The position numbers and the translations under genes were made by a program. Shown here piece after piece: positions 1 to 64,000 of a stretch of DNA of 64,000 bases (within the stretch, counting starts at the first letter, position 1; every line of letters starts with the position of its first letter). This DNA is from an uncultured Planctomycetota bacterium (lineage in GTDB: Bacteria > Planctomycetota > JBBTDB01): positions 2,129 through 66,128 of the forward strand of contig CAZHAR010000025.1 in NCBI GenBank assembly GCA_964530615.1. The letters are read 5' to 3'. The notes beneath the pieces are model-generated. The model was not told the origin of the DNA and searched no databases. It saw nothing but the letters and a program-made list of their open reading frames with translations.

Positions 1-7627: not shown

Positions 7628-8335
7628 TTATAGCCGAACCAGAATTAAAGTGATATTGTCACGTCCACCAGCGTTTTTGGCTGTTTCTAGCAAAGTTTTT
7701 CCTTGAATGGAGAGGTCTTGTTCTTTCTGCATTATTTCTAAGATTTCGTTGTCCGTGAGTTCTCCGACTAATCCATCCGTACAGAGAAGAAATCGATCGC
7801 CTGTTTGTATTGTATCGCTAAATAGCTCCGGGACAACTAGATCTTTTCCAACAGTGCGTGTCAGTAGGCTTCGGTTTGGATGATGACGGAGCGCTTCCTT
7901 AGAAATAGAGCCATAACGATAGAGTTCAAAAGCGACCGTATGATCCTGAGTTATTTGCTGAAGGTGATTATTTCGCAGTAAATAAGCGCGACTATCTCCC
8001 ACTTGAGCCACCGTATAAGTGGAGGTTGTCAAATAAAGAAGAGTCAAAGTGGTCGCCATTCCTCGATAATGGGGGGAAGTTTTTGATTTCTCATCAATTT
8101 TTTGGGATGTTTTTCGAATCGCAGAAATGAGCCATAAACGAAGATCTGGCGGAGGCGCTCCCCGAAGAAATTCGGGAAGATGATCGACGAGCATTTGACT
8201 CGCGACTTCTCCGGCCTTGCTCCCGCCGATTCCATCTGAAAGCAAATAAATTCCACGCTCTGGAGAAATCCAATAGCGGTCTTCATTATGGGTTGTGAGG
8301 CATCCGGAATCCGTGAACGCGATCGATTGTGGCAT
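7628..8335 (-). CDS. PP2C/PPM-family Ser/Thr protein phosphatase (Stp1/PrpC-like)
   Basis: Motifs NEDR, LSDGIGG, QVGDSRAY, LCTDGL and GGRDNIT. Confidence 0.92.
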   Translation of the reverse strand: MPQSIAFTDSGCLTTHNEDRYWISPERGIYLLSDGIGGSKAGEVASQMLVDHLPEFLRGAPPPDLRLWLISAIRKTSQKIDEKSKTSPHYRGMATTLTLLYLTTSTYTVAQVGDSRAYLLRNNHLQQITQDHTVAFELYRYGSISKEALRHHPNRSLLTRTVGKDLVVPELFSDTIQTGDRFLLCTDGLVGELTDNEILEIMQKEQDLSIQGKTLLETAKNAGGRDNITLILVRL

Positions 8336-8460
8336 TTTTTCTTCCTAGACAAATTCGTTTAACCAACCGCGTTTTAGTTTAATTCATTTTAAAAAAAATA
8401 GTTAACGCAAAACAGAAGTTCTCGTTTGCCCATATTTCCTTTTTTCTTATTGATTAAAAT

Positions 8461-8778
8461 GTGTTAACTGATTCAATAAGAACAGGAAAGAGGCATCGCA
8501 TACTCCACAATTATTGGTCACCAAGGGGGTCTATGGGAAATTCATCCACGCAAACACTTCAGAGTTTGACCGGCGATATCGATTTTTTGAAAACTAAATT
8601 AACGCCTCGAAGGCGGGCCATCATTCTACTATGGCTCAAACATGATTTTTCTTATGAAGCGTTATCGAAGGCGTTTCGTATTGATCTGGAAACGGCAAGG
8701 TCTCATACCAAACAAATTTTACAACTGTGGGTCGATTATCGAATGGCTCTGCTTCAAAAAATGGAGGGGGAACAATGA
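8461..8778 (+). CDS. Stand-alone sigma-70 region 4-like HTH protein (start may be ATG 8533)
   Basis: LTPRRRAIILLWLKHDFSYEALSKAFRIDLETARSHTKQI fits the ECF sigma region 4 pattern. The ORF is at most 105 aa, too short to include region 2. Confidence 0.65.
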   Translation: MLTDSIRTGKRHRILHNYWSPRGSMGNSSTQTLQSLTGDIDFLKTKLTPRRRAIILLWLKHDFSYEALSKAFRIDLETARSHTKQILQLWVDYRMALLQKMEGEQ

Positions 8779-10394
8779 GTTGCGAAGAATTGGCTCGACA
8801 TCAAAGACTTTTGTTGCTTCCAGAGAATTATCCGTGGAACGAAATGGAACTGGAGCTCAAAAATAGGCTGATCGGCCATAAAAAAGAATGTGTCCCGTGC
8901 CAGCAAAAAGTCTCCCTGCTTTTACAAGATTTCAAGGGATTTAAAGGAAATCTGAAAAAAATCGAACCCGAACAAATATTTCAACGAAATCGTAAAGAGG
9001 ATAATCAGGAAATTCTTCTTTTCAAAAATATTCTTTTGAAAAAAGAACTGGATCAAACTCAACGGCTCCGTGAATACCGTCAAACCTGGTTTGGAGGATT
9101 TTTAATATTTTTCTTTTTGTGTTTGTTACTGTGGATGAATTTTTGGGAAAGTTTGCCAAACGAAATCCGCATCGCAACCGCAATTCAGACCGGACTCTAT
9201 TATCAATTCGGAAATGAATTTAAAGAACATCTGGAACAATGGACAAACGAAACCGTTTCTGTTCTTGAAACAAAAGGGACGGCCGAAAATTGTCAGTTGT
9301 TGCATGAAAAAAAAGTTAATTTGGCCATATTACAAGCGGGTGCTGGAGATATGGAGGGAATTTCAGCCCTCGCTCCGCTTTATCATGATGTCATTCATGT
9401 TATTGTTCGCCAAAAGAGCAATATTCAGACCCTAGACGATTTAAAAGGAAAAAACGTTAGTTTGGGGCCAGAAGGCTCCGGAATGCGAAATAGCGCCCTT
9501 CAGATTCTGAAGCATTATGGGATTGATCCGACCTCCTTAAAAAATACAGAGCGTTATTTTTTAACACTACTCAAAGAGCCAGAGATGGACGCCGCTATTG
9601 TCACCACAGGGATGACTAACAAAGCTCTTTTGACATTACTGGAGAGCGGAGAGTTTCAATTGCTTCCGGTTCTCGATTTTGAAGCACTTGCGATGAAATA
9701 TTTTTATCTGACGCCTCTCAAGATTCCCCGAAGTATCTACGCGCCCAATGTTCCAGCACAATCCATTGAAACCGTTGGGACAACGGCCTTTTTAGCGGCA
9801 AGAACAGATGCCTCCAATATTCTGGTCGAAAAAACATTAGGGGCACTCTATGAAAGTTATCAACCCTTGGGAACCCTCGTGATGCCACTGGAAAAAGCCA
9901 AGAATGTTTGGACTATTCCGCTTCATCCTGCAGTCCAAATCTATCGAGATCCCTACCGAGGCATTGGATTATTAGGAGACTTTCTAGAGTGGCTCGCCGC
10001 GCTCAAGGAAGTGATTTTTGCCTTCTTTGCTTCGGGCTATTTCTTTTGGACTTGGAAGCAGAAAATTAAAGAAAATAAAGAAAAACAGATCCTATTAACG
10101 CAACAAAGCCAACTTAGCTTGCTAATGAACGAAGTGATCGCAGTTGAACGCGCCCATATGGAAACCAATGATCCTATCTTATTGAAACAATATCTAGATG
10201 AAGTGACAAACATTAAACTTCAAGCCCTCGATGATCTGACACATGGCCATCTTCGTGGAGATGATTTATTTTCCATCTTTTTAACGCAATGTACAGGAGT
10301 GATTCGGAAGATTCAGGAAAAATGTATCTTCCACTTCAAGGCTCAACAAGATCCGGGCCTTCAAAAAATACTCGAAGATCCACGATTATCGTAA
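8775..10394 (+). CDS. ZAS (zf-HC2) anti-sigma-like domain fused via a TM helix to a TAXI-family TRAP solute-binding domain with a C-terminal TM and helical tail
   Basis: The ATG at 8775 overlaps the upstream stop (ATGA) and has RBS GGAGGGGG. HKKECVPC is an HX3CX2C motif. TAXI motifs include GLYYQFG, GTAENCQLL and LKGKNVSLGPEGSG. Confidence 0.8.
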   Translation: MSCEELARHQRLLLLPENYPWNEMELELKNRLIGHKKECVPCQQKVSLLLQDFKGFKGNLKKIEPEQIFQRNRKEDNQEILLFKNILLKKELDQTQRLREYRQTWFGGFLIFFFLCLLLWMNFWESLPNEIRIATAIQTGLYYQFGNEFKEHLEQWTNETVSVLETKGTAENCQLLHEKKVNLAILQAGAGDMEGISALAPLYHDVIHVIVRQKSNIQTLDDLKGKNVSLGPEGSGMRNSALQILKHYGIDPTSLKNTERYFLTLLKEPEMDAAIVTTGMTNKALLTLLESGEFQLLPVLDFEALAMKYFYLTPLKIPRSIYAPNVPAQSIETVGTTAFLAARTDASNILVEKTLGALYESYQPLGTLVMPLEKAKNVWTIPLHPAVQIYRDPYRGIGLLGDFLEWLAALKEVIFAFFASGYFFWTWKQKIKENKEKQILLTQQSQLSLLMNEVIAVERAHMETNDPILLKQYLDEVTNIKLQALDDLTHGHLRGDDLFSIFLTQCTGVIRKIQEKCIFHFKAQQDPGLQKILEDPRLS

Positions 10395-10395
10395 A

Positions 10396-11682
10396 ATGAC
10401 CCAAACCTCTGAAAATAAAATCAAACAAGGAGAAGCTATGTCTTCCGATAAAAAAAAATCTCTCTTAAAGATTATAGGGCCCGGGATGTTGATTGCGGCA
10501 ACGGGTGTGGGCGCTGGCGATCTCGCTACCGCCGCTTTTACCGGGAACAAACTCGGAGTCGCCATTTTGTGGGCAGTTCTATTGGGTGCTTTTTTTAAAT
10601 ATGTTCTGAATGAGGGACTCACGCGATGGCAGTTAGTGACTGGGGAAACCATCCTGGAAGGAGCCATGAAACGTTTTGGGAAACCCGTACAAATCGGTTT
10701 TATGATCTACTTTCTGGTTTGGAGCTTTTTGGTCGCCGCCGCCTTAATGAGTGCTTGTGGAGCGGTGACACATGCTCTTTTTCCGATATTTCAAGATGCC
10801 AATACGGCGAAAATCGTTTTTGGAGTCGTTCATAGTCTTTTGGGATTGATCCTTGTTAAAGTCGGAGGATATGGCCTTTTTGAAGCACTGATGGGGATAA
10901 TGACGGGCATGATGTTTTTTACAGTGGTGATTTCTGCGATTCTGTTAAAACCGGATCTGGCCCAAATTGCCGTTGGACTCGTTTATCCCACCCTTCCCCA
11001 TTTTACGGATGGCGGGGTAGGCTGGACTATTGCCTTAATGGGCGGAGTTGGCGGAACCGTCACCATTCTCTGTTATGGATACTGGATTCGTGAAGAAGAA
11101 CGGCTTTCTATCGAGGATCTTCCCGTATGTCGTATCGATTTAGCGGTGGGTTATGTGATGACCGCTATTTTTGGACTAGCGATGGTGGTGATTGGAAGCC
11201 AAATTGATGTCCCTGAAGGAAGCGGATCGGGTCTTGTGATCAAGCTTGCTGGAAAGCTTGAGAGCGAAATTGGCGCTTTCGGGAAATGGGGCTTTTTAAT
11301 TGGGGCCTGGAGCACTGTTTTTACCAGTCTCTTTGGAGTGTGGCAAAGCGTTCCTTACCTGTTTAGCGATCAATGGAACCTCTTAACGGCAAAAGGGGCG
11401 GAGCTGAAAAAAGTGGACATTCGATCCAAATCCTATCGATATTATCTCTATGCGATTACTTTTGTTCCAATGTTCGGCCTCTGGGTAGGATTTAGCAAGA
11501 TGCAAAAATTGTACGCGATGGTGGGAGCCTGCTTTATGCCGATGCTGGCAATCACGCTACTGATTTTAAATACACCGAGCAAGTGGATGGGAGAGCGCTA
11601 TAAGAATCGTCCAGCGACGATTGTGATTTTGAGTTTTATTTTGATCTTTTTTATTGCCGCTGGATTTTATTCTCAAGATTAA
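10396..11682 (+). CDS. Nramp/APC-superfamily divalent metal ion transporter-like protein
   Basis: GPGMLIAATGVGAGDL motif and about 11 TM helices. Confidence 0.8.
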   Translation: MTQTSENKIKQGEAMSSDKKKSLLKIIGPGMLIAATGVGAGDLATAAFTGNKLGVAILWAVLLGAFFKYVLNEGLTRWQLVTGETILEGAMKRFGKPVQIGFMIYFLVWSFLVAAALMSACGAVTHALFPIFQDANTAKIVFGVVHSLLGLILVKVGGYGLFEALMGIMTGMMFFTVVISAILLKPDLAQIAVGLVYPTLPHFTDGGVGWTIALMGGVGGTVTILCYGYWIREEERLSIEDLPVCRIDLAVGYVMTAIFGLAMVVIGSQIDVPEGSGSGLVIKLAGKLESEIGAFGKWGFLIGAWSTVFTSLFGVWQSVPYLFSDQWNLLTAKGAELKKVDIRSKSYRYYLYAITFVPMFGLWVGFSKMQKLYAMVGACFMPMLAITLLILNTPSKWMGERYKNRPATIVILSFILIFFIAAGFYSQD

Positions 11683-12749
11683 ACAGGAACGCGCCATTTA
11701 AAGGGGTCGGGCCCCAAGCCATATTGAATGTTGGTGAGTTCTTCAAACAACTTTTTGGCAACGGGTCCGCTTTCTCCGCTTCCCACTTGAACCTGTTGAT
11801 CTTTATAGATAAAGGTTCCTACAGAAGCGATGACGGCGGCGGTTCCACAGCCAAAGATTTCAGTGATATACCCGGATTTGATGCCATCCATAATTTCTTG
11901 AATACGCAATTTACGTTCGACGGCTTCATAACCCAAATGAGGGCCGAGTTTCAATAACGAATCGCGGGTCACGCCCGCAAGAATGGAGCCGCTCAAGAGT
12001 GGCGTTACCAAACGTTTTCCTTCTTCAACAAAGAAGATATTCATCGCCCCCACTTCTTCGATTATGGCGTTTTCCTTAGCATCCAGCCACAAAATCTGTT
12101 GGCAATCGAATTTTTCTGTAACGAATTTGGTGGGAAGCAAACTGGCGGCATAGTTTCCGCCTGTTTTCGCGGCACCAGTCCCGCCAGCGCAGGCGCGATG
12201 ATATTTTTCTTCCACATAAATTTTGACGGAAGTAAAATCGGATTTGAAGTAAGAACCCACGGGCGAAAGGATGATCAGAAAGAGAAATTCGGAAGAAGAT
12301 TTCACTTTAATGCTGGGTTCTGTGCCAATCATCATAGGGCGGATATAAAGGGCCGGACCCTTTCCTTCATTAGGAACCCATCGTTGTTCTTGTTTGATGA
12401 GTGTTTTCAAAGCTTCAATAAAATCCGCTTCTGGAAATTCAGGCATACACATTCGGGGAGCGGAGGCATTTAATCTTTTTGCGTTCATCTCGGGACGGAA
12501 AAGATAAACCTGATCCTTGGAGCGATAGGCCTTCATTCCTTCAAAAATTTCCTGAGAATAATGCAACACAACCGCCGCCGGAGAGAGCGAAATCGGACCA
12601 AATGGAACAATTTTGTAATCTTGCCACGCGCCATTTTTATAAGTGGCCTGAAACATTCGATCCGTAAAGACGCTTCCAAATACAATATTTTTAGTGGAAA
12701 TTGGAACGGGTTTAAGTTTTTCTGGCGGAATCGGTTCGATCGGAATCAT
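11679..12749 (-). CDS. ilvE: Branched-chain amino acid aminotransferase
   Basis: Motifs HYSQEIFEGMKAY, LYIRP, KTGGNYAASL, EEVGAMNIF and ILAGVTRDS. Confidence 0.95.
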   Translation of the reverse strand: MIPIEPIPPEKLKPVPISTKNIVFGSVFTDRMFQATYKNGAWQDYKIVPFGPISLSPAAVVLHYSQEIFEGMKAYRSKDQVYLFRPEMNAKRLNASAPRMCMPEFPEADFIEALKTLIKQEQRWVPNEGKGPALYIRPMMIGTEPSIKVKSSSEFLFLIILSPVGSYFKSDFTSVKIYVEEKYHRACAGGTGAAKTGGNYAASLLPTKFVTEKFDCQQILWLDAKENAIIEEVGAMNIFFVEEGKRLVTPLLSGSILAGVTRDSLLKLGPHLGYEAVERKLRIQEIMDGIKSGYITEIFGCGTAAVIASVGTFIYKDQQVQVGSGESGPVAKKLFEELTNIQYGLGPDPFKWRVPV

Positions 12750-12769
12750 AAGTCTTCCCTTCCTCTAAT

Positions 12770-15700
12770 CTATGGTTGATACGTAAAACAATAACGAAAC
12801 CCTATCGTTAAATGAAAATAATCTTGTGGACCATTGGTACGAAAGGCACATTCCAGACCAATGGGCGTCAATCCCCAAGCGTTTCCCCGAATGATATGTA
12901 GAACCTCCCGTTCTTTTTCTTGGTTCGCGGACTTTGCACTTTCTGGATCAAAAAAACCTTCAACCCATTCCGCCACACTTCCTGCCAGATGATGAACTCC
13001 AAAAGGAGACTCATCTTTAGTTTTGTTTTCATCCTTATTTTCCAGTTCCGACCAACTCATTCCTCCATAGCCCTGCGTCAATCGAGCAAATTCTGGATGG
13101 AAATGGTTTCCCCAACTATATTTTCGACCATCGACTCCACGAGCGGCCAGTTCCCATTCTTCTTCGTTAGGGAGTCGGTAAGGTTTTTGATCTCGTTGGG
13201 ATATCCAGGCGATATAGGCTTGAGTATCCAAATAAGAAATGCCACCCAATGGAAGCGATTTCCAATTTTTCCAAGCGTTCCAAGTCTGTAATTCAAAAAC
13301 TTTTAGTATAGAGAGTTTAGAATCATATTCCAACCCTAAAGAAATATTTTTTTCAACAAGTTTCCAGGAAGTTTCCGTCAAAGAGGTTATTTTTGTTGAA
13401 TCTTCAAGCGGTTTTTTATTTTTTTCAACAAGCATTTCTTTTAGGGGGGATGGAATTTTTCCCTGTTTCAGATCCTGTGAAAAATTTTCGTTCCAAGCAC
13501 ACGAAAATAAGGGTGCCGGAATGAGTTTAGGGTTATACTTCAAAAATTTTCCTTTATCTGTCTTTTGTGGCTTCCCTTCTTGATCTTTGTGGATTTCTAG
13601 GAGTTTCCATTTAAAGCTTCGCGGAATTCTTTGTTCCGCTTCCTCAAATTTTTCAGACTCGCAGAGGTGTTCCAAAAATTCGGTATATTCGACTAGAGGG
13701 ACTTCTTCTGTTTTCAAAAAAAACCCGTCTTTGGTTTTTTTCCAGAGTTGAGCGCCTGCGCCTGCGGAGGATTCTCCACCCGATAAAAATCGCATCTGCG
13801 GAATATAAGTAAACCCTGGAACGGCTTGAGTTTTCGGAATCATCCCAACAACCAAAGGTTCTAACGGTTTTGGCTGAAGTTCTGGATGTTGGATCCATAC
13901 AGGAACCCTTAATATCAGGAAATCTGGATTTTTCAAGATGGCTAGATAGCTTCCCGGTTCTAAATCGGCGAGGATGAGTTTTCCTGTCGCATCTGTTTCT
14001 CCCCAAAGAGATTCCAGCGCTAAAGAGAGTTCATAAAAAGAATTCTCAATCACTTCTTTGGTTTCAATTGGGTTCTGAGAGAGTGCTTTCGGGTTTGTAT
14101 AAGGAGTTGGGTTCAAATACCTGTCTTTTTCTAGATAGCGGAACAAATACACTTTTGTTTTTGGCTGAGTTTGGAGAGTGAAGTTTTGTCGGCCTTCAAT
14201 CTTTTTTTCAAAATCACTGCCAGCGTAAGCGGTTCCAAGGTAATCTTGAAGGTCATATCGAGAGGAATAAACGAGTTGATCATTTTTCTGAGTTAGGCCA
14301 ATTTTCCAGAGTTTAAACGAAATCTCTGCAAGTTTTTGTCTGGCTTGTAGATGATGAAAATCGAAATCCAGCACTTTGCGATAGGCTTCCAGAATTTCCC
14401 GATATTTGTTGGATAACAGAGTCTGCTGATCCATTTTTTTGTAGAGATCCGTGGTTTGTTTGGGGAGTCCTGCTTCCCAGGTTTCGATTTTTTGAGACAG
14501 CGCATCCCCTGCCTTCAGATAGTCCTGAATCACGGAACGGTGATATTGATTCCAGAGAACTGTTAAAGAAACGAGGAGCAGTACAAAGGAGAGCGTCATC
14601 CATTTTAACGCAGTGGCATGGCGATGCGCTTTCCTGCGAAGTTTTCGCCCTAGCGAATCGGGCAAGGCGGAAACTTCTTTTCCTTCGAGGAAGCACTGCA
14701 CATCCTTAATCATAGCCGCAACCGAAGGATATCGATTTTCTTTTTCTTTTTCGAGTGCCTTCAGGGTAATCGCAACGAGTTCACGAGGAAGATGGCGAAT
14801 AATTTTTTCTGGAGAGAGAACGGGTTCATTCACCACCTGAGCCAGAACCGTTCGGACATCGCCTTTCGTGCCAAACGGAGGTTGCAAAGTCAACAGTTCG
14901 TATAAGATAGCGCCAAGACTATAGATATCGCTTCGTTCGTCAAGACTTTCAACTTCGCCTAAAGCTTGTTCTGGAGGCATATAAGCAGGGGTTCCGACCA
15001 CGGAGCCTAACATCGTTTTTGATCCATGAGTTTGACGAACGGTTTCAACGGCGTCGGTACTCGTAGGCAAATTTTCTTTTTTTCCAAGAACCTTCGCTAA
15101 ACCCCAATCCATCACAATGACTTCACCAAAGGCGCCCATCATAATATTTCCAGGCTTGAGATCCCGATGAATCACTCGTTTGGAATGAGCGAAACTGAGG
15201 GCATGTCCGATTTGTTGAAAAATTTGTAAAAATCGTGTCAACGAAAATTCTTCTCCGTGAAAAGTGGCTGATTTTTTTTCGCGTAAAATATCTTCCAGCG
15301 TTTTCCCCTTGATAAATTTCATGGTAAAGAAAAGATTTCCTTCTATATCCAGTCCGATATCGTGAATGGGAATAATATTAGGATGTTCTAGTTGTCCAGT
15401 GGTTTGGGCCTCTTCCGCAAACCGCTCCAAAATTTCTTGTTGTTTCTGATATTGAGGTAAAATATATTTTCGGGCAATGTGGCGGTTCAGATCGTTATCT
15501 TTTACGAGATCGACACGGCCCATTCCTCCTTCAGCAATTTCTTGAATATAAGTATATTTATCCGAAGTGATCGGCGAGGCACTGATATTTTGTTTTTGAG
15601 ATAAATCGAGGCTCTGGCGCAAGAATTTTTTCGCAAAGAGTTCATAAATAACGCTAGGATGCTTACTGACTTTTTTTACAGGCGGATTTTTAGGGGAGGT

Positions 15701-15943
15701 TCCGGGAGGTTTTTTGAAAAGAGAAGAAGCGGATTTCGGCGAAAGCGGGTGGGAAGGCGTTAGAATCGTTTTCGATTCGTGGATATCAGAAGGTGAAGCG
15801 GAATTGATCAGGACGGTCGCGTTCGTTTCTGGGGAAGGAACCTCAATGATTGTTTGGATCGGATTGAGCTCTTTTCCCGGAGTAGGAATCCCCGATGAAC
15901 TGGGTTGAGCAGACGGGGTATTTAATAGATTGGGATCGGTCAT
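12770..15943 (-). CDS. Hanks-type Ser/Thr protein kinase with a TM helix and a C-terminal FGE-sulfatase (SUMF1) domain
   Basis: Kinase motifs IAEGGMGRV, HRDLKPGNIM, DWGLAK and GTPAYMPPEQ. FGE motifs YRLPNEEEWELAARG and RGNAW...GFR. Confidence 0.92.
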   Translation of the reverse strand: MTDPNLLNTPSAQPSSSGIPTPGKELNPIQTIIEVPSPETNATVLINSASPSDIHESKTILTPSHPLSPKSASSLFKKPPGTSPKNPPVKKVSKHPSVIYELFAKKFLRQSLDLSQKQNISASPITSDKYTYIQEIAEGGMGRVDLVKDNDLNRHIARKYILPQYQKQQEILERFAEEAQTTGQLEHPNIIPIHDIGLDIEGNLFFTMKFIKGKTLEDILREKKSATFHGEEFSLTRFLQIFQQIGHALSFAHSKRVIHRDLKPGNIMMGAFGEVIVMDWGLAKVLGKKENLPTSTDAVETVRQTHGSKTMLGSVVGTPAYMPPEQALGEVESLDERSDIYSLGAILYELLTLQPPFGTKGDVRTVLAQVVNEPVLSPEKIIRHLPRELVAITLKALEKEKENRYPSVAAMIKDVQCFLEGKEVSALPDSLGRKLRRKAHRHATALKWMTLSFVLLLVSLTVLWNQYHRSVIQDYLKAGDALSQKIETWEAGLPKQTTDLYKKMDQQTLLSNKYREILEAYRKVLDFDFHHLQARQKLAEISFKLWKIGLTQKNDQLVYSSRYDLQDYLGTAYAGSDFEKKIEGRQNFTLQTQPKTKVYLFRYLEKDRYLNPTPYTNPKALSQNPIETKEVIENSFYELSLALESLWGETDATGKLILADLEPGSYLAILKNPDFLILRVPVWIQHPELQPKPLEPLVVGMIPKTQAVPGFTYIPQMRFLSGGESSAGAGAQLWKKTKDGFFLKTEEVPLVEYTEFLEHLCESEKFEEAEQRIPRSFKWKLLEIHKDQEGKPQKTDKGKFLKYNPKLIPAPLFSCAWNENFSQDLKQGKIPSPLKEMLVEKNKKPLEDSTKITSLTETSWKLVEKNISLGLEYDSKLSILKVFELQTWNAWKNWKSLPLGGISYLDTQAYIAWISQRDQKPYRLPNEEEWELAARGVDGRKYSWGNHFHPEFARLTQGYGGMSWSELENKDENKTKDESPFGVHHLAGSVAEWVEGFFDPESAKSANQEKEREVLHIIRGNAWGLTPIGLECAFRTNGPQDYFHLTIGFRYCFTYQP

Positions 15944-16198
15944 AGTTCCCCCTAAAAGAACAGATAAAATAAATCCTAGATTAGGTTAGCCAATTAAGCC
16001 GAATTCTCTTTCGATTGTCAAGTTTTATAAGCATTTCAAAAAAAAATCTCTAGTATTTTAAAAGAACTTTCTGGAAGTCCAAACGTTTAAATCGAAAGAA
16101 GAAACCAAGAATTAAAGTTAACATCCAACAAGATTTAAGGTAAACTCTTAGGGATAATTTCTTCAATGATTAGATAAAAAAATAGAAAAGGACGATTT

Positions 16199-17327
16199 AT
16201 GATTGTTGCCGAAGACTTGAAAAAAAATCTCCAGATTCTCGAAAAAAAAATGATGTCCATCCGAGACTCTCTTTGACGTGGTTCATCGAGAAAAAAATCT
16301 AGAAGAATTTGAACAAAAAATTAACCAATCCGAATTTTGGTCTCATCCTAAAGAAGCACAAAAAGTCATTCAGCAAATGAAGGGGGTCAAAGAACCCCTG
16401 GAAAAATATAAAAAAATTCGTCGGGAGATGGAAGACGTTCAGCTTCTTTTTGATCTGGCTGTCGAAGAATCGGATCAATCCACTTTAAGCGAAGTTCACG
16501 CCTCACTCATTTTGCTTGAAAATCAAATGAATCAAATAGAAATAGCCATTTTATTGGGTGGAGAACATGATTTTCGAAACTGTTTCTTTCAAATTCAATC
16601 GGGGACTGGAGGAACGGACGCCGATGATTTTGTCGAAAAACTCATGCGAATGTATCTTCGTTATTTTGAAGATATGGGCTGGAAAGTGGAACTGATGGAT
16701 CAGATCGATGGAGAAGAAGCCGGCGTGAAATCGGTTTCTTTAAAGGTGATGGGTGAATATGCGTATGGCAAACTCCGCGCGGAACGAGGGGTTCATCGAA
16801 TGGCCCGTGTCAGTCCTTATAACGCGCAAGGAAAGCGTCAAACGTCGTTTGCTTCGGTCCAGATTACTCCTGAATTTGAAGAAACAGATATGGAAATTGA
16901 GGAAAAAGACCTCGATGTCGTGACCTATGCGAAAAGTTCTGGGCCGGGCGGACAAAACGTTAATAAAGTCGCCACCGCGGTCCGAATTACCCACTGTCCA
17001 ACGGGCCTTGTCGTTGCTTGTAGCAATGAACGAAGTCAACTCTCGAATCGTAAAAAAGCGATTGCGCTGTTGCAGGCCAAAATTTATCAACTAGAAGAAG
17101 CGAAACGAGACGCGGCACTCTCGGCTGAAGTCGGAGAAAAAGGAGAAATTAGCTGGGGAAATCAAATTCGAAGCTATATTTTATATGATCGTCGTGTTAA
17201 AGATCATCGTACCGGTTATGAAATTATGAATCCAGAACGAGTTTTCAATGGAGAAGTTGAGGGCTTTATTCAAGCCTATTTAAAGATGAAAGCTCTTGAT
17301 AAAAAAAATTTAGAGAAAAAAAGTTGA
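16199..17327 (+). CDS. prfB: Peptide chain release factor 2 with programmed +1 frameshift
   Basis: ATG 16199 opens 25 codons ending CTT TGA C (16271-16277). The +1 frame continues into an ORF with GPGGQNVNK and SPY motifs. Confidence 0.95.
16271..16277 (+). promoter_or_regulatory. prfB programmed frameshift site CTTTGAC
   Basis: Canonical slippery heptamer at the expected position. Confidence 0.93.
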
Positions 17328-17397
17328 TTTTTTCCAAAGTTATTGGCAATTTATAAATAGCGATCGTTTTCTCCCATTTAGTATAAAAGGAACTTTG

Positions 17398-19311
17398 ATG
17401 AAACCAATTGTTTATTTGGGCTTTTTCTTGAGCTTGATCGGCTTTCTTCAAGCTCAAGAAATCAAGCAACTTAAAAATGATTTGAATAAAATTGTGGGCA
17501 ATATTAATGAAGTACTTCCTAAACTTGCTTTTTTTGAACTGGAGTTGGGAAGAGTGAAAGGCGAAATTGCGGAAGCGGAAAAAGTACTCAAAGATCTCCA
17601 ATTTGATGAAAAAGGAGAACCCAAGACAATCACACTTTCTCAAGGTCAAACGCGCGAAGGGTATCTCAAACCTTATACGGATAAATTAAATGCCGCTCAA
17701 GCGAAAGAGGCCGCTCCTTCCAAAAGTGTGGAAGATTTTCTTGAGAAGCTAAAACAACCCTATGAGGAACTTTCTGAAATTACGGAACAACTCGTCAAAC
17801 AAAATACAAAAGAAGCTGTTCAGGCTCTTGAAGAAGTTTTAGTAAAAACGGAAAAAGGCTCTAAGTTCCATAACGATATGTATCTCATTTTAGGGAAAGG
17901 AGTCGCTTCGTTTACTAATCGGGACGCAATGAATGAAGTGGGCGACTTTATTTTGAAAAATAAATCGATGCCAATTGCTCAAGATGTGCTATTTTTCATG
18001 GTTCAGGGAAATTTCCATACGAATGCAGAAGAGATGGTCATCGAAATTTTCCAAAAAGGCCCTCCTGTTCTTCGAGATATGGCCATTGGTTATATGAAAT
18101 TGATTCGCAGTAAAAAAACAATCCCCGTCTTGATCGAAGCTCTGAAAAAAGAAGATAAAGCCTCCGGTTTACAAGAAAAACTCATGGACGCTCTGGAAGC
18201 GATTACCGGAGGAACAGGGAATAACGCCGAACAATGGGCTTCTTGGTGGAGCCGAAATCAAGGAGAAGAGCTTCATGAACTTCGGAAAAAACGAATGAGC
18301 GCGACTTCTGGCTGGCGTGATAACGATCTGGAAAAAATTCGAGATAAAAAAATTCTCGTGATTACCAGTTTTTGTACTGGAGAGCAAAAAAGCGATCATA
18401 ATTTCGATCATATCGAAGACATTCTGGTCAAGACTTGGAAAATGAACGAAGAGGTGATTCATATTGTCCGAAAAGAAGACTTTGTGAAAGAAGATCTATC
18501 CAATGTTTTGGCGATTCTAATTAATTGTAATCTTTATTGGCGCCATGATACTGCAAAGTCGTGTCGTGCAAGTGGAGGTCCGGGCGGAATCCGCTTGTCT
18601 GGTTGTGGAGGTCCGGGGCCTCATAATCCAATGACCCATGAATTGAGCCCGGAAGCGTGTGCCAAAATCAAGAAATACGTAGAAAATGGGGGCTATCTGT
18701 TTACAGAAGACTGGGTTTTAGAAGAATTATTAGAAGTGAATTGGCCAAAACTTATTTGGTCGACACGTCGTACTTCGATTAAACCGACGGAAGGGAAAGA
18801 AGAAAAATCCAGAGGAGGTCTTAAACACTATGGTATTGAAGTTTTTATTACCCGTGGAGCGGCATCTCACCCTTATTTGCGAGGAGTTTGGGGCAATACT
18901 TTAAAAGAAGATATGTCGACAGAAGCTCAAAATAGCCAAGCCGAATCTCGTGTTTATGAACCTGCAAAACATGGATGGATCGTAGACGATGATAGCCCCA
19001 TCGTTGAAGTCAATTTGCAAAATTGTCAGGTGCTCATCGAAACCAAAGATGCTCGTCTCGTCAAGGACGGAAACGGAGGCTCGGTTGCTGTGGTCTTCAG
19101 CCCGGTCCCTGATAAACAAGTGGTAATCACCGGAGAAGGAATCGATCCGGGAAAAATGAAAGGGGGTCGTGTTTTACATGTACTTTCCCACTTTGATGAG
19201 CAAAAAGGGGGAGATCGTTCGTTACAAAATATTCTCTTAAATTTCTTGCTTGAAGCGGCAGATCGTCATCGGATTAAGCTTCGTAAAGAAAACGAGAAAA
19301 AATTCAAATAA
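17398..19311 (+). CDS. Secreted protein: signal peptide, coiled coil, HEAT-like repeats and a C-terminal alpha/beta domain
   Basis: Hydrophobic leader ending LQAQE. HEAT-like TIPVLIEALKK and LMDALEAITG. The C-terminal region contains GGYLFTEDW. Confidence 0.7.
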   Translation: MKPIVYLGFFLSLIGFLQAQEIKQLKNDLNKIVGNINEVLPKLAFFELELGRVKGEIAEAEKVLKDLQFDEKGEPKTITLSQGQTREGYLKPYTDKLNAAQAKEAAPSKSVEDFLEKLKQPYEELSEITEQLVKQNTKEAVQALEEVLVKTEKGSKFHNDMYLILGKGVASFTNRDAMNEVGDFILKNKSMPIAQDVLFFMVQGNFHTNAEEMVIEIFQKGPPVLRDMAIGYMKLIRSKKTIPVLIEALKKEDKASGLQEKLMDALEAITGGTGNNAEQWASWWSRNQGEELHELRKKRMSATSGWRDNDLEKIRDKKILVITSFCTGEQKSDHNFDHIEDILVKTWKMNEEVIHIVRKEDFVKEDLSNVLAILINCNLYWRHDTAKSCRASGGPGGIRLSGCGGPGPHNPMTHELSPEACAKIKKYVENGGYLFTEDWVLEELLEVNWPKLIWSTRRTSIKPTEGKEEKSRGGLKHYGIEVFITRGAASHPYLRGVWGNTLKEDMSTEAQNSQAESRVYEPAKHGWIVDDDSPIVEVNLQNCQVLIETKDARLVKDGNGGSVAVVFSPVPDKQVVITGEGIDPGKMKGGRVLHVLSHFDEQKGGDRSLQNILLNFLLEAADRHRIKLRKENEKKFK

Positions 19312-19327
19312 TCCCGTTCTTTTTTGG

Positions 19328-19353
19328 GGGCGTATTGCATACGCCCTTTTTTT
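19328..19353 (+). terminator. Rho-independent terminator
   Basis: GGGCGTAT-tgc-ATACGCCC followed by T7. Confidence 0.8.
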
Positions 19354-19457
19354 ATTTTCATTTTTCCAAAACAAGTATTCTTTCAAAACAAAAATCGGAC
19401 TTGAAAAGAGTTTGAAGACTATGATACACTTAATCTTCTCAAATTTTTGGAGAATTT

Positions 19458-19712
19458 ATGGCAAAAAAGGATATTTTTTTATTGGGTATTGGACTTGATC
19501 CGGATCAAGAAGGCCACAAAAGAATTACCAAAAGTGAAGAGTTTTTTTTAGTGGGGGGCTCTAAAGAAACGCATGAAGAGATGCAAGAAAAAGCCATTAA
19601 GTTTACAGAACAACTGGAATCGCGCGGTAAAAAAATGGGCGAACTTGAACTTCAAGAGTTTTTAGAAATTGCCGATAAAGTAGGGCTTTCTGCCCCGAAA
19701 AAACGATTTTAA
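19458..19712 (+). CDS. Small conserved hypothetical protein of the type seen in PVC bacteria
   Basis: LLGIGLD..EGHKRIT...F.LVGGS.ETHE.M pattern recalled from Verrucomicrobia/Planctomycetes hypotheticals. RBS GGAG. Confidence 0.75.
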   Translation: MAKKDIFLLGIGLDPDQEGHKRITKSEEFFLVGGSKETHEEMQEKAIKFTEQLESRGKKMGELELQEFLEIADKVGLSAPKKRF

Positions 19713-19740
19713 CGATCGGATGTTATTTTAGTGGAACGCG

Positions 19741-20328
19741 TTGGAAAATAAAGGCTTAGTATTCGTGACCAAGCAAGAAATTCTTCTCGCTAAAATCGCT
19801 CTGAAAAAAAAATATATCACTCAGCAACAATTAGAGGAGTGTTTGCGTCTTCAAAAAAATTCGGAGCGCCCCAAACCTCTCGTTATTTTGATGATTGAAC
19901 AAGGATTTATTTCCGACAAAGAACTGGAAGCAATTGTTCAATATCAACAAAAATATCAACAAAAAATTCAATCCAAAAAAGAAAATATCCCTGAAAAGAA
20001 ATCGGCAGAATCAAAAAAATCCGAAAAATCGTATATTTCTTGTGGTTTTTGCAAGAAAAAAATTCCTGAAAATTTGCCGTTTTGCCCCCACTGTAAAACA
20101 CAGTTTATGGATGTTTCCAAAGCACAAATGACTCTAGAGAATGCTTATTATTGCGGGTTTTGTAATGGTCCTATTACAGAATTAGATGAAAAATGTCCTA
20201 AGTGTGGAGCGGTCTTTACCACATTAGAAAGTTTAAACGAACAAGTCTATTCTTGCGCCAATTGCAAAAATTTGGTTTCGTTATCGGATCGAAAGTGTCC
20301 AAATTGTGGCGCTCAATTCGATGACTAA
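19741..20328 (+). CDS. Degenerate MshEN/T2SSE_N-like domain plus three double zinc ribbons
   Basis: Two tandem L..I....YIT..QL...L..Q units, then three CxxC-x10-11-CxxC pairs. Confidence 0.75.
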   Translation: MENKGLVFVTKQEILLAKIALKKKYITQQQLEECLRLQKNSERPKPLVILMIEQGFISDKELEAIVQYQQKYQQKIQSKKENIPEKKSAESKKSEKSYISCGFCKKKIPENLPFCPHCKTQFMDVSKAQMTLENAYYCGFCNGPITELDEKCPKCGAVFTTLESLNEQVYSCANCKNLVSLSDRKCPNCGAQFDD

Positions 20329-20340
20329 AAAAAATTTTGC

Positions 20341-20523
20341 TTAATATTCAAAAGAACTATAATCCGACCGTGAAGAATAGAGATATTTTCTTTCTTCTGG
20401 AGTAAAGATACTGGTTCGGTGCTTATCATCATTAAAGCAATGTCCATTTAACGTGATGACCCATTGCCTACAGATATCACACCAACCTAAATAAGGTTCT
20501 CGAACAAAGTCAGGATTTTGCAT
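20341..20523 (-). CDS. Small putative metal-binding protein (60 aa)
   Basis: Strong RBS AAGGAG. WCDIC...GHC...H pattern. Confidence 0.6.
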   Translation of the reverse strand: MQNPDFVREPYLGWCDICRQWVITLNGHCFNDDKHRTSIFTPEERKYLYSSRSDYSSFEY

Positions 20524-20576
20524 GATAGAATCTCCTTAAGCGCTTAAACAAATAAAAAAAATCTGCTCTTCCTTAT

Positions 20577-22556
20577 ATGAATCTTGAGGACATCTCTATG
20601 CGGATCGCGGTTTGGAATTTTTTGATTCTTTTCTGCCTTCAAGGGAGCCTGATTCTTCTTGTTTTCCTCCCTCCAGTAGCACCTTCTCCTCATCCAGATA
20701 TTTATAAATTTCTTGGATTCGGGATTTTATTTTTTACAACAATTTTCTTTTATTATTTAAACCTTTCCTTGAACCAAAAGTTCCGTTTCTCTGAAAAAAA
20801 AAATAATTTTTTTACTCTTTTTTTTCTGGGATATCAGTTTTTACTTTTAGCCCTCCATCCATTTTATGAGACGTTACTTCAGGGAAGTCTCTTTTGCCTT
20901 TTTTTTTGTTTTGGCGTTTTTTTGTCGGAAAAACCCTTTCAAAAAAATGTTCGTAGTACGCTTCCATGGATGGGCTTGGTACTTGCCGTCTATGGAATTT
21001 TTCAGAAATGGAACCCGTCTCTTTCGGCGATTGAAGGCGGGTCGATTGGAACATTAGGAAATTCTAATTTTGTAGCTACTTTTTTAGCGCCATTGATTTC
21101 TTTTTCGGTCGGAGAATTTTTCCAAACGCGCCAAAAAAAAATGTTGCTTCCGCTGGTTGTGATGCTATTTTGTCTTTTTCTGACTCGAGGTCGAGCGGGG
21201 TGGCTAGGATTTATGGGTGGGCTTTTTTTTTTACTTCCCCGCCGTCATGGACTTCTCTTAATCCCGCTTTTGTTGGGGGTTTTCGCCCTTTCTCCAAGCT
21301 TTTTTTTCCGTACCTATGATTCGGTGCGTCTCTCCATTTACCGTCAAACACTCACGATGATTCAAGATCATTTTTGGTTTGGAGTGGGTGTTGGACAATT
21401 TGAGAATGTTTTTCGACGGTACCGAGAACCAGAAGAATATTATCTCTCACAAGAAGGAGTCGCCTGTTCCGAGAGCGACTGGCTCCAATGGTTTTCAGAG
21501 TGGGGGGTTCCGGGGACCCTTTTATGGATCATTTTATTGCTTCGAGCCTCTAATGCTCTGCGAAAAACAGATCGCGCGTTGTTTTCAGCGCTGATTTCAC
21601 TATTTATTTGCGGACTTTTTAATTTTCCGATGCATCTTCCTCATGGATTGCTTCTGCTATTCTGGATTTTGGGAAACTCTGGAAGCCTCAGCCTCTCCCC
21701 TAAAATTTCCTTGTTCGTTCCGATCCTAGCACTCGCTTCTTTTCCACTACTTTGGATGGCCGCGATGGGACAACTTTATCAAGAACAAGCTTCGCTTCTG
21801 GGATTTGAAGTTTCAGCCCTAAAAAAATCGCTCTCTTGGTTTCCTCAGGCGGAACGATATGAACTTTTGGGAAAAGCTTACCGAAAACACAATCAATTGA
21901 AAGAAGCACAAGATTGTTATGAAAAAGCGTTACTTCTGGAACCTTCTCGCTATACGTCTTGGTTTGAATTGGGAATGGTCACAGAAGAAATTGATTATTT
22001 TGATCAAGCGCTAAAAATTAATCCGGGCTATTCTCTGGCGCGGTATCAAAAAGCGCGATTAATTTGGAAAAAAAATCAACGTCTGGAAGAAGCGCTTGAA
22101 TGCTACGAAATCCTTCTGGTTAACGTAGAGCAACAAAAAAAAATTGCGCCGCTTCCTTTGAAGAAACAAGCATTATATCAACAGGCCCTCTATGATAAGG
22201 CTTGTATTTATTTGCAAAAAAAAGAATACACTTTGGCCACCGAAGTCCTTCAAAAGCTTCTAATCCAAAACCCTGAGCATCCAGAAGGACTTTTAGAATT
22301 GGGAATTCTTTTTTGTGTGGAGCATCATTTTGCTCAGGGCAAAAAATATCTGGAAGCGGCATTTCAACAAATTCCCCAGCATTCCAGATTACGTTTTAAT
22401 TTGGGCCAACTTTATTATCAAGAGCAGTGTTGGCAAAAAGCGTATGAAATGTTTCTTCCATTAGAGCAAACGGGAGGGCCCTATCAAGAATCTGCACAAA
22501 GATTTCTTCGGGGAATCGAGCAACAAAGAAAAGAGAAAGACTCTCGAAACGATTAA
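20577..22556 (+). CDS. O-antigen ligase/Wzy_C-like membrane protein with C-terminal TPR repeats
   Basis: Motifs GTLGNSNF, LTRGRAGW, R..IY...L.MI.DHFWFGVG.GQF; many TM helices; TPR tail. Confidence 0.85.
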   Translation: MNLEDISMRIAVWNFLILFCLQGSLILLVFLPPVAPSPHPDIYKFLGFGILFFTTIFFYYLNLSLNQKFRFSEKKNNFFTLFFLGYQFLLLALHPFYETLLQGSLFCLFFCFGVFLSEKPFQKNVRSTLPWMGLVLAVYGIFQKWNPSLSAIEGGSIGTLGNSNFVATFLAPLISFSVGEFFQTRQKKMLLPLVVMLFCLFLTRGRAGWLGFMGGLFFLLPRRHGLLLIPLLLGVFALSPSFFFRTYDSVRLSIYRQTLTMIQDHFWFGVGVGQFENVFRRYREPEEYYLSQEGVACSESDWLQWFSEWGVPGTLLWIILLLRASNALRKTDRALFSALISLFICGLFNFPMHLPHGLLLLFWILGNSGSLSLSPKISLFVPILALASFPLLWMAAMGQLYQEQASLLGFEVSALKKSLSWFPQAERYELLGKAYRKHNQLKEAQDCYEKALLLEPSRYTSWFELGMVTEEIDYFDQALKINPGYSLARYQKARLIWKKNQRLEEALECYEILLVNVEQQKKIAPLPLKKQALYQQALYDKACIYLQKKEYTLATEVLQKLLIQNPEHPEGLLELGILFCVEHHFAQGKKYLEAAFQQIPQHSRLRFNLGQLYYQEQCWQKAYEMFLPLEQTGGPYQESAQRFLRGIEQQRKEKDSRND

Positions 22557-22570
22557 TCGCAAATAGTGTG

Positions 22571-23710
22571 TTAAAACGAGCGTCGACCTTCGTATCCAGC
22601 CATAATTTCTTGCATTTTCAAATAATACCAGGCATTTTGCTCTTTATATTCGTCGCTGTCACGACCCCCTTTTCTCAACCAGCCTTCATAACGGGCTCGG
22701 GCTGGAAAAAATTTTGGATGATTATACGCTTCCACTAAAGATTCAAATTTTTGCTTGACTTCAGGGCTATCTGGGTCCTTATTCGTATAGGTATTTGCAT
22801 GTTCCAATGCCCGCACATCTCGGAGTCGTTTCCAATATAACGGATCTTGCTCCAAGTCAACACGGCTCCAACCTGCACGATCATGTTCATCGGGTTCAAT
22901 TGATTTGCTTTTTTTTGGATCCTTGCTTCCGTTAGAAGAACCCTCCTTGCTTTCACTTGAAGAGCTTCCTTGAGAGGAATTATTTCCGGAGTTAGAAGAG
23001 GAAGTACTCTGCGAAGAATTCGATTTATTTTCTGTCGTTTTTGAATTTTCTTGGCCCTGAAACCCGCCAGTTTTAGAGTTTTCAGAAGTCTTTACGTTCC
23101 CTGTATTTTTTTCGTTACTTTGAGGATTTTGGGAATTTTTCGTTCCGTTTCCGGACCCTCCGGTTCCTGAACCTTCGTTTCCTGAAAATCCGCCAGACGC
23201 AGAATTGTTCCCGCCCGAATTTCCAGAAGAGGCGTTTGAAGATTTATTTTCTGAAGCGTTAAAGCCCCCTTGAGAACCAGAGTTGCTAGCGCTGTTTGAA
23301 GCAGAATTTTGACCAGAATTGGATTCTGGCGCGTGAAATCCCCCTGTGGAACTTTTGGATTTTCTGGGATCGTTTCCTGCGGATTGAGAATATTTTTTAG
23401 ATTCAGGCCCCGGAGGAACAAATTTTTCAGATTGTGCCTTCCCTTCGGTAGAAGATTTCAAGTGAGCGCTTTCTTTTTCCGAGCCTCCCGCTAAATTGCC
23501 TGTACTATGAGCACCGGAGTCTTTCGTTGAATCCGAAGCGGCAGAGTCTGATAATTCAGCAATTTCGCGACCGTCTTGGAGAGTTTCTTTTGAAGCTTGA
23601 AAAAGTCCTTTTTGATTGGAACCAAAAACAGCCGCAATTAAAATTCCGGCGATCACCATCAATCCGATTAACAGGATAAATTCGGTCATCCCTTGTGCTC
23701 GATTCCTCAT
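22571..23710 (-). CDS. Flp-type pilin paralog with a long Ser/Gly/Asn-rich linker and an unknown C-terminal domain
   Basis: ATG 23710 has RBS GGAGA. MRNRAQGMTEFILLIGL is a prepilin leader. It aligns with the full length of the adjacent short pilin. Confidence 0.8.
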   Translation of the reverse strand: MRNRAQGMTEFILLIGLMVIAGILIAAVFGSNQKGLFQASKETLQDGREIAELSDSAASDSTKDSGAHSTGNLAGGSEKESAHLKSSTEGKAQSEKFVPPGPESKKYSQSAGNDPRKSKSSTGGFHAPESNSGQNSASNSASNSGSQGGFNASENKSSNASSGNSGGNNSASGGFSGNEGSGTGGSGNGTKNSQNPQSNEKNTGNVKTSENSKTGGFQGQENSKTTENKSNSSQSTSSSNSGNNSSQGSSSSESKEGSSNGSKDPKKSKSIEPDEHDRAGWSRVDLEQDPLYWKRLRDVRALEHANTYTNKDPDSPEVKQKFESLVEAYNHPKFFPARARYEGWLRKGGRDSDEYKEQNAWYYLKMQEIMAGYEGRRSF

Positions 23711-23849
23711 AGATCTTTCTCCAATAAAATCACGCTTTAAAAAAAATGGGGGCCCAAAAGGAATAGAAATAGAGAACGATTTTTTCAAAAAGTTCCTTTA
23801 AAGTTTTCAGAGAGGTATTTTCCAGAGATTTATAGTTAAGGATATCAAC

Positions 23850-23876
23850 AAAAAAACCAACCCCGAAGGGTTGGTT
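23850..23876 (-). terminator. Rho-independent terminator downstream of the short flp gene
   Basis: Minus strand AACCAACCC-TTCG-GGGTTGGTT then a T-run; C(UUCG)G tetraloop. Confidence 0.9.
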
Positions 23877-23907
23877 CTCTTAGACTATTCGGATGAATGA
23901 GAGGAGA

Positions 23908-24147
23908 TCATTCCCCTTCCATTTTACCTGTTTTATGTTTTCCGGAATCAGCGGAATCATCATAAGAACCAGAGTCTTTCATTTCTTTAAATTCGCGACC
24001 ATCTTTGAAGGTCGTGTTTGCACCTTGGAAGAGTGCTTTAATATTGGAACCGAATACGGCAACAATAACAATGAGGGCGATAGCAACGAGGGCAACGATA
24101 ATGATGTATTCGGTCATACCTTGACCGCGACGGCCTGCATTAAACAT
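23908..24147 (-). CDS. flp: Flp family type IVb/Tad pilin
   Basis: RRG|QGMTEYIIIVALVAI with Glu+5 and Tyr+6; 79 aa; RBS AGGAG. Confidence 0.88.
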   Translation of the reverse strand: MFNAGRRGQGMTEYIIIVALVAIALIVIVAVFGSNIKALFQGANTTFKDGREFKEMKDSGSYDDSADSGKHKTGKMEGE

Positions 24148-24452
24148 ATTCCTTACTCCTAAAAATTAGAAGGATTTTCTTGAGAGAGTGGTCTTCCCGT
24201 CCTGTGAGAAGACCGTTACATTTTCATTTAAGGTATAAGCAGATTGTGTACCAAAACAATAAAAAATTATTTTTTTTTATAACTATATATAAATAAAACA
24301 CTTATTTTTTTTGTATTTTTTTTTCACCGAAAATAATGTAAAATTTTTTTTCAATCCAAGAAAAAATTTGTAAAGATTATTAACATTCACCCTTTGGATT
24401 ATTTTTTATTCTCTTCTATTTTAAATTATTATCCATTGAACTATAAAGAGTT

Positions 24453-26324
24453 ATGCAGGAAAAAACCTTCTTTTCAAACAAAATTTTACTTTGTATTTTA
24501 ATCCTCCTCCTCTGCTCTTTTTTTCTGGATATTGGACAACGCGATTTATGGAGCGCTGGAGAAGCCAGAGCCGCCTTGATTGCCGAACGAATGAATAAAG
24601 AAAAGAACTACCTTATTCCGACTATGCCAGAAGGCCCTAGCTACGCAAAACCGCCCTTATTTTATTGGCTCGTTACTTTAGGTCCAACCGAAGACGATGG
24701 ACGCTTTGGAGCCCTTGCAGTTCGGCTCCCTTCTGTCTTGAGTGCAATAATACTAGTTTGTTGCGTTTGTTACGTAGGCGAGCTTTGGTTGGGCCCACAA
24801 ATCGGCTATCTCGCCGCAATCATTCTTTGTACAAACTTAAAATTTTTCTGGATGGCGAGAGTCGGACGGATCGATATGCTTTTGACCCTCTTTATCTTCC
24901 TGACACTGATCGCCGTTTACTGGACTTGGAAGTCTGGAAACCGATTTGGCCTTTTCTTTGCCAGCTTCATTTGCGCTCTTGGAACTCTTGCCAAAGGTCC
25001 CATTGCCCTCTTTCTTCCGGGTCTTGTTATTCTTGTTACCTTGATTTATCAAGATCCTTATCTGTTCCGTAAAAATAATTTTTTACGTCAGTATTCGGGG
25101 TGTCTTCTTGGAGCGTTTCTTTTTTACCTGCTACTCACCGTGCCTTGGTATCTTCTGATACATTATCGAACGTCTGGCGTATTTACCCAGCAATTTCTGT
25201 TTCGACATAATTTGGCGCGCTATATGGGAAGTATTCAGATGTTAGAAAATGTGCTCGATTTAGACTCCTCTGAAACGTTAAGAGACTTTGATACGTCTCA
25301 ACCCTTCTGGTATATGGTTCCACGCCTTTTTGGAGATTTCTTTCCTTGGTCTATCTTCCTTCCCTCCTGTATTTACTTTTTTTTTAAATCGCGATCCCGA
25401 CAGCCAGGAACAGTCTCCTTCTTTGCTTTCTGTGTCGTTGCCTCGATTACTATTTTTCTTTTCTTTTCTATTAGCTCGTTTAAACGGGGAGACTATCTTT
25501 TACCGGTGTTTCCTCCACTAGCGCTCTTGCTAGCTTGTTATTGGAAACGACTTCCTCAAATATCTCCAGAAGTTCGTTGGATTCAGAAAATTTTTATGGG
25601 GAGTTGGTCCCTTTTCTGTCTTATTTTTGCTACGGCTACTCTGATTCCAGATCAATTTTTTACACTTTCATTCTGGGATCGAATTTTGAAAGACGCCGAT
25701 TTTCAAAACTTACAAAAGATCCATCTTTTTTTTAAAGCGTCTCGGTACGCTTGTTTTATTTTTCTTGGTTTTATTCTCCTGAGCCTATTTAGTTTTTTCT
25801 GGGTCGCTAAACGCTCTCCTCCATATTTTTGTCTTTATCTGGGGCTGATCACCAGTGGTTCTTTATCTCTGGTGCTGGTCTTATTTTTTCCTTACTTTGA
25901 CGAAATTCGAAGTTTGAAACCCTTTGTGACTCGCATTCATCAAAGAATGCCCCTCTCTCAACCCCTTATTATTATTGGGAGAGCCTATGATTTTAATGAT
26001 CTTCATTACCACCTTCAAAGACAAATCGAACACATTGAAACGGCCCCAGATTCGAATCGTGGTTATCAAATTCTTCGCGAAACCCCAGACGGAGATTTTG
26101 AGGCTCAATGGATTTTGAAAAAACCTCCTGAAAACTGGGAAGATCAGCAATGGGAATTCTTTTTCCAATTCCTAAAACAACCGAAGCAACACTTTTTTTT
26201 GATTCGAGAAAAAGACTTGAAAAAAATTCCTATTAACGTTCCTTATTATTGCTATACAGATAATAAAGAAAGCGCTCGTAAAATTCTTTTACTCATTTCG
26301 AATAGTCCTCCACCCCCTAAATAA
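24453..26324 (+). CDS. ArnT/GT39-like (PMT family) membrane glycosyltransferase
   Basis: Motifs DLW..GEAR, KPPLFYW, RLPS, ARVGRIDM, LAKGP, PWY, KRGDYLLP. Confidence 0.85.
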   Translation: MQEKTFFSNKILLCILILLLCSFFLDIGQRDLWSAGEARAALIAERMNKEKNYLIPTMPEGPSYAKPPLFYWLVTLGPTEDDGRFGALAVRLPSVLSAIILVCCVCYVGELWLGPQIGYLAAIILCTNLKFFWMARVGRIDMLLTLFIFLTLIAVYWTWKSGNRFGLFFASFICALGTLAKGPIALFLPGLVILVTLIYQDPYLFRKNNFLRQYSGCLLGAFLFYLLLTVPWYLLIHYRTSGVFTQQFLFRHNLARYMGSIQMLENVLDLDSSETLRDFDTSQPFWYMVPRLFGDFFPWSIFLPSCIYFFFKSRSRQPGTVSFFAFCVVASITIFLFFSISSFKRGDYLLPVFPPLALLLACYWKRLPQISPEVRWIQKIFMGSWSLFCLIFATATLIPDQFFTLSFWDRILKDADFQNLQKIHLFFKASRYACFIFLGFILLSLFSFFWVAKRSPPYFCLYLGLITSGSLSLVLVLFFPYFDEIRSLKPFVTRIHQRMPLSQPLIIIGRAYDFNDLHYHLQRQIEHIETAPDSNRGYQILRETPDGDFEAQWILKKPPENWEDQQWEFFFQFLKQPKQHFFLIREKDLKKIPINVPYYCYTDNKESARKILLLISNSPPPPK

Positions 26325-26342
26325 TTCATAGGTGAATATTTT

Positions 26343-27158
26343 ATGAAATGGATTTGTTATGAGGATCAAACCACTCCTCGTCTCGGACGCCTTGAAGGAG
26401 AACAAGTTTATCCTCTGTTAGAAACAGAAAGAGCGGTCGTCTCTGGGCTCTTCGAGAAATCGCCCTCTTCTCGTGAAGGCGCACCCCTTAAACTCTCTAC
26501 TCTCAAACTTTATCCGCCGTTACTTCGCCCTTCAAAAATTATCTGCGTTGGCCTGAATTACCGAGATCACGCCGAAGAACAAAATAAACCGATTCCTCAA
26601 CAACCCTTGTTGTTTTTTAAAGCCTCCAATTGTGTGATCGGACATCAAGGGAAAGTAGTTCACCCCGGAACCCCACATCTTCTTGATTACGAGGTGGAAC
26701 TCGGAGTTGTGATCGGGAAAGGGGGCGCTAAAATCCCAAAAGAACAAGCCGCTCAACATATTTTTGGATATACTATCTTTCTCGATATGACCGCGCGCGA
26801 TTGTCAAAAATCCGATGGTCAATGGTTTCGAGCTAAAAGTTTTGCTACTTTCGGCCCGATGGGACCCTTTATTCGAGAAATAGAAAAAGGAGAAGAAACA
26901 CCTTCTCTTGAGCTAGAACTATGGGTTAACGGGGAGCTTCGCCAAAAAAGTAATACGCGTCATCTGATTTTTGATATTCCGTTCCTCATTTCTTATATTT
27001 CTCATATTATTCCTCTTGAAACAGGAGATCTCATTTCTACAGGAACCCCTGCAGGCGTTGGCGTGTTCCGTAATCCTCCTGTCTATCTCCAGCCTCACGA
27101 TAAAATTACAGCTCGAATTGAAACCCTTGGAACCCTCGAAGTTGAAATTTCCTCCTAA
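26343..27158 (+). CDS. Fumarylacetoacetate hydrolase family protein
   Basis: Motifs KIICVGLNYRDH, DYEVELGVVIG, RAKSFATFGPMGP and GDLISTGTPAGVG. Confidence 0.92.
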   Translation: MKWICYEDQTTPRLGRLEGEQVYPLLETERAVVSGLFEKSPSSREGAPLKLSTLKLYPPLLRPSKIICVGLNYRDHAEEQNKPIPQQPLLFFKASNCVIGHQGKVVHPGTPHLLDYEVELGVVIGKGGAKIPKEQAAQHIFGYTIFLDMTARDCQKSDGQWFRAKSFATFGPMGPFIREIEKGEETPSLELELWVNGELRQKSNTRHLIFDIPFLISYISHIIPLETGDLISTGTPAGVGVFRNPPVYLQPHDKITARIETLGTLEVEISS

Positions 27159-27170
27159 AGAGAGTTTTTT

Positions 27171-28493
27171 ATGAAAATTTTTCTGATCCTTATTCCACTC
27201 TTCTTCTTTTTTTCTGTAGAGGCCCAAAAAAAACTATTGCCGGAAGAAAAAGAAACGCTGGAACAACTGGTTAAAAAATATTTTGAAACCTCTAATTTCA
27301 CCCTGAAACAAGATATCTTAAAGCAAACGGCTCAATATGATCCTATTACCGCAAGTGACGCTCAATGGCTGGCACAATATATTTTGCAGTTCTGTCAGAG
27401 TGGCTCTAAACTTCAAGATTCAGGGAAAGGTACTTTAAAACGAGAGGAGATTCTTAAACTCTATGAAGGCTTGCCTATCCCGGAAGGCGCTTCCGACGGA
27501 GAAGAGGGGATCTATTATGTGGTCGGGGGCAAGAAAAAACAGAAACAGCCGCTTTTAATTGGTTTACACGGGGGTGGAAAAGGGGAAGGCGATGGACAGT
27601 CCGCGGCATCTCAATGGTCTGGTGCCGCCGGAAAAGGCTGTATTTGCATTTTTCCCACCGTCACTAATAAAACAGAGGTCGCCTGGAACTCGGAACGCGA
27701 AGAACTCTATGTTCTGGACCTCATTGAGCGCGCTAAAAGAACGTTTTTGATCGATACCAACCGGATCTATGTCGTGGGACATTCAATGGGAGGCTTTGGA
27801 ACGTGGTCCATTGGCTCGATCCACGCCGATCACTTTGCAGCTCTTTCGGCGAATGCTGGCGGAGTCCCTGTCAAATTAGAAGAAGGTTGGGTTGAACGGG
27901 GCTTTCTTCCTAATTTATTTGATACTCCCATTTTTTATTTTCATAGTGTAGATGACCTACAGGTTCCGTACGATCGACTTGTTCTTGTCGATCATCTTAT
28001 GAGTGAGCTTGAAAAAGAGTTCTCTAAATGGAAACTTTATAAACATCAGTTTCAATCCTACACGAATATCGGGCATGGATTTCCTTCGGATTGGAACACG
28101 AACCGGATTTTAGATTGGGTTCTGAAATATAAGCGAGATCCCTATCCCTCTTATGTGATTTGGGAACCAAGGCGCACGTATAAACAGGTTTTTTATAACC
28201 TCTATCTCAAAGATCCAGACGCTTTTTATAATAAAAGAACAGCGCCTCGAATTATCGAAGAAATTAAAAATAAATCCGAGATCGACCTCACCATCGAACA
28301 AACACTGACCCATCTTTCCGTGCTTTTAAATCCTAAACAAATTGACTTTAAAAAGCCGCTCCTCCTTAAAAAAAATGGAAAAAAAGTGTTTGAAGGGATT
28401 CCCGAATATTCCGCATGGGCCCTTTTGGTTTCTATTGGACAAAATCGTGATCCCGAACAATATTTTCTAGGACGTATTAAAGTCCCTGATTAG
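27171..28493 (+). CDS. Secreted alpha/beta hydrolase (esterase-like)
   Basis: Signal peptide; LHGGG oxyanion region; GHSMGG nucleophile elbow; later Asp and GH(G)F residues. Confidence 0.8.
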   Translation: MKIFLILIPLFFFFSVEAQKKLLPEEKETLEQLVKKYFETSNFTLKQDILKQTAQYDPITASDAQWLAQYILQFCQSGSKLQDSGKGTLKREEILKLYEGLPIPEGASDGEEGIYYVVGGKKKQKQPLLIGLHGGGKGEGDGQSAASQWSGAAGKGCICIFPTVTNKTEVAWNSEREELYVLDLIERAKRTFLIDTNRIYVVGHSMGGFGTWSIGSIHADHFAALSANAGGVPVKLEEGWVERGFLPNLFDTPIFYFHSVDDLQVPYDRLVLVDHLMSELEKEFSKWKLYKHQFQSYTNIGHGFPSDWNTNRILDWVLKYKRDPYPSYVIWEPRRTYKQVFYNLYLKDPDAFYNKRTAPRIIEEIKNKSEIDLTIEQTLTHLSVLLNPKQIDFKKPLLLKKNGKKVFEGIPEYSAWALLVSIGQNRDPEQYFLGRIKVPD

Positions 28494-28584
28494 TGTCCCT
28501 TTTTGGAGGGGGTTGGGGGAGGATTGTCCCCCTTTGGAGGGGGTTGGGGGAGGATTGTCCCCCTTTGGAGGGGGTTGGGGGAGG
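28494..28584. repeat. Three tandem 31-bp G-rich REP-like units between convergent genes
   Basis: Unit TGTCCCCCTTTGGAGGGGGTTGGGGGAGGAT starts at 28494, 28525 and 28556. The first copy has 2 differences and the third is truncated by 2 nt. Confidence 0.9.
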
Positions 28585-29058
28585 TTAGTCTTTGTGAAAG
28601 GTAATTTGTCCTTCTGGAAGAAAATAAAGAATCAACATCTTTCCCTCAATCACCGTAGGAATATGAGTTGATTTGGGTGGATAAATAGTCCATCCCGGAG
28701 GATTTCCGTCAAATTTAGGAGTGCCCTCAAGGGCAAAACAAAGATCGATTTCCCCTAACGGGTGCGTGTGTTTGGGTCCGGGACCATTCATCATAACCGC
28801 ATCGACGGCATATCGTTTTTCATTTTCTTCGGGCTTAATGACACGAGAAAAACGAATATTCCCGTTGCTTTTGTGACAAATCCACCCTTCATTGATGCCA
28901 GATTGAGCGAGTCGAAAGACTTCCTGAATAAAAGGATTTTCGAGCGAATATTGTTGCTCTAGCGATTTCTTGCATTGTTTGGGTTGTTCTAAATTAAGGG
29001 TGCTACTATAAAGAATCATTGATCTGAGGTGCGCTTCCAAAGCCTCACGTGTTGCCAT
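28585..29058 (-). CDS. DUF4863/PnbB-like cupin protein
   Basis: Motifs GPKHTHPLGEIDLC, FDGNPPGW and STHIPTV..GKMLILYFLPEG. Confidence 0.8.
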   Translation of the reverse strand: MATREALEAHLRSMILYSSTLNLEQPKQCKKSLEQQYSLENPFIQEVFRLAQSGINEGWICHKSNGNIRFSRVIKPEENEKRYAVDAVMMNGPGPKHTHPLGEIDLCFALEGTPKFDGNPPGWTIYPPKSTHIPTVIEGKMLILYFLPEGQITFHKD

Positions 29059-29126
29059 AGATCTCTCCGTTTATCCTGATATTTGATGAAAACGTAGAGT
29101 ATACCTTTCTCGGATAAAAACAAAAA

Positions 29127-30632
29127 TTATTTTTTTTGATTTGGATTCATCGGGGGAGCCGGTGGATTGGGTCGAGCTGGATATTTTGACGGAACTCCAG
29201 TTCCGGTAGGTGGCGGTGCGTAGGCAGGCGGTTTTTGAAAGGAACCTGACGCATAACCCGATCCGGTCGTGGGAGGCGTCTGCCCTCCGGGTAAAGGCGG
29301 GCGATAAGGAGATTGTTGCGGATTTCCTTGTGAATTGCCATAAGGAGGAGGTGAGGAATAGGTTCCCGGCTGATTTTGTGGTTTTGGATAGGCACCCGGA
29401 GGGGTTCCCGGTGTCGAATGAAATGAACCTTGGGTTTGCTGTGGATTATAAGTTCCCGGAGGATGTTGTTGAAGGGTGGATCCTTGGTTTTGAGAATAAG
29501 GCGTTCCGGGACGTCCCACATTTTGGTTTGCCTGAGGGTAAGAAGGTTGCATTCCAGGATTTGCAGGGTTTCCATAGTGAGGTGGAGGCGTTTGCGGACG
29601 TCCTTGTTGAGGGTTATATTGTTGAGGAGAAGCGTTTCCGCCCCAATAGGCTCCCTGAGGATTAGTCACATTTCCGGGAGAATAAGCAGGTTGTTGTGGA
29701 TACCCGGGGGGTTGTTGTGGAGGATATCCATAAGGAGGTGGATTATTATAAGGAGCGGGATTCGTCTGAGGTTGATAGGCGGGCGGTTGGGTCGTGGTTG
29801 GAAACGCGTTTCCATACCCGGGGGGTTGTTGTGGAGGATATCCATAAGGAGACTGCGGAGTATAGGATGGAGGTTGTCCTTGTCCTTGTCCTTGATAGGG
29901 CTGTGGAGTCTGATAGGGTGAAGCGTTGGTGCCATAATTGGAAGAAGAATTGTTATTTTGAGGATAATTCTGGATTGGACTTCCGACAGGCGCAGAAGGC
30001 ATCTTAGGAGCGATTCGGGAACCCCGATTTTGAGAAGTGTTGATATTGGCGTTTCCCGACAATTTTTCAAGAACTAAAGTCGCGATCGCTTTCAATGTTT
30101 CAAAAACACCCGTTCCTTTAAAAGCGACGGCTTCAACGGCAGGGACATGATATTTATTCAACGCATCGTTCATTTCTTGAACGGTATGAATATTTGGAAG
30201 ATCTCGTTTATTGTATTGCAAAACAAAAGGGATTTTGGACAATTCAATTTCATGCTCTTTTAAATTATCTTCCAGATTTTTGAGCGACTCTAGATTTTCT
30301 TTCATTTTCTCTTTTTGAGAATCCGCAACAAAAACGAGACCATCCGCGCCCGTGAGTACCAATTTTCGGGTGGCGTTATAATACGCCTGTCCAGGAACGG
30401 TATAAAGTTGAAATTTTGTTGCCATTCCTGCAATCTGGCCCAAATCTAAAGGTTTATAGTCGAAATAAAGTGTGCGATCTCCTTCAGTGGCAATTGACGT
30501 TAGATTCCCTTTATCTTGATTGGGATCTTTCTCGTGGATAATTTCTAAATTGGTGGTTTTTCCACTTAATCCCGGTCCATAAAAAACAACCTTGCAAGAG
30601 ATTTCTCTCCGGGCGTAATTAATTTGAGGCAT
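29127..30632 (-). CDS. mglA: MglA-family small Ras-like GTPase with an approximately 300-aa Pro/Gln/Tyr/Gly-rich C-terminal extension
   Basis: Motifs KVVFYGPGLSGKTTN, TEGDRTLYFD, YTVPGQAYYNATR and QYNKRDL. Confidence 0.9.
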   Translation of the reverse strand: MPQINYARREISCKVVFYGPGLSGKTTNLEIIHEKDPNQDKGNLTSIATEGDRTLYFDYKPLDLGQIAGMATKFQLYTVPGQAYYNATRKLVLTGADGLVFVADSQKEKMKENLESLKNLEDNLKEHEIELSKIPFVLQYNKRDLPNIHTVQEMNDALNKYHVPAVEAVAFKGTGVFETLKAIATLVLEKLSGNANINTSQNRGSRIAPKMPSAPVGSPIQNYPQNNNSSSNYGTNASPYQTPQPYQGQGQGQPPSYTPQSPYGYPPQQPPGYGNAFPTTTQPPAYQPQTNPAPYNNPPPYGYPPQQPPGYPQQPAYSPGNVTNPQGAYWGGNASPQQYNPQQGRPQTPPPHYGNPANPGMQPSYPQANQNVGRPGTPYSQNQGSTLQQHPPGTYNPQQTQGSFHSTPGTPPGAYPKPQNQPGTYSSPPPYGNSQGNPQQSPYRPPLPGGQTPPTTGSGYASGSFQKPPAYAPPPTGTGVPSKYPARPNPPAPPMNPNQKK

Positions 30633-30827
30633 AAATATTTTCCACCATAAAGGTTATACGTGATTTCTTGCGATTTTCAGCAGGTAAGCCGTGATCAATT
30701 TGTTTAAGGAGCCAGAATCAAGAATTTTTTTGAAAGAAGTTGTTTCTTCCTTGCGAGCAGAGGCTCCCTTTTATAAAATAAGTTCTAAATTTTACCCGAA
30801 ATCACACCCAAGAACCAAATTTCTCTG

Positions 30828-31904
30828 ATGTTAGCTATTTTCTTCTTTTTGGAAAAAAATGTCAACTTCAAACTAATGGATAATACGATTATGGCACATT
30901 CCTCCACATTTACTGTTGTTTTTGCGCTTATCGGAAATATCGGAATTGCGATAGCCAAATACGTGGGTTGGTTTTTCACGGGCTCGGGTGCCTTTTTGGC
31001 GGAAGCCTTTCATAGTACGGCCGATGTGATCAATCAAGCTTTTTTATTAGTGGGTTTAAAACGAGCTGATCGCGAGAGCGATGAACTTTATCACTATGGC
31101 TATGGGAAAGCCAATTTTTTTTGGAGTTTTATCTCTGCGCTGGGTGTTTTCGTTTTTGGAGCCGCGTTAAGTATCTATCACGGAATCCACAGTTTTATGC
31201 ACCCTGATTTGACGGCCCATCTCCAAATACAAAAATTTTTGCTTTTAAGCTTTATTATTTTAGGGGTCAATTTTATTGTGGATTTGAGTTCTCTCTGGGT
31301 AGCGTTAAAAGAACTCAATCATTCTCGTCAAGGAATTTCGCTTAAAAAATATATTAAAGAAAGCACCAATCCCACGACGATTGCGGTTTTTCTAGAAGAT
31401 ATTGCCGCCTGCTTGGGGGTCTTTTTGGCAATGTTGAGTATTGGGTTAACGATTTTTTTTAAATCGCCGTACCCAGACGCGGTTGGTTCTATTCTTATTG
31501 GTTTGATGATGGCTGGGCTTTCGATTTTTTTAATGCTAAAAAATAAGAGTCTGTTAATGGGAAAAGCAATTGCTCCGGAAATGCAGACGAAGATTCTGAA
31601 CGCGCTAAAAAGTATGGAGTCTGTTGAATCTGTCAATGAAATCAAGAGTATGGTGATCTCGGCTAAGGAATTTAAGTTGAAGGCGCATATTGATTTTAAA
31701 GGAGCCTATTTTTTAAAATCGATTCCTGAAGCCGAGATTGAAAAATACCATCGATCCATTAAAAACTATGAGGATTTTAAGAAATTTCTGGAAATGTTTT
31801 CTGATCTGATTGGAGAGAAGATGTCCGATGAAATTGATCGGATTGAAATGGAACTTCAAAAGCAATTTCCGGGTATGAAAAATTTGACCGTAGAGCCTGA
31901 CTAA
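30828..31904 (+). CDS. Cation diffusion facilitator (CDF) family transporter; real start is probably ATG 30876 or 30891
   Basis: Motifs SGAFLAEAFHSTAD, YHYGYGK and EDIAA. Confidence 0.9.
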   Translation: MLAIFFFLEKNVNFKLMDNTIMAHSSTFTVVFALIGNIGIAIAKYVGWFFTGSGAFLAEAFHSTADVINQAFLLVGLKRADRESDELYHYGYGKANFFWSFISALGVFVFGAALSIYHGIHSFMHPDLTAHLQIQKFLLLSFIILGVNFIVDLSSLWVALKELNHSRQGISLKKYIKESTNPTTIAVFLEDIAACLGVFLAMLSIGLTIFFKSPYPDAVGSILIGLMMAGLSIFLMLKNKSLLMGKAIAPEMQTKILNALKSMESVESVNEIKSMVISAKEFKLKAHIDFKGAYFLKSIPEAEIEKYHRSIKNYEDFKKFLEMFSDLIGEKMSDEIDRIEMELQKQFPGMKNLTVEPD

Positions 31905-31921
31905 AAAGGCTTTTACAAAAG

Positions 31922-33187
31922 TCATTTTTTTCCCCAGTCCCTCCATTTTTGGAGGGATTCTTTTTGTAAATCAGGAGATTTTGACGGATCATATCCAAAA
32001 GAATTTGGGTTCCAGCGAGTTAAGAGGGCAAAGGCCAAACACCGTTGGGGATAAGCTGAACTTTGGAGGAACTCTACTAGGGGAAGAAGGCTCTCCTTGG
32101 AGTTAAAATCTTCTTTTAAGACAAAACAGGCAAACCAAAATACTCCGAAGTCAGGGTCTTGAAGAGCCTGACGAAAAATTTTTTCTTTACTTTCGATCGA
32201 GAGTGTCCGAATTTTTTTGAGTGCGCTTAATCTTGTGGTTGGCTGGGGATCTTTTGTCGCTTCTAGAATAAAGAGAAGAAGTGTTTCTTCTGAAATAAGT
32301 GGAGTTGTTTCTTCGAGAAACAAGCGAGCCACCGTATCTTCTATTGAAGAAGTATTTAAGGGCGAGGGCTGAAAAACCGAAAAAGAAACGTAGTAAACCG
32401 ATCCTCCCAAAAGGAGGGGAATCCCTGCAATCAAGAGAATACTTTTTTTAGACTTGGATTTTCCTTCTAAATAGCGCGCGAGAACGATGCCTACTTGATA
32501 GAGCAAAATCATAGGAATGGCGACCAAAGTTTGTGTAACCGCATCCGGTGGCGTCAAAATCGCGGCTAAAATAAAAGCGAAAAGAATAAAAAATCGGAAT
32601 TGTTTTTGAAAGGTTTCGGATTGAACGATTTTAGCCTGGCTCAAAAAGCCCATAATAATGGGAACTTCAAACGTGATGCCCAAAACAAAGGCCATTACTA
32701 AAAAAAACGTAAAATATTCATCGATGCTAATTAAAGGCTCAATAAATCGATTTTCTGGAGAATTTCCGTAAGCAATTAAAAAGCGTAATCCAAAGGGAAG
32801 CACCAAAAAATAGAAAAAAAGAACTCCCAGAAGGAAACAAATGATGGAGAGTGGTGCGAATAAGTAGATGTATTTTTTTTCTTCGGTATAGAGTCCAGCA
32901 CCAATAAAGGACCATCCTTGATAGAAAATAAAAGGGCTGGAAAAAAAGAACCCGGTGAGTAACGCCACTTTTAAATGAGCGAGAAATGCGCCGGAGATGT
33001 TGCTTTGAACGACTCGTGGCATATATCCCTGTTCTTTCATTACTTGAAGGAAGGGATTCACAATCATTTTGAGGAGTGTATCGGCGTAATAGAAACAAAT
33101 ACAGGTCGTTACTAAGAGTGCCAAAAAAGAAAAAATAACTCTTAATCGAAGTTCCTCTAAATGTTCCCCCAGTGTCATCGTTTTCAT
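31922..33187 (-). CDS. tatC: Twin-arginine translocase subunit TatC with an extra TM helix and a HEAT-like C-terminal domain
   Basis: Motifs MTLGEHLEELR.R, FI..GLY..EKK, FEVP and AAILTPPD...Q..VAIPM.LLY. Confidence 0.92.
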   Translation of the reverse strand: MKTMTLGEHLEELRLRVIFSFLALLVTTCICFYYADTLLKMIVNPFLQVMKEQGYMPRVVQSNISGAFLAHLKVALLTGFFFSSPFIFYQGWSFIGAGLYTEEKKYIYLFAPLSIICFLLGVLFFYFLVLPFGLRFLIAYGNSPENRFIEPLISIDEYFTFFLVMAFVLGITFEVPIIMGFLSQAKIVQSETFQKQFRFFILFAFILAAILTPPDAVTQTLVAIPMILLYQVGIVLARYLEGKSKSKKSILLIAGIPLLLGGSVYYVSFSVFQPSPLNTSSIEDTVARLFLEETTPLISEETLLLFILEATKDPQPTTRLSALKKIRTLSIESKEKIFRQALQDPDFGVFWFACFVLKEDFNSKESLLPLVEFLQSSAYPQRCLAFALLTRWNPNSFGYDPSKSPDLQKESLQKWRDWGKK

Positions 33188-33211
33188 GAAAAATCACTCG
33201 ATGCTGAAGAT

Positions 33212-33251
33212 AAAAGAAAAAGACCCCACCCATAGCATAGGCGGGGTCTTT
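33212..33251 (-). terminator. Probable Rho-independent terminator between the coiled-coil gene pair and tatC
   Basis: Minus strand AAAGACCCC...GGGGTCTTT, stem extended by G-U pairs, followed by TTCTTTT. Confidence 0.7.
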
Positions 33252-33280
33252 GTTGAAAACGTGAAAAGAAGAAGGATGGC

Positions 33281-34564
33281 TTAGTCTTTTCCAAGCAATC
33301 GTAGAATATCAATTTCTCTTAGGACTTCGATATCATAACGGAGTCCATCGATATAGTTTGGATGGCTTTCGTAGTCTTTTCCAATAATGATGTAAGAGGT
33401 TCGAACATCGGTTTTTTGTGTCACTTTCCAACCTAACTCTTCGATCATTTTAGCCACTTCTTCGTTTGAATAGCGTCCGACTAAACGACCGGCGAACGTA
33501 AAATATTGGGTTTTAGTCACATCAAAAACTTCGTTGACGATTTGATCTGCGATATCGATGGGATATTCTGTATCCAGATTTTGAGTGATCGCGACAATAG
33601 ACATTTCGTCCAAGACTTTTTTAACTTCAATTTCGCCTTTATCGGAGCGGACCCCTTTCTTCCCAAAGCGGAAGACAGAGAATTTTTGACCGACCGAAAC
33701 TCCGGATTCGCGACCAATATTGATGTAGGCCACACGGTTGGGAAAGTCTACAAAAACGACCTGTCCATCGGGAGCGTTGGGGGCTTCTGCTATTTTTTCC
33801 GAAATAGGGCTTTCCGGTTCTGGATTTTTAATTTTAGCGACGCGATCCAAAACTTCTTCCAACTTGCCTTCCAATTCTATTTTTTCTAAGCGAAATTGTC
33901 CTTTGATGTTGTTTATTTCATCTTTCGCTTCGTTCTTTTCTCGGCGGGCGTTTTCCCGATCGATCATCAAGTTTGCAATTTCTTCCTGCATTAGTTTTTC
34001 TGCGGCGGCTTTATCTTGCAAAAGTTGTTCTACACGAGATTTTTGAATTTTCAAATTCTCTTGTTTGCTACTGCGTTCGGTAGCCACTTCTTTAATTTTT
34101 TGTTCCAGAGCTTCCCGACTCGTTTTTTGTATTTCTTCTTCTTTTTTGATGCGATCTTTAAAGTAAAGAATATAAGATTGGACATTGGCATCCGCTCTTA
34201 ACTCATAGATAGTATCTAATCCGGGAGTTTTAGGATAAATGGGAGTTCCTTCACGACTGGTATTGACGCGTTCTATCCAGGCAAGAAGTGATTCTATAGG
34301 GGTCTGGTTTTCGTCTTTTCGAAAACCGACGCCACAAAGATTTTGCAAAGTCTCTGATTGTCGCTTGACCTCTTCGATTTCGGTTAGAAGTCGGGTGACT
34401 TTTTCGCTACTGGAAACTTTATCTAATTTCAAATCTGAGAGTTCTTTATTGGCGCGAGCGACGCTATCGTGAATGATATACCAAGCATAAATTGTTCCGA
34501 TCAATAAAGTCAGAACAATAACTGCTGGAATAGGTGAAATTCCTTGTTTAGAGCGATATCTCAT
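33281..34564 (-). CDS. Membrane-anchored coiled-coil protein with a beta-barrel domain and a C-terminal BRCT-like domain (paralog 2)
   Basis: N-terminal TM helix; long heptad region; DGQVV..D...AYINIG..GV..GQKF; FAG...YSNEEVAKMIEELGWKV...TSYIIIG. Confidence 0.7.
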   Translation of the reverse strand: MRYRSKQGISPIPAVIVLTLLIGTIYAWYIIHDSVARANKELSDLKLDKVSSSEKVTRLLTEIEEVKRQSETLQNLCGVGFRKDENQTPIESLLAWIERVNTSREGTPIYPKTPGLDTIYELRADANVQSYILYFKDRIKKEEEIQKTSREALEQKIKEVATERSSKQENLKIQKSRVEQLLQDKAAAEKLMQEEIANLMIDRENARREKNEAKDEINNIKGQFRLEKIELEGKLEEVLDRVAKIKNPEPESPISEKIAEAPNAPDGQVVFVDFPNRVAYINIGRESGVSVGQKFSVFRFGKKGVRSDKGEIEVKKVLDEMSIVAITQNLDTEYPIDIADQIVNEVFDVTKTQYFTFAGRLVGRYSNEEVAKMIEELGWKVTQKTDVRTSYIIIGKDYESHPNYIDGLRYDIEVLREIDILRLLGKD

Positions 34565-34576
34565 GACTGTTTCTCC

Positions 34577-36031
34577 TCAATCTCCGACGTATTGAATAAA
34601 ATCTATATCTCGTACGACTTCGAGTCCCATTTCAAGGGCTTTTTTGAAATTAGGATCTTCGTCTAACCACCAAAAATCTTTTTTATCTTCCTCGACTGCG
34701 GCGGCCGCTTTGCCGTCTTCTCCTTCAGCATCAGGAGCGCCTTCGGTTTTCTTAAACGTTTTGTGTGCTTCAATACCGCCAGCAACTAGGATATCGGTGC
34801 GAACGGTGACTGTGGGTTTTCCTTCGCTATCCATTTCCACTTTGGCGCCGATATCTTCGCAAAAACGAATCATATCTTTTACTTTGAATCGGGACCCAAA
34901 GGTTTCGCCAGCAAAAGCGATGTATTTTGGATGTTCAGCATCCCACATAGGGTTCAAGAGATAATCTCCGGTAATGATGGGGTCGTATTTATCGAGTTCT
35001 TCCAAAATCACTACGCGACTCATATCTTCTTCCACTTGGTTGACTTCCACTTTCCCTTTGTAGCGAATTTGGCGTTCAGAACCATAACGGAAGACCATAA
35101 ATTTGAGTCCTTTGACCACATTCTTACGAGAACCGATATTGATATGGGTTAAACGGGTAATCGGATCGGAATAAACAATTTCGCCATCGGGCTCTTCATA
35201 GGATAATTTAAATAATTTCGCCGTTTTTTCAGAAGAAATTTTATCGGGTCGTTTTCCCAATTTTCGTTGACGAATCAAGATTTTAATTTCCTGACGTTGG
35301 CTACTGAGTTTAGAGCGCAACTGAGACAAAACACGTTTATTTTTCTTTTTAACGTCTTCGATTTGGGTTTTTATTTCGCGAGCCACATTGTAGGCTTCTT
35401 CTTTTTCGGTCGTGAGTTTAGTCACCATCTCTGCTTTTTTGGAATTAATTTGATTGATTTCTTCTTCTAAAGCGGCAATTCTGGCGACGAGAATAGAACT
35501 ACGATCATCTTTTTGAGAGCGTTCTTCATCTAAATAAGCTCGTGTTTTTTCAACATCGCTATTGAGAATAGCATTTTGTTCAAGCACGTTGGCATAATGA
35601 GGTTGAAGGGCCTCTATAAGCGTATGGAGATTCAAAGTTAAAGTGACCGGAATAGCTTCTTCTTCAACAAAGTCAATCTTCCCAACAAGTGCGGGATATT
35701 TGTAGTTTTGATTGTCGTCTTTTTCTCCTGCAAAAGACTTCAAGGTTTCTTTGACATCAGCGATTCTGATGGATTCTCCGGCTCCGATTTGAAAACCGAA
35801 TCCCATCAAGTTAGAAATTCCAGTGACTTCTTGCACGATGCTCAGTTTTTGCTGTTTTAGGATATCCATATCCTTTCCAGGCGGCATCTTTTCCGCGTCA
35901 TGGTTTTTCAGGCGGAGTTGGACCTGCGTAAATTTGTCGTAATCATTATAAGTAAATGCACCCATAATTAAGGTGAACGCAATGAATAGAACTAGAGGAA
36001 TTGGCGAATCCCCTCGCTTAGAACCAAACAT
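34577..36031 (-). CDS. Membrane-anchored coiled-coil protein with a beta-barrel domain and a C-terminal BRCT-like domain (paralog 1)
   Basis: Same architecture: DGEIV..D...THINIG..NV..GLKF and FAGE...FKVKDMIRFCEDIGAKV...TDILVAG. Confidence 0.7.
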   Translation of the reverse strand: MFGSKRGDSPIPLVLFIAFTLIMGAFTYNDYDKFTQVQLRLKNHDAEKMPPGKDMDILKQQKLSIVQEVTGISNLMGFGFQIGAGESIRIADVKETLKSFAGEKDDNQNYKYPALVGKIDFVEEEAIPVTLTLNLHTLIEALQPHYANVLEQNAILNSDVEKTRAYLDEERSQKDDRSSILVARIAALEEEINQINSKKAEMVTKLTTEKEEAYNVAREIKTQIEDVKKKNKRVLSQLRSKLSSQRQEIKILIRQRKLGKRPDKISSEKTAKLFKLSYEEPDGEIVYSDPITRLTHINIGSRKNVVKGLKFMVFRYGSERQIRYKGKVEVNQVEEDMSRVVILEELDKYDPIITGDYLLNPMWDAEHPKYIAFAGETFGSRFKVKDMIRFCEDIGAKVEMDSEGKPTVTVRTDILVAGGIEAHKTFKKTEGAPDAEGEDGKAAAAVEEDKKDFWWLDEDPNFKKALEMGLEVVRDIDFIQYVGD

Positions 36032-36297
36032 ATCCTTACCTCAAATAATCTTAATCTAAATGAAACCTGCTAAAATTATAAGTGAGCGATAATAAGAGTC
36101 AAGGTTAAAAATTAGGAAAAAATCTCTTGACATTTATCTTAAATCTTCCTAAAACAGATATCCATATAAAAATCATTTTACCTCTCTATCCTTTTGGATG
36201 TAGGGTTTAATGATCTGCCCTAACACCCTCCTCTTCCAATTCATTCCTTTTTTGTTTAATTCCTTCCCAACAGCTCTTCACAAGGCTGAGGTTCCTC

Positions 36298-36942
36298 TTG
36301 ATTGTTCTGGGTCTCATTGGTGGAATTGCCTGCGGAAAAAGCACCGTTAGTCAACTGTTTAAAGAACTGAAAGCGAAAGTTTTTTCTGCAGATCAAATCG
36401 TCCATAATCTTTTAGCTTCTCCGGAAATTCTTCAACAACTTACACAAACATTTGGCCCAGAAATTCTTGAGAGTAATAGCCAGGGTCAGGGTCAGATTTC
36501 CCGAAAAAAATTAGGATCTCTTGTTTTTGTTCATGAGGAAAAACTGAAAACACTTAATCAACTTTTACATCCTCCTGTTCTTCAGGAACTGGAAAAATTT
36601 CTTGTCCAATGTAAACAAGAAGAAAATCTTCTCAAAACACCTCTTCTTGTCGTGCTTGATATTCCACTTTTGATGGAAACAGATCTTCATCATCGGTGTG
36701 ATTTTTTAGTTTTTATCGATACACCAGAACCTCATCGTCAGAAATATGCCCAACTTCGAGGTTGGTTATCTGATGAAATTTTTAGACGAGAGCAACATCA
36801 ATTTTCCTTGCAGAAAAAAAAAGAAATTTCTCATTTTATTTTATCTAACTCCGAATCTCTTGAATCTTTAAGACAAAAAGTTTTTCAATTGAACCAAGAT
36901 ATTTTTCAACGCTACTCTGAGGAAAGAAAACGACTCTCCTAG
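36298..36942 (+). CDS. coaE: Dephospho-CoA kinase
   Basis: Motifs [23 protein letters not shown] and DIPLLME. Confidence 0.92.
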
Positions 36943-36991
36943 AAGAGTTTTCAGTGCTTTAAATAACATCTTTATCAGAAAAGGGGATCCT

Positions 36992-38887
36992 GTGAATTCA
37001 AATAGACCTAAATTAACCACCGAAGAAGAAAAAAATGGTGCTGCTTCTCCAGATATCGATATGGACGAGCCGGATTTGCCACCCTCCGAAATCGGCGCAG
37101 ATTTTTCTCCAGAAGAAGATCCAGAACTCAAAGAAAAGAAAACGAAAAAAAATAAACCACGCCTTAAAAGTACGCTCCCAAAAGCAAAAACAAAATCAAA
37201 AAAAGAAAAAGAATTTGAAGAAAATCAAGAAATATCCACTCCATTACTTTCTGAAGAATTTACGGAACTCTTCCCCACCCATCTTCCTTCTCCCATTGAA
37301 ATTCACACTCCGCCCAAAACTCTTTTTCCAGAACTTTCCGCGCCGATTGAACCCCTTCCAAAAAAAGAAGTTTTAGCACCCCTCAACCCTATCCCTAAAA
37401 TTCCTTCTGTTCTCCATTCTGGGGAACCCGCTTCTCCTCAACAAGAGAATAGTGGCCCTGAGCCCGAAGAAAAATTCCCAAGGTATCCAAAAAAGAATCG
37501 CCCCTTTCGACAAGAAAAACGGGATTTTCAAGAAGAGGTTTCTTCGGATTCTCATGAAAACGATATCCCTTCTCCCTTTAAATATTCCCATAAAACGGAA
37601 CCCTACGAAACTCAAGAACGAAGCGAAATTCATCTAAATACCCTTCAAATATTGTCGCTAGAAAATTTACAAGAACTCGCCACAAAAAATAATCTTCAAA
37701 ATTATAAAAATCTGAAAAAAGAGGAACTCATCGTCCTTATTTTGAAAGAACAAGCTAAAAATAATGGACTTTTTTATGGAGAAGGGGTCCTAGAAATTCT
37801 CTCCGAAGGATTCGGTTTTCTCCGATCGTCTCGAAATAATTATCGTCCGGCGATGGATGATATTTATGTTTCTCCTTCACAAATCGCTCGCTTTAAAATG
37901 ATTACAGGTTCTACGATCTCTGGACAAATTCGGGCGCCCAAAGAAAACGAAAAGTTTTTTGCGCTTTTGAGAGTCGAATCCATTGATTTTAATAGCGTAG
38001 AAAATCAATTTATTCGAAAACCTTTTGACGTCCTAACCCCCCTTTACCCAAATTCACGACTCAAATTGGAAGTCGATTCTCCAGAGGATTGCTCCATGCG
38101 ACTCGTTGATTTGGTTTCTCCCATTGGAAAGGGTCAACGCGGATTAATTGTGGCACCTCCTCGTACTGGAAAAACGGTTTTATTACAACAAATTGCGAAT
38201 TCTCTGACCAAAAATCATCCCGAGATCATTCTCATTGTTCTCCTGATTGATGAACGTCCTGAAGAAGTAACGGATATGCAACGCTCGGTTCGTGGAGAAG
38301 TTATTTCTTCGACCTTTGATGAACCCGCTTCTCGTCATATTCAAGTGGCAGAAATGGTTCTGGAAAAAGCGAAACGTCTCGTCGAGTGCCGTAAAGATGT
38401 GGTCATTCTCCTAGACTCAATTACCCGTTTAGGACGAGCCTATAATACGGAGGCGCCTCATAGCGGGAAGATTCTCACCGGAGGAATTGATTCCGAAGCT
38501 TTACAAAAACCGAAACGTTTTTTTGGCGCGGCTCGCAATATCGAAAACGGAGGTTCTCTCACCATTCTTGCCACAGCACTCATTGATACGGGTTCAAAAA
38601 TGGATGAAGTCATTTTTGAAGAATTCAAGGGAACTGGAAATATGGAACTCTATCTGGATCGTCGCATCGCAGACAAACGAATTTTTCCCGCGATTGATAT
38701 TCAACGATCGGGTACTCGAAAAGAAGAATTGCTTCTCGAAGAAGAAGAACTCAAAAAAATCTGGTTGCTTCGTAAAGTTTTAATGGAAATGCAAGTCATT
38801 GATGCGATAGAAAAACTCAAAGAACGTGTGCGTCGCTCTAAAACCAATAAAGATTTTCTCCTGTCGCTGACTCCCGGAATTTCGTAA
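36992..38887 (+). CDS. rho: Transcription termination factor Rho with a long disordered N-terminal extension
   Basis: Motifs [46 protein letters not shown] and [11 protein letters not shown]. Confidence 0.97.
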
Positions 38888-38934
38888 CCTTTATCGATTT
38901 TTTTTGTTTCGTAAGCGGACTCTTTTTTTTCCTC

Positions 38935-39870
38935 TTGAAAAGCAAATTGTTTATGAATGACTATCTTCCCTTTGATTTATGGCAGTTAGAAATTTTTGTA
39001 AAATCGGTAGATTTTAAAAGTTTTTCTAAAGCCGCAGAAGCTTCGTATATCAGTCAACCCACCGTATCTACCCATATTTCCCAGCTCGAAAAGGTCTTTA
39101 AAACGAAACTCTTTGATCGTATTGGACGACAAATTGTTCCGACGAAAGCCGGAATCTTGCTCTATAAACACGCGAAAGAAATTCTCGACCGGAAACAACA
39201 CTTGATCGATGATCTTCAGAACTTTTTAGGCGTGACCCAAGGAGAACTTCTCTTTGGCGCTAGTACCACTCCGGGAACCTATATCCTCCCCTCCTTAATG
39301 GGGCGCTTCAAAAAACAATTTCCGCAAGCGACCATACAAATCCTTCTTGAAGACTCTCAACGCATTATCGATAAAATTATTCAAGGAGAAATTGAACTAG
39401 GAATGGTCGGAGCGCTTCCCGAGAATACCTCCGTTACCACAAAAGAATTTATGGAAGATGAATTGCTTCTTGTGGTTCCTAGCGACCATCCTTGGCGACA
39501 AAAAAAAACGATTTCCCTTTTTGAGTTGATGAAAGAACCCCTTTTCATTCGGGAGGTAGGTTCTGGAACAAGACAAATTGTGGAAGATATTTTCAAAGCG
39601 AAAGGCTATAAGATTCCTATCGATTTTAATACTTCAGTTCTGGGCTCTTCAGAAGCGATTAAACAAGCGGTTTTGAGCGGGCTAGGCGTTTCTGTTTTAT
39701 CTCGGTTTTCGATTAAACTGGAACTGCAACACGGCCTGTTGTTTCCTGTCCGGCTTGACGGAATCGTTTTTAAACGAAAGTTTTATTATATTTATCATGC
39801 TCCGCGATCTCTTTCTCCTCTGGCAAAATCAATGCTTTCTTTTTTAGAGCAACAAAAACCGGATGTCTGA
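38935..39870 (+). CDS. LysR-family transcriptional regulator (CysL-like)
   Basis: HTH SFSKAAEASYISQPTVSTHISQLEK; GASTTPG; REVGSGTR. Confidence 0.92.
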   Translation: MKSKLFMNDYLPFDLWQLEIFVKSVDFKSFSKAAEASYISQPTVSTHISQLEKVFKTKLFDRIGRQIVPTKAGILLYKHAKEILDRKQHLIDDLQNFLGVTQGELLFGASTTPGTYILPSLMGRFKKQFPQATIQILLEDSQRIIDKIIQGEIELGMVGALPENTSVTTKEFMEDELLLVVPSDHPWRQKKTISLFELMKEPLFIREVGSGTRQIVEDIFKAKGYKIPIDFNTSVLGSSEAIKQAVLSGLGVSVLSRFSIKLELQHGLLFPVRLDGIVFKRKFYYIYHAPRSLSPLAKSMLSFLEQQKPDV

Positions 39871-40627
39871 GAGCAATCTTACCTCGCAGAGGGTCCTTTG
39901 CGAAAAAAAGAATCCGCTTTCCTTGCTCTTTGTACGGGATAAAAGGAAACGTATGGTCATTACTATTGATGGACCTGCTGGAACAGGAAAATCAACAATT
40001 TGCGTTCAATTGGGCCAAGCCCTTGGATTCTTTCAACTCGATACCGGAGCGATGTTTCGCGCGCTTGCCTATCACGCTCTCCAAAAAAAAATACCGTTGG
40101 AAGAAGAGCCTTTGTGTCAATTACTCCAGGAAATGCAGTTAGAACTTCGCTCCACAAAAAAAGGGATGGGTGTTTTTGTTCAAAACGAAGATATCGGCGC
40201 TCATATTCGAACTCCAGAAATCGGAAATTTGGCAAGTCACTTAGGAACGTTCAAGAAAGTTCGAGAAATTTTACTAAAAATGCAAAGAGCCTATCGTGAA
40301 AAGTATTCGTTGATTACGGAAGGACGGGATATGGGAACCGTGGTTTTTCCAGACGCCGAACTGAAATTTTTTTTGGACGCGGACCCTAAAGTTCGGGCCA
40401 ATCGTCGCCTGAAAGACTATCAAGAAAAGGGCGAAGCGAAAAGCTTTGAGGATGTTTTAGACGAAATTATCAAACGAGATAAACAGGATAGAGAACGTCC
40501 GATTGCTCCGTTAAAACCTGCGGAAGATGCTATTTTAATTGACACCAGTTTGCTCAGTTTTGCTGAAGTCCAGAACGAAATGTTGAAGAAAATCAAACAA
40601 CGATTTCCGTCGCTTTTGTCCAAATAA
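39863..40627 (+). CDS. cmk: Cytidylate kinase
   Basis: Motifs ITIDGPAGTGKST, DTGAMFR, EGRDMGTVVFPDA and RDKQDRER. Confidence 0.95.
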   Translation: MSESNLTSQRVLCEKKNPLSLLFVRDKRKRMVITIDGPAGTGKSTICVQLGQALGFFQLDTGAMFRALAYHALQKKIPLEEEPLCQLLQEMQLELRSTKKGMGVFVQNEDIGAHIRTPEIGNLASHLGTFKKVREILLKMQRAYREKYSLITEGRDMGTVVFPDAELKFFLDADPKVRANRRLKDYQEKGEAKSFEDVLDEIIKRDKQDRERPIAPLKPAEDAILIDTSLLSFAEVQNEMLKKIKQRFPSLLSK

Positions 40628-40687
40628 CAAGATATTAAAAAGGATAGCGGGCGTATTAAATTCGTCCCGATAGAATTAATTTAAAGT

Positions 40688-41320
40688 ATGAACTCTCGAC
40701 GTCCCTGGTATTTGTTTTCTCAATTTATACTTCAATTTATGTGTGTTGGGTATTTTCGAATAAGGCTTTTTTTTAAAGAAAACGTCCCGTTACAAGGCGG
40801 ACTCTTGTTCGTATCAAATCATCAGTCGTATCTTGATCCCATTTTTTGTACGGTTGGAATCGCCAGAGAATTTCATTATCTCGCGCGCGATTCCTTATTT
40901 GTGATTCCTTTTTTCGCAAGACTGATTCGCTCGTTAAATGCGTTCCCTGTGGGTCGGGATCGTCAGTTTAAGTCTTCCCATTCCACCGGATCTCAATTTC
41001 TTACCGAAGGAAAAGCGCTAGTCATTTTTGCGGAAGGGACACGAACCCGTAACGGAAAAATCCAGCGATTTCATCCGGGCGCGGCCAAATTTGCTCATCG
41101 TAACCAAATACCCCTTATTCCGGTCTATATTCACGGGGCCTATCAAGCGTATCCGAAAGGAATATTTTTTCCGTTTCCGCGCTCGGTTCATGTTTTTTAT
41201 GGGAAACCTATCGAAGTGAAAGAATACGAACTTCTCGATGTTTCTCAACTGACCCAACTTCTTTTTGAGCGTGTTTCTGCATTAGAGGCCCAAGCAAACG
41301 TCCAAATTTTTTCTGCTTGA
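40688..41320 (+). CDS. plsC: 1-acyl-sn-glycerol-3-phosphate acyltransferase
   Basis: Motifs NHQSYLD, FAEGTRT and IPLIPV. Confidence 0.88.
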   Translation: MNSRRPWYLFSQFILQFMCVGYFRIRLFFKENVPLQGGLLFVSNHQSYLDPIFCTVGIAREFHYLARDSLFVIPFFARLIRSLNAFPVGRDRQFKSSHSTGSQFLTEGKALVIFAEGTRTRNGKIQRFHPGAAKFAHRNQIPLIPVYIHGAYQAYPKGIFFPFPRSVHVFYGKPIEVKEYELLDVSQLTQLLFERVSALEAQANVQIFSA

Positions 41321-41401
41321 TTCGTAATCTTTTAAAACTTAGATTATAATCCTCTCTCTTAATTCGGTAGGAAACCTTTTGTAAAACGTTAAATTTTTCT
41401 T

Positions 41402-42064
41402 TTGGTAAGCCCTAGTGAGTCTTTTATGTTTGTTACAGTGACCTGTTCTTGTGGGAAAAGCTTAAAAGCGCCTATCGCGGCGGCCGGCAAAAAAGCAAAA
41501 TGTCCTAGATGCGGAAGTATTTTTGTGGTTCCTTCTTCTCAAGCGACCGCCCCCGCTTCTGCGTCTAAGAAAGCGTCTCCAACTAGTCTAAGTGCTCAGC
41601 CTCCACCTCGTCCTGAAGAAAAAGCGGCGGGTCTGCCAAAAACGACAGACGGTCGACCTCCCAAATGTAGTGTCTGTGAGTATCGTACGGAAGAAATTCA
41701 GTATAGTAAAAAAGCAACGCTTTTTTGTGAAACGTGTTCGTTTTATTTCGCCTCTTACGAAAATATGTTGCACTTGATTCAGAATCCAGAAGCGCCGCCT
41801 GATCCCAAAATTAGTGTCAAACTCAAATTACTTTTAGAGTCACGCTACGAGGGGAACAAAGGCGAAGCCGGTAAAAAGAAGTGCTATTTTTGTAGTCAGC
41901 AGATGATCTGTTTCCACTATTATCGGGTGCCTACATTAGTGATTGAAGTGTGTCCGAAAGGTTGTGGTGTTCTTGTTGCGATTTCAAATTTCAAGAGAAT
42001 GCAAGCCTTAGAAAAAATGAATCTGAAATGGGCAGGCGAAATCCCATTTCCGAAAATTCCCTAA
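41402..42064 (+). CDS. Multi-zinc-ribbon protein (N-terminal CxC...CPxC ribbon, Pro/Ala linker, C-terminal TFIIB-type ribbons)
   Basis: TCSCGKSLKAP...KCPRCG, CSVC...CETC, CYFC...CPKGC. Confidence 0.75.
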   Translation: MVSPSESFMFVTVTCSCGKSLKAPIAAAGKKAKCPRCGSIFVVPSSQATAPASASKKASPTSLSAQPPPRPEEKAAGLPKTTDGRPPKCSVCEYRTEEIQYSKKATLFCETCSFYFASYENMLHLIQNPEAPPDPKISVKLKLLLESRYEGNKGEAGKKKCYFCSQQMICFHYYRVPTLVIEVCPKGCGVLVAISNFKRMQALEKMNLKWAGEIPFPKIP

Positions 42065-42079
42065 GCAAGCTTAAGGAAC

Positions 42080-42107
42080 GGTAAGGACGCGCTGAATCGC
42101 CCTTACC
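42080..42107. repeat. REP-like palindrome between convergent genes
   Basis: GGTAAGG-acgcgctgaatcgc-CCTTACC. The reverse complement GTAAGGGCGATTCA resembles GTAG-type REP ends. Confidence 0.6.
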
Positions 42108-42129
42108 CCTTTAAACGTTAAACTTTAAG

Positions 42130-43233
42130 TTAGAAGCTGAAATCGAAATCCGTGGCTTTTGAGCCTTTATTAATTCCACGAATCGCCATCTTTAATTCAT
42201 CCGGCTTATCGGAAGCGCCCATCGCATCTTCTAGAGAAATAAATTCTCCTTTATAGAGGACTAACAGGGATTGATTAAAGGTTTGAGAGCCATAGTATTC
42301 GCCTTCTTCCATACATTTGGGAAGATCTTTGGTTTTTCCTTCGTACAGAAGTTCTCGCATCGAGGGAGAGGCCATTAAAATTTCGACCGCTGGAACACGT
42401 CCTAATCCTACTTTTTTCTTAATTAACCGCAAAGAAACAATTCCAGCAATGGTAAGCGAAAGCTGTGTTCTGAGCAAGCCATGTTGATGCGGAGGGAAGT
42501 ACGACATAATGCGTTCGACCGTTTGTGTTGCGTTAATTGTATGGAGTGTTGAATACAAAACGTGTCCGGTTTCCGCGGCATGAATCGCCGCTTCAATCGT
42601 CAGAACATCGCGCATTTCTCCCACAAGAATCATGTCTGGAGATTGACGCATCGCGTGTTTCAAGGCGTGGGAAAAAGAATGGGTATCAATTCCGACTTCG
42701 CGTTGTGAAATAATGCATTTTTTTTCTTGATGGATAAATTCGACCGGATCTTCAACCGTAACAAGGTGTCGACTTGTCATACGATTGGCATAATCTAGCA
42801 TTGCGGCAAGTGTTGTCGATTTTCCAGAACCTGCAATTCCTGTGATCAGAACCATTCCTCGGTGGAGCAGTGCGAGTTTTTCCATGGGTTCACGAGGTAA
42901 GTGAAGTTCTTCAAAAGGAGGAATTCGGCTATTAATATGACGAAAAACAAATCCAAGTTCGCCTTGTTGAACATAGACGTTGACGCGAAAACGTCCGACC
43001 CCTTGGCAGATATAAGAAGTATCCGCTTCTTTTCCTTTTTGAAAATCATCCCACATTCCTTCTTCCACAATCGCTTCAAAAAGGGAACGAGAAAACTCTC
43101 TTGTGGTGGGTTGCTCCTCTAAAAAGCGAATTTTCCCATCGATTCGAGCCGAGGGACGACTTCCTGTTTTTATGAAAAGGTCGGACGCATTTTCTTGCAC
43201 CATACGGCGAAAGTAAGTATTAACATCAATCAC
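42130..43233 (-). CDS. pilT: PilT/PilU-family type IV pilus retraction ATPase
   Basis: Walker A GIAGSGKSTT; TVEDPVEF; SQREVG; ILVGEMRD; AAETGH..YSTLHT. Confidence 0.88.
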   Translation of the reverse strand: MIDVNTYFRRMVQENASDLFIKTGSRPSARIDGKIRFLEEQPTTREFSRSLFEAIVEEGMWDDFQKGKEADTSYICQGVGRFRVNVYVQQGELGFVFRHINSRIPPFEELHLPREPMEKLALLHRGMVLITGIAGSGKSTTLAAMLDYANRMTSRHLVTVEDPVEFIHQEKKCIISQREVGIDTHSFSHALKHAMRQSPDMILVGEMRDVLTIEAAIHAAETGHVLYSTLHTINATQTVERIMSYFPPHQHGLLRTQLSLTIAGIVSLRLIKKKVGLGRVPAVEILMASPSMRELLYEGKTKDLPKCMEEGEYYGSQTFNQSLLVLYKGEFISLEDAMGASDKPDELKMAIRGINKGSKATDFDFSF

Positions 43234-43352
43234 AGGTTATTCTCCTTGAATCCAAGAAAATAGCTAAAAAAAAACCTATCAAATTTTCTGAGTTAATCCC
43301 CTTTTCGATTTCTTATGTCTTCTAACTTGAGTCGAGAAAAAAAAGAGTTCGG

Positions 43353-43790
43353 TTAAGATGAAAGTTTATTTAATAAAGCTTTAAAAGAGTCCTCTCCTCG
43401 AAGAAAATCCAGCATTTCCTCATTTTCAAGTAGTTCTTTGTCATGAAATCCTAATGTAATTGCGGATTCGAGAGCCTGAAATGCTTTTTCTTTCATTTTG
43501 AGAGAAGCATACAAACATCCTAAACGATAATAATGAACGGGATTTTCGGAATCTAGGCGAAGTAAATGTTCTAGGACTTGGATTCCTTTTTTTAATTCTT
43601 TTTTTAAAAAATAGCGGTTTTCTAAAAAACGTAGAGCTATTTCAGGTTCAGGATAAACATTCCAAAACGTTTCATAAAAATTTTCTAAAAAATCTTGTTC
43701 TAACCGTTTTGAACTTTGAGGATTTAATTTAATTTGGGCCAGTTCAGAAAAAACAACTTCTTCACAAAACATAGTGCTGAAATCCTTCAC
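43353..43790 (-). CDS. TPR-containing hypothetical protein
   Basis: PVHYYRLGCLYASLKMKEKAFQALESAITLGF is TPR-like. Confidence 0.75.
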   Translation of the reverse strand: MKDFSTMFCEEVVFSELAQIKLNPQSSKRLEQDFLENFYETFWNVYPEPEIALRFLENRYFLKKELKKGIQVLEHLLRLDSENPVHYYRLGCLYASLKMKEKAFQALESAITLGFHDKELLENEEMLDFLRGEDSFKALLNKLSS

Positions 43791-44047
43791 TCTGCAAAGT
43801 TAAGCGCAAAACGACTTCTTGTAGGATGCCACTTCAGTAGACAATAATTTTTACTAAAAAATTGAAAATATTTCTTAAGAACTTCTCTTTTTTTTTTAAG
43901 AAGGTTTGTTTATTTTGGCGTACTCTCTATTTTAGATCAAGTGTGATTTCCGGTATTTTTCATCGCGCTCTTGATTTTTCTCAAAATTCCGCTATTTCCA
44001 TTCAAACTTATTTTTGTTGAACAATCAAATTATTTCTTGAAAGAAAG

Positions 44048-45271
44048 ATGTTTATGGTGACCATTTACCCCTTTAAAGCGCTTCGTCCGCTTCCAGAACT
44101 CGGCGCTCAAATGGCTTCTGTACCCTATGATGTCATTACTCGTGAAGAAGGGATTCTTTTGGCAAAAGGGAAACCCTACAGCTTTTTACATGTGATTCGT
44201 CCCGATATCGATTTTCCCCCAGAAACGCCCCCAGAAGATCCTCAAGTTTACTTACGAGCGAAGCAAGTTTTACAAAGCTGGATACAAGAAAAACGGTTGA
44301 TTCAAGAAAAAACTCCGCAACTTTATCTTTATCAAATTCAACAAGGAACACACCAGCAAACAGGGGTTGTTTGTTGTTCCTCTCTTGCTGAGTATGAAAA
44401 AAATATCATTAAAAAACATGAAAAAACCCGGAAAGATAAAGAAGCGGATCGCGTACAACATTTTCGAACCGTATCCGCTCACGACGAACCTTGCTTTCTT
44501 CTCTTTAAAACCTTTTCTCCGTTGAGCAAACTTATCCAGCAGGGGCTTTCTGTGGCGCCTCTTTACAATTTTACTTCTGAGGATGGAATCGCACATCGTC
44601 TCTATCCGATTGCCGACCCGTCGCCTTTTGTTTCCGCCTTTCAAAAAGTGTCTGAACTTTACGTTGCCGATGGACACCATCGCACTCAGGCGGCTTATCT
44701 TCTTTGGAAGGAAGCACAGACTCGTTTTAACGATCCGAAGAAAGTACCTCCAGAATATGAACGTTTTTTAACAGTCCTCTTTCCGCAAGAACAACTCCGA
44801 ATTCTTCCGTATAATCGTATTATTAAAGAAATTCCACCCGCCCTTAAGGAGCGCTTTTTTGCACAGTTCCAACAAAAATTTCCGCAAGTTCAGGAACCCC
44901 TACGCAAAGGCGTTTTTCGCATTTATTGGAATTCCCGCTGGACCGCACACCAAATCCCGAATGCACTTTATGGGAAAACACCCGCGGAACAACTGGATGT
45001 GGCCGTCTTACAAAAAGAAATGTTTTCCGCCCTCTTTGAACTTCACGATCCGCGTACCGATCCGCGATTTTTATTTGTCGGCGGAGGTTCAGAAGAAAAA
45101 ATCCAGAAAATGGTGGATGAACATCATTATCCCTTAGGGGTCTCTCTTTTCCCCGTTGCGATTGAAGAGTTAATTCGGATTTCGGATGCAGGAGAAATTT
45201 TACCTCCTAAATCGACTTGGTTTGAACCTAAACTTCGCTCTGGACTTTTTCTTCACCTTTTTGAGAGTTAA
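44048..45271 (+). CDS. DUF1015 family protein
   Basis: Motifs SVPYDVI, IKKHEKTR, YVADGHHR and LPPKSTWFEPKLRSGL. Confidence 0.9.
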   Translation: MFMVTIYPFKALRPLPELGAQMASVPYDVITREEGILLAKGKPYSFLHVIRPDIDFPPETPPEDPQVYLRAKQVLQSWIQEKRLIQEKTPQLYLYQIQQGTHQQTGVVCCSSLAEYEKNIIKKHEKTRKDKEADRVQHFRTVSAHDEPCFLLFKTFSPLSKLIQQGLSVAPLYNFTSEDGIAHRLYPIADPSPFVSAFQKVSELYVADGHHRTQAAYLLWKEAQTRFNDPKKVPPEYERFLTVLFPQEQLRILPYNRIIKEIPPALKERFFAQFQQKFPQVQEPLRKGVFRIYWNSRWTAHQIPNALYGKTPAEQLDVAVLQKEMFSALFELHDPRTDPRFLFVGGGSEEKIQKMVDEHHYPLGVSLFPVAIEELIRISDAGEILPPKSTWFEPKLRSGLFLHLFES

Positions 45272-45273
45272 GG

Positions 45274-46572
45274 ATGAATCTTTCTGACTTGGATCAACAT
45301 CGCCAACAACAGCATTCCTTTAACAGTAAGATGATTATTCTTGACGGAGTCAGTTGGGTTGCCGGAATGACGTTTATTCATCCCAATGTGGTCATTCCCG
45401 GTTTTTTGCTTTATTTTTCTCCAAATCCCCTCTGGCCGAATCTCATTTTGGCGATGACTTATATTTGTCTTGGACTTTCCCAAATTTTCAGCGTTTTCTG
45501 GATTCAACGCTGTGCGACGCTAAAAAAACCTCTTCTTTATTGTGTTTTTTTTCAACGATTTAGTCTCTTTTGGGTTGCAATTACGCCGTTCTTTATTCAG
45601 AATCCAGATTTTTTTTACCTGAAAATCTGGATGGGCTTTTACACCGTCTTTTATTTGGGATGTGGTCTTTGTTTTCCAATTTGGTTTTCGATGGTCGGAC
45701 GAACGCTTGACCCGCAGAGACGCGGGAGCACTTTAGGGAAACAAGTCTTTTTTGCAAATTTAATGGGGACCCTTATGGCGATTTTTGTCATCTGGCTGTT
45801 GAAGCAACCCTTCCCTTTTGCCACAAAATACGGAGCCTGCTTTTTAATAGGCTGGAGCTTGACTTGTCTCAGCTTTCTTCCACTGGCGTCTCTTCGAGAA
45901 ATTCCATTGCCGTTGCTCGCTCCTCCGCTTCCTGTTTTCCATTATTTCCGAAAGTTACTACAAACGTTGATGAATGTCCATTTCCGTTGGTTTTGTTTGG
46001 CGATGATTTGCTGGACGGGCTCGTTTATGGTTCAAGGATTATTGGTCAAACATGGGCTCGAACAATCTCCCTCGGTACACGATCTCTTTGAGCAAAATGA
46101 CGGATGGATCGGATTTTGGACCTTATTGATTCTCTTTTCGCAGGCTATTTCTGGAAAAGTGATCGGTCAACTGGCGGATCGTTTTGGGGCTCGTTACAGT
46201 CTGGGGTGCAGTTTTTTACTCTATGCCCTTCTCTCAGGATATGCGGTGATTCCTCAGTCTCGTTTAAGTTATAGTCTGGTTTTTATTTTTTTAGGCTGGG
46301 CGATCAGTTGTTTTTTTGTTGGGTTAGCGACACTACTTGAGTTTGCTGAGCCTCAAAGCACCCCGTTTTATATTTGTGTTCAGGAAATGATTAAGGTTCC
46401 TTTTTTACTCTTTTTTTCGATGCTGGGTGGATTCCTTTATCACTGGAAACCCGAAGCCTCGTCCGTTCCTATAGGACAATACCTATGTTTTGGAGCGGCC
46501 ACCTTCTTTAGCTTAGCCGCCGCCGGAATCCTCTTCTTCAAAATCCCATCCCGAATGGCTATGAACCCCTAA
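45274..46572 (+). CDS. MFS transporter
   Basis: About 12 TM helices; GQLADRFG motif A. Confidence 0.85.
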   Translation: MNLSDLDQHRQQQHSFNSKMIILDGVSWVAGMTFIHPNVVIPGFLLYFSPNPLWPNLILAMTYICLGLSQIFSVFWIQRCATLKKPLLYCVFFQRFSLFWVAITPFFIQNPDFFYLKIWMGFYTVFYLGCGLCFPIWFSMVGRTLDPQRRGSTLGKQVFFANLMGTLMAIFVIWLLKQPFPFATKYGACFLIGWSLTCLSFLPLASLREIPLPLLAPPLPVFHYFRKLLQTLMNVHFRWFCLAMICWTGSFMVQGLLVKHGLEQSPSVHDLFEQNDGWIGFWTLLILFSQAISGKVIGQLADRFGARYSLGCSFLLYALLSGYAVIPQSRLSYSLVFIFLGWAISCFFVGLATLLEFAEPQSTPFYICVQEMIKVPFLLFFSMLGGFLYHWKPEASSVPIGQYLCFGAATFFSLAAAGILFFKIPSRMAMNP

Positions 46573-46635
46573 CCCATTGGCCAAGCAAATCCCCATTTTT
46601 GAAAGGGGGCGATTGCCTCGATGGCAATCGGGGGA

Positions 46636-48378
46636 TTACTTGTTTTCCGAAAACGCCGTCATTTGCTCATCCAGTTGTTGTGGAGTGAGGGAGTAAAGTT
46701 TATTGAGCATTTCTACCGGATCTTCCTTGCTGGTGACGCGGCAGTATTTAAAAAACAGCTCAACTCCAAATTTTTCAACCAGATAATCGGTGATAATAAA
46801 GGATTCAGCATAAAAAATATTAACTTGATCCGTACCCGGATAGTTTCGCATTCGGAGAATTTGTTCTGCGGGAATAAAATTACTGTCTTTTTTAGCGCGG
46901 CGATATGTTTCTTTGAGGTTTTCTCGCTGAAATGTTTGTTCTTCGCGCATCGCAATACCTTCGACCATACATAAGGGAGGTTTATAGTTATAGCCCAAAA
47001 TGTAACGAAACAAAACGTGTGTTATTTCGTGAGGAAGAATAAACCGAATTAAACTAGAGGCGGATTGAAACGCGAGAATACGATGTTCTTTTAATTCGAT
47101 TCCCGTAGTCTTATGTTGGGTAATCCCTCCGGTCCATTCATGAGATTTTCCAACAAATTTTTTGTATTCTTCCTGATTCGGGTAGATATAGATTCCACAT
47201 TTAATCGTAAAGGGAGGAATGGTTCCAGAAGGATCTAAGCGAGCCAAGGTTTTTTCAAGATAATATTCCGCCGATTCTGCGACCTCTTTGGCAACACGAT
47301 TGTTTCGGGCATAAATAATAAAATGAGGCGTTTCTACCGCTAAAAATTGTGCACTATCGACTTGTTCCCAATACTCTCGATTTTGGTATTCCGGAGTTTC
47401 TTTTTCCCCTTGGAGATAAGCAACTGCTTGGTTCCTTAAGTCTTCGAGCGCGACTTGTTCGCTAATGGAAATCCCTAGAACCATTCCATATTGCCGTCTG
47501 GCGTTGGCCGATTCTCCTAAAAGTTCATGGACCCACCCCAAATACAGATGGATTTCTGGGGCCGCTGGGGCAAAATTTTGGGCCGCGAGTAGCCGTGTTT
47601 TTGCAAGTTGGGGCTGATTCGCTTTTAAATCTTGAGCGATACAACGAAATTGATCCTGTAAATAAATTTGCTCAATCTGGTACGAGATCTTTGGATGTAG
47701 TTTGAGCGCTTGTTCTAGATGATAGAGCCGATTTTCAAAATCGGTTTCCGGCAGTTGAACCGCATATTGTGTGTGCGCGAAAGCAATTTCTTCTGCGTAA
47801 AGTTCGATCACACTCGGCGCTTTTTTGAGCATCTCTTCGTAAAAATGAAGAGCCGATTCCCATTGATTCGAGGAAGAGAGTGTTCTGGCTTTTTTTAAAA
47901 TCGACTCAACTTCAGCTTGTGCTTCTTTAATACTTTGTAAAAAAGAAATCGCAAAGTCTTCTTGCGGGAAATTTTCCTGAACTTCCTTGAAAAATTGTTC
48001 CGCGAGCACATAACTTCCGTTGGCTAGAAGCATACGTCCATAATCTTGTGCCGTTTTTCGGAAAAAAGTACGAGCCTCCTCCGATTTTGAATCTTTTTTT
48101 AAAGCTTGCGCGAATCGTTCAATCGCTTTGGGGTAGGACTGATAATGAAGATATTCTTTGCCTTCTCGTAATAAGGCGGTGAGCTCATCTTCTTGGAGAA
48201 TATTCTGAATGTCTTCAATTTTTAACGTAATCTTTCCAAAAGCCACTTCGAGTTCAATAGTGGTTTTGGTTTTTTTCAAGATACGACCTCGAAACTCGTT
48301 TCCGTTTTTCAGAACGATCCAGTCTGCTTGTAAAAGAGCCAGACTTAAAAAAAGAACGATCCAGAATGTAAAACGCAT
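46636..48378 (-). CDS. Secreted TPR protein with a C-terminal peptidase MA-like (HEXXH) domain
   Basis: Signal peptide; DWIVLKNG..FRG.I N-terminal motif; TPRs; PHEITH...VEGIA. Confidence 0.78.
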   Translation of the reverse strand: MRFTFWIVLFLSLALLQADWIVLKNGNEFRGRILKKTKTTIELEVAFGKITLKIEDIQNILQEDELTALLREGKEYLHYQSYPKAIERFAQALKKDSKSEEARTFFRKTAQDYGRMLLANGSYVLAEQFFKEVQENFPQEDFAISFLQSIKEAQAEVESILKKARTLSSSNQWESALHFYEEMLKKAPSVIELYAEEIAFAHTQYAVQLPETDFENRLYHLEQALKLHPKISYQIEQIYLQDQFRCIAQDLKANQPQLAKTRLLAAQNFAPAAPEIHLYLGWVHELLGESANARRQYGMVLGISISEQVALEDLRNQAVAYLQGEKETPEYQNREYWEQVDSAQFLAVETPHFIIYARNNRVAKEVAESAEYYLEKTLARLDPSGTIPPFTIKCGIYIYPNQEEYKKFVGKSHEWTGGITQHKTTGIELKEHRILAFQSASSLIRFILPHEITHVLFRYILGYNYKPPLCMVEGIAMREEQTFQRENLKETYRRAKKDSNFIPAEQILRMRNYPGTDQVNIFYAESFIITDYLVEKFGVELFFKYCRVTSKEDPVEMLNKLYSLTPQQLDEQMTAFSENK

Positions 48379-48921
48379 TTAAGATTTCTCCCGAAATAGC
48401 GATTTTGTCGGTATCCCTAAATACATTCGAGATAAGCGGATATATTTTTCTGCCAGCCAACGATTGTTTTCGATTTCTTCTGGCTTTAATTCTCGGATCA
48501 CTTTTCCAGGAATCCCCCGTACAAGCACACGGGGAGGAATTTCCATTCCTTCGGGAATCAAAGATTGTGCCGCGATAATCGACCCCTCTCCGATTTTTAC
48601 GCCGTTTAGAAGGGTAGAGCCAATTCCAATGAGCGCGCCCTCCTCAATTGTACAGCCATGAAGCGTTACCGAGTGTCCAATGGTGACATAATTTCCAACT
48701 CTTAGGGGATGTTCATCGGCTTGGTGACAAATACAGAGATCCTGAATATTGGTTCCATTGCCAATAATGGCGTCATTGACATCTCCCCGAATAACGGTAT
48801 TGAACCAGACCGAGGAAAAATCGCCAATCGTCACGCGCCCTACAATACGAGCTCCTTCGGCAATAAATACGTCTTTTCCCACTCGTGGATAAATATTGTT
48901 AAATGGAATCAACATAAACAA
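48379..48921 (-). CDS. Gamma carbonic anhydrase family (hexapeptide repeat) protein
   Basis: Motifs IRGDVN, NIQD, TIGHSVTLHGC. Confidence 0.92.
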   Translation of the reverse strand: MFMLIPFNNIYPRVGKDVFIAEGARIVGRVTIGDFSSVWFNTVIRGDVNDAIIGNGTNIQDLCICHQADEHPLRVGNYVTIGHSVTLHGCTIEEGALIGIGSTLLNGVKIGEGSIIAAQSLIPEGMEIPPRVLVRGIPGKVIRELKPEEIENNRWLAEKYIRLSRMYLGIPTKSLFREKS

Positions 48922-48930
48922 GAGGTTCCT

Positions 48931-49536
48931 TTATGAAGGGGATTGCGTTTTTAAAAAATCTGGAGGAGGTAGTATGTTGGGTAATTTACGAAAAAGAAAA
49001 AGCCCTCCAAAGAGAGTTCCATAAATCATGCCAAAACTAAAAAAAAGAAACAAGGATCGGTGAAAAATCCAGAGGGTTCGTATGCTTTTTTTTAAGGCAT
49101 CAAGCCAGGAAAGAGCGGGGCCGATATCGTCATAATAGCCCTGATCATCTTGTTGATCTGCGCCGAAAGAATAAAATCCTTTGGCTCCAACGATCAGAGG
49201 ATGTCCCCAGGCATCTTTACTTTCAATAGAAGGGGCCGATTGAATTTGTAATAGTGTTTTTCGAACTCGTGTTCCACTAGAAATTCGATCGGCTTCGCTG
49301 GACGAAAAAAAGACAAATACACTCCAGAGAAATACCGCAAGAAAAAAAGTTTCTTTTTTTTTGGGACAAGAAAACGAAGCTTTTTGAGGATTTCGAAAGA
49401 GCCATACAAAAAGGAAGAGGATGGGTAGAAAAAAAGGAGGAACATTTTTAAGGACTTGGCCAAAAAAAGCGGGAGATACAAAAAGGATAGAGAGGCTTAT
49501 CGCGATAGCAAAAAAAGTTTTAAGGCCAAACTGCAA
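48931..49536 (-). CDS. Membrane protein with a GspG-like periplasmic motif
   Basis: TTG start with RBS GGAGG; 4 TM helices; KDAWGHPL...YSFGADQ resembles the DPWG...S.GAD pseudopilin motif. Confidence 0.55.
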   Translation of the reverse strand: MQFGLKTFFAIAISLSILFVSPAFFGQVLKNVPPFFLPILFLFVWLFRNPQKASFSCPKKKETFFLAVFLWSVFVFFSSSEADRISSGTRVRKTLLQIQSAPSIESKDAWGHPLIVGAKGFYSFGADQQDDQGYYDDIGPALSWLDALKKSIRTLWIFHRSLFLFFSFGMIYGTLFGGLFLFRKLPNILPPPDFLKTQSPS

Positions 49537-49551
49537 AGATTCCTCCTGCCT

Positions 49552-50112
49552 TTATTTGATAAATTTAAGCCAGGATTCTCTATAGCCTCCGCTTAATAAA
49601 GCCTTGGGAGTCCATTCTGGACGATGAGGTTTTTGATTCAAAGTCATATTGAGATCCTGAAGTAAATGAGCTCCTTTGTGCGTGTTACAAGAAACACAAG
49701 CCGTCACACAATTTTCCCAATTACAGGTTCCGCCACGACTTTTTGGGAAAATATGATCGATGGTTAAGTCTTCTTCATTTTTCACTTTGCCACAATATTG
49801 GCAACGAAAGTTATCTCGTTTATACACATTGAGTCGTGAAAAAGGGATGTATTTTTTTGGAATGCGATCATAACGGATGGCGAGCAGAACTTCTGGAACC
49901 CCAACTTCCAAACGAGGTGTTCGAATGAAAGGCTTCCGAGAAGTCGCAATCCATTGCTCAAAATCAAGCGCTTCGAATGTTTCGGGACAAATGACTTTTG
50001 CCGTTCCTTGAACCAGTAAGCTAAGGGCACATCGAACCGGCATTGTTGAAATTGGATACCAGTTCCGATTCAACACAAGTACTTTCTGGTTAAGCTTGTC
50101 TACCTCTGGCAT
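49552..50112 (-). CDS. HNH endonuclease (McrA-like)
   Basis: Motifs VLVLN, RDNFRCQYCG, TIDHIFPKSRGG...WEN.VTAC..CN..KG. Confidence 0.9.
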   Translation of the reverse strand: MPEVDKLNQKVLVLNRNWYPISTMPVRCALSLLVQGTAKVICPETFEALDFEQWIATSRKPFIRTPRLEVGVPEVLLAIRYDRIPKKYIPFSRLNVYKRDNFRCQYCGKVKNEEDLTIDHIFPKSRGGTCNWENCVTACVSCNTHKGAHLLQDLNMTLNQKPHRPEWTPKALLSGGYRESWLKFIK

Positions 50113-50392
50113 AGTACTTCTGAAAACGTTTGCGTACGTTCCCCTCCCCCAGTTGAATAAATTTATTTCCTCAGTTTAACACGATTTTTAATAAAAACCA
50201 TCCGCGAAAAACAGGTTCAAGTTTTTCAAGAGCACCTTCCAAAATTTTTATTCTTAACGATTGAATAGAGCTCATTTTATCAGAAAAATTTCTCATGGAA
50301 AAACGGGGTGTTTTTTTTTCGATAGGATGAGATGTTTTGTAATAGATCCGCTCAGCATCGCGTAGCGTTAAACAAAAAAGGAGATTTCCCAA

Positions 50393-51478
50393 ATGAAATC
50401 GATTCCATGGCTCTCTCGTATGCGTCTTCATCTGACTCCCGGGGTTGGGTATAAAACCTATTGTCAACTTTTAAAGTTTTACGCGGAAGAGGAGATTTTT
50501 CAAGTCTCTGCAGAAGATCTCCAAAAAATTCCCGGAATCGGTCCGATCAAAGCACTTCGTTTGAAAGATCTTCAGTATTTGGAACAAGCAAAACAAGAAC
50601 TGGATCGAATTGAGCAACATCATATTCAGTTGTTACCTTGGGAAGAACTTCCTTTTTTGTTGGCCCAAATTTGTGATCCCCCCTTATTGCTCTACGTCAA
50701 AGGATCGCTCCCTTCGGATTTTTCTCGGGTGACTATTGTCGGTACAAGACGATGTTCTCCGTATGGGCGAAACGAAACCTTTCGATTGAGTCGACAACTG
50801 GCCGAAGCGGGGATATGGGTCCTAAGCGGTTTGGCGGAAGGTATTGATACTGCGGCGCATCAAGGAGTTCTTGCGAGTGGAACCGGAAGAACCCTAGCTG
50901 TTCTGGGAAGCGGATTCCAACAAATTTACCCTCCTCGAAATAAAAAACTTGCGGAACAGATTGTCGAGCAAGGGGGCGTTCTCTTTAGCGAATTTGCTTT
51001 GACTCAACCTCCTCAAAAAGGGCATTTCCCTCGCCGAAACCGAATTTTGGCAGGGATGGTCAACTTAGTTGTTTTAATGGAGGCTCCAGAGCGAAGTGGT
51101 GCTTTGATTACCGCCGATCTTGCGCTTGAATACGGGCGAGAAGTTTTTGTAGTTCCGGGTCCAATCTCTAGCCCTTCTTGTAAAGGAAGCAACCGGTTTT
51201 TAAAAGAAGGCGCTCAAATTTGTCTGGGAATCGAAGATATTCTTGATTATTTTGGAATGTCTTCTCAAACAAAAGTGCGCCCTGTTTTAAAAATGGAATC
51301 CCTTGATCCCGAAAGCCAAAAAGTTTATCAGGCTCTTCTTTCTGGGCCCCAAGGCATAGAATCTTTGGAAATTAGCTGTCAACTGCCGATTCTGGGGCTC
51401 CTTCGAATTTTAGGGAATCTGGAAATTCAAGGGATTCTTCAACATCGAGGGGGTCGGTATCAACTAACAGAGACTTAA
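50393..51478 (+). CDS. dprA: DNA-processing protein DprA
   Basis: Motifs IVGTRRCSPYG, SGLAEGIDTAAH, FPRRNRILAG, SGALITA..ALEYGREVF. Confidence 0.95.
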   Translation: MKSIPWLSRMRLHLTPGVGYKTYCQLLKFYAEEEIFQVSAEDLQKIPGIGPIKALRLKDLQYLEQAKQELDRIEQHHIQLLPWEELPFLLAQICDPPLLLYVKGSLPSDFSRVTIVGTRRCSPYGRNETFRLSRQLAEAGIWVLSGLAEGIDTAAHQGVLASGTGRTLAVLGSGFQQIYPPRNKKLAEQIVEQGGVLFSEFALTQPPQKGHFPRRNRILAGMVNLVVLMEAPERSGALITADLALEYGREVFVVPGPISSPSCKGSNRFLKEGAQICLGIEDILDYFGMSSQTKVRPVLKMESLDPESQKVYQALLSGPQGIESLEISCQLPILGLLRILGNLEIQGILQHRGGRYQLTET

Positions 51479-52076
51479 ATGCGTTCTTGCTTTTTGGAAG
51501 TATTCCTCTTGCGCGAAGACCCCTCTGAACAAGAATTTCAAACAATTGTTCCAAAGGACGCGGATCGGCGCAAGAAAGCGCTTTCATCAAATGAATAACG
51601 GCTTCTATCGAGCTTAAATGATGGGATTGAGCCTGTTTTCTTAACTGGTACACAGAGGGATCAACTGGATCGATACGAAGGCAAGGTAAACGAGAGAGGG
51701 TATTCAATCGCTGTCGTAATCGCTTCGCTTGTCGCCAGGTTCCATCCAATAAGACGATACAGACCGGACGTGGACTTTTTTTTCGTATTTCCTGAAACTG
51801 AGAAAGGGTAACCGCTTGCTCTGAAGGATAGAGCAAATACGGTTGATAGGATTCTAAACAGCGGCCAAAGGCGTCGAGTTGTTCCCAATTCGCGGTAGTA
51901 AAGCAAGGAGTTTCAGGGATCGTTAACGGTAATAGGCGTCCGGTATTTGAAGAACGGTATTGTTCTTTCCAATGTTGAAGCAGAACAAATGGAACCGTTG
52001 TCGAAATGGAAGAAATAAACTGACAAAAGCAGTTCTCTTGAATTTGATAACAAAACACGCAAGGAGATGATTTCAT
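51372..52076 (-). CDS. DTW-domain tRNA-uridine aminocarboxypropyltransferase (TapT-like)
   Basis: CxxC...C.C N-terminus; LLQH..E..RSSNTG; LLDGTWRQAK; LSSIEA. Confidence 0.88.
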   Translation of the reverse strand: MKSSPCVFCYQIQENCFCQFISSISTTVPFVLLQHWKEQYRSSNTGRLLPLTIPETPCFTTANWEQLDAFGRCLESYQPYLLYPSEQAVTLSQFQEIRKKSPRPVCIVLLDGTWRQAKRLRQRLNTLSRLPCLRIDPVDPSVYQLRKQAQSHHLSSIEAVIHLMKALSCADPRPLEQLFEILVQRGLRARGILPKSKNAFKSLLVDTDPLDVEESLEFPDSLKFEGAPESAVDS

Positions 52077-52121
52077 TTTTAAAAAAATTCGTTAAATTGA
52101 TTCGATAGAAAGGAGGAAATT

Positions 52122-52334
52122 ATGGCTAATAAACGTCAGATTGTCGAATTGATTCAGGTCAAGAAAGAAAAATCGCTTTGGATGTGCCCGGATACCCTTC
52201 TCTATTTTGAAAAACAAAAAGCTCCAACCGGAGACGAAATTATTTTGCATCTCAAAAATGGAAAGAAGTTTCATATTATTGATAGTGAGCCTAATCGGAA
52301 AAAGCTACAGCTTCAATTTAACCTCATTATGTAG
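52122..52334 (+). CDS. Small hypothetical protein (weakly FlbD-like beta pattern)
   Basis: Strong RBS AGGAGG; 70 aa; IILHLKNGKKFHI. Confidence 0.6.
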   Translation: MANKRQIVELIQVKKEKSLWMCPDTLLYFEKQKAPTGDEIILHLKNGKKFHIIDSEPNRKKLQLQFNLIM

Positions 52335-52376
52335 TCCACTTCTTTTGATCCATTAATTTTAGAAGGAACAGATCGA

Positions 52377-53948
52377 ATGCCGGTTGAATTAAAGAGTTTT
52401 TTACAAGGAATGTGGGTTACCGGGCAAGGAGACCCCATTTTTTTATATAATCCGACCACGGAAGAGAAAATTGCCTACACCTCTACGGAGGGTCTCAACT
52501 TTCTCGGAGCCCTTGATTTTGCTCGTAAGCAAGGCGGAAAAGCGCTAAGGAAACTCCATTTCAAAGAACGAGCTACACTTTTGCGAAAAATGGCGGATGC
52601 GATTCATCATAAACGAGAGGAGTTGATTGAGGTCGCCATCCAAAATAGTGGAAATACGCGCAAAGATGGAAAATTTGATATTGATGGGGCGACCTCCGTA
52701 TTCTCGGCTTATGCAGAAATTGGAGAACAACTAGGAGAACGCTATTTTTTGGCAGAAGACGAACTCTATCAATTAGGGCGAAATCCACGGTTTGTCGGGC
52801 AACATATTCTTACTCCTCGGCAGGGGGTCGCGCTTCATATTAACGCGTTCAATTTTCCGGCTTGGGGATTTGCAGAAAAAGCGGCAACGGCGCTTCTTTC
52901 TGGAGTGCCTGTAATCGCAAAACCTGCCACCAGTACCGCTTTGCTTACCTATCGTATTTTTGAGTTGATTGTTGATTTGCTTCCACTGGGTGCGCTTTCG
53001 TTGATTTGTGGCCCCGTAGGAAATCTTCTGGACCACCTCATGGCTCAAGATGTTGTTGCGTTTACGGGTTCTAGCGAAACGGGCGCGAAAATTAGAGGGC
53101 ATCCGAATTTGATCCGAAATAATATTCGGGTGAACATAGAAGCGGACTCTTTGAACGCGACTATCCTTGGCCCCGATGTTGAGTCGGATTCTGAAACGTT
53201 TAAACTTTTTCTCATGGAAGTCGTTCGGGAGATGACGTCTAAAGCCGGCCAAAAATGTACTGCAATTCGCAGGATATTTGTTCCTGAAAGCCGTAGCGAT
53301 GAGGTTCAAGAACAACTGATCGAACGGTTAAAAGAAATCACTCTGGGCGATCCTCAACTCAAAGAAGTTCAAATGGGCCCCTTGGCTACGCTCGATCAAC
53401 TCCAGGCCGCAAAGAATGGATTGAAGCACTTGCAAAAAAATGCGCAGATCATTTATGGAAACCCAGAAACGTTTGAAGTGAAAGGTGTTCCCTCAAAAAA
53501 AGGATATTTTTTCCCGCCCATTTTGTTAAGAGCCAATCCTGCTTCGGCTCCAGAAGTTCATCATTGCGAAGTTTTTGGGCCCGTTTCCACGATACTTCCT
53601 TATCCTGATCAGGATCTTGAATCTCTGGTGGAGTGGGTTCAACTTGGAGGCGGAAGTTTGGTCAGTTCCCTTTTTTCTGATGATAAAAAATTTTTACAAG
53701 AATTGGTGCTTCAGCTCGCTCCTTTTCATGGACGTATTTTAATGGGAACCGAAAAAGTGGTAGAACTCTCTACCGGACATGGAACGGTGATGCCTCAATT
53801 AGTCCATGGAGGGCCGGGTCGAGCCGGTGGAGGAGAAGAATTAGGCGGATTGCGCGGATTACATTTTTATTTTCAACGTACTGCGATACAAGGCTATCGG
53901 CCACACCTAGAGTCTTTTTTTGGAACCAAACCGTCCAATAATCAATAA
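52377..53948 (+). CDS. 3,4-dehydroadipyl-CoA semialdehyde dehydrogenase-like (PaaZ ALDH domain without MaoC)
   Basis: Motifs HINAFNFPAWG, EADSLN, KAGQKCTAIRR, HGGPGRAGGGEELGG; 523 aa with no MaoC tail. Confidence 0.85.
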   Translation: MPVELKSFLQGMWVTGQGDPIFLYNPTTEEKIAYTSTEGLNFLGALDFARKQGGKALRKLHFKERATLLRKMADAIHHKREELIEVAIQNSGNTRKDGKFDIDGATSVFSAYAEIGEQLGERYFLAEDELYQLGRNPRFVGQHILTPRQGVALHINAFNFPAWGFAEKAATALLSGVPVIAKPATSTALLTYRIFELIVDLLPLGALSLICGPVGNLLDHLMAQDVVAFTGSSETGAKIRGHPNLIRNNIRVNIEADSLNATILGPDVESDSETFKLFLMEVVREMTSKAGQKCTAIRRIFVPESRSDEVQEQLIERLKEITLGDPQLKEVQMGPLATLDQLQAAKNGLKHLQKNAQIIYGNPETFEVKGVPSKKGYFFPPILLRANPASAPEVHHCEVFGPVSTILPYPDQDLESLVEWVQLGGGSLVSSLFSDDKKFLQELVLQLAPFHGRILMGTEKVVELSTGHGTVMPQLVHGGPGRAGGGEELGGLRGLHFYFQRTAIQGYRPHLESFFGTKPSNNQ

Positions 53949-53985
53949 TACTTAAAAAAACTAAAAAATAGAAAAAGGAGTTTTT

Positions 53986-54636
53986 ATGCTGTGGATGAGT
54001 TTTTTTCAATGGATACAAGATACCTGGTCACAACTTTTGGCCGGTATTTTTATGGCCGTGGCGATGTGGATGTGGGGACGCTGGCGGGGGATGATGGCCT
54101 GGACTCGCAAAGAATTTATGGATCGACTTGTGTTAAGCTTGAACTTGACGGAGCCGGTGGAAGTAAACGGGGAAAAAAAGCTTACCTTAAAGTTACGAAC
54201 CATTTTTGAAAAAGATATTCACGATATTTTTCTCAATGATCAGGCGATCGGTATTGTTCGAGAGCGAGCGATGCAGACGCAACCGGGACACCCGGTACTT
54301 CTTTTCGAGAAGGAAGATGCTTGGTTTATTTTGAATTATGTGTTGAATGAGATCTCGGAAAAATTTGCGCAAGGCTTGATTAAAAGAGATATGGGACTGC
54401 CAACCACAACGAAAAACTATCTTTTTTGCCTCACGTGCGAACGCGAAGGAGCACTTCGGATCCAAAAAATTCGCATTATGCTCATGGAAAAAGAAAAGTT
54501 TGAGAAGTTTCCGATGGAAGGTGAGTTGGTTCTAGATAGTCCAATCCATACGATCCGAGTCAAAACCCTACGTCATATGAAAGAACTGTATCAAAAAGAA
54601 CCGCATCATTTTATGCGAGTCGAGATCAGTATTTAA
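53986..54636 (+). CDS. Hypothetical protein with an N-terminal membrane anchor
   Basis: 216-aa ORF with RBS AAGGAG. Confidence 0.75.
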   Translation: MLWMSFFQWIQDTWSQLLAGIFMAVAMWMWGRWRGMMAWTRKEFMDRLVLSLNLTEPVEVNGEKKLTLKLRTIFEKDIHDIFLNDQAIGIVRERAMQTQPGHPVLLFEKEDAWFILNYVLNEISEKFAQGLIKRDMGLPTTTKNYLFCLTCEREGALRIQKIRIMLMEKEKFEKFPMEGELVLDSPIHTIRVKTLRHMKELYQKEPHHFMRVEISI

Positions 54637-54642
54637 AAAGGT

Positions 54643-55608
54643 TTAATATTTTTCTTTTTCTTCTTCTTGAAGAGATTGAAGAATTCGCTGATAGGACGCA
54701 TACCGTTCGGGATGTATTTTTCCTGAAGCGAGGGCGTCCTTTACACTGCATTCGGGTTCATTTATATGTAGGCACGATCGAAAGCGACAGGCCCGTTCAA
54801 GCGAAACAAAATCGCGAAACAACAAAGGCAGTTCTTGAGCCGTGATATCCCAGAGTCCAATTTCACGAATTCCCGGAGTGTCTACGACGTATCCTCCAAA
54901 ATCAAGTTTGAGCAAAGACATCGCGGTAGTCGTGTGTCGCCCTGCTTTGGTTTTCGGGTTTACCTCGCGTGTTTTGAGTTGAAGATTGGGCTGAATTGCG
55001 TTTAACAAGGAAGATTTTCCTGTACCCGAAGGTCCACAAAAAACGGACATTTTCTGTCCTAAAAGAGTTTGTAGCGCTTGGATTCCTGAACGATTAAGAG
55101 CGCTTGTCAAGAGAACAGAATAGCCCATTTCCGAATAGATGCGAAGCTTTTCGGAAAAGAGGTCGATAGGCCCAATTAAGTCGCTCTTGTTGAGACAGAT
55201 CACGACCTCTAGATCATTATTTTCAGCACTGCAGAGGTAACGATCAATCGTTCCAAAAGGAATCGAACCTTCTTTTAAAGCGACTACAATAATTAATTGA
55301 TCCAGATTACTAACGACAATTTGTTCCTGATGGTGTCGGCTTACAACAGGGCGCGAGAATTTATTTTTTCGCTTTAAAATTTCTTCAATGACCCCTTGTT
55401 GGTTAGACGAATTTTCAGACATTGAGACGAGAACGTGATCTCCAACCGCTAAGGGATGCGCGAACCCTTGCGTTTTACTCAGATCGGAGATTTTTTTGCG
55501 AAGCGTGCAAGGAACTGGGGTGGAAAAATTAGGAAGATCAACTTGGCAGGAATTTCTAGCAACCTTAATTACAACACCTTCATTTTTTACAACACTTTCG
55601 TTTTGCAC
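54643..55608 (-). CDS. rsgA: Ribosome small subunit-dependent GTPase A
   Basis: Motifs NKSDL, GPSGTGKSSL, GRHTTT, DTPG and CRFRSCLH.NEPEC. Confidence 0.95.
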   Translation of the reverse strand: MQNESVVKNEGVVIKVARNSCQVDLPNFSTPVPCTLRKKISDLSKTQGFAHPLAVGDHVLVSMSENSSNQQGVIEEILKRKNKFSRPVVSRHHQEQIVVSNLDQLIIVVALKEGSIPFGTIDRYLCSAENNDLEVVICLNKSDLIGPIDLFSEKLRIYSEMGYSVLLTSALNRSGIQALQTLLGQKMSVFCGPSGTGKSSLLNAIQPNLQLKTREVNPKTKAGRHTTTAMSLLKLDFGGYVVDTPGIREIGLWDITAQELPLLFRDFVSLERACRFRSCLHINEPECSVKDALASGKIHPERYASYQRILQSLQEEEKEKY

Positions 55609-55624
55609 GCATACTCCTTGAGTG

Positions 55625-56674
55625 TTAAGACAGAGAAATTTCTTTAGAGCAATGAGGACAATGAATCCTATTTTTAGCGGAGGATTGTTTTAAGACTTCC
55701 TGAGCCGCTTTTAACAAGTGATCAACCGATTGTTTAAAGGGATCGACGGCTGTTTTCCCTTCCATTGCTTTCTTTTTCTTTTCTTCTATTGCCTGTAAAT
55801 AGAGCGCAGAAAAATTTGTTGCAATAACACCGGTAGGAAGAGCAATACAGAGAATTCCGCAAATCATTGTAAATCCAGCAATGATGCCCCCAATTTTTGT
55901 TTGTGGAACCACATCTCCGTAACCTACAGTAGTCATCGTGACAATGCACCACCAAAACGTTGAAACAATACTACGATACGAATCTGCTTTACTTGCGGTT
56001 CCAATTGGCATCGGAACTGGTTTATGGCAGAGAGAACACTCTATTTTTTTTGAAGAATCAGGTCCTTCTCTCCAGTCTCCACGACAGTTAGGCGCATCTG
56101 GGCAATAACTGATATGTGCATCATGTTCCGCAAAATACATCACAGAAGAACACATCACCATAATAATCATCATCAAAATAACGAGCGCAATGAGTGCCGC
56201 ACTTGATTCTTTTAAAGCGCGCATCGTTAAGGTAAACGATTCCGAATATTTAGCGATTTTAAACATACGGAAGATGCGAACGAGTCGAATAATACGAACG
56301 ATTCTTAAATCGATATTCGAGGGGATCAACAGTTCTATATAAAAAGGAAGAATAGCGATTACATCGATGAGATTCAAGGGCTGTCGGACGAATTCTAATT
56401 TTCGTCGGACCAAAATAAAGCGACTCAGATATTCCAGACTAAAAATAATCACTACGGTCACATCGATCCAGTGAAAAATTTTTGAATAGTCTTCATGAAG
56501 TTCGTGAACCGATTCCAAAACGAAAGCGACTGAAGAGACCAAGATCGCTAATAAAATAATCCAACTAATGAGTTTAGAAATAAAAAGATCCGAGTTCCCT
56601 TCAATAATATCAAAGAGACGATCACGCATAACAGTTTCCTGATAATGGGGGCTTTTGATAGAAAAAAGTAACAA
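55625..56674 (-). CDS. Voltage-gated-type K+ channel (6TM) with a Cys-containing turret insertion
   Basis: S4 RIVRIIRLVRIFRMFK; pore TMTTVGYGD. Confidence 0.92.
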   Translation of the reverse strand: MLLFSIKSPHYQETVMRDRLFDIIEGNSDLFISKLISWIILLAILVSSVAFVLESVHELHEDYSKIFHWIDVTVVIIFSLEYLSRFILVRRKLEFVRQPLNLIDVIAILPFYIELLIPSNIDLRIVRIIRLVRIFRMFKIAKYSESFTLTMRALKESSAALIALVILMMIIMVMCSSVMYFAEHDAHISYCPDAPNCRGDWREGPDSSKKIECSLCHKPVPMPIGTASKADSYRSIVSTFWWCIVTMTTVGYGDVVPQTKIGGIIAGFTMICGILCIALPTGVIATNFSALYLQAIEEKKKKAMEGKTAVDPFKQSVDHLLKAAQEVLKQSSAKNRIHCPHCSKEISLS

Positions 56675-56687
56675 ATTTTAAAAATAA

Positions 56688-58040
56688 TTATGCTATTGTA
56701 GAGGCTAAAGAGAACGGAGTCCAGAATTCAGGGAGGTTTTGAGGGAGAAGTAAGTTCTCTTGATAGTAAATATGTTGAATTTTCAGCGAATAAAGCGGGT
56801 CTAAGGAGTGAGTGAAGGTGACCCAATGAATGATTTCCAATGCCGCGAAGAGTTCTGCGTTTTTTTCGGGTTCCGTGTCGGTTTCAGAGGATTTCCACAG
56901 GACAATTCCGAGAGAATCTCCGGGGAGGTTTTGGAAAAAGCGAATCATTTCAAGGGTGATGATATTCTGTTTGAGTAGAACAAAAGTCGCGTTTGAAGTG
57001 GTTTGAAGGGGTTCTTGGAGTAATAGCGGATGCTTAAAAATTTTTTTAGCGAAGAAGGATTTTTGTTGGAGTTCCGCGAGAATTTCATCGCGTGTCACTT
57101 CCTTTGTTCCTTGTTTAGCGACTTTAATTCCGGCCGCGATATTCGCGAGTTTAACAGCATCTAAATAAGAATATTGGTTTGCGAGCGCGTATCCAAGACA
57201 AGCGATAAAGGTATCTCCAGCTCCGGTAATATCGTAGACGCTGCGAGCGCGGGCCGGAGACATAAAAAATTCTTGGTGACGTTCTTTAAGACAAACGCCT
57301 TCTTTTCCCAAAGTAATGATGGTGGCTTCTAGGTGAGCCATCTCCATCAATTTTTGGGCGCAGAGTTCTAACTCTTGTTTTTTTTGCGGATCGATACTCA
57401 TTAGCGTTGCTTCTTCGGCTTCTTTTTTGTTAGGAGTGATGACGGAAGCGCCTTCGTATTTCTGGTAATTTTTTCCTTTAGGATCGACCAAGACTTTCAA
57501 CTGTCGTTGGCGAGATTCTTGGATAATAAATTGAAGGAAGGACGGGGTGAGGAGACCTTTTCCATAATCCGAAAGGATCACTAATTGAACCTGCGGTAAT
57601 TCTTGCAAACACGCTAGTTTTAGAGCGGTTTCTTCTTCACGAGTAATGGGTTGGCTATTTTCTTTATCGATCCGAAGCATTTGTTTATTTTGTCCTAGAA
57701 CACGTCGTTTCCAGGTGGTTGGGCGATTAAAAGAAATTAAATGGTGCCCTACTTTTTTTTGAAGGAGTAATTTTTTTAGAATTTCGCCTTGAAGATCGGG
57801 TCCAATTCCACCCATCAGCATTACTTGAGTTCCTAAACTAGAGAGATTAAGGGCAACATTAGCCGCTCCTCCTAGCCGAAAATCTTCTTGTGTTTGTAGG
57901 TGAACAATTGGGATAGGAGCTTCTGGTGAGATTCGGTCGACTTCTCCAAATAAATATTCATCCAGAATCAAATCTCCCAAAACCAATACTTTGATTTCTG
58001 GACGAAATTGGGTTTCAAAAAGATGTGTAAGTGGATTCAT
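56688..58040 (-). CDS. hldE: Heptose-7-phosphate kinase HldE/RfaE with a degenerate C-terminal adenylyltransferase domain
   Basis: Motifs GDLILDEY, RISPEAPIP, GGAANVA, SDYGKG, VDPKG, TGAGDT. The C-terminus lacks the TNGCFD/HxGH motif. Confidence 0.85.
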   Translation of the reverse strand: MNPLTHLFETQFRPEIKVLVLGDLILDEYLFGEVDRISPEAPIPIVHLQTQEDFRLGGAANVALNLSSLGTQVMLMGGIGPDLQGEILKKLLLQKKVGHHLISFNRPTTWKRRVLGQNKQMLRIDKENSQPITREEETALKLACLQELPQVQLVILSDYGKGLLTPSFLQFIIQESRQRQLKVLVDPKGKNYQKYEGASVITPNKKEAEEATLMSIDPQKKQELELCAQKLMEMAHLEATIITLGKEGVCLKERHQEFFMSPARARSVYDITGAGDTFIACLGYALANQYSYLDAVKLANIAAGIKVAKQGTKEVTRDEILAELQQKSFFAKKIFKHPLLLQEPLQTTSNATFVLLKQNIITLEMIRFFQNLPGDSLGIVLWKSSETDTEPEKNAELFAALEIIHWVTFTHSLDPLYSLKIQHIYYQENLLLPQNLPEFWTPFSLASTIA

Positions 58041-58193
58041 AATTTTTTTTTGGAAAATTTTTCTAACTAATGGAAACTTAAGAGGTTATTTATTTTTTTT
58101 TAAAAAAAAGAAAAAGATGTCTCAGGGAAAGAGTACAATATGGACGTTTTCTAAGGAAATAGGATAATCAAAAAAAAAGTTTTTGGAAATTTT

Positions 58194-59348
58194 TTGAAAG
58201 GTATTTTTATGGGCGAAAAAAATGAAAAAATAGTAAAAAGTCCTATCACTACACCCCTCTCTACAATTCCAACAAAGAAAGACAAACTAGAACCGCTTGA
58301 TGCAGAGTTACAGAAAAGTGTTACTGCGACGATTGAAGCCATCGATAAAAGATTTGGTACTGGAACTATTATGACCTTAGGATCAAGACCTTCTCTCAAA
58401 GAAGAAGTGATTCCTTCTGGGTCGCTGAGTTTAGATTATGCTTTAGGGGTCGGTGGTTTTCCACGGGGCCGTGTCATCGAGATTTATGGACCCGAATCTT
58501 CTGGAAAAACAACCTTAGCACTTCATGCAATTGCGAGTGCTCAAAAAATGGGTGGGATGGCCGCGTTTATTGATGCGGAACACGCTTTAGATCCCTCATA
58601 CGCTCGTCGTATTGGGGTGAATTTAGATCGCTTGCTTATTTCCCAGCCAGACTGCGGAGAACAAGCGCTAGAAATCGTGGAAGCGTTGGCGACTTCAAAT
58701 ATAGTATCGATTATTGTGATTGACTCCGTCGCCGCTCTGGTTCCTCGTGCTGAACTTGAAGGCGAAATGGATGATCAATTTATGGGGTTGCACGCCCGAT
58801 TAATGTCCAAAGGGTTGCGTAAATTGACTTCTCATATCAATACTTCAAAGACATGTGTTGTTTTTATTAACCAAATTCGCGAAAAAATTGGGGTGATGTT
58901 TGGAAATCCAGAAACCACTACCGGTGGACGTGCCCTTAAATTTTTCTCTTCGATTCGCGTAGATATTCGCAAAATCAGCACGATCAAAAAATCCGATGAA
59001 GAAATTTTGGGAATTCGTGCCCGGGTTTCTGTCGTGAAAAATAAAGTCGCGCCTCCCTTCCGAAAAGCGGAATTTGATATTCTTTTTAATAAAGGAATCT
59101 CCTATGTAGGCGATTTGCTTGACTTAGCCGTTCGTGGCGAGATTATTCGCAAAGCGGGAACTTGGTTTTCGTTTAAAGAAACTCGTATTGGTCAGGGTCG
59201 TGATAATTCAGTTTTATTTCTGGAAGATCATCCAGAAATCACGCAAGTCATCGAACAAGAAGTACGCACGAAAATGTTTCCTTCAAACGGCGATTCTGCT
59301 ACCAGCGAGTTGAAACCGATCCTTACAGAAAGCAAAGAAGAAAATTAA
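58194..59348 (+). CDS. recA: Recombinase RecA
   Basis: Motifs [48 protein letters not shown]. Confidence 0.98.
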
Positions 59349-59404
59349 CCGCCTAGCGTAAGGTACGGGTAAGGTAAGGGTGGACGCTGTACAAAGAAAT
59401 ATCC

Positions 59405-59500
59405 CTATTGTCATTGCGATGAGGCACAAGCCGAAGAAGCAATCTCCATAAAGCTTAAGTATAACGGAGATTGCTTCACTGGCGTTCGCAATGACAATAG
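59405..59500. repeat. REPIN-like composite inverted repeat (GTCATTGCG...GAAGCAATC...GATTGCTTC...CGCAATGAC family)
   Basis: Perfect 15-bp outer arms at 59405-59419 and 59486-59500, and 12-bp inner arms at 59436-59447 and 59466-59477. Confidence 0.85.
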
Positions 59501-59612
59501 AGAGAAAGGATATTTATTTTTTCAAAGATAGCAAAATGAAAAAAAATATTGTATAAACAAAGAGGACTTCTTTAATAAAAACCCCCCTCCCCATTTTAAA
59601 GCAGGTAATCCC

Positions 59613-60047
59613 GTGCCTACTTCCGAAGATGTTTCCGCTTTATTAAATCGCTTGGGGTTACGTCCCACAAAAATGCGATGTCTGATTTTACAAATACTTC
59701 TTGAAAAAAAAATTCATCCAACCCCATATCAATTACTTGAAATGCTCAATCAACAAGAAGGGGAAGAAATTAGTATTGCGACCCTCTATCAAAACCTTGA
59801 AAAGCTAGTCCAGGAAGGACTATTGAAGCGGTTTTTGGATACTAAGGGGCTTGCTCGTTTTGATATTAATCTGGATCCCCATTATCATTTGGTTTGCCTC
59901 AACTGCGGAAATATCGCGGATGTTGAAGAAAATAATGTTCTCCATAAATCACTTAATCCACTAAAAAAACAGCTTCCTGAAGATTGGCAATTGAACGATA
60001 TTTCTGTGGAATTCAAGGGCTTTTGTCCAGAATGTCGAACCTCTTAA
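59613..60047 (+). CDS. Fur-family transcriptional regulator (PerR/Fur-like)
   Basis: GLRPTKMR, HPT, SIATLYQNL, H.HLVCLNCG and CPEC. Confidence 0.92.
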   Translation: MPTSEDVSALLNRLGLRPTKMRCLILQILLEKKIHPTPYQLLEMLNQQEGEEISIATLYQNLEKLVQEGLLKRFLDTKGLARFDINLDPHYHLVCLNCGNIADVEENNVLHKSLNPLKKQLPEDWQLNDISVEFKGFCPECRTS

Positions 60048-60082
60048 TTCAAAAATTAAAAAAATAAAAAACTTTTTTTTTC

Positions 60083-60130
60083 TTGCATTCATAACCCATA
60101 ATCATTATGATAATGGTTATGGGTTATGAA
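60083..60130 (+). promoter_or_regulatory. Sigma70-type promoter embedded in a 43-bp palindrome with Fur-box-like hexamers
   Basis: TTGCAT (60083-88), 17 nt, TATGAT (60106-11). Arms at 60088-60107 and 60111-60130 match at 19/20. The palindrome contains ATAATCATTAT and GATAATG. Confidence 0.6.
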
Positions 60131-60146
60131 GCTAATTTTAGCGATT

Positions 60147-60180
60147 AGAGGCGTATATTTATCAATACGCCTCTTTTTTT
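60147..60180 (+). terminator. Rho-independent terminator
   Basis: AGAGGCGTAT-atttatca-ATACGCCTCT followed by a T-run. Confidence 0.85.
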
Positions 60181-60268
60181 ACTTGCCACAAAAAATTCGT
60201 GCGTCTTATACCGTTCGTGAAGGCCCAATTAAAACGTTTTTTTGCTTAAAAATCGAGAGTTTTAAGCC

Positions 60269-61015
60269 TCAGTCTTGGGGAGGTTCCTTGCTTTTGTTCG
60301 GAAGGACGGTAAGTTTCTTGATCAATAAATAAACCCCTCCCTGAACCAACCCTCCCCAGAGAAAAACCGCTACGATATAAAGATAGGACACGCGATAAAA
60401 ACTGTTGGCCTGATCCTGAAAAATTTTTTGTCCTTCTTGCAAAAGCCATTCGTTCGCCTTTTTTAAAACAACGCCCCATGTCATCGAAGTGGTTTCTTTT
60501 TCCAGAGTCGCTAACACGACATCTGTTCCTTTCCAAAAAACCGCTTTTAAAATCTGTGGGAAAAAGAGGATCAAAACAATAGGGTGTCCGATGCGTGCGG
60601 CGGGGATGCTTCCATCCTCCATTTTAATTTGAATTTTTTTTCGAAGTTCAGAAATCGGAATGACGCTTTCGTCTGTCAAAGTTCCCATCCATTTTTCTGC
60701 CTGAGTCCTCCCGAGTTGTAAGGTCCATTCGAGAACAGGAGTCGATCCTTTTTCTAGCATTTTCCCCATAAATCGTTGAAGGGAAAACAAAATACCCAAT
60801 TGAGCGGTAACCAGTGGAAAAACAAGAAAATACAAAACGCCAATACCGATGAGCCATCCTTTGGCGCCAGTCGAGGGAAAGCGTTTTTTTGCATGGACGA
60901 AACCCGCAATTCCAAACAGTAATGCAAGTATAAAAAAAAGAAATGTGTAAAATAAAGTCGGCAAAAGAAATTCTTGAGCGACTATTTTTGTGATTGTCCA
61001 AAGACTTTCGAACAT
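60269..61015 (-). CDS. Hypothetical membrane protein
   Basis: 248-aa ORF with 3-4 hydrophobic helices. Confidence 0.7.
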   Translation of the reverse strand: MFESLWTITKIVAQEFLLPTLFYTFLFFILALLFGIAGFVHAKKRFPSTGAKGWLIGIGVLYFLVFPLVTAQLGILFSLQRFMGKMLEKGSTPVLEWTLQLGRTQAEKWMGTLTDESVIPISELRKKIQIKMEDGSIPAARIGHPIVLILFFPQILKAVFWKGTDVVLATLEKETTSMTWGVVLKKANEWLLQEGQKIFQDQANSFYRVSYLYIVAVFLWGGLVQGGVYLLIKKLTVLPNKSKEPPQD

Positions 61016-61121
61016 TTTTTTCTCCGCTTGAGAAAAGGGTTTAATTTTCTTTCTTCCGTTTTAAAATAAAGACTATTAATAGCATTAAAATCATTTTTCT
61101 ATTTTAAAGAAGAGGCCGATT

Positions 61122-62648
61122 GTGAAAGACTTTTTAAAAGAATTAGGGATCGAGATGATAAATCCCGGAGCTTACGCCCAAGAATGGCTAAATTGCTCGG
61201 GGCCTTCTCTCAAAGTCATTTCGCCTGTAGACGGTAAAGAAATTGCTCAAATTACTCAAGCCGGAAAAGCCGAGTACGAAAAAGTTCTTCTCTGTAGTAC
61301 CGACACCTTCAAAACGTGGAGAATGTGGCCCGCTCCAAAACGTGGAGCAATTGTACGAGAGATCGGCGAAGAATTACGTAAACATAAAACGGCACTTGGA
61401 AAATTACTCTCCTATGAAATGGGAAAAATTTTGGCGGAAGGCGAAGGGGAAGTTCAGGAAATGATTGATATGGTCGACTTTGCCGTGGGGCTTTCTCGAC
61501 AACTCTATGGCTTATCGATGCATTCAGAACGTCCGCAACATCGTATGTACGAGCAATGGCATCCTTTAGGGCCCGTGGGTGTGATTACCGCGTTTAATTT
61601 TCCGATCGCGGTTTGGGCCTGGAACGCTTTTCTTGCGATGGTTTGCGGAAATACAGTCATTTGGAAACCCAGTTCCAAGACCCCTTTATCCGCGATCGCG
61701 GTTCAGCGCATTTGTGATCGGGTTTTGAAAAAGTGGGAGATGCAAGGAGTTTGTACCTTATTAGTCGGAGATCGTCATAGTGTCGGAGAACCCTTGATTA
61801 ATGACAGACGTGTTCCGTTAATTTCAGCGACGGGCTCCACGACTATGGGGATCAATATTGGTCAAGCTTGCGCAAAACGTCTAGCACGTACCTTGCTAGA
61901 GTTGGGTGGAAACAACGCGATTAGTGTGATGAAAGATGCGGATATGAAACTGGTTTTGCGGGGTGTGCTTTTTGGCGCTATCGGAACAGCGGGTCAACGC
62001 TGTACGACCACTCGACGAATTTTGATCGAAAAATCCGTAAAAGAGGATTTTATTCGGAAGTTAAAAGAAGCGTATCAACAAATTTCGATTGGAGATCCTT
62101 TAGATTCAAAAAATTTGATGGGTCCTCTTGTGGATAAAGACGCCGTTCAGACGATGCAAAAAGCCCTAGAGACGATTAAAACACAAGGTGGAAAAGTGAT
62201 TTGTGGGGGGGAAGTCTTAACGGGTTCTGGGTATGCGTCGGGTTGTTATGTTCGTCCTTGTATTATTGAGGCTCCAAAAAATTTGGAAATGATGAGCCAT
62301 GAAACCTTTGCGCCCATTCTTTATGTGGTTGGAGTTCAGGATATAGAGGAGGCGATTGAGGTCAACAATGGCGTCCCACAAGGATTAAGTTCTTCAATCT
62401 TTACATCAAATTTCTACCATTCGGAGCGTTTTTTATCTGCGATCGGTTCTGACTGCGGAATTGCGAATGTGAATATCGGAACCAGCGGAGCCGAAATTGG
62501 CGGGGCCTTTGGTGGAGAAAAGGAAACAGGCGGGGGTCGAGAATCAGGGTCAGATTCTTGGAAACAATATATGCGCAGACAGACCTGTACTATGAACTGG
62601 AGCCAAGACCTTCCGTTAGCCCAAGGGATTCGTTTTGGAGACGCTTAA
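61122..62648 (+). CDS. Aldehyde dehydrogenase family 7 (antiquitin / piperideine-6-carboxylate dehydrogenase-like)
   Basis: Motifs GVITAFNFP, LELGGNNA, AGQRCTT and C-terminal ESGSDSWKQYMRRQT...LPLAQGI.F. Confidence 0.92.
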   Translation: MKDFLKELGIEMINPGAYAQEWLNCSGPSLKVISPVDGKEIAQITQAGKAEYEKVLLCSTDTFKTWRMWPAPKRGAIVREIGEELRKHKTALGKLLSYEMGKILAEGEGEVQEMIDMVDFAVGLSRQLYGLSMHSERPQHRMYEQWHPLGPVGVITAFNFPIAVWAWNAFLAMVCGNTVIWKPSSKTPLSAIAVQRICDRVLKKWEMQGVCTLLVGDRHSVGEPLINDRRVPLISATGSTTMGINIGQACAKRLARTLLELGGNNAISVMKDADMKLVLRGVLFGAIGTAGQRCTTTRRILIEKSVKEDFIRKLKEAYQQISIGDPLDSKNLMGPLVDKDAVQTMQKALETIKTQGGKVICGGEVLTGSGYASGCYVRPCIIEAPKNLEMMSHETFAPILYVVGVQDIEEAIEVNNGVPQGLSSSIFTSNFYHSERFLSAIGSDCGIANVNIGTSGAEIGGAFGGEKETGGGRESGSDSWKQYMRRQTCTMNWSQDLPLAQGIRFGDA

Positions 62649-62737
62649 AAACAGTGAACCTCTTTGCTAGAAGTATTTTGTATAAATCGAATTTCTTCGC
62701 CGAGAAATTCTTAAGTTTTCAATAATTGAGGAATATA

Positions 62738-64000
62738 ATGTATCGCACACATCATTTGGGCGAATTAAGAAAATCGCATGTGGGTCAAACAATCACTCTT
62801 GCAGGCTGGGTGAACGCCATTCGTGACCAAGGAGCCGGAATTCATTTTATCGATTTACGAGATCGCTATGGAATGACTCAGATTATGATTGATGGATCAA
62901 AAGATCCCGAAAAAGAAGCCTTTGTCAAAAAAATACATCCAGAATTTGTGCTTCAAGTGAAAGGAAGCGTGAGCGCACGGCCAGAAGGATTAAAAAATCC
63001 TTATTTGGAAACCGGAGAAATTGAAGTGAACGCTCAAGAGATTGTGATCTTGAGTTCCGCAGAAACTCCTCCATTTGAGGTGGCGCAAAAGCGGGATCGC
63101 AAAACGGGCCAAATCCTTCTGGATGAATCGATTCCTTTAGAGTTACGAATGAAGTATCGATACTTAGATTTTCGTCGGCACCCTATTTTAGAGCGACTCT
63201 TATTGCGACATCGGTTGAGTTCCTGCTTGCATACTTTTTTTAATCGAGAAGGATTTGTGCACGTGGAAACACCGATTTTATTGCGAGCGACTCCGGAAGG
63301 AGCCAGAGATTTTCTGGTGCCGTCTCGAAAATTTCCGGGTGAATTTTACGCGCTTCCGCAATCCCCTCAGTTGATGAAACAAATCTTGATGGTTTCAAAT
63401 CTTGATAAATATTACCAAATCGTCAAGTGTTTCCGCGATGAAGATTCCAGAAAAGATCGTCAACCCGAGTTTACTCAACTTGATATTGAAATGTCCTTTG
63501 TCTCAGAAGAAAACGATGTGATTTCTTTAATTGAACGACTGATTCCGTATGTAATGAAAGAGATTCGAGGGGAAGAAATAACCGTTCCGTTCCCTCGGAT
63601 ATCCTATGATGAAGCGATGACCTCTTATGCCAGCGACAAGCCTGATTTACGTTATGGCTTAAAAATCAAGGATGTGACCGATATCTTGAAAACACATCCG
63701 GTTTTTGAGGCGCATTTAAAAGAAAATTTAGCGCGTGGCTTCTGTTTAAAGGCGGCTTCCGAGAAGTTTTCCAATAAAGAATTGAAAGATTTGGGAATCC
63801 TTCAGGGCGTTGATCGTCCGGTTTACTTCGTCAAAGTAGGCGCCGGAGGCAAACTACAAGGCGGTTTTGCGAGCAAAACGTCGGAACCTGTCCAAAATCA
63901 GTTATTGCAGATTTTTGGCGCGCAAGACGGCGATTTACTGGTTTTGATTACAGGAAAAGGGGCTTCGTTTATGGTCGCGTTGGATAAGCTTCGGCGACAT
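62738..64000 (+). CDS. aspS: Aspartate--tRNA ligase (partial, runs off the window end)
   Basis: My translation from ATG 62738 gives MYRTHHLGELRKSHVGQTITLAGWV..IRDQG..FIDLRDRYG, then TPEGARDFLVPSR, YALPQSPQL.KQILM and CFRDED.RKDRQPEFTQLDIEMSF. Confidence 0.97.
   Translation, partial: MYRTHHLGELRKSHVGQTITLAGWVNAIRDQGAGIHFIDLRDRYGMTQIMIDGSKDPEKEAFVKKIHPEFVLQVKGSVSARPEGLKNPYLETGEIEVNAQEIVILSSAETPPFEVAQKRDRKTGQILLDESIPLELRMKYRYLDFRRHPILERLLLRHRLSSCLHTFFNREGFVHVETPILLRATPEGARDFLVPSRKFPGEFYALPQSPQLMKQILMVSNLDKYYQIVKCFRDEDSRKDRQPEFTQLDIEMSFVSEENDVISLIERLIPYVMKEIRGEEITVPFPRISYDEAMTSYASDKPDLRYGLKIKDVTDILKTHPVFEAHLKENLARGFCLKAASEKFSNKELKDLGILQGVDRPVYFVKVGAGGKLQGGFASKTSEPVQNQLLQIFGAQDGDLLVLITGKGASFMVALDKLRRH

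Follow-up and report, generated by a model that had tools for sequence, protein, structure and literature searches.

Among type IV filaments, Tad/Flp pili count as the most minimal; they consist of bare helices with no globular domain, and their functional diversity is currently credited to tip complexes of the TadE/F/G type. The window analysed here, a 64-kb stretch of DNA from an uncultured groundwater bacterium, carries the gene of a short Flp-like prepilin and, on the same strand, a long paralogue that continues into a disordered tether and an orphan C-terminal domain. The long copies have lost Gly at position -1 and Tyr at position +6, which poses the question of whether the long protein is still a fibre subunit or rather a membrane anchor. 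With slightly less than even confidence, the locus was read as a two-gene unit encoding a major Flp pilin and a low-abundance modular Flp pilin. If this is true, a Flp subunit with its own tethered module would represent a second, simpler route to pilus function, and the idea of the modular pilin, documented so far for type IVa and IVb, would reach type IVc. The practical weight of the finding is limited, as only three such sequences exist, all of them from uncultured groundwater bacteria, and no activity can be inferred for the head domain.

The short prepilin gene and its long paralogue

The short gene (23908-24147, complementary strand) encodes a protein of 79 amino acids (AA) and has an AGGAG Shine-Dalgarno sequence 8 nt 5' of its start. 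In the protein, the leader MFNAGRRG is followed by a QGMTEY motif and a hydrophobic helix, and the tail is acidic and rich in S and D. It shares 91% identity with its L001 orthologue, and the motif RRG/QGMTEY (the slash separates positions -1 and +1), with Gly at -1 and Tyr at +6, was found in both short copies, from two genomes. A candidate sigma-54 -24/-12 element (24238-24253, complementary strand; TGGTAC-N5-CTGCT) lies approximately 90 nt 5' of the short pilin start, and its GG-N10-GC pattern is kept at the same place in L001 as TGGTCC-N5-ATGCT. With two mismatches allowed, such a pattern occurred in the window at chance frequency (20 found versus 18.7 expected), and the element is a weak candidate for a promoter of the short pilin gene.

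The long gene (22571-23710, complementary strand) encodes 379 AA followed by a stop codon. Its mechanical ORF was 405 AA long and began at an upstream TTG; the start was placed at the ATG at 23710, which has a GGAG Shine-Dalgarno sequence, agrees with the starts of both orthologues, and was also chosen by one gene caller (L027). BLASTP analysis revealed that the long protein contains a copy of the entire short pilin (38/72 identical residues, 53%; E = 2e-25), as the preliminary description had proposed, and all of the motifs quoted there for the alignment could be found. The alignment supports a genuine duplication in which one copy received a graft at its C-terminus.

The pilin module of the long gene (residues 1-75; 23486-23710, complementary strand) comprises MRNRA/QGMTEF, the hydrophobic helix, and the segment AVFGSNQKGLFQ...DGRE...DSGAHSTGNLAG. 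A single helix was predicted at residues 5-50 using AlphaFold2, and its hydrophobic part covers 22 residues after a basic leader, which is Flp-like and unlike G/FTLIE. The long protein gave no Pfam match to Flp_Fap. The dN/dS ratio of the module was 0.04 against L002 and 0.25 against L001. When residues 1-110 were used as the query and a length filter kept long proteins only, the same three proteins were recovered and no others. The module is followed by a junction motif, GKAQSEKFVPPGPESKKY (residues 90-107; 23390-23443, complementary strand), which is largely invariant among the three long proteins, with the columns G90-S94 and F97-Y107 being invariant, and which is missing from the short pilin.

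The tether and the C-terminal domain

The S/G/N/E/K-rich linker reported earlier could be located at residues 76-270, with 55 S, 30 G, and 26 N among 195 residues. Its greater part is a disordered S/G/N-rich tether at residues 108-270 (22901-23389, complementary strand), in which S, G, and N account for 49, 27, and 26 of 163 residues, and which carries four GGF motifs spaced 25-42 residues apart. All Phe residues of the linker fall within GGF in each of the three orthologues (4/4, 4/4, and 6/6), while the length of the tether ranges from 163 to 259 residues. In the AlphaFold2 model the tether was without secondary structure at pLDDT < 50, and disorder extended over residues 56-274. A recent tandem duplication was considered as the origin of the linker and rejected; the sole DNA repeat was one of 15 bp in 2.9 copies.

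The charged and aromatic helical tail domain of the preliminary description was delimited to residues 271-379 (109 AA; 22574-22900, complementary strand), and 4-5 helices were modelled for it at low confidence (AlphaFold2; pLDDT 61). An exhaustive HMMER search of 1.84 billion (1.84e9) representative proteins recovered two relatives of the domain, and identity in the two orthologues was 87% and 64%. No match was obtained in Pfam at E values up to 10 or in NCBIfam, the best hit of a profile search against the PDB had an E value of 0.47, and a scan of JGI metagenome contigs yielded nothing beyond the two orthologues. The Foldseek comparison suggested earlier, conducted with the pLDDT-61 model against the PDB, returned generic helical hairpins with a best E value of 1.8. 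Judged from these searches and the model, the domain is lineage-restricted and without a recognised family or fold. Its dN/dS was 0.04 against L002 and 0.08 against L001, with synonymous sites saturated, and by these ratios the domain is under strong purifying selection.

Terminator and transcription of the two genes

The strong UUCG terminator described between the two genes was confirmed by folding. It occupies 23848-23879 (complementary strand) as a 10-bp GC-rich stem with a UUCG loop, GAACCAACCC-UUCG-GGGUUGGUU, followed by U7 (-15.4 kcal/mol; z = -3.9), which is the form of an intrinsic terminator or attenuator. A consensus terminator scan reported no terminator here and missed this clear hairpin, probably because the U-tract pairs with upstream A residues and is counted as part of the stem. 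The hairpin is kept in three lineages at -15 to -16 kcal/mol, with compensatory changes in both orthologous loci; in L001 and L002 the stem is retained with differing loops, and two compensatory pair changes could be seen in L001. Rfam gave no family match in the window.

Contigs assembled from three small aquifer metatranscriptomes covered only 22567-24178, leaving the flanking genes uncovered. Both genes were transcribed in the aquifer, and the long gene was represented in all three metatranscriptomes. Readthrough, which the preliminary description had proposed to measure, was evident from RNA contigs that span the terminator (23504-23952 in X3 and 23779-23952 in X4). In these two of the three runs the short gene was approximately 2-5 times deeper than the long gene, a semi-quantitative figure taken from unstranded assembled contigs with depths of 2-22, whereas the DNA runs showed flat depth over both genes and their flanks. 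In the remaining run, X5, the long gene was covered and the short gene was not, so the long gene may have a promoter of its own. With its conserved hairpin and U7, some readthrough, and the approximately 2-5-fold fall in depth in X3 and X4, the terminator acts as an attenuator, past which only a fraction of the transcripts runs on into the long gene. Aquifer RNA also covered the tail of the long gene; an unconserved and unexpressed tail, raised earlier as a possibility, could be set aside on these data together with the dN/dS of 0.04-0.08.

Fibre subunit or membrane anchor

In the reading that we tentatively favour, the short protein would serve as major subunit in a Tad-type filament, with the genes for its machinery located elsewhere, as with the orphan major pilin KilP of Myxococcus. 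The long protein would join the same filament through its pilin helix at low stoichiometry, either at its tip or dispersed over its shaft. The C-terminal domain would then serve as a binding head that the tether keeps clear of the fibre. The pilin C-terminus of the Caulobacter Tad pilus is on the filament surface, and Tyr6 keeps the helical register (PMC10710030). Because Flp C-termini sit on the filament surface, a tether could display a domain away from the fibre, and by analogy with this structure a C-terminal graft on a Flp pilin is sterically plausible. A leaky terminator and a deeper short gene fit a short protein that is the abundant major subunit and a long protein that is less common. 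The earlier claim of an abundant major and a rare minor pilin agrees with the RNA depth in X3 and X4, and it is weakened in its second half by the absence of Gly-1 and Tyr+6 from the long copies.

These residues are central to the main rival, a less likely reading in which the long protein derives from a pilin but serves as a membrane anchor outside the filament. Without Gly-1 there would be no cleavage by prepilin peptidase, and the protein would stay in the inner membrane as an N-in bitopic protein, with the tether crossing the periplasm and bringing the domain as far as the wall, the outer membrane, or the pilus machine. The pilin helix retained in the long protein could let it act on the base of the Flp filament as a regulator, a cap, or an anchor. 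The three long orthologues have A, T, or K at position -1 and F, F, or I at position +6, where the short copies have G and Y. Among 22 QGMTEY-bearing relatives found in genome contigs, several of them myxococcal, all carry Tyr at +6 and 20 carry Gly at -1. A basic leader with a 22-residue hydrophobic helix would likewise suit a signal anchor. The two other relatives, the planctomycete short pilins L003 and L016, have Ala at -1, which suggests that Ala may be tolerated or that cleavage may take place behind the invariant QG. An anchor requires hydrophobicity alone, whereas the long orthologues retain, under purifying selection, Glu+5, the invariant QG, and the pilin's entire packing helix and tail. 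An operon with an attenuating terminator is, moreover, typical of a major/minor subunit pair.

Relation to Tad systems

The short protein resembles the Flp/Fap pilins in its basic leader, G/XXXXEY motif, single hydrophobic helix, and polar C-terminal end, and its size agrees with the 50-80 AA typical of Flp proteins (PMC12075869). The paralogues stand in tandem, as do flp-1 and flp-2 of Aggregatibacter actinomycetemcomitans; the tad locus of that species likewise contains two flp genes, and flp-1 cannot be dispensed with (PMC6963667). PilA of Caulobacter crescentus is another of the Flp/Fap pilins. The pair differs from the Flp/Fap pilins in that the Tad machinery is not adjacent, in a score under the Pfam threshold, and, for the long protein, in the length of 379 AA and the loss of Gly-1 and Tyr+6. 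Position 7 is Ile in place of the Gly that is conserved in Flp/Fap pilins.

A quite improbable alternative holds that neither protein is a pilus subunit and that both are small proteins that carry a class III-like signal sequence, are secreted or reside in a membrane, and work in a different system; a T2SS-like pseudopilus or a surface layer of glycoprotein made with the neighbouring Wzy_C and PMT_2 proteins would be examples. The score of the short protein against PF04964 (Flp_Fap) was 28.1 bits (E = 1.8e-6), under the gathering score of 32.2, and the L001 short orthologue scored 27.5 bits. A Pfam search of essentially all ORFs of at least 120 AA revealed no tad gene in the 64-kb window other than the pilin pair, in agreement with the preliminary description, and TadE/F/G genes were likewise missing from the window; the sole other pilus-related gene encodes a lone type IVa ATPase of the PilT/PilU family (42130-43233). 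The planctomycete relative L009 also lies away from Tad genes, between a GT4 phosphoglycosyltransferase and a flippase. However, canonical Tad loci in other phyla begin with pilins that share this N-terminus, and the N-terminal motif is identical to that of the pilins heading two loci verified using Pfam, namely L006 (TadG-like protein, RcpC, secretin, CpaF-type ATPase, and two TadB/C-type proteins) and L014 (RcpC, secretin, and CpaF-type ATPase). A T2SSE ATPase could be found 2-7 kb downstream on the same strand in 8 of 23 loci. The size of the short protein, its all-helical prediction, and E+5/Y+6 suit Flp, and orphan major Flp genes such as KilP exist (PMC12075869).

Although the low-complexity central region and the mere three homologues in public data might point to a decaying duplicate or an annotation artefact with a tail of non-coding read-through, this extremely improbable reading is contradicted by a frame intact in three diverged lineages, the tail dN/dS of 0.04-0.08 with saturated synonymous sites, the conserved GGF and junction motifs, the strong Shine-Dalgarno sequence, and transcription in three metatranscriptomes.

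The Kil (Tad-like) pilus of Myxococcus xanthus consists of the orphan major pilin KilP, the Flp adapter pilins KilK/KilO, and the KilL/M/N tip complexes, and low-expressed Flp minor pilins are known in Myxococcus (PMC12075869). If the pilin reading is right, the locus would resemble this system in its low-transcribed extra Flp paralogue, in the exposure of variable domains on Tad pili, and in a major Flp gene away from its machine, of which none is encoded in the 64-kb window. In the Kil pilus, however, the variable domains are carried by TadE/F/G-like minor pilins in a compact trimeric tip, whereas here the carrier would be a Flp paralogue with a long tether.

Modular pilins, in which a module is grafted onto a pilin, include PilB (vWA) and PilC (lectin) of Streptococcus sanguinis and CofB of ETEC; they occur in small amounts, and the proposed site of display is the filament tip or, where a linker is flexible, the shaft (PMC8179133). 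The long protein likewise joins an N-terminal pilin module, 53% identical to the short pilin, to a grafted C-terminal module of 109 AA under selection. The known modular pilins are of type IVa or IVb, their pilin domain is globular (IPR012902), and their linker is short, whereas here a bare Flp helix is followed by approximately 165-195 disordered residues and a module of no known family. Flp and Tad are unmentioned in the modular-pilin paper (PMC8179133).

Neighbouring genes and putative glycosylation of the tether

The pilin genes adjoin two genes on the forward strand. The convergent gene (20577-22556) encodes a polytopic protein of the Wzy_C (O-antigen-ligase) family with C-terminal TPR (Pfam, 54.3 bits), and the divergent gene (24453-26324) encodes a PMT_2/ArnT-like GT-C glycosyltransferase (Pfam PMT_2, 40.1 bits), which matched the NCBIfam ArnT model with an E value of 3.5e-34, under the cut-off. 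No RNA contigs of either gene were present in the three small metatranscriptomes. The arrangement of short, long, PMT_2, and Wzy_C-TPR genes also occurs in L001, and the PMT_2 neighbour occurs in L026 too; this synteny is no stronger than that with the adjacent unrelated FAA-hydrolase and peptidase genes.

Known pilin O-glycosylation loci are pilA-tfpO and pilA-tfpW of Pseudomonas aeruginosa, in which tfpO encodes an O-oligosaccharyltransferase of the Wzy_C family and tfpW a GT-C arabinosyltransferase; PglL of Neisseria is a further case. As in the pilA-tfpO and pilA-tfpW loci, a pilin gene here adjoins Wzy_C and GT-C genes, and an exposed segment rich in Ser is the candidate for the acceptor. 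The locus differs from them in a generic Wzy_C domain, an unusual TPR fusion, and the placement of the genes on opposite strands. We infer that the Wzy_C-TPR protein is a candidate pilin O-glycosylation enzyme and the PMT_2/ArnT-like protein a candidate glycosyltransferase for the Ser-rich tether, which would probably be O-glycosylated by one or both of these flanking GT-C-type enzymes.

A bolder form of the pilin reading, which we hold to be rather doubtful, describes the long protein as a Tad pilin with a glycosylated FG-nucleoporin-like tether, in which regularly spaced GGF 'stickers' are separated by S/G/N spacers, and with a new helical binding domain. If this is true, long proteins interspersed along the Flp filament would give the thin helical fibre the form of a 'bottle-brush', adhesion of the tethers to one another or to surfaces could produce a cohesive mesh, and the long protein would be the first of such Tad (type IVc) pilins.

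A TPR protein at L003 was considered as the counterpart of the Wzy_C-TPR protein and was rejected, having no homology to it in BLASTP analysis. The genes at the ends of the window matched only Hainich H51 contigs of 2-4 kb.

Gene pair and intergenic terminator

The short gene (23908–24147, minus strand), with AGGAG upstream, encodes a 79-aa pilin that begins with MFNAGRRGQGMTEYIIIVALVAIALIVIVAVFGSN. The long ORF was listed as 405 aa from a TTG codon; the ATG at 23710 (minus strand) lying downstream of it was considered the better start, because it has a GGAG Shine-Dalgarno sequence, was the choice of one gene caller (L027) and is the start of both orthologues, which gives a long protein of 379 aa. 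BLASTP alignment of its residues 4–75 with residues 7–78 of the short protein revealed 53% identity (E = 2e-25), indicating a duplication that spans the entire short pilin, acidic tail included. RNA folding revealed an intergenic hairpin, GAACCAACCC-UUCG-GGGUUGGUU followed by U7 (−15.4 kcal/mol), which a consensus terminator scan had passed over; none of 200 shuffled sequences folded as well. The stem is kept in both orthologous loci: it is identical in L002, with an ACAC loop, and in L001 (GAAGCCAACCU-AUAAAC-AGGUUGGCUUC) two base pairs differ in both partners, G-C replacing A-U and U-A replacing C-G. Thus, the duplicated pilin with a tailed second copy and the UUCG terminator between the genes, both proposed in the preliminary description, could be confirmed, as could its statement that no other tad genes are present, since Pfam searches, which covered essentially every ORF of at least 120 aa in the window, detected none.

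The short pilin showed 91% identity, and its gene a dS of 0.65, against the L001 counterpart (6217–6456). Silent sites of the adjacent long gene were saturated (dS 1.4–3.3), with an overall identity of 42–51% that varied with the alignment used. The short gene may either be constrained at silent sites too, or have been exchanged or converted.

Relationship of the head to Flp pilins

The short protein matched PF04964 with E = 1.8e-6 and 28.1 bits, under the gathering score of 32.2, and the long protein gave no match to this family. The Flp motif has been stated as G/XXXXE (PMC12075869), and the short protein carries the canonical G|XXXXEY as RRG|QGMTEY. A scan of GTDB representative genomes located relatives at 23 loci in Planctomycetia, Myxococcota, Holophagae, Gammaproteobacteria and candidate phyla; QGMTEY was present in 22 pilins of these loci, all short after over-extended ORF starts were discounted. 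A T2SSE ATPase lies on the same strand 2–7 kb downstream at 8 of the 23 loci. Pfam analysis behind the pilin revealed a TadG-like protein, RcpC, a secretin, a CpaF-type ATPase and two T2SSF (TadB/C-type) proteins at one locus (L006), and RcpC, a secretin and a CpaF-type ATPase at another (L014). These neighbouring genes place the head in a pilin lineage employed by Tad machines.

Under the classical Flp alignment of the motif, Gly occupies position −1 of both short copies and of 20 of 22 relatives (Ala in two planctomycete relatives), whereas the three long proteins have Ala, Thr and Lys there. At +6 all short pilins carry Tyr, but the long ones have Phe, Phe and Ile. Tyr6 of the Caulobacter Tad pilus lies beneath the following subunit's N-terminus and holds the register (PMC10710030). 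Alternatively, cleavage might occur at the invariant QG, common to all five proteins, though Glu would then be at +3. The residue changes in the long proteins and the lack of Tad genes from the window argue against simple membership of the Flp family.

Tether and C-terminal domain

The pilin module of all three long proteins is followed by the junction motif GKAQSEKFVPPGPESKKY, as revealed by alignment. In the window protein, 163 residues come after it, nearly all S, G, N, K, E, T or Q; the linker of the orthologue P0005 has 259 residues. Every tether Phe falls within a GGF motif (4/4 in the window protein, where the motifs are spaced 25–42 residues apart, 4/4 in the orthologue P0003 and 6/6 in P0005), so the linker is not featureless. 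A recent DNA tandem repeat as its origin was rejected by a repeat search of the DNA.

AlphaFold2 modelling with the three-sequence alignment produced one helix (5–50), no structure over 56–274 (pLDDT < 50) and a helical domain at 275–377; modelled by itself, the C-terminal domain formed 4–5 helices with a pLDDT of 61.5. Exhaustive HMMER analysis of residues 271–379 against 1.84 billion representatives matched two proteins, P0003 (87% identity) and P0005 (64%), and a word-indexed search with the full long protein returned these two again, together with a truncated version of the gene in the window itself. No match was present in Pfam, NCBIfam or PDB sequences. The Foldseek comparison against PDB that the preliminary description had suggested gave nothing below E = 1.8, and such matches are meaningless given the low-confidence model. 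By the Nei-Gojobori method, dN/dS was 0.04 (L002) and 0.08 (L001) for the C-terminal domain and 0.04 and 0.25, respectively, for the pilin module of the long gene, with synonymous sites of the domain near saturation. The low ratios together with only two relatives indicate that the domain is a selected, lineage-restricted fold.

Transcription of the pair

Going by contig names, the locus apparently comes from groundwater of Hainich well H51, and 37–67% of its sampled words were present in three aquifer metatranscriptomes. Assembled RNA contigs span 22567–24178, while the flanking Wzy_C and PMT_2 genes had none. In runs X3 and X4, contigs cross the terminator (X3, 23504–23952; X4, 23779–23952). 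Depth, measured on unstranded assembled contigs and low throughout, was 15–22 (X3) and 5–9 (X4) over the short gene and 3.7–6.5 and 2.4–3.5 over the long gene. Two DNA runs had an even depth of about 4–6 across both genes and flanks; therefore, the RNA signal is not carried-over DNA. A tail both unconserved and unexpressed would have spoken against the earlier proposal; its dN/dS is 0.04–0.08 and RNA contigs cover the long gene. In a third run, X5, the long gene was covered and the short gene uncovered, and X4 and X5 contigs break around 23777–23784, so a second promoter belonging to the long gene is possible.

In an intergenic region that is otherwise diverged and very AT-rich, a sigma-54-like −24/−12 element, TGGTAC-N5-CTGCT, occurs at 24238–24253 (minus strand), about 90–100 nt upstream of the short-pilin start codon, with a counterpart, TGGTCC-N5-ATGCT, in L001 (6100–6115, plus strand). 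This pattern occurs at chance frequency across the window.

Interpretation of the pair

The most economical reading is that of a major Flp pilin and a low-abundance modular Flp pilin. The major and rare minor pilins suggested earlier are partly supported: the greater depth of the short gene in X3 and X4 agrees with them, and the absence of Gly at −1 and Tyr at +6 from the long protein counts against its part in that suggestion. The same losses favour the main rival explanation, in which the long protein is an uncleaved, unpolymerised pilin-derived membrane anchor spanning the periplasm.

Modular pilins, in which a module is grafted onto a pilin, are well documented in type IVa and IVb systems, and the survey defining them was based on IPR012902, with no mention of Flp or Tad (PMC8179133). 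In Myxococcus, tip trimers resembling TadE/F/G, together with Flp adapters of low expression, confer function on Tad pili, and the gene for the major pilin, KilP, is an orphan (PMC12075869). Unlike in these systems, the cargo here would sit on an Flp paralogue via a very long tether; such a design is a variant of the modular-pilin and Tad-tip themes.

Neighbouring genes

On one side of the pair lies a convergent gene for a TPR-tailed Wzy_C protein of the O-antigen-ligase family, and on the other a divergent gene for a PMT_2/ArnT-like GT-C glycosyltransferase. L001 has the matching order of PMT_2, short gene, long gene, Wzy_C-TPR, small ORF and zinc-ribbon protein; unrelated FAA-hydrolase and peptidase genes are also in common, so synteny alone is no proof of a functional link. 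A Planctomycetales MAG (L009, 3193–7781) encodes a QGMTEY pilin of 77 aa whose tail is acidic; its gene does not adjoin Tad genes and lies between a Glycos_transf_4 (WecA/MraY-like; GT4 phosphoglycosyltransferase) gene and a Polysacc_synt (Wzx-type) flippase gene. It may reasonably be supposed that the Ser-rich tether and pilin tails are O-glycosylated. A TPR protein beside the pilin of another locus, L003, was considered as a counterpart of the Wzy_C-TPR protein and rejected, being homologous to neither window enzyme.

Adjoining the Wzy_C-TPR gene, a 195-aa protein (19741–20328, plus strand) carries a below-threshold MshE-related c-di-GMP-binding motif (NF053729, E = 1e-6, 28.4 bits, cut-off 38) and then double zinc ribbons; it is conserved beside Wzy_C-TPR in L001 (10327–10833, minus strand). 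Beyond the pilin pair, the Pfam scans found a single pilus-related gene, for a type IVa retraction ATPase of the PilT/PilU family (42130–43233, minus strand; TIGR01420, 408 bits). No other pilus genes surround it, so the organism probably has a type IVa system elsewhere as well. Five successive minus-strand ORFs at 529–5531 (278, 319, 327, 143 and 312 aa) had no Pfam match at E ≤ 1e-5, and two neighbouring ones at 33281–36031 (427 and 484 aa, minus strand) likewise had no Pfam match. The minus strand also encodes a 1057-aa protein (12770–15943) with a Ser/Thr protein kinase domain and a C-terminal FGE-sulfatase (formylglycine-generating-enzyme-like) domain, and a 501-aa protein (29127–30632) with an N-terminal Arf/Ras-like small-GTPase domain.

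Follow-up and report, generated by a model that had tools for sequence, protein, structure and literature searches.

The MglA-family GTPase encoded in a 64-kb stretch of planctomycete DNA (hereafter the window, i.e., the whole stretch that was analysed) is set apart from its relatives by the absence of both a membrane anchor and a neighbouring mglB gene, while the length of its C-terminal tail is common to them. MglA, the model bacterial polarity GTPase, has been regarded until now as a soluble ~195-aa protein that pairs with MglB. We propose, tentatively, that the tail of this 501-aa protein derives from a linker that once leashed the GTPase to the membrane and would now serve as a multivalent docking or self-association module. 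The gene and the elements of its GTPase core are as follows.

29127..30632, minus strand: complete gene of a long-tailed MglA-family GTPase, 501 aa (ORF list; stop codon TAA at 29129-29127)
30641..30646, minus strand: Shine-Dalgarno-like GGTGGA, 8 nt before the ATG (read from the sequence)
30054..30632, minus strand: GTPase core, aa 1-193 (phmmer against PDB MglA, and AlphaFold2)
30555..30578, minus strand: G1 motif (P-loop) GPGLSGKT, aa 19-26, with Gly21 kept (translation)
30474..30476, minus strand: Arg53, at the position of the MglA intrinsic arginine finger (aligned with M. xanthus DRTLFFD; invariant in alignment A1)
30387..30401, minus strand: G3 motif TVPGQ, aa 78-82, with Thr78 where Ras has Asp and the catalytic Gln82 (alignment)
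30201..30212, minus strand: G4 motif NKRD (NKxD type), aa 141-144 (alignment; N141, K142, R143 and D144 invariant in A1)

As judged by homology, the gene product is a member of the MglA family (Ras superfamily, Group 1-like). In a phmmer search of the PDB, core residues 3-192 aligned end to end with the M. xanthus MglA structures 5ymx, 6h17 and 6hjh (E=2.4e-73), and the core also matched T. thermophilus MglA (3t12; E=6e-64); Pfam and NCBIfam returned only the generic Arf, Ras and small_GTP domains. AlphaFold2 predicted strands and helices in a Ras-like arrangement for the core, with pLDDT of 75-93. The P-loop pattern GxxxxGK[ST] is present with Gly at position 21, and G19, P20, G21, G24, K25 and T26 are invariant in A1, as are T78, V79, P80, G81 and Q82 of G3. 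The stretch around Arg53 reads DRTLYFD, compared with DRTLFFD in M. xanthus MglA. In MglA, Arg53 acts as an intrinsic arginine finger and Gln82 is catalytic (PMC4316618). With these catalytic motifs intact, the protein would be a catalytically competent MglA-type molecular switch.

The remainder of the protein is a tail with the following elements; the clade referred to is described below.

29130..30053, minus strand: disordered C-terminal tail, aa 194-501, acid-free and rich in P/Q/G/N/Y/S/T (composition, AlphaFold2, selection and RNA)
29997..30026, minus strand: conserved island RGSRIAPKMP, aa 203-212, directly after the core (conserved among the clade)
29220..29873, minus strand: region with eight PPxY motifs (aa 254, 270, 283, 298, 308, 350, 428 and 468) and most of the evenly spaced Tyr residues (shuffles)
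29814..29851, minus strand: direct repeat copy 2, 38 nt exact, PYGYPPQQPPGY at aa 262-273 (repeat search)
29700..29737, minus strand: direct repeat copy 1, 38 nt exact, PYGYPPQQPPGY at aa 300-311 (repeat search)
29130..29186, minus strand: conserved C-terminal peptide KYPARPNPPAPPMNPNQKK, aa 483-501, with no hydrophobic or amphipathic segment (clade comparison)

The initial annotation, whose coordinates 29127-30053 cover the tail-coding part and stop codon of this ORF, had described an MglA core followed by a long low-complexity tail almost free of acidic residues. The architecture was borne out, and the wording on acidity understates the case because the 306 residues from 196 to 501 contain no D/E and 12 K/R, giving a net charge of +12. 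Their main constituents are P (25%), Q (14%), G (11%), N (9.5%), Y (9%), S (8%) and T (7%). A disorder prediction had been suggested; in the AlphaFold2 model the tail has pLDDT of about 37-55 and no secondary structure. The aromatic residues are placed with a coefficient of variation (CV) in spacing of 0.46, compared with 0.90 in shuffled tails, of which none in 5000 was as even, and the largest gap between aromatics is 17 residues, compared with 37 in the shuffles. Eight PPxY motifs compare with 1.7 expected from composition-preserving shuffles (0/2000 reach eight), and they include the two PPPY motifs already noted, at aa 298 and 428. The tail thus has a prion-like or sticker-spacer composition, i.e., it is predicted to be disordered and is polar and low in charge, with evenly placed aromatics. 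No other ORF of the 64-kb window has such a composition, the next-nearest segment containing a fraction of 0.55 P+Q+G+Y+N against 0.83 in the tail; we therefore rejected, for this window, the idea that the tail reflects a genome-wide style of linker.

The exact 12-aa duplication reported earlier was confirmed together with its DNA repeat, but the repeat comprises 38 nt at 29700-29737 and 29814-29851 rather than 37 bp at 29701-29737 and 29815-29851. The two copies are spaced by 114 nt, and chance falls far short of explaining a perfect 38-mer repeat inside 1 kb. In run X1, this sequence makes up a unitig of its own with a depth of 8, while the flanks are at about 4.5. A recent tandem-repeat origin of the whole tail was rejected, because the only stretch that Tandem Repeats Finder picks up is (TTGTCC)n, 21 nt long; the periodicity of the tail is a residue pattern and has no basis in a DNA repeat.

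That MglA is normally about 195 aa, as the initial annotation had assumed, is true of the studied proteins and untrue of the close relatives. The survey of tailed homologues it had recommended yielded hundreds of tailed cluster representatives: the best 120 homologues all carry a tail, as do the best 150 cluster representatives found with the core alone (244-717 aa in length), and therefore a long tail is ancestral here and no oddity. In the relatives, a core of 56-70% identity is followed by a disordered, net-basic tail of 100-450 aa, with great variation in tail length and composition across the family. A transmembrane-like segment was found in 101 of the best 120 homologues, mostly within about 20 residues of the C-terminus. 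A transmembrane helix closes the tails of Planctomycetota relatives, and an amphipathic membrane-targeting motif of the MinD type closes those from Fibrobacterota, Ignavibacteria and Zixibacteria; the FCB tails terminate in GFLKRLFG or GFFKRLFG, which match the membrane-targeting sequence KGFLKRLFGG of E. coli MinD. In an independent sample, 29 of 32 complete long-tailed loci have a confirmed Robl_LC7 gene directly downstream, whereas in 41 of 45 short MglAs it lies upstream. Taken as an informal class, the long-tailed proteins have a disordered C-terminal extension of >90 aa after the G domain, a terminal anchor and a downstream Robl_LC7 gene; the 501-aa protein has the extension (306 aa) and neither of the other two. 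The reference survey of MglA applied an operational size of about 150-240 aa and excluded sequences of >240 aa (PMC4316618), a range that the 501-aa protein exceeds, so the long-tailed, membrane-anchored branch appears undescribed. Searches of the literature for MglAs that are tailed, membrane-anchored or planctomycetal returned nothing relevant.

The window protein falls in a four-member clade, P0001-P0004, in which P0001 is a 463-aa variant of it with a 114-nt deletion. In a neighbour-joining tree, the clade has a bootstrap of 100% and is sister to an anchored Planctomycetota group (86-92%), and both join the FCB group (72-80%). With this moderate support, the core of the window clade would belong with the long-tailed branch; a sister relation to the anchorless P0104/P0243 subclass, whose tails end ..YPTxRxPMNPG, was unsupported by the tree and was rejected. 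Among the 120 best homologues, only P0001-P0004 have neither a terminal anchor nor an amphipathic end nor a folded terminal domain. Further members were sought: a metagenome scan gave none above 66% identity, and the best match to the 501-aa protein in a scan of GTDB representatives was 69%. For RecA, the closest named sequence was that of a Planctomycetes MAG, at 65%.

The even placement of aromatics is common to all four clade members (CV 0.36-0.47 against about 0.9 in shuffles, P<=0.0005 each) and is conserved in the four lineages though tail identity drops to about 40%; it is absent from the tails of six other homologues, five of them ending in a transmembrane segment and the sixth, P0104, without one. 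The motifs are more variable. PPxY occurs six times in P0002 against 1.8 expected, is not enriched in P0003 and is missing from P0004, while PPG[WFYML] occurs twice in the 501-aa protein (0.28 expected, P=0.03), three times in P0003 (0.38 expected) and six times in P0004 (0.26 expected). In P0004, Tyr is exchanged for Met, with PPPPGMRPGM repeats. Two short elements are shared: the island after the core reads R[GV]SRIAPK[MR]P in the 501-aa protein, P0002 and P0003 and SKIAPR in P0004, and the C-terminal peptide, which ends ..PPMNPNQKK in the window protein, is near-identical in P0002, with P0003 and P0004 likewise ending in basic residues (..EKK / ..ERK). Both 38-nt repeat units are present in P0002 at the same positions in diverged form, and their perfect identity in the window thus points to recent homogenisation.

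The lack of a roadblock (mglB) gene next to the GTPase gene, also noted at the outset, extends to the whole window. An MglB profile built from 50 sequences and run against the ORFs and a stop-to-stop six-frame translation of the 64 kb, with filters off, gave a best E of 1, which is noise, and no Robl_LC7 match was found by Pfam among about 50 window ORFs; the profile likewise gave nothing better than E=1 in loci L082-L086. By the published definition, which looks for a roadblock gene within four genes (PMC4316618), the 501-aa protein is an orphan MglA within the 64-kb window. An mglB gene, or a second, anchored MglA, may be located elsewhere in the genome. The position where relatives have mglB is filled by a different gene.

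28585..29058, minus strand: PnbB-family (4-hydroxylaminobenzoate lyase-like) gene, 157 aa, downstream of and co-oriented with the GTPase gene (Pfam PF16155, E=1.4e-35)

We considered whether this ORF could be a divergent MglB and rejected it, given the clear family match and the lack of any match to the MglB profile. The gene has the same place in the P0002 and P0003 loci, with a gap of 13 nt after the MglA stop codon in the latter, is absent from the P0004 locus and was found beside none of the MglA loci L001-L081; no terminator-like site separates it from the long-tailed mglA in the window. As for domains that could recognise proline-rich motifs, Pfam scans detected no WW, GYF, GYF_2 or SH3 domain in about 50 ORFs of the 64-kb window, and no WW, GYF_2, SH3 or roadblock domain in 21 kb around P0004.

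To account for these features, we suggest that in the long-tailed branch the disordered C-terminal linker would tether the GTPase to the cytoplasmic membrane through a terminal helix, which is transmembrane in Planctomycetota and amphipathic and MinD-like in Fibrobacterota, Ignavibacteria and Zixibacteria, with the GAP gene mglB directly downstream. In the small, deep-branching, Planctomycetota-affiliated window clade, the anchor and the neighbouring mglB would have gone, and the linker would have been remodelled into ~300 acid-free residues of polyproline-like spacers with one Tyr (Met in one relative) per ~10 residues and many PPxY or PPG-hydrophobic motifs. Such a tail would most likely act as a multivalent, low-affinity interaction module that localises the switch in place of the lost anchor and gathers it at, for example, a pole, a pilus base or a budding site. 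It could do this by docking to partners that bind proline motifs, by self-association through Tyr, or by both, and GTP hydrolysis would proceed under a GAP encoded elsewhere. We hold this conversion of a leash into a docking or self-association module as our best explanation, with a probability that falls a little short of even. Its parts that we infer are the loss of the anchor (as opposed to never having had one), the localising or docking role and the distant GAP. The loss is suggested by the neighbour-joining tree, whose support is moderate and which places the window clade beside the anchored group as its sister, not nested within it. Even Tyr spacing can also originate passively, through the decay of an old short tandem repeat.

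Docking of this kind has a parallel in the MglA network of M. xanthus, where a proline-rich sequence of AglZ docks with the GYF domain of GltJ, and ZnR-GYF proteins are common in planctomycetes (PMC11135422). The likeness lies in a proline-rich segment within an MglA-controlled assembly; the M. xanthus sequence resides on AglZ, whereas here it is on MglA itself, in a window where no GYF protein was found. The GYF domain of GltJ uses a non-canonical surface and leaves the eukaryotic ligand unbound (PMC11135422), which means that the PPG-hydrophobic rule known from eukaryotes may not hold here. Within the clade, a PPG-hydrophobic ligand or a generic sticker would fit the Tyr-to-Met exchange in P0004 better than a strict PPxY/WW ligand.

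A more specific possibility, which we regard as unlikely, is that the GTPase swapped its ancestral anchor for a prion-like tail of regularly spaced Tyr stickers and spacers. Homotypic phase separation of this tail would let MglA nucleate, scaffold or enter a membraneless condensate at the pole, possibly depending on its nucleotide state; the initial annotation had already inferred self-assembly into condensates or scaffolding of partners. Prion-like domains that phase-separate are known for uniform aromatic patterning, and in its P/G/Y composition the tail resembles the galectin-3 N-terminal domain. The tail, with 9% Tyr spaced more evenly than in any shuffle, spacers of Q, N, S, G and P, no acidic residues, predicted disorder and a pattern kept in four lineages, is compatible with condensate formation. 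However, 25% proline and only about 10% aromatics would provide a weak homotypic drive, the replacement of Tyr by Met in P0004 weakens pi-type stickers while fitting an array of peptide ligands, and the enrichment of PPxY indicates recognition motifs rather than generic stickers. To our knowledge, phase separation has been shown for no MglA.

There is little likelihood, in our estimation, that the tail is still a membrane tether, either because its net positive, Tyr-rich and acid-free sequence binds anionic membranes directly or because a minor product of readthrough or slippage at the A8-TAA stop gains a hydrophobic end (KK, stop, FLFLSEKGILYVF...). The net charge of +12 without D/E recalls the basic tails of anchored relatives, and in-frame post-stop peptides resembling basic-amphipathic remnants occur in the window and P0002 (FLFL...) and in P0004 (GNFFSAF); the intergenic stretch of 68 nt shares about 70% identity with that of P0002 (estimated by eye), although synonymous sites are near saturation. 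Against this, T-rich intergenic DNA yields Phe/Leu-rich peptides in any frame, P0003 shows no similar post-stop peptide, the Logan contigs contain no length variant at the A-run, and UAA is the tightest stop codon. The charge density is also low, with 12 K/R in 306 residues, and the best Kyte-Doolittle 19-residue window of the tail is only -0.33, compared with >1.9 in the anchored relatives.

We attach a similarly low probability to the tail being a functionless relic, i.e., a linker that drifts after anchor loss with a composition set by mutational bias and replication slippage. Low complexity, the exact 38-nt repeat, the 114-nt indel variant, the great variability of tails across the family and the P0004 tail of only 143 aa would all suit such drift. 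The indel variant comes from contig L086, in which exactly 114 nt between equivalent repeat points are missing and all else is identical; we did not accept it as a natural length polymorphism, because the contig has 3x coverage and comes from a replicate sample, and an assembly collapse over the 38-nt repeat is possible. Codon-level comparisons argue for constraint. Tail identity between the window protein and P0002 is 68.5% over 279 codons with synonymous sites near saturation, and dN/dS is about 0.09 for the tail and 0.026 for the core; against P0003 and P0004, tail values are 0.34-0.39, still below 1. These values are approximate because dS is saturated in the clade comparisons, but as estimated in this way the tail is under purifying selection. 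Moreover, three lineages with cores of only 82% identity have retained tails of 270-306 aa, the sticker periodicity persists in all four, RGSRIAPK and the C-terminal peptide are conserved, and no copy of the gene carries a frameshift or premature stop.

The same observations bear on the concern, raised in the initial annotation, that the tail might be unique to this assembly as a frameshift artefact, with a 195-aa mglA joined in silico to non-coding or out-of-frame DNA. Several other-frame ORFs overlap the region and the source contigs have low coverage (3-5x), but the identical protein, with the same neighbour genes, is encoded on the independent contig ERZ1292634, Logan contigs from two groundwater DNA runs match the gene without differences, and metatranscriptome contigs cover the core-tail junction (29824-30104) and a stretch within the tail (29568-29714). 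Orthologous tails come from three further lineages in other samples, the ORF is uninterrupted in separate assemblies, and its reading frame is preserved in orthologues of 68% and 49% identity. Together with selection at the codon level and the tails on all close relatives, these data rule out an artefact, to which we assign a next to negligible probability.

Returning to the docking or self-association module, comparison with known systems clarifies what is particular to it. The core is about 60% identical to the Group 1 MglAs of M. xanthus and T. thermophilus and shares with them the P-loop, Arg finger position, TxxGQ and NKxD, whereas those are soluble proteins of about 195 aa whose genes come directly after mglB, and the window protein has 501 aa, a 306-aa disordered tail and no mglB in 64 kb. 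The orphans Bdellovibrio bacteriovorus MglA and M. xanthus SofG are likewise MglA-family switches without an adjacent mglB. In Bdellovibrio MglA the residue at position Gly21 is substituted, and SofG, which works with bactofilins, has only short extensions; in the window protein, by contrast, Gly21, Arg53 and Gln82 are all kept, and the tail is far longer and of a distinct composition. These two are the only characterised orphans, and no GAP has been identified for SofG (PMC4316618). The long-tailed anchored MglAs are the nearest relatives and share the layout, with Tyr-rich periodic tails occurring in the window clade only.

Outside the family, the resemblances are of design. FtsZ combines a polymerising core, a long and variable disordered C-terminal linker and a short conserved C-terminal peptide for attachment, and the FCB MglA tails carry essentially the targeting sequence of MinD; FtsZ, MinD and FtsA are nevertheless unrelated families, and the terminal element of the window protein is the basic, proline-rich ..PPMNPNQKK. 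Eukaryotic Ras, Rho and Rab have a hypervariable linker of 10-40 aa with a prenyl or palmitoyl anchor; the anchored relatives are like them by analogy only, as small GTPases with a flexible C-terminal membrane tether, whereas the MglA linker spans hundreds of residues and ends in a peptide anchor in the relatives and in none in the window clade. The galectin-3 N-terminal domain, annexin A11 and prion-like domains are Pro/Gly/Tyr/Gln-rich, uncharged and disordered, with regularly spaced aromatics. The initial annotation had drawn the comparison with galectin-3 and annexin A11, and at the sequence level it is apt, given the aromatic CV and PPxY counts above; the tail is alike in composition and aromatic spacing, but without homology, and one clade member uses Met.

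The finding leads to a large MglA branch in Planctomycetota, Fibrobacterota, Ignavibacteria and Zixibacteria that would be membrane-tethered and in which the order of mglA and mglB is reversed, and the window clade would be a rare derivative of it, with no anchor, no neighbouring GAP gene and a conserved periodic Tyr/PPxY linker. Should the tail prove dispensable, the class-level observation of a membrane-tethered MglA would be unaffected and open to study in cultivable planctomycetes and Fibrobacter. If a swap to condensates were true, the clade would be a natural experiment on membrane versus condensate tethering of a small GTPase, with the anchored relatives as a prokaryotic counterpart of the Ras/Rab design of a hypervariable region plus lipid anchor. 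If the tail localises the switch by docking or condensation, it would show an evolutionary exchange of localisation strategies in small GTPases, provide a tractable bacterial sticker-spacer domain on a well-understood enzyme and open a way into the polarity, pili and budding of PVC-type bacteria, which have been little studied.

The GTPase gene and its landmarks are as follows.

30632 down to 29127, minus strand: mglA, a single ORF of 501 aa
8 nt before the ATG of mglA: Shine-Dalgarno-like GGTGGA
P-loop GPGLSGKT, including Gly21: invariant relative to 23 homologues
Arg53, the intrinsic arginine finger: invariant relative to 23 homologues
TVPGQ, including Thr78 and Gln82: invariant relative to 23 homologues
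NKRD: invariant relative to 23 homologues

The coordinates 29127–30053 of the initial annotation cover the tail-coding part, and the whole ORF spans 29127–30632. A canonical MglA core had been proposed, and this was confirmed: residues 3–192 align without gaps to solved M. xanthus MglA structures (E=2.4e-73), T. thermophilus MglA matches the core (E=6e-64), and the MglA catalytic landmarks are all kept and invariant across the alignment with 23 homologues. Pfam and NCBIfam returned only the generic families Arf, Ras and small_GTP, with no match within the tail. Each sequence criterion places the protein in the MglA family; it departs from the published classification in two operational respects, its size and the lack of mglB coupling. 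As judged from its residues, it is an MglA-type switch that retains intact catalytic residues and is strongly constrained.

The tail comprises 306 residues from residue 196 (P 25%, Q 14%, G 11%, N 9.5%, Y 9%, S 8% and T 7%) and contains 12 Lys/Arg and no Asp or Glu, so that its description as nearly acid-free holds. AlphaFold2 models the core confidently (pLDDT 75–93) and the tail without secondary structure (pLDDT ~37–55), which predicts it to be disordered. The duplication and the pair of PPPY motifs reported in the initial annotation were likewise found, with trivial corrections: the exact direct repeat is 38 nt long (29700–29737 and 29814–29851), both copies encode PYGYPPQQPPGY, and PPPY occurs at residues 298 and 428. 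Tandem Repeats Finder detected no DNA-level tandem array in the tail, whose composition is unmatched by any other ORF of the window. Both PYGYPPQQ units are present at the same positions in P0002, a homologue from another sample, and have diverged there, which suggests that recent homogenisation produced the exact 38-nt match in the window. Another homologue, P0001, lacks exactly the 114 nt between the repeats (38 aa shorter) and is otherwise identical; its source is a contig with 3x coverage in a replicate sample from the same aquifer site. In one groundwater DNA run, the 38-nt repeat is a unitig of its own, twice as deep as the flanks, and the unitig of the spacer has a depth of 3.3. The 114-nt deletion may reflect either a repeat-mediated indel that exists in the population or a collapse of the assembly at 3x coverage.

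Several lines of evidence establish that the tail is real. The same 501-aa protein with the same neighbours lies on an independently assembled 6.4-kb aquifer contig, and the matching Logan contigs from two groundwater DNA runs show no difference from the locus. Tailed orthologues were obtained from other samples, namely P0002 (497 aa, 68% identity overall), P0003 (464 aa) and P0004 (338 aa), whose loci share a gene order that includes TatC, a divergent cation-efflux gene, mglA and an alpha/beta-hydrolase, in that sequence. Contigs from two metatranscriptome runs, in which DNA carry-over is possible, cross the core-tail boundary at 30053/30054 (29824–30104) or lie inside the tail (29568–29714). 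Between the window protein and P0002, synonymous sites are close to saturation (pS 0.63–0.73), and the tail keeps 68.5% amino acid identity over 279 aligned codons, with a dN/dS of ~0.09 (core, 0.026); against P0003 and P0004, the tail dN/dS is 0.34–0.39. Taken together with the AlphaFold2 models, these data argue against the assembly-specific or frameshift artefact that the initial annotation had considered.

The aromatic residues of the tail are evenly spaced. The coefficient of variation (CV) of their gaps is 0.46, compared with 0.90 in composition-preserving shuffles (0 of 5000 as even), and the largest gap is 17 rather than 37. PPxY occurs 8 times against 1.7 expected, a count reached in 0 of 2000 shuffles, and PPG[YFWLM] occurs twice against 0.28. 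Even spacing is kept in all four clade members (CV 0.35–0.47, P<=0.0005) despite tail identities of only ~40% with P0003 and P0004, and P0004 uses Met as its "sticker", inside PPPPGMRPGM repeats. The regularity is absent from the tails of six other homologues, five ending in a transmembrane (TM) helix and one, P0104, without such an end, and Tyr-rich tails occur only in the window clade within the long-tailed branch. Two segments are conserved, RGSRIAPK[MR]P directly past the core and KYP[AT]RPNPP[AT]PP[ML]NPNQKK at the C-terminus. The tail is thus disordered, translated in frame and under selection, with periodic Tyr in proline-rich spacers.

The premise that MglA is normally ~195 aa long does not apply to the nearest relatives. 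In a collection of 5.8 billion proteins, each of the best 120 homologues carries a tail of 90–330 aa, and the best 150 cluster representatives of a filter-free search with the core alone are 244–717 aa long (median 442), none being <=240 aa; clustering at 50% identity inflates the tailed-cluster count, but the nearest relatives are unambiguously tailed all the same. A hydrophobic segment of at least ~19 residues is present in 101 of the 120, mostly within ~20 residues of the C-terminus, which indicates a tail-anchor topology. The 80 loci tabulated from GTDB species representatives fall into four architecture groups.

Planctomycetota MAGs: core, 115–320 aa linker (A/P/G-rich, net basic) and C-terminal TM helix
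Zixibacteria, Ignavibacteria, Fibrobacterota, Chitinispirillales and one Brocadiia MAG: core, 100–450 aa linker and basic amphipathic end, e.g. KKRGFFKRLFGLK or NKPGFLKRLFGNK
Myxococcota, Thermoanaerobaculia and Gemmatimonadota: classical proteins of 192–210 aa
Some Acidobacteriota and Latescibacterota: acidic tails of 170–410 aa with a possible folded end

The amphipathic ends in Zixibacteria, Ignavibacteria and Fibrobacterota (e.g. GFLKRLFG and GFFKRLFG) are essentially the membrane-targeting sequence of MinD, which is KGFLKRLFGG in E. coli (PMC5471200). Gene order follows architecture: the roadblock gene lies directly downstream of long-tailed genes and upstream of short ones. Six of the downstream genes were confirmed as Robl_LC7 by Pfam, and in an independent sample of 80 metagenome loci 29 of 32 complete long-tailed genes had mglB downstream, whereas 41 of 45 short genes had it upstream. 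The nearest relatives of the window protein carry tails at the homologous position with the GAP gene next door, and in them the tail leashes the GTPase to a membrane anchor. Sequences >240 aa were left out of the reference survey of small GTPases in prokaryotes (PMC4316618), and the literature searched contained no publication on tailed, membrane-anchored or planctomycetal MglA; within that literature, this large class of long-tailed anchored proteins with tails of 100–450 aa (loci L002–L081 and L087–L166; proteins P0005–P0120 and P0241–P0386) is undescribed.

Other variants were observed. The acidic-tailed proteins of Acidobacteriota and Latescibacterota (L056, L058, L059, L060 and L078; P0364–P0379) have beta-strand-like ends, ..KLKITLDVNLLP and ..IRIVLDVRIEP, and no mglB within 10 kb; they may be a further architecture, likewise undescribed, in which the C-terminus forms a folded domain. 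In P0009, P0013, P0035, P0044 and P0050, precomputed Pfam SurA N-terminal-like matches (PF13624, PF13623) in the tail replace the membrane anchor. P0104 and P0243 exemplify anchorless Planctomycetota-type MglAs of 473–553 aa that end in ..F/Y-P-T-[RQ]-R-[ML]-P-[ML]-[NG]-P-G, and both genes with fetched loci (L088 and L090) have mglB directly downstream. Their C-terminal peptide weakly recalls the ..YPARPNPPAPPMNPNQKK of the window protein, but the tree does not support them as the specific sister of the window clade.

In neighbour-joining trees of the core, the window protein, P0002, P0003 and P0004 form one clade (200/200 and 100/100 bootstraps). The anchored Planctomycetota group branches as its sister (171/200 and 92/100), and the two together join the FCB group (145/200 and 80/100). 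The RecA of the window has relatives at 73–87% identity, followed by a drop to 65% with Planctomycetes MAGs, and no GTDB representative carries this MglA protein; the host therefore belongs to a deep groundwater lineage that is affiliated with Planctomycetota and has been sampled sparsely. Of the four features of the informal anchored class, the window protein lacks two, the anchor and the mglB gene downstream. The clade is an outlier of its branch: its tails have no hydrophobic or amphipathic end (in the window protein, best hydropathy window -0.33, terminus ..NQKK). A 50-MglB profile run against ORFs and six-frame translations found no MglB in the 64-kb window or in 21 kb around P0004 (best E=1). 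The lack of an adjacent mglB noted initially is upheld, in the sense of none within 64 kb.

The surroundings of mglA include the following genes.

529–3810, minus strand: four co-oriented ORFs (278, 319, 327 and 143 aa) with no Pfam match at E<=0.05 and a faint Caf1-like match on the last
12770–15943, minus strand: 1057-aa fusion of a Ser/Thr protein kinase (aa 130–405) and a C-terminal FGE-sulfatase, formylglycine-generating-enzyme-like domain (aa 772–1050)
28585–29058, minus strand: PnbB-family (4-hydroxylaminobenzoate lyase-like) gene, co-oriented, 68 nt downstream of mglA, in the mglB slot of relatives
31922–33187, minus strand: TatC, Pfam match at aa 8–225, then a C-terminal extension of ~195 aa without family match
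33281–36031, minus strand: two genes without Pfam families upstream of tatC (427 and 484 aa), the second coiled-coil-like
36992–38887, plus strand: Rho termination factor, 631 aa, with an N-terminal extension of ~217 aa ahead of Rho_N
42130–43233, minus strand: PilT/PilU-like type IV pilus ATPase (T2SSE, 367 aa), 12 kb from mglA

The PnbB-family gene fills the downstream slot in three of the four clade lineages; it is kept at the P0002 and P0003 loci, absent at the P0004 locus, and found beside no other MglA locus. At the P0004 locus (L082), tatC is placed identically and encodes a protein of similar length (429 aa), and two genes without Pfam match (448 and 489 aa) at 4342–7177 resemble the window pair in size and position. 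Like that of TatC, the Rho extension is another long extension on a housekeeping protein of the same genome. A Flp/Fap pilin gene lies 3.5 kb from mglA at the P0004 locus (L082 14464–14652), and this gene and the PilT/PilU-like ATPase are compatible with a pilus-related role of MglA.

We infer that the common ancestor of the branch was membrane-tethered and that the window clade lost the anchor, after which the tail would have taken over localisation through multivalent weak interactions. These may consist of PPxY or PPG-hydrophobic motifs docking on a proline-motif reader, of self-association through Tyr, or of the two combined. Since Arg53 and Gln82 are retained, the GAP is probably encoded elsewhere. 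M. xanthus offers a precedent for proline-rich docking in an MglA network: GltJ uses its GYF domain to bind a proline-rich sequence in AglZ. ZnR-GYF proteins are reported to be frequent in planctomycetes, although the binding mode of bacterial GYF domains is non-canonical (PMC11135422). The 64-kb window contains no GYF, WW, SH3 or receiver domain.

Pure homotypic condensation of the tail, the version put forward in the initial annotation, seems unlikely. In composition the tail is similar to low-complexity domains such as those of galectin-3 and annexin A11, as an analogy only. Residual membrane binding or a readthrough anchor is less probable still. Hydrophobic in-frame peptides follow the mglA TAA stop in the window (KK*FLFLSEKGILYVF, 29040–29129, minus strand), in P0002 (KK*FLFLFQKLIRYFH, L084 1637–1700) and in P0004 (RK*GKWKVYGNFFSAF, L082 11018–11070). 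They resemble the basic-amphipathic membrane-targeting ends of relatives, the stop comes right after an A8 run (A8-TAA), and the intergenic region past it is better conserved than synonymous sites; however, T-rich intergenic DNA translating to Phe and Leu is the simplest explanation. A remnant of a truncated anchor or a rare extended isoform is a less likely alternative. We give a similarly low probability to a functionless relic tail, which is at odds with selection on the tail. An artefact is highly improbable given the independent contig, the orthologues and the codon-level constraint.

Loss of the anchor, localisation of the tail by multivalent docking and/or self-association, and a GAP encoded elsewhere is thus the reading we tentatively prefer, at slightly less than an even chance. 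In its function, the window protein would then come closest to a tethered switch whose original tether has given way to another.
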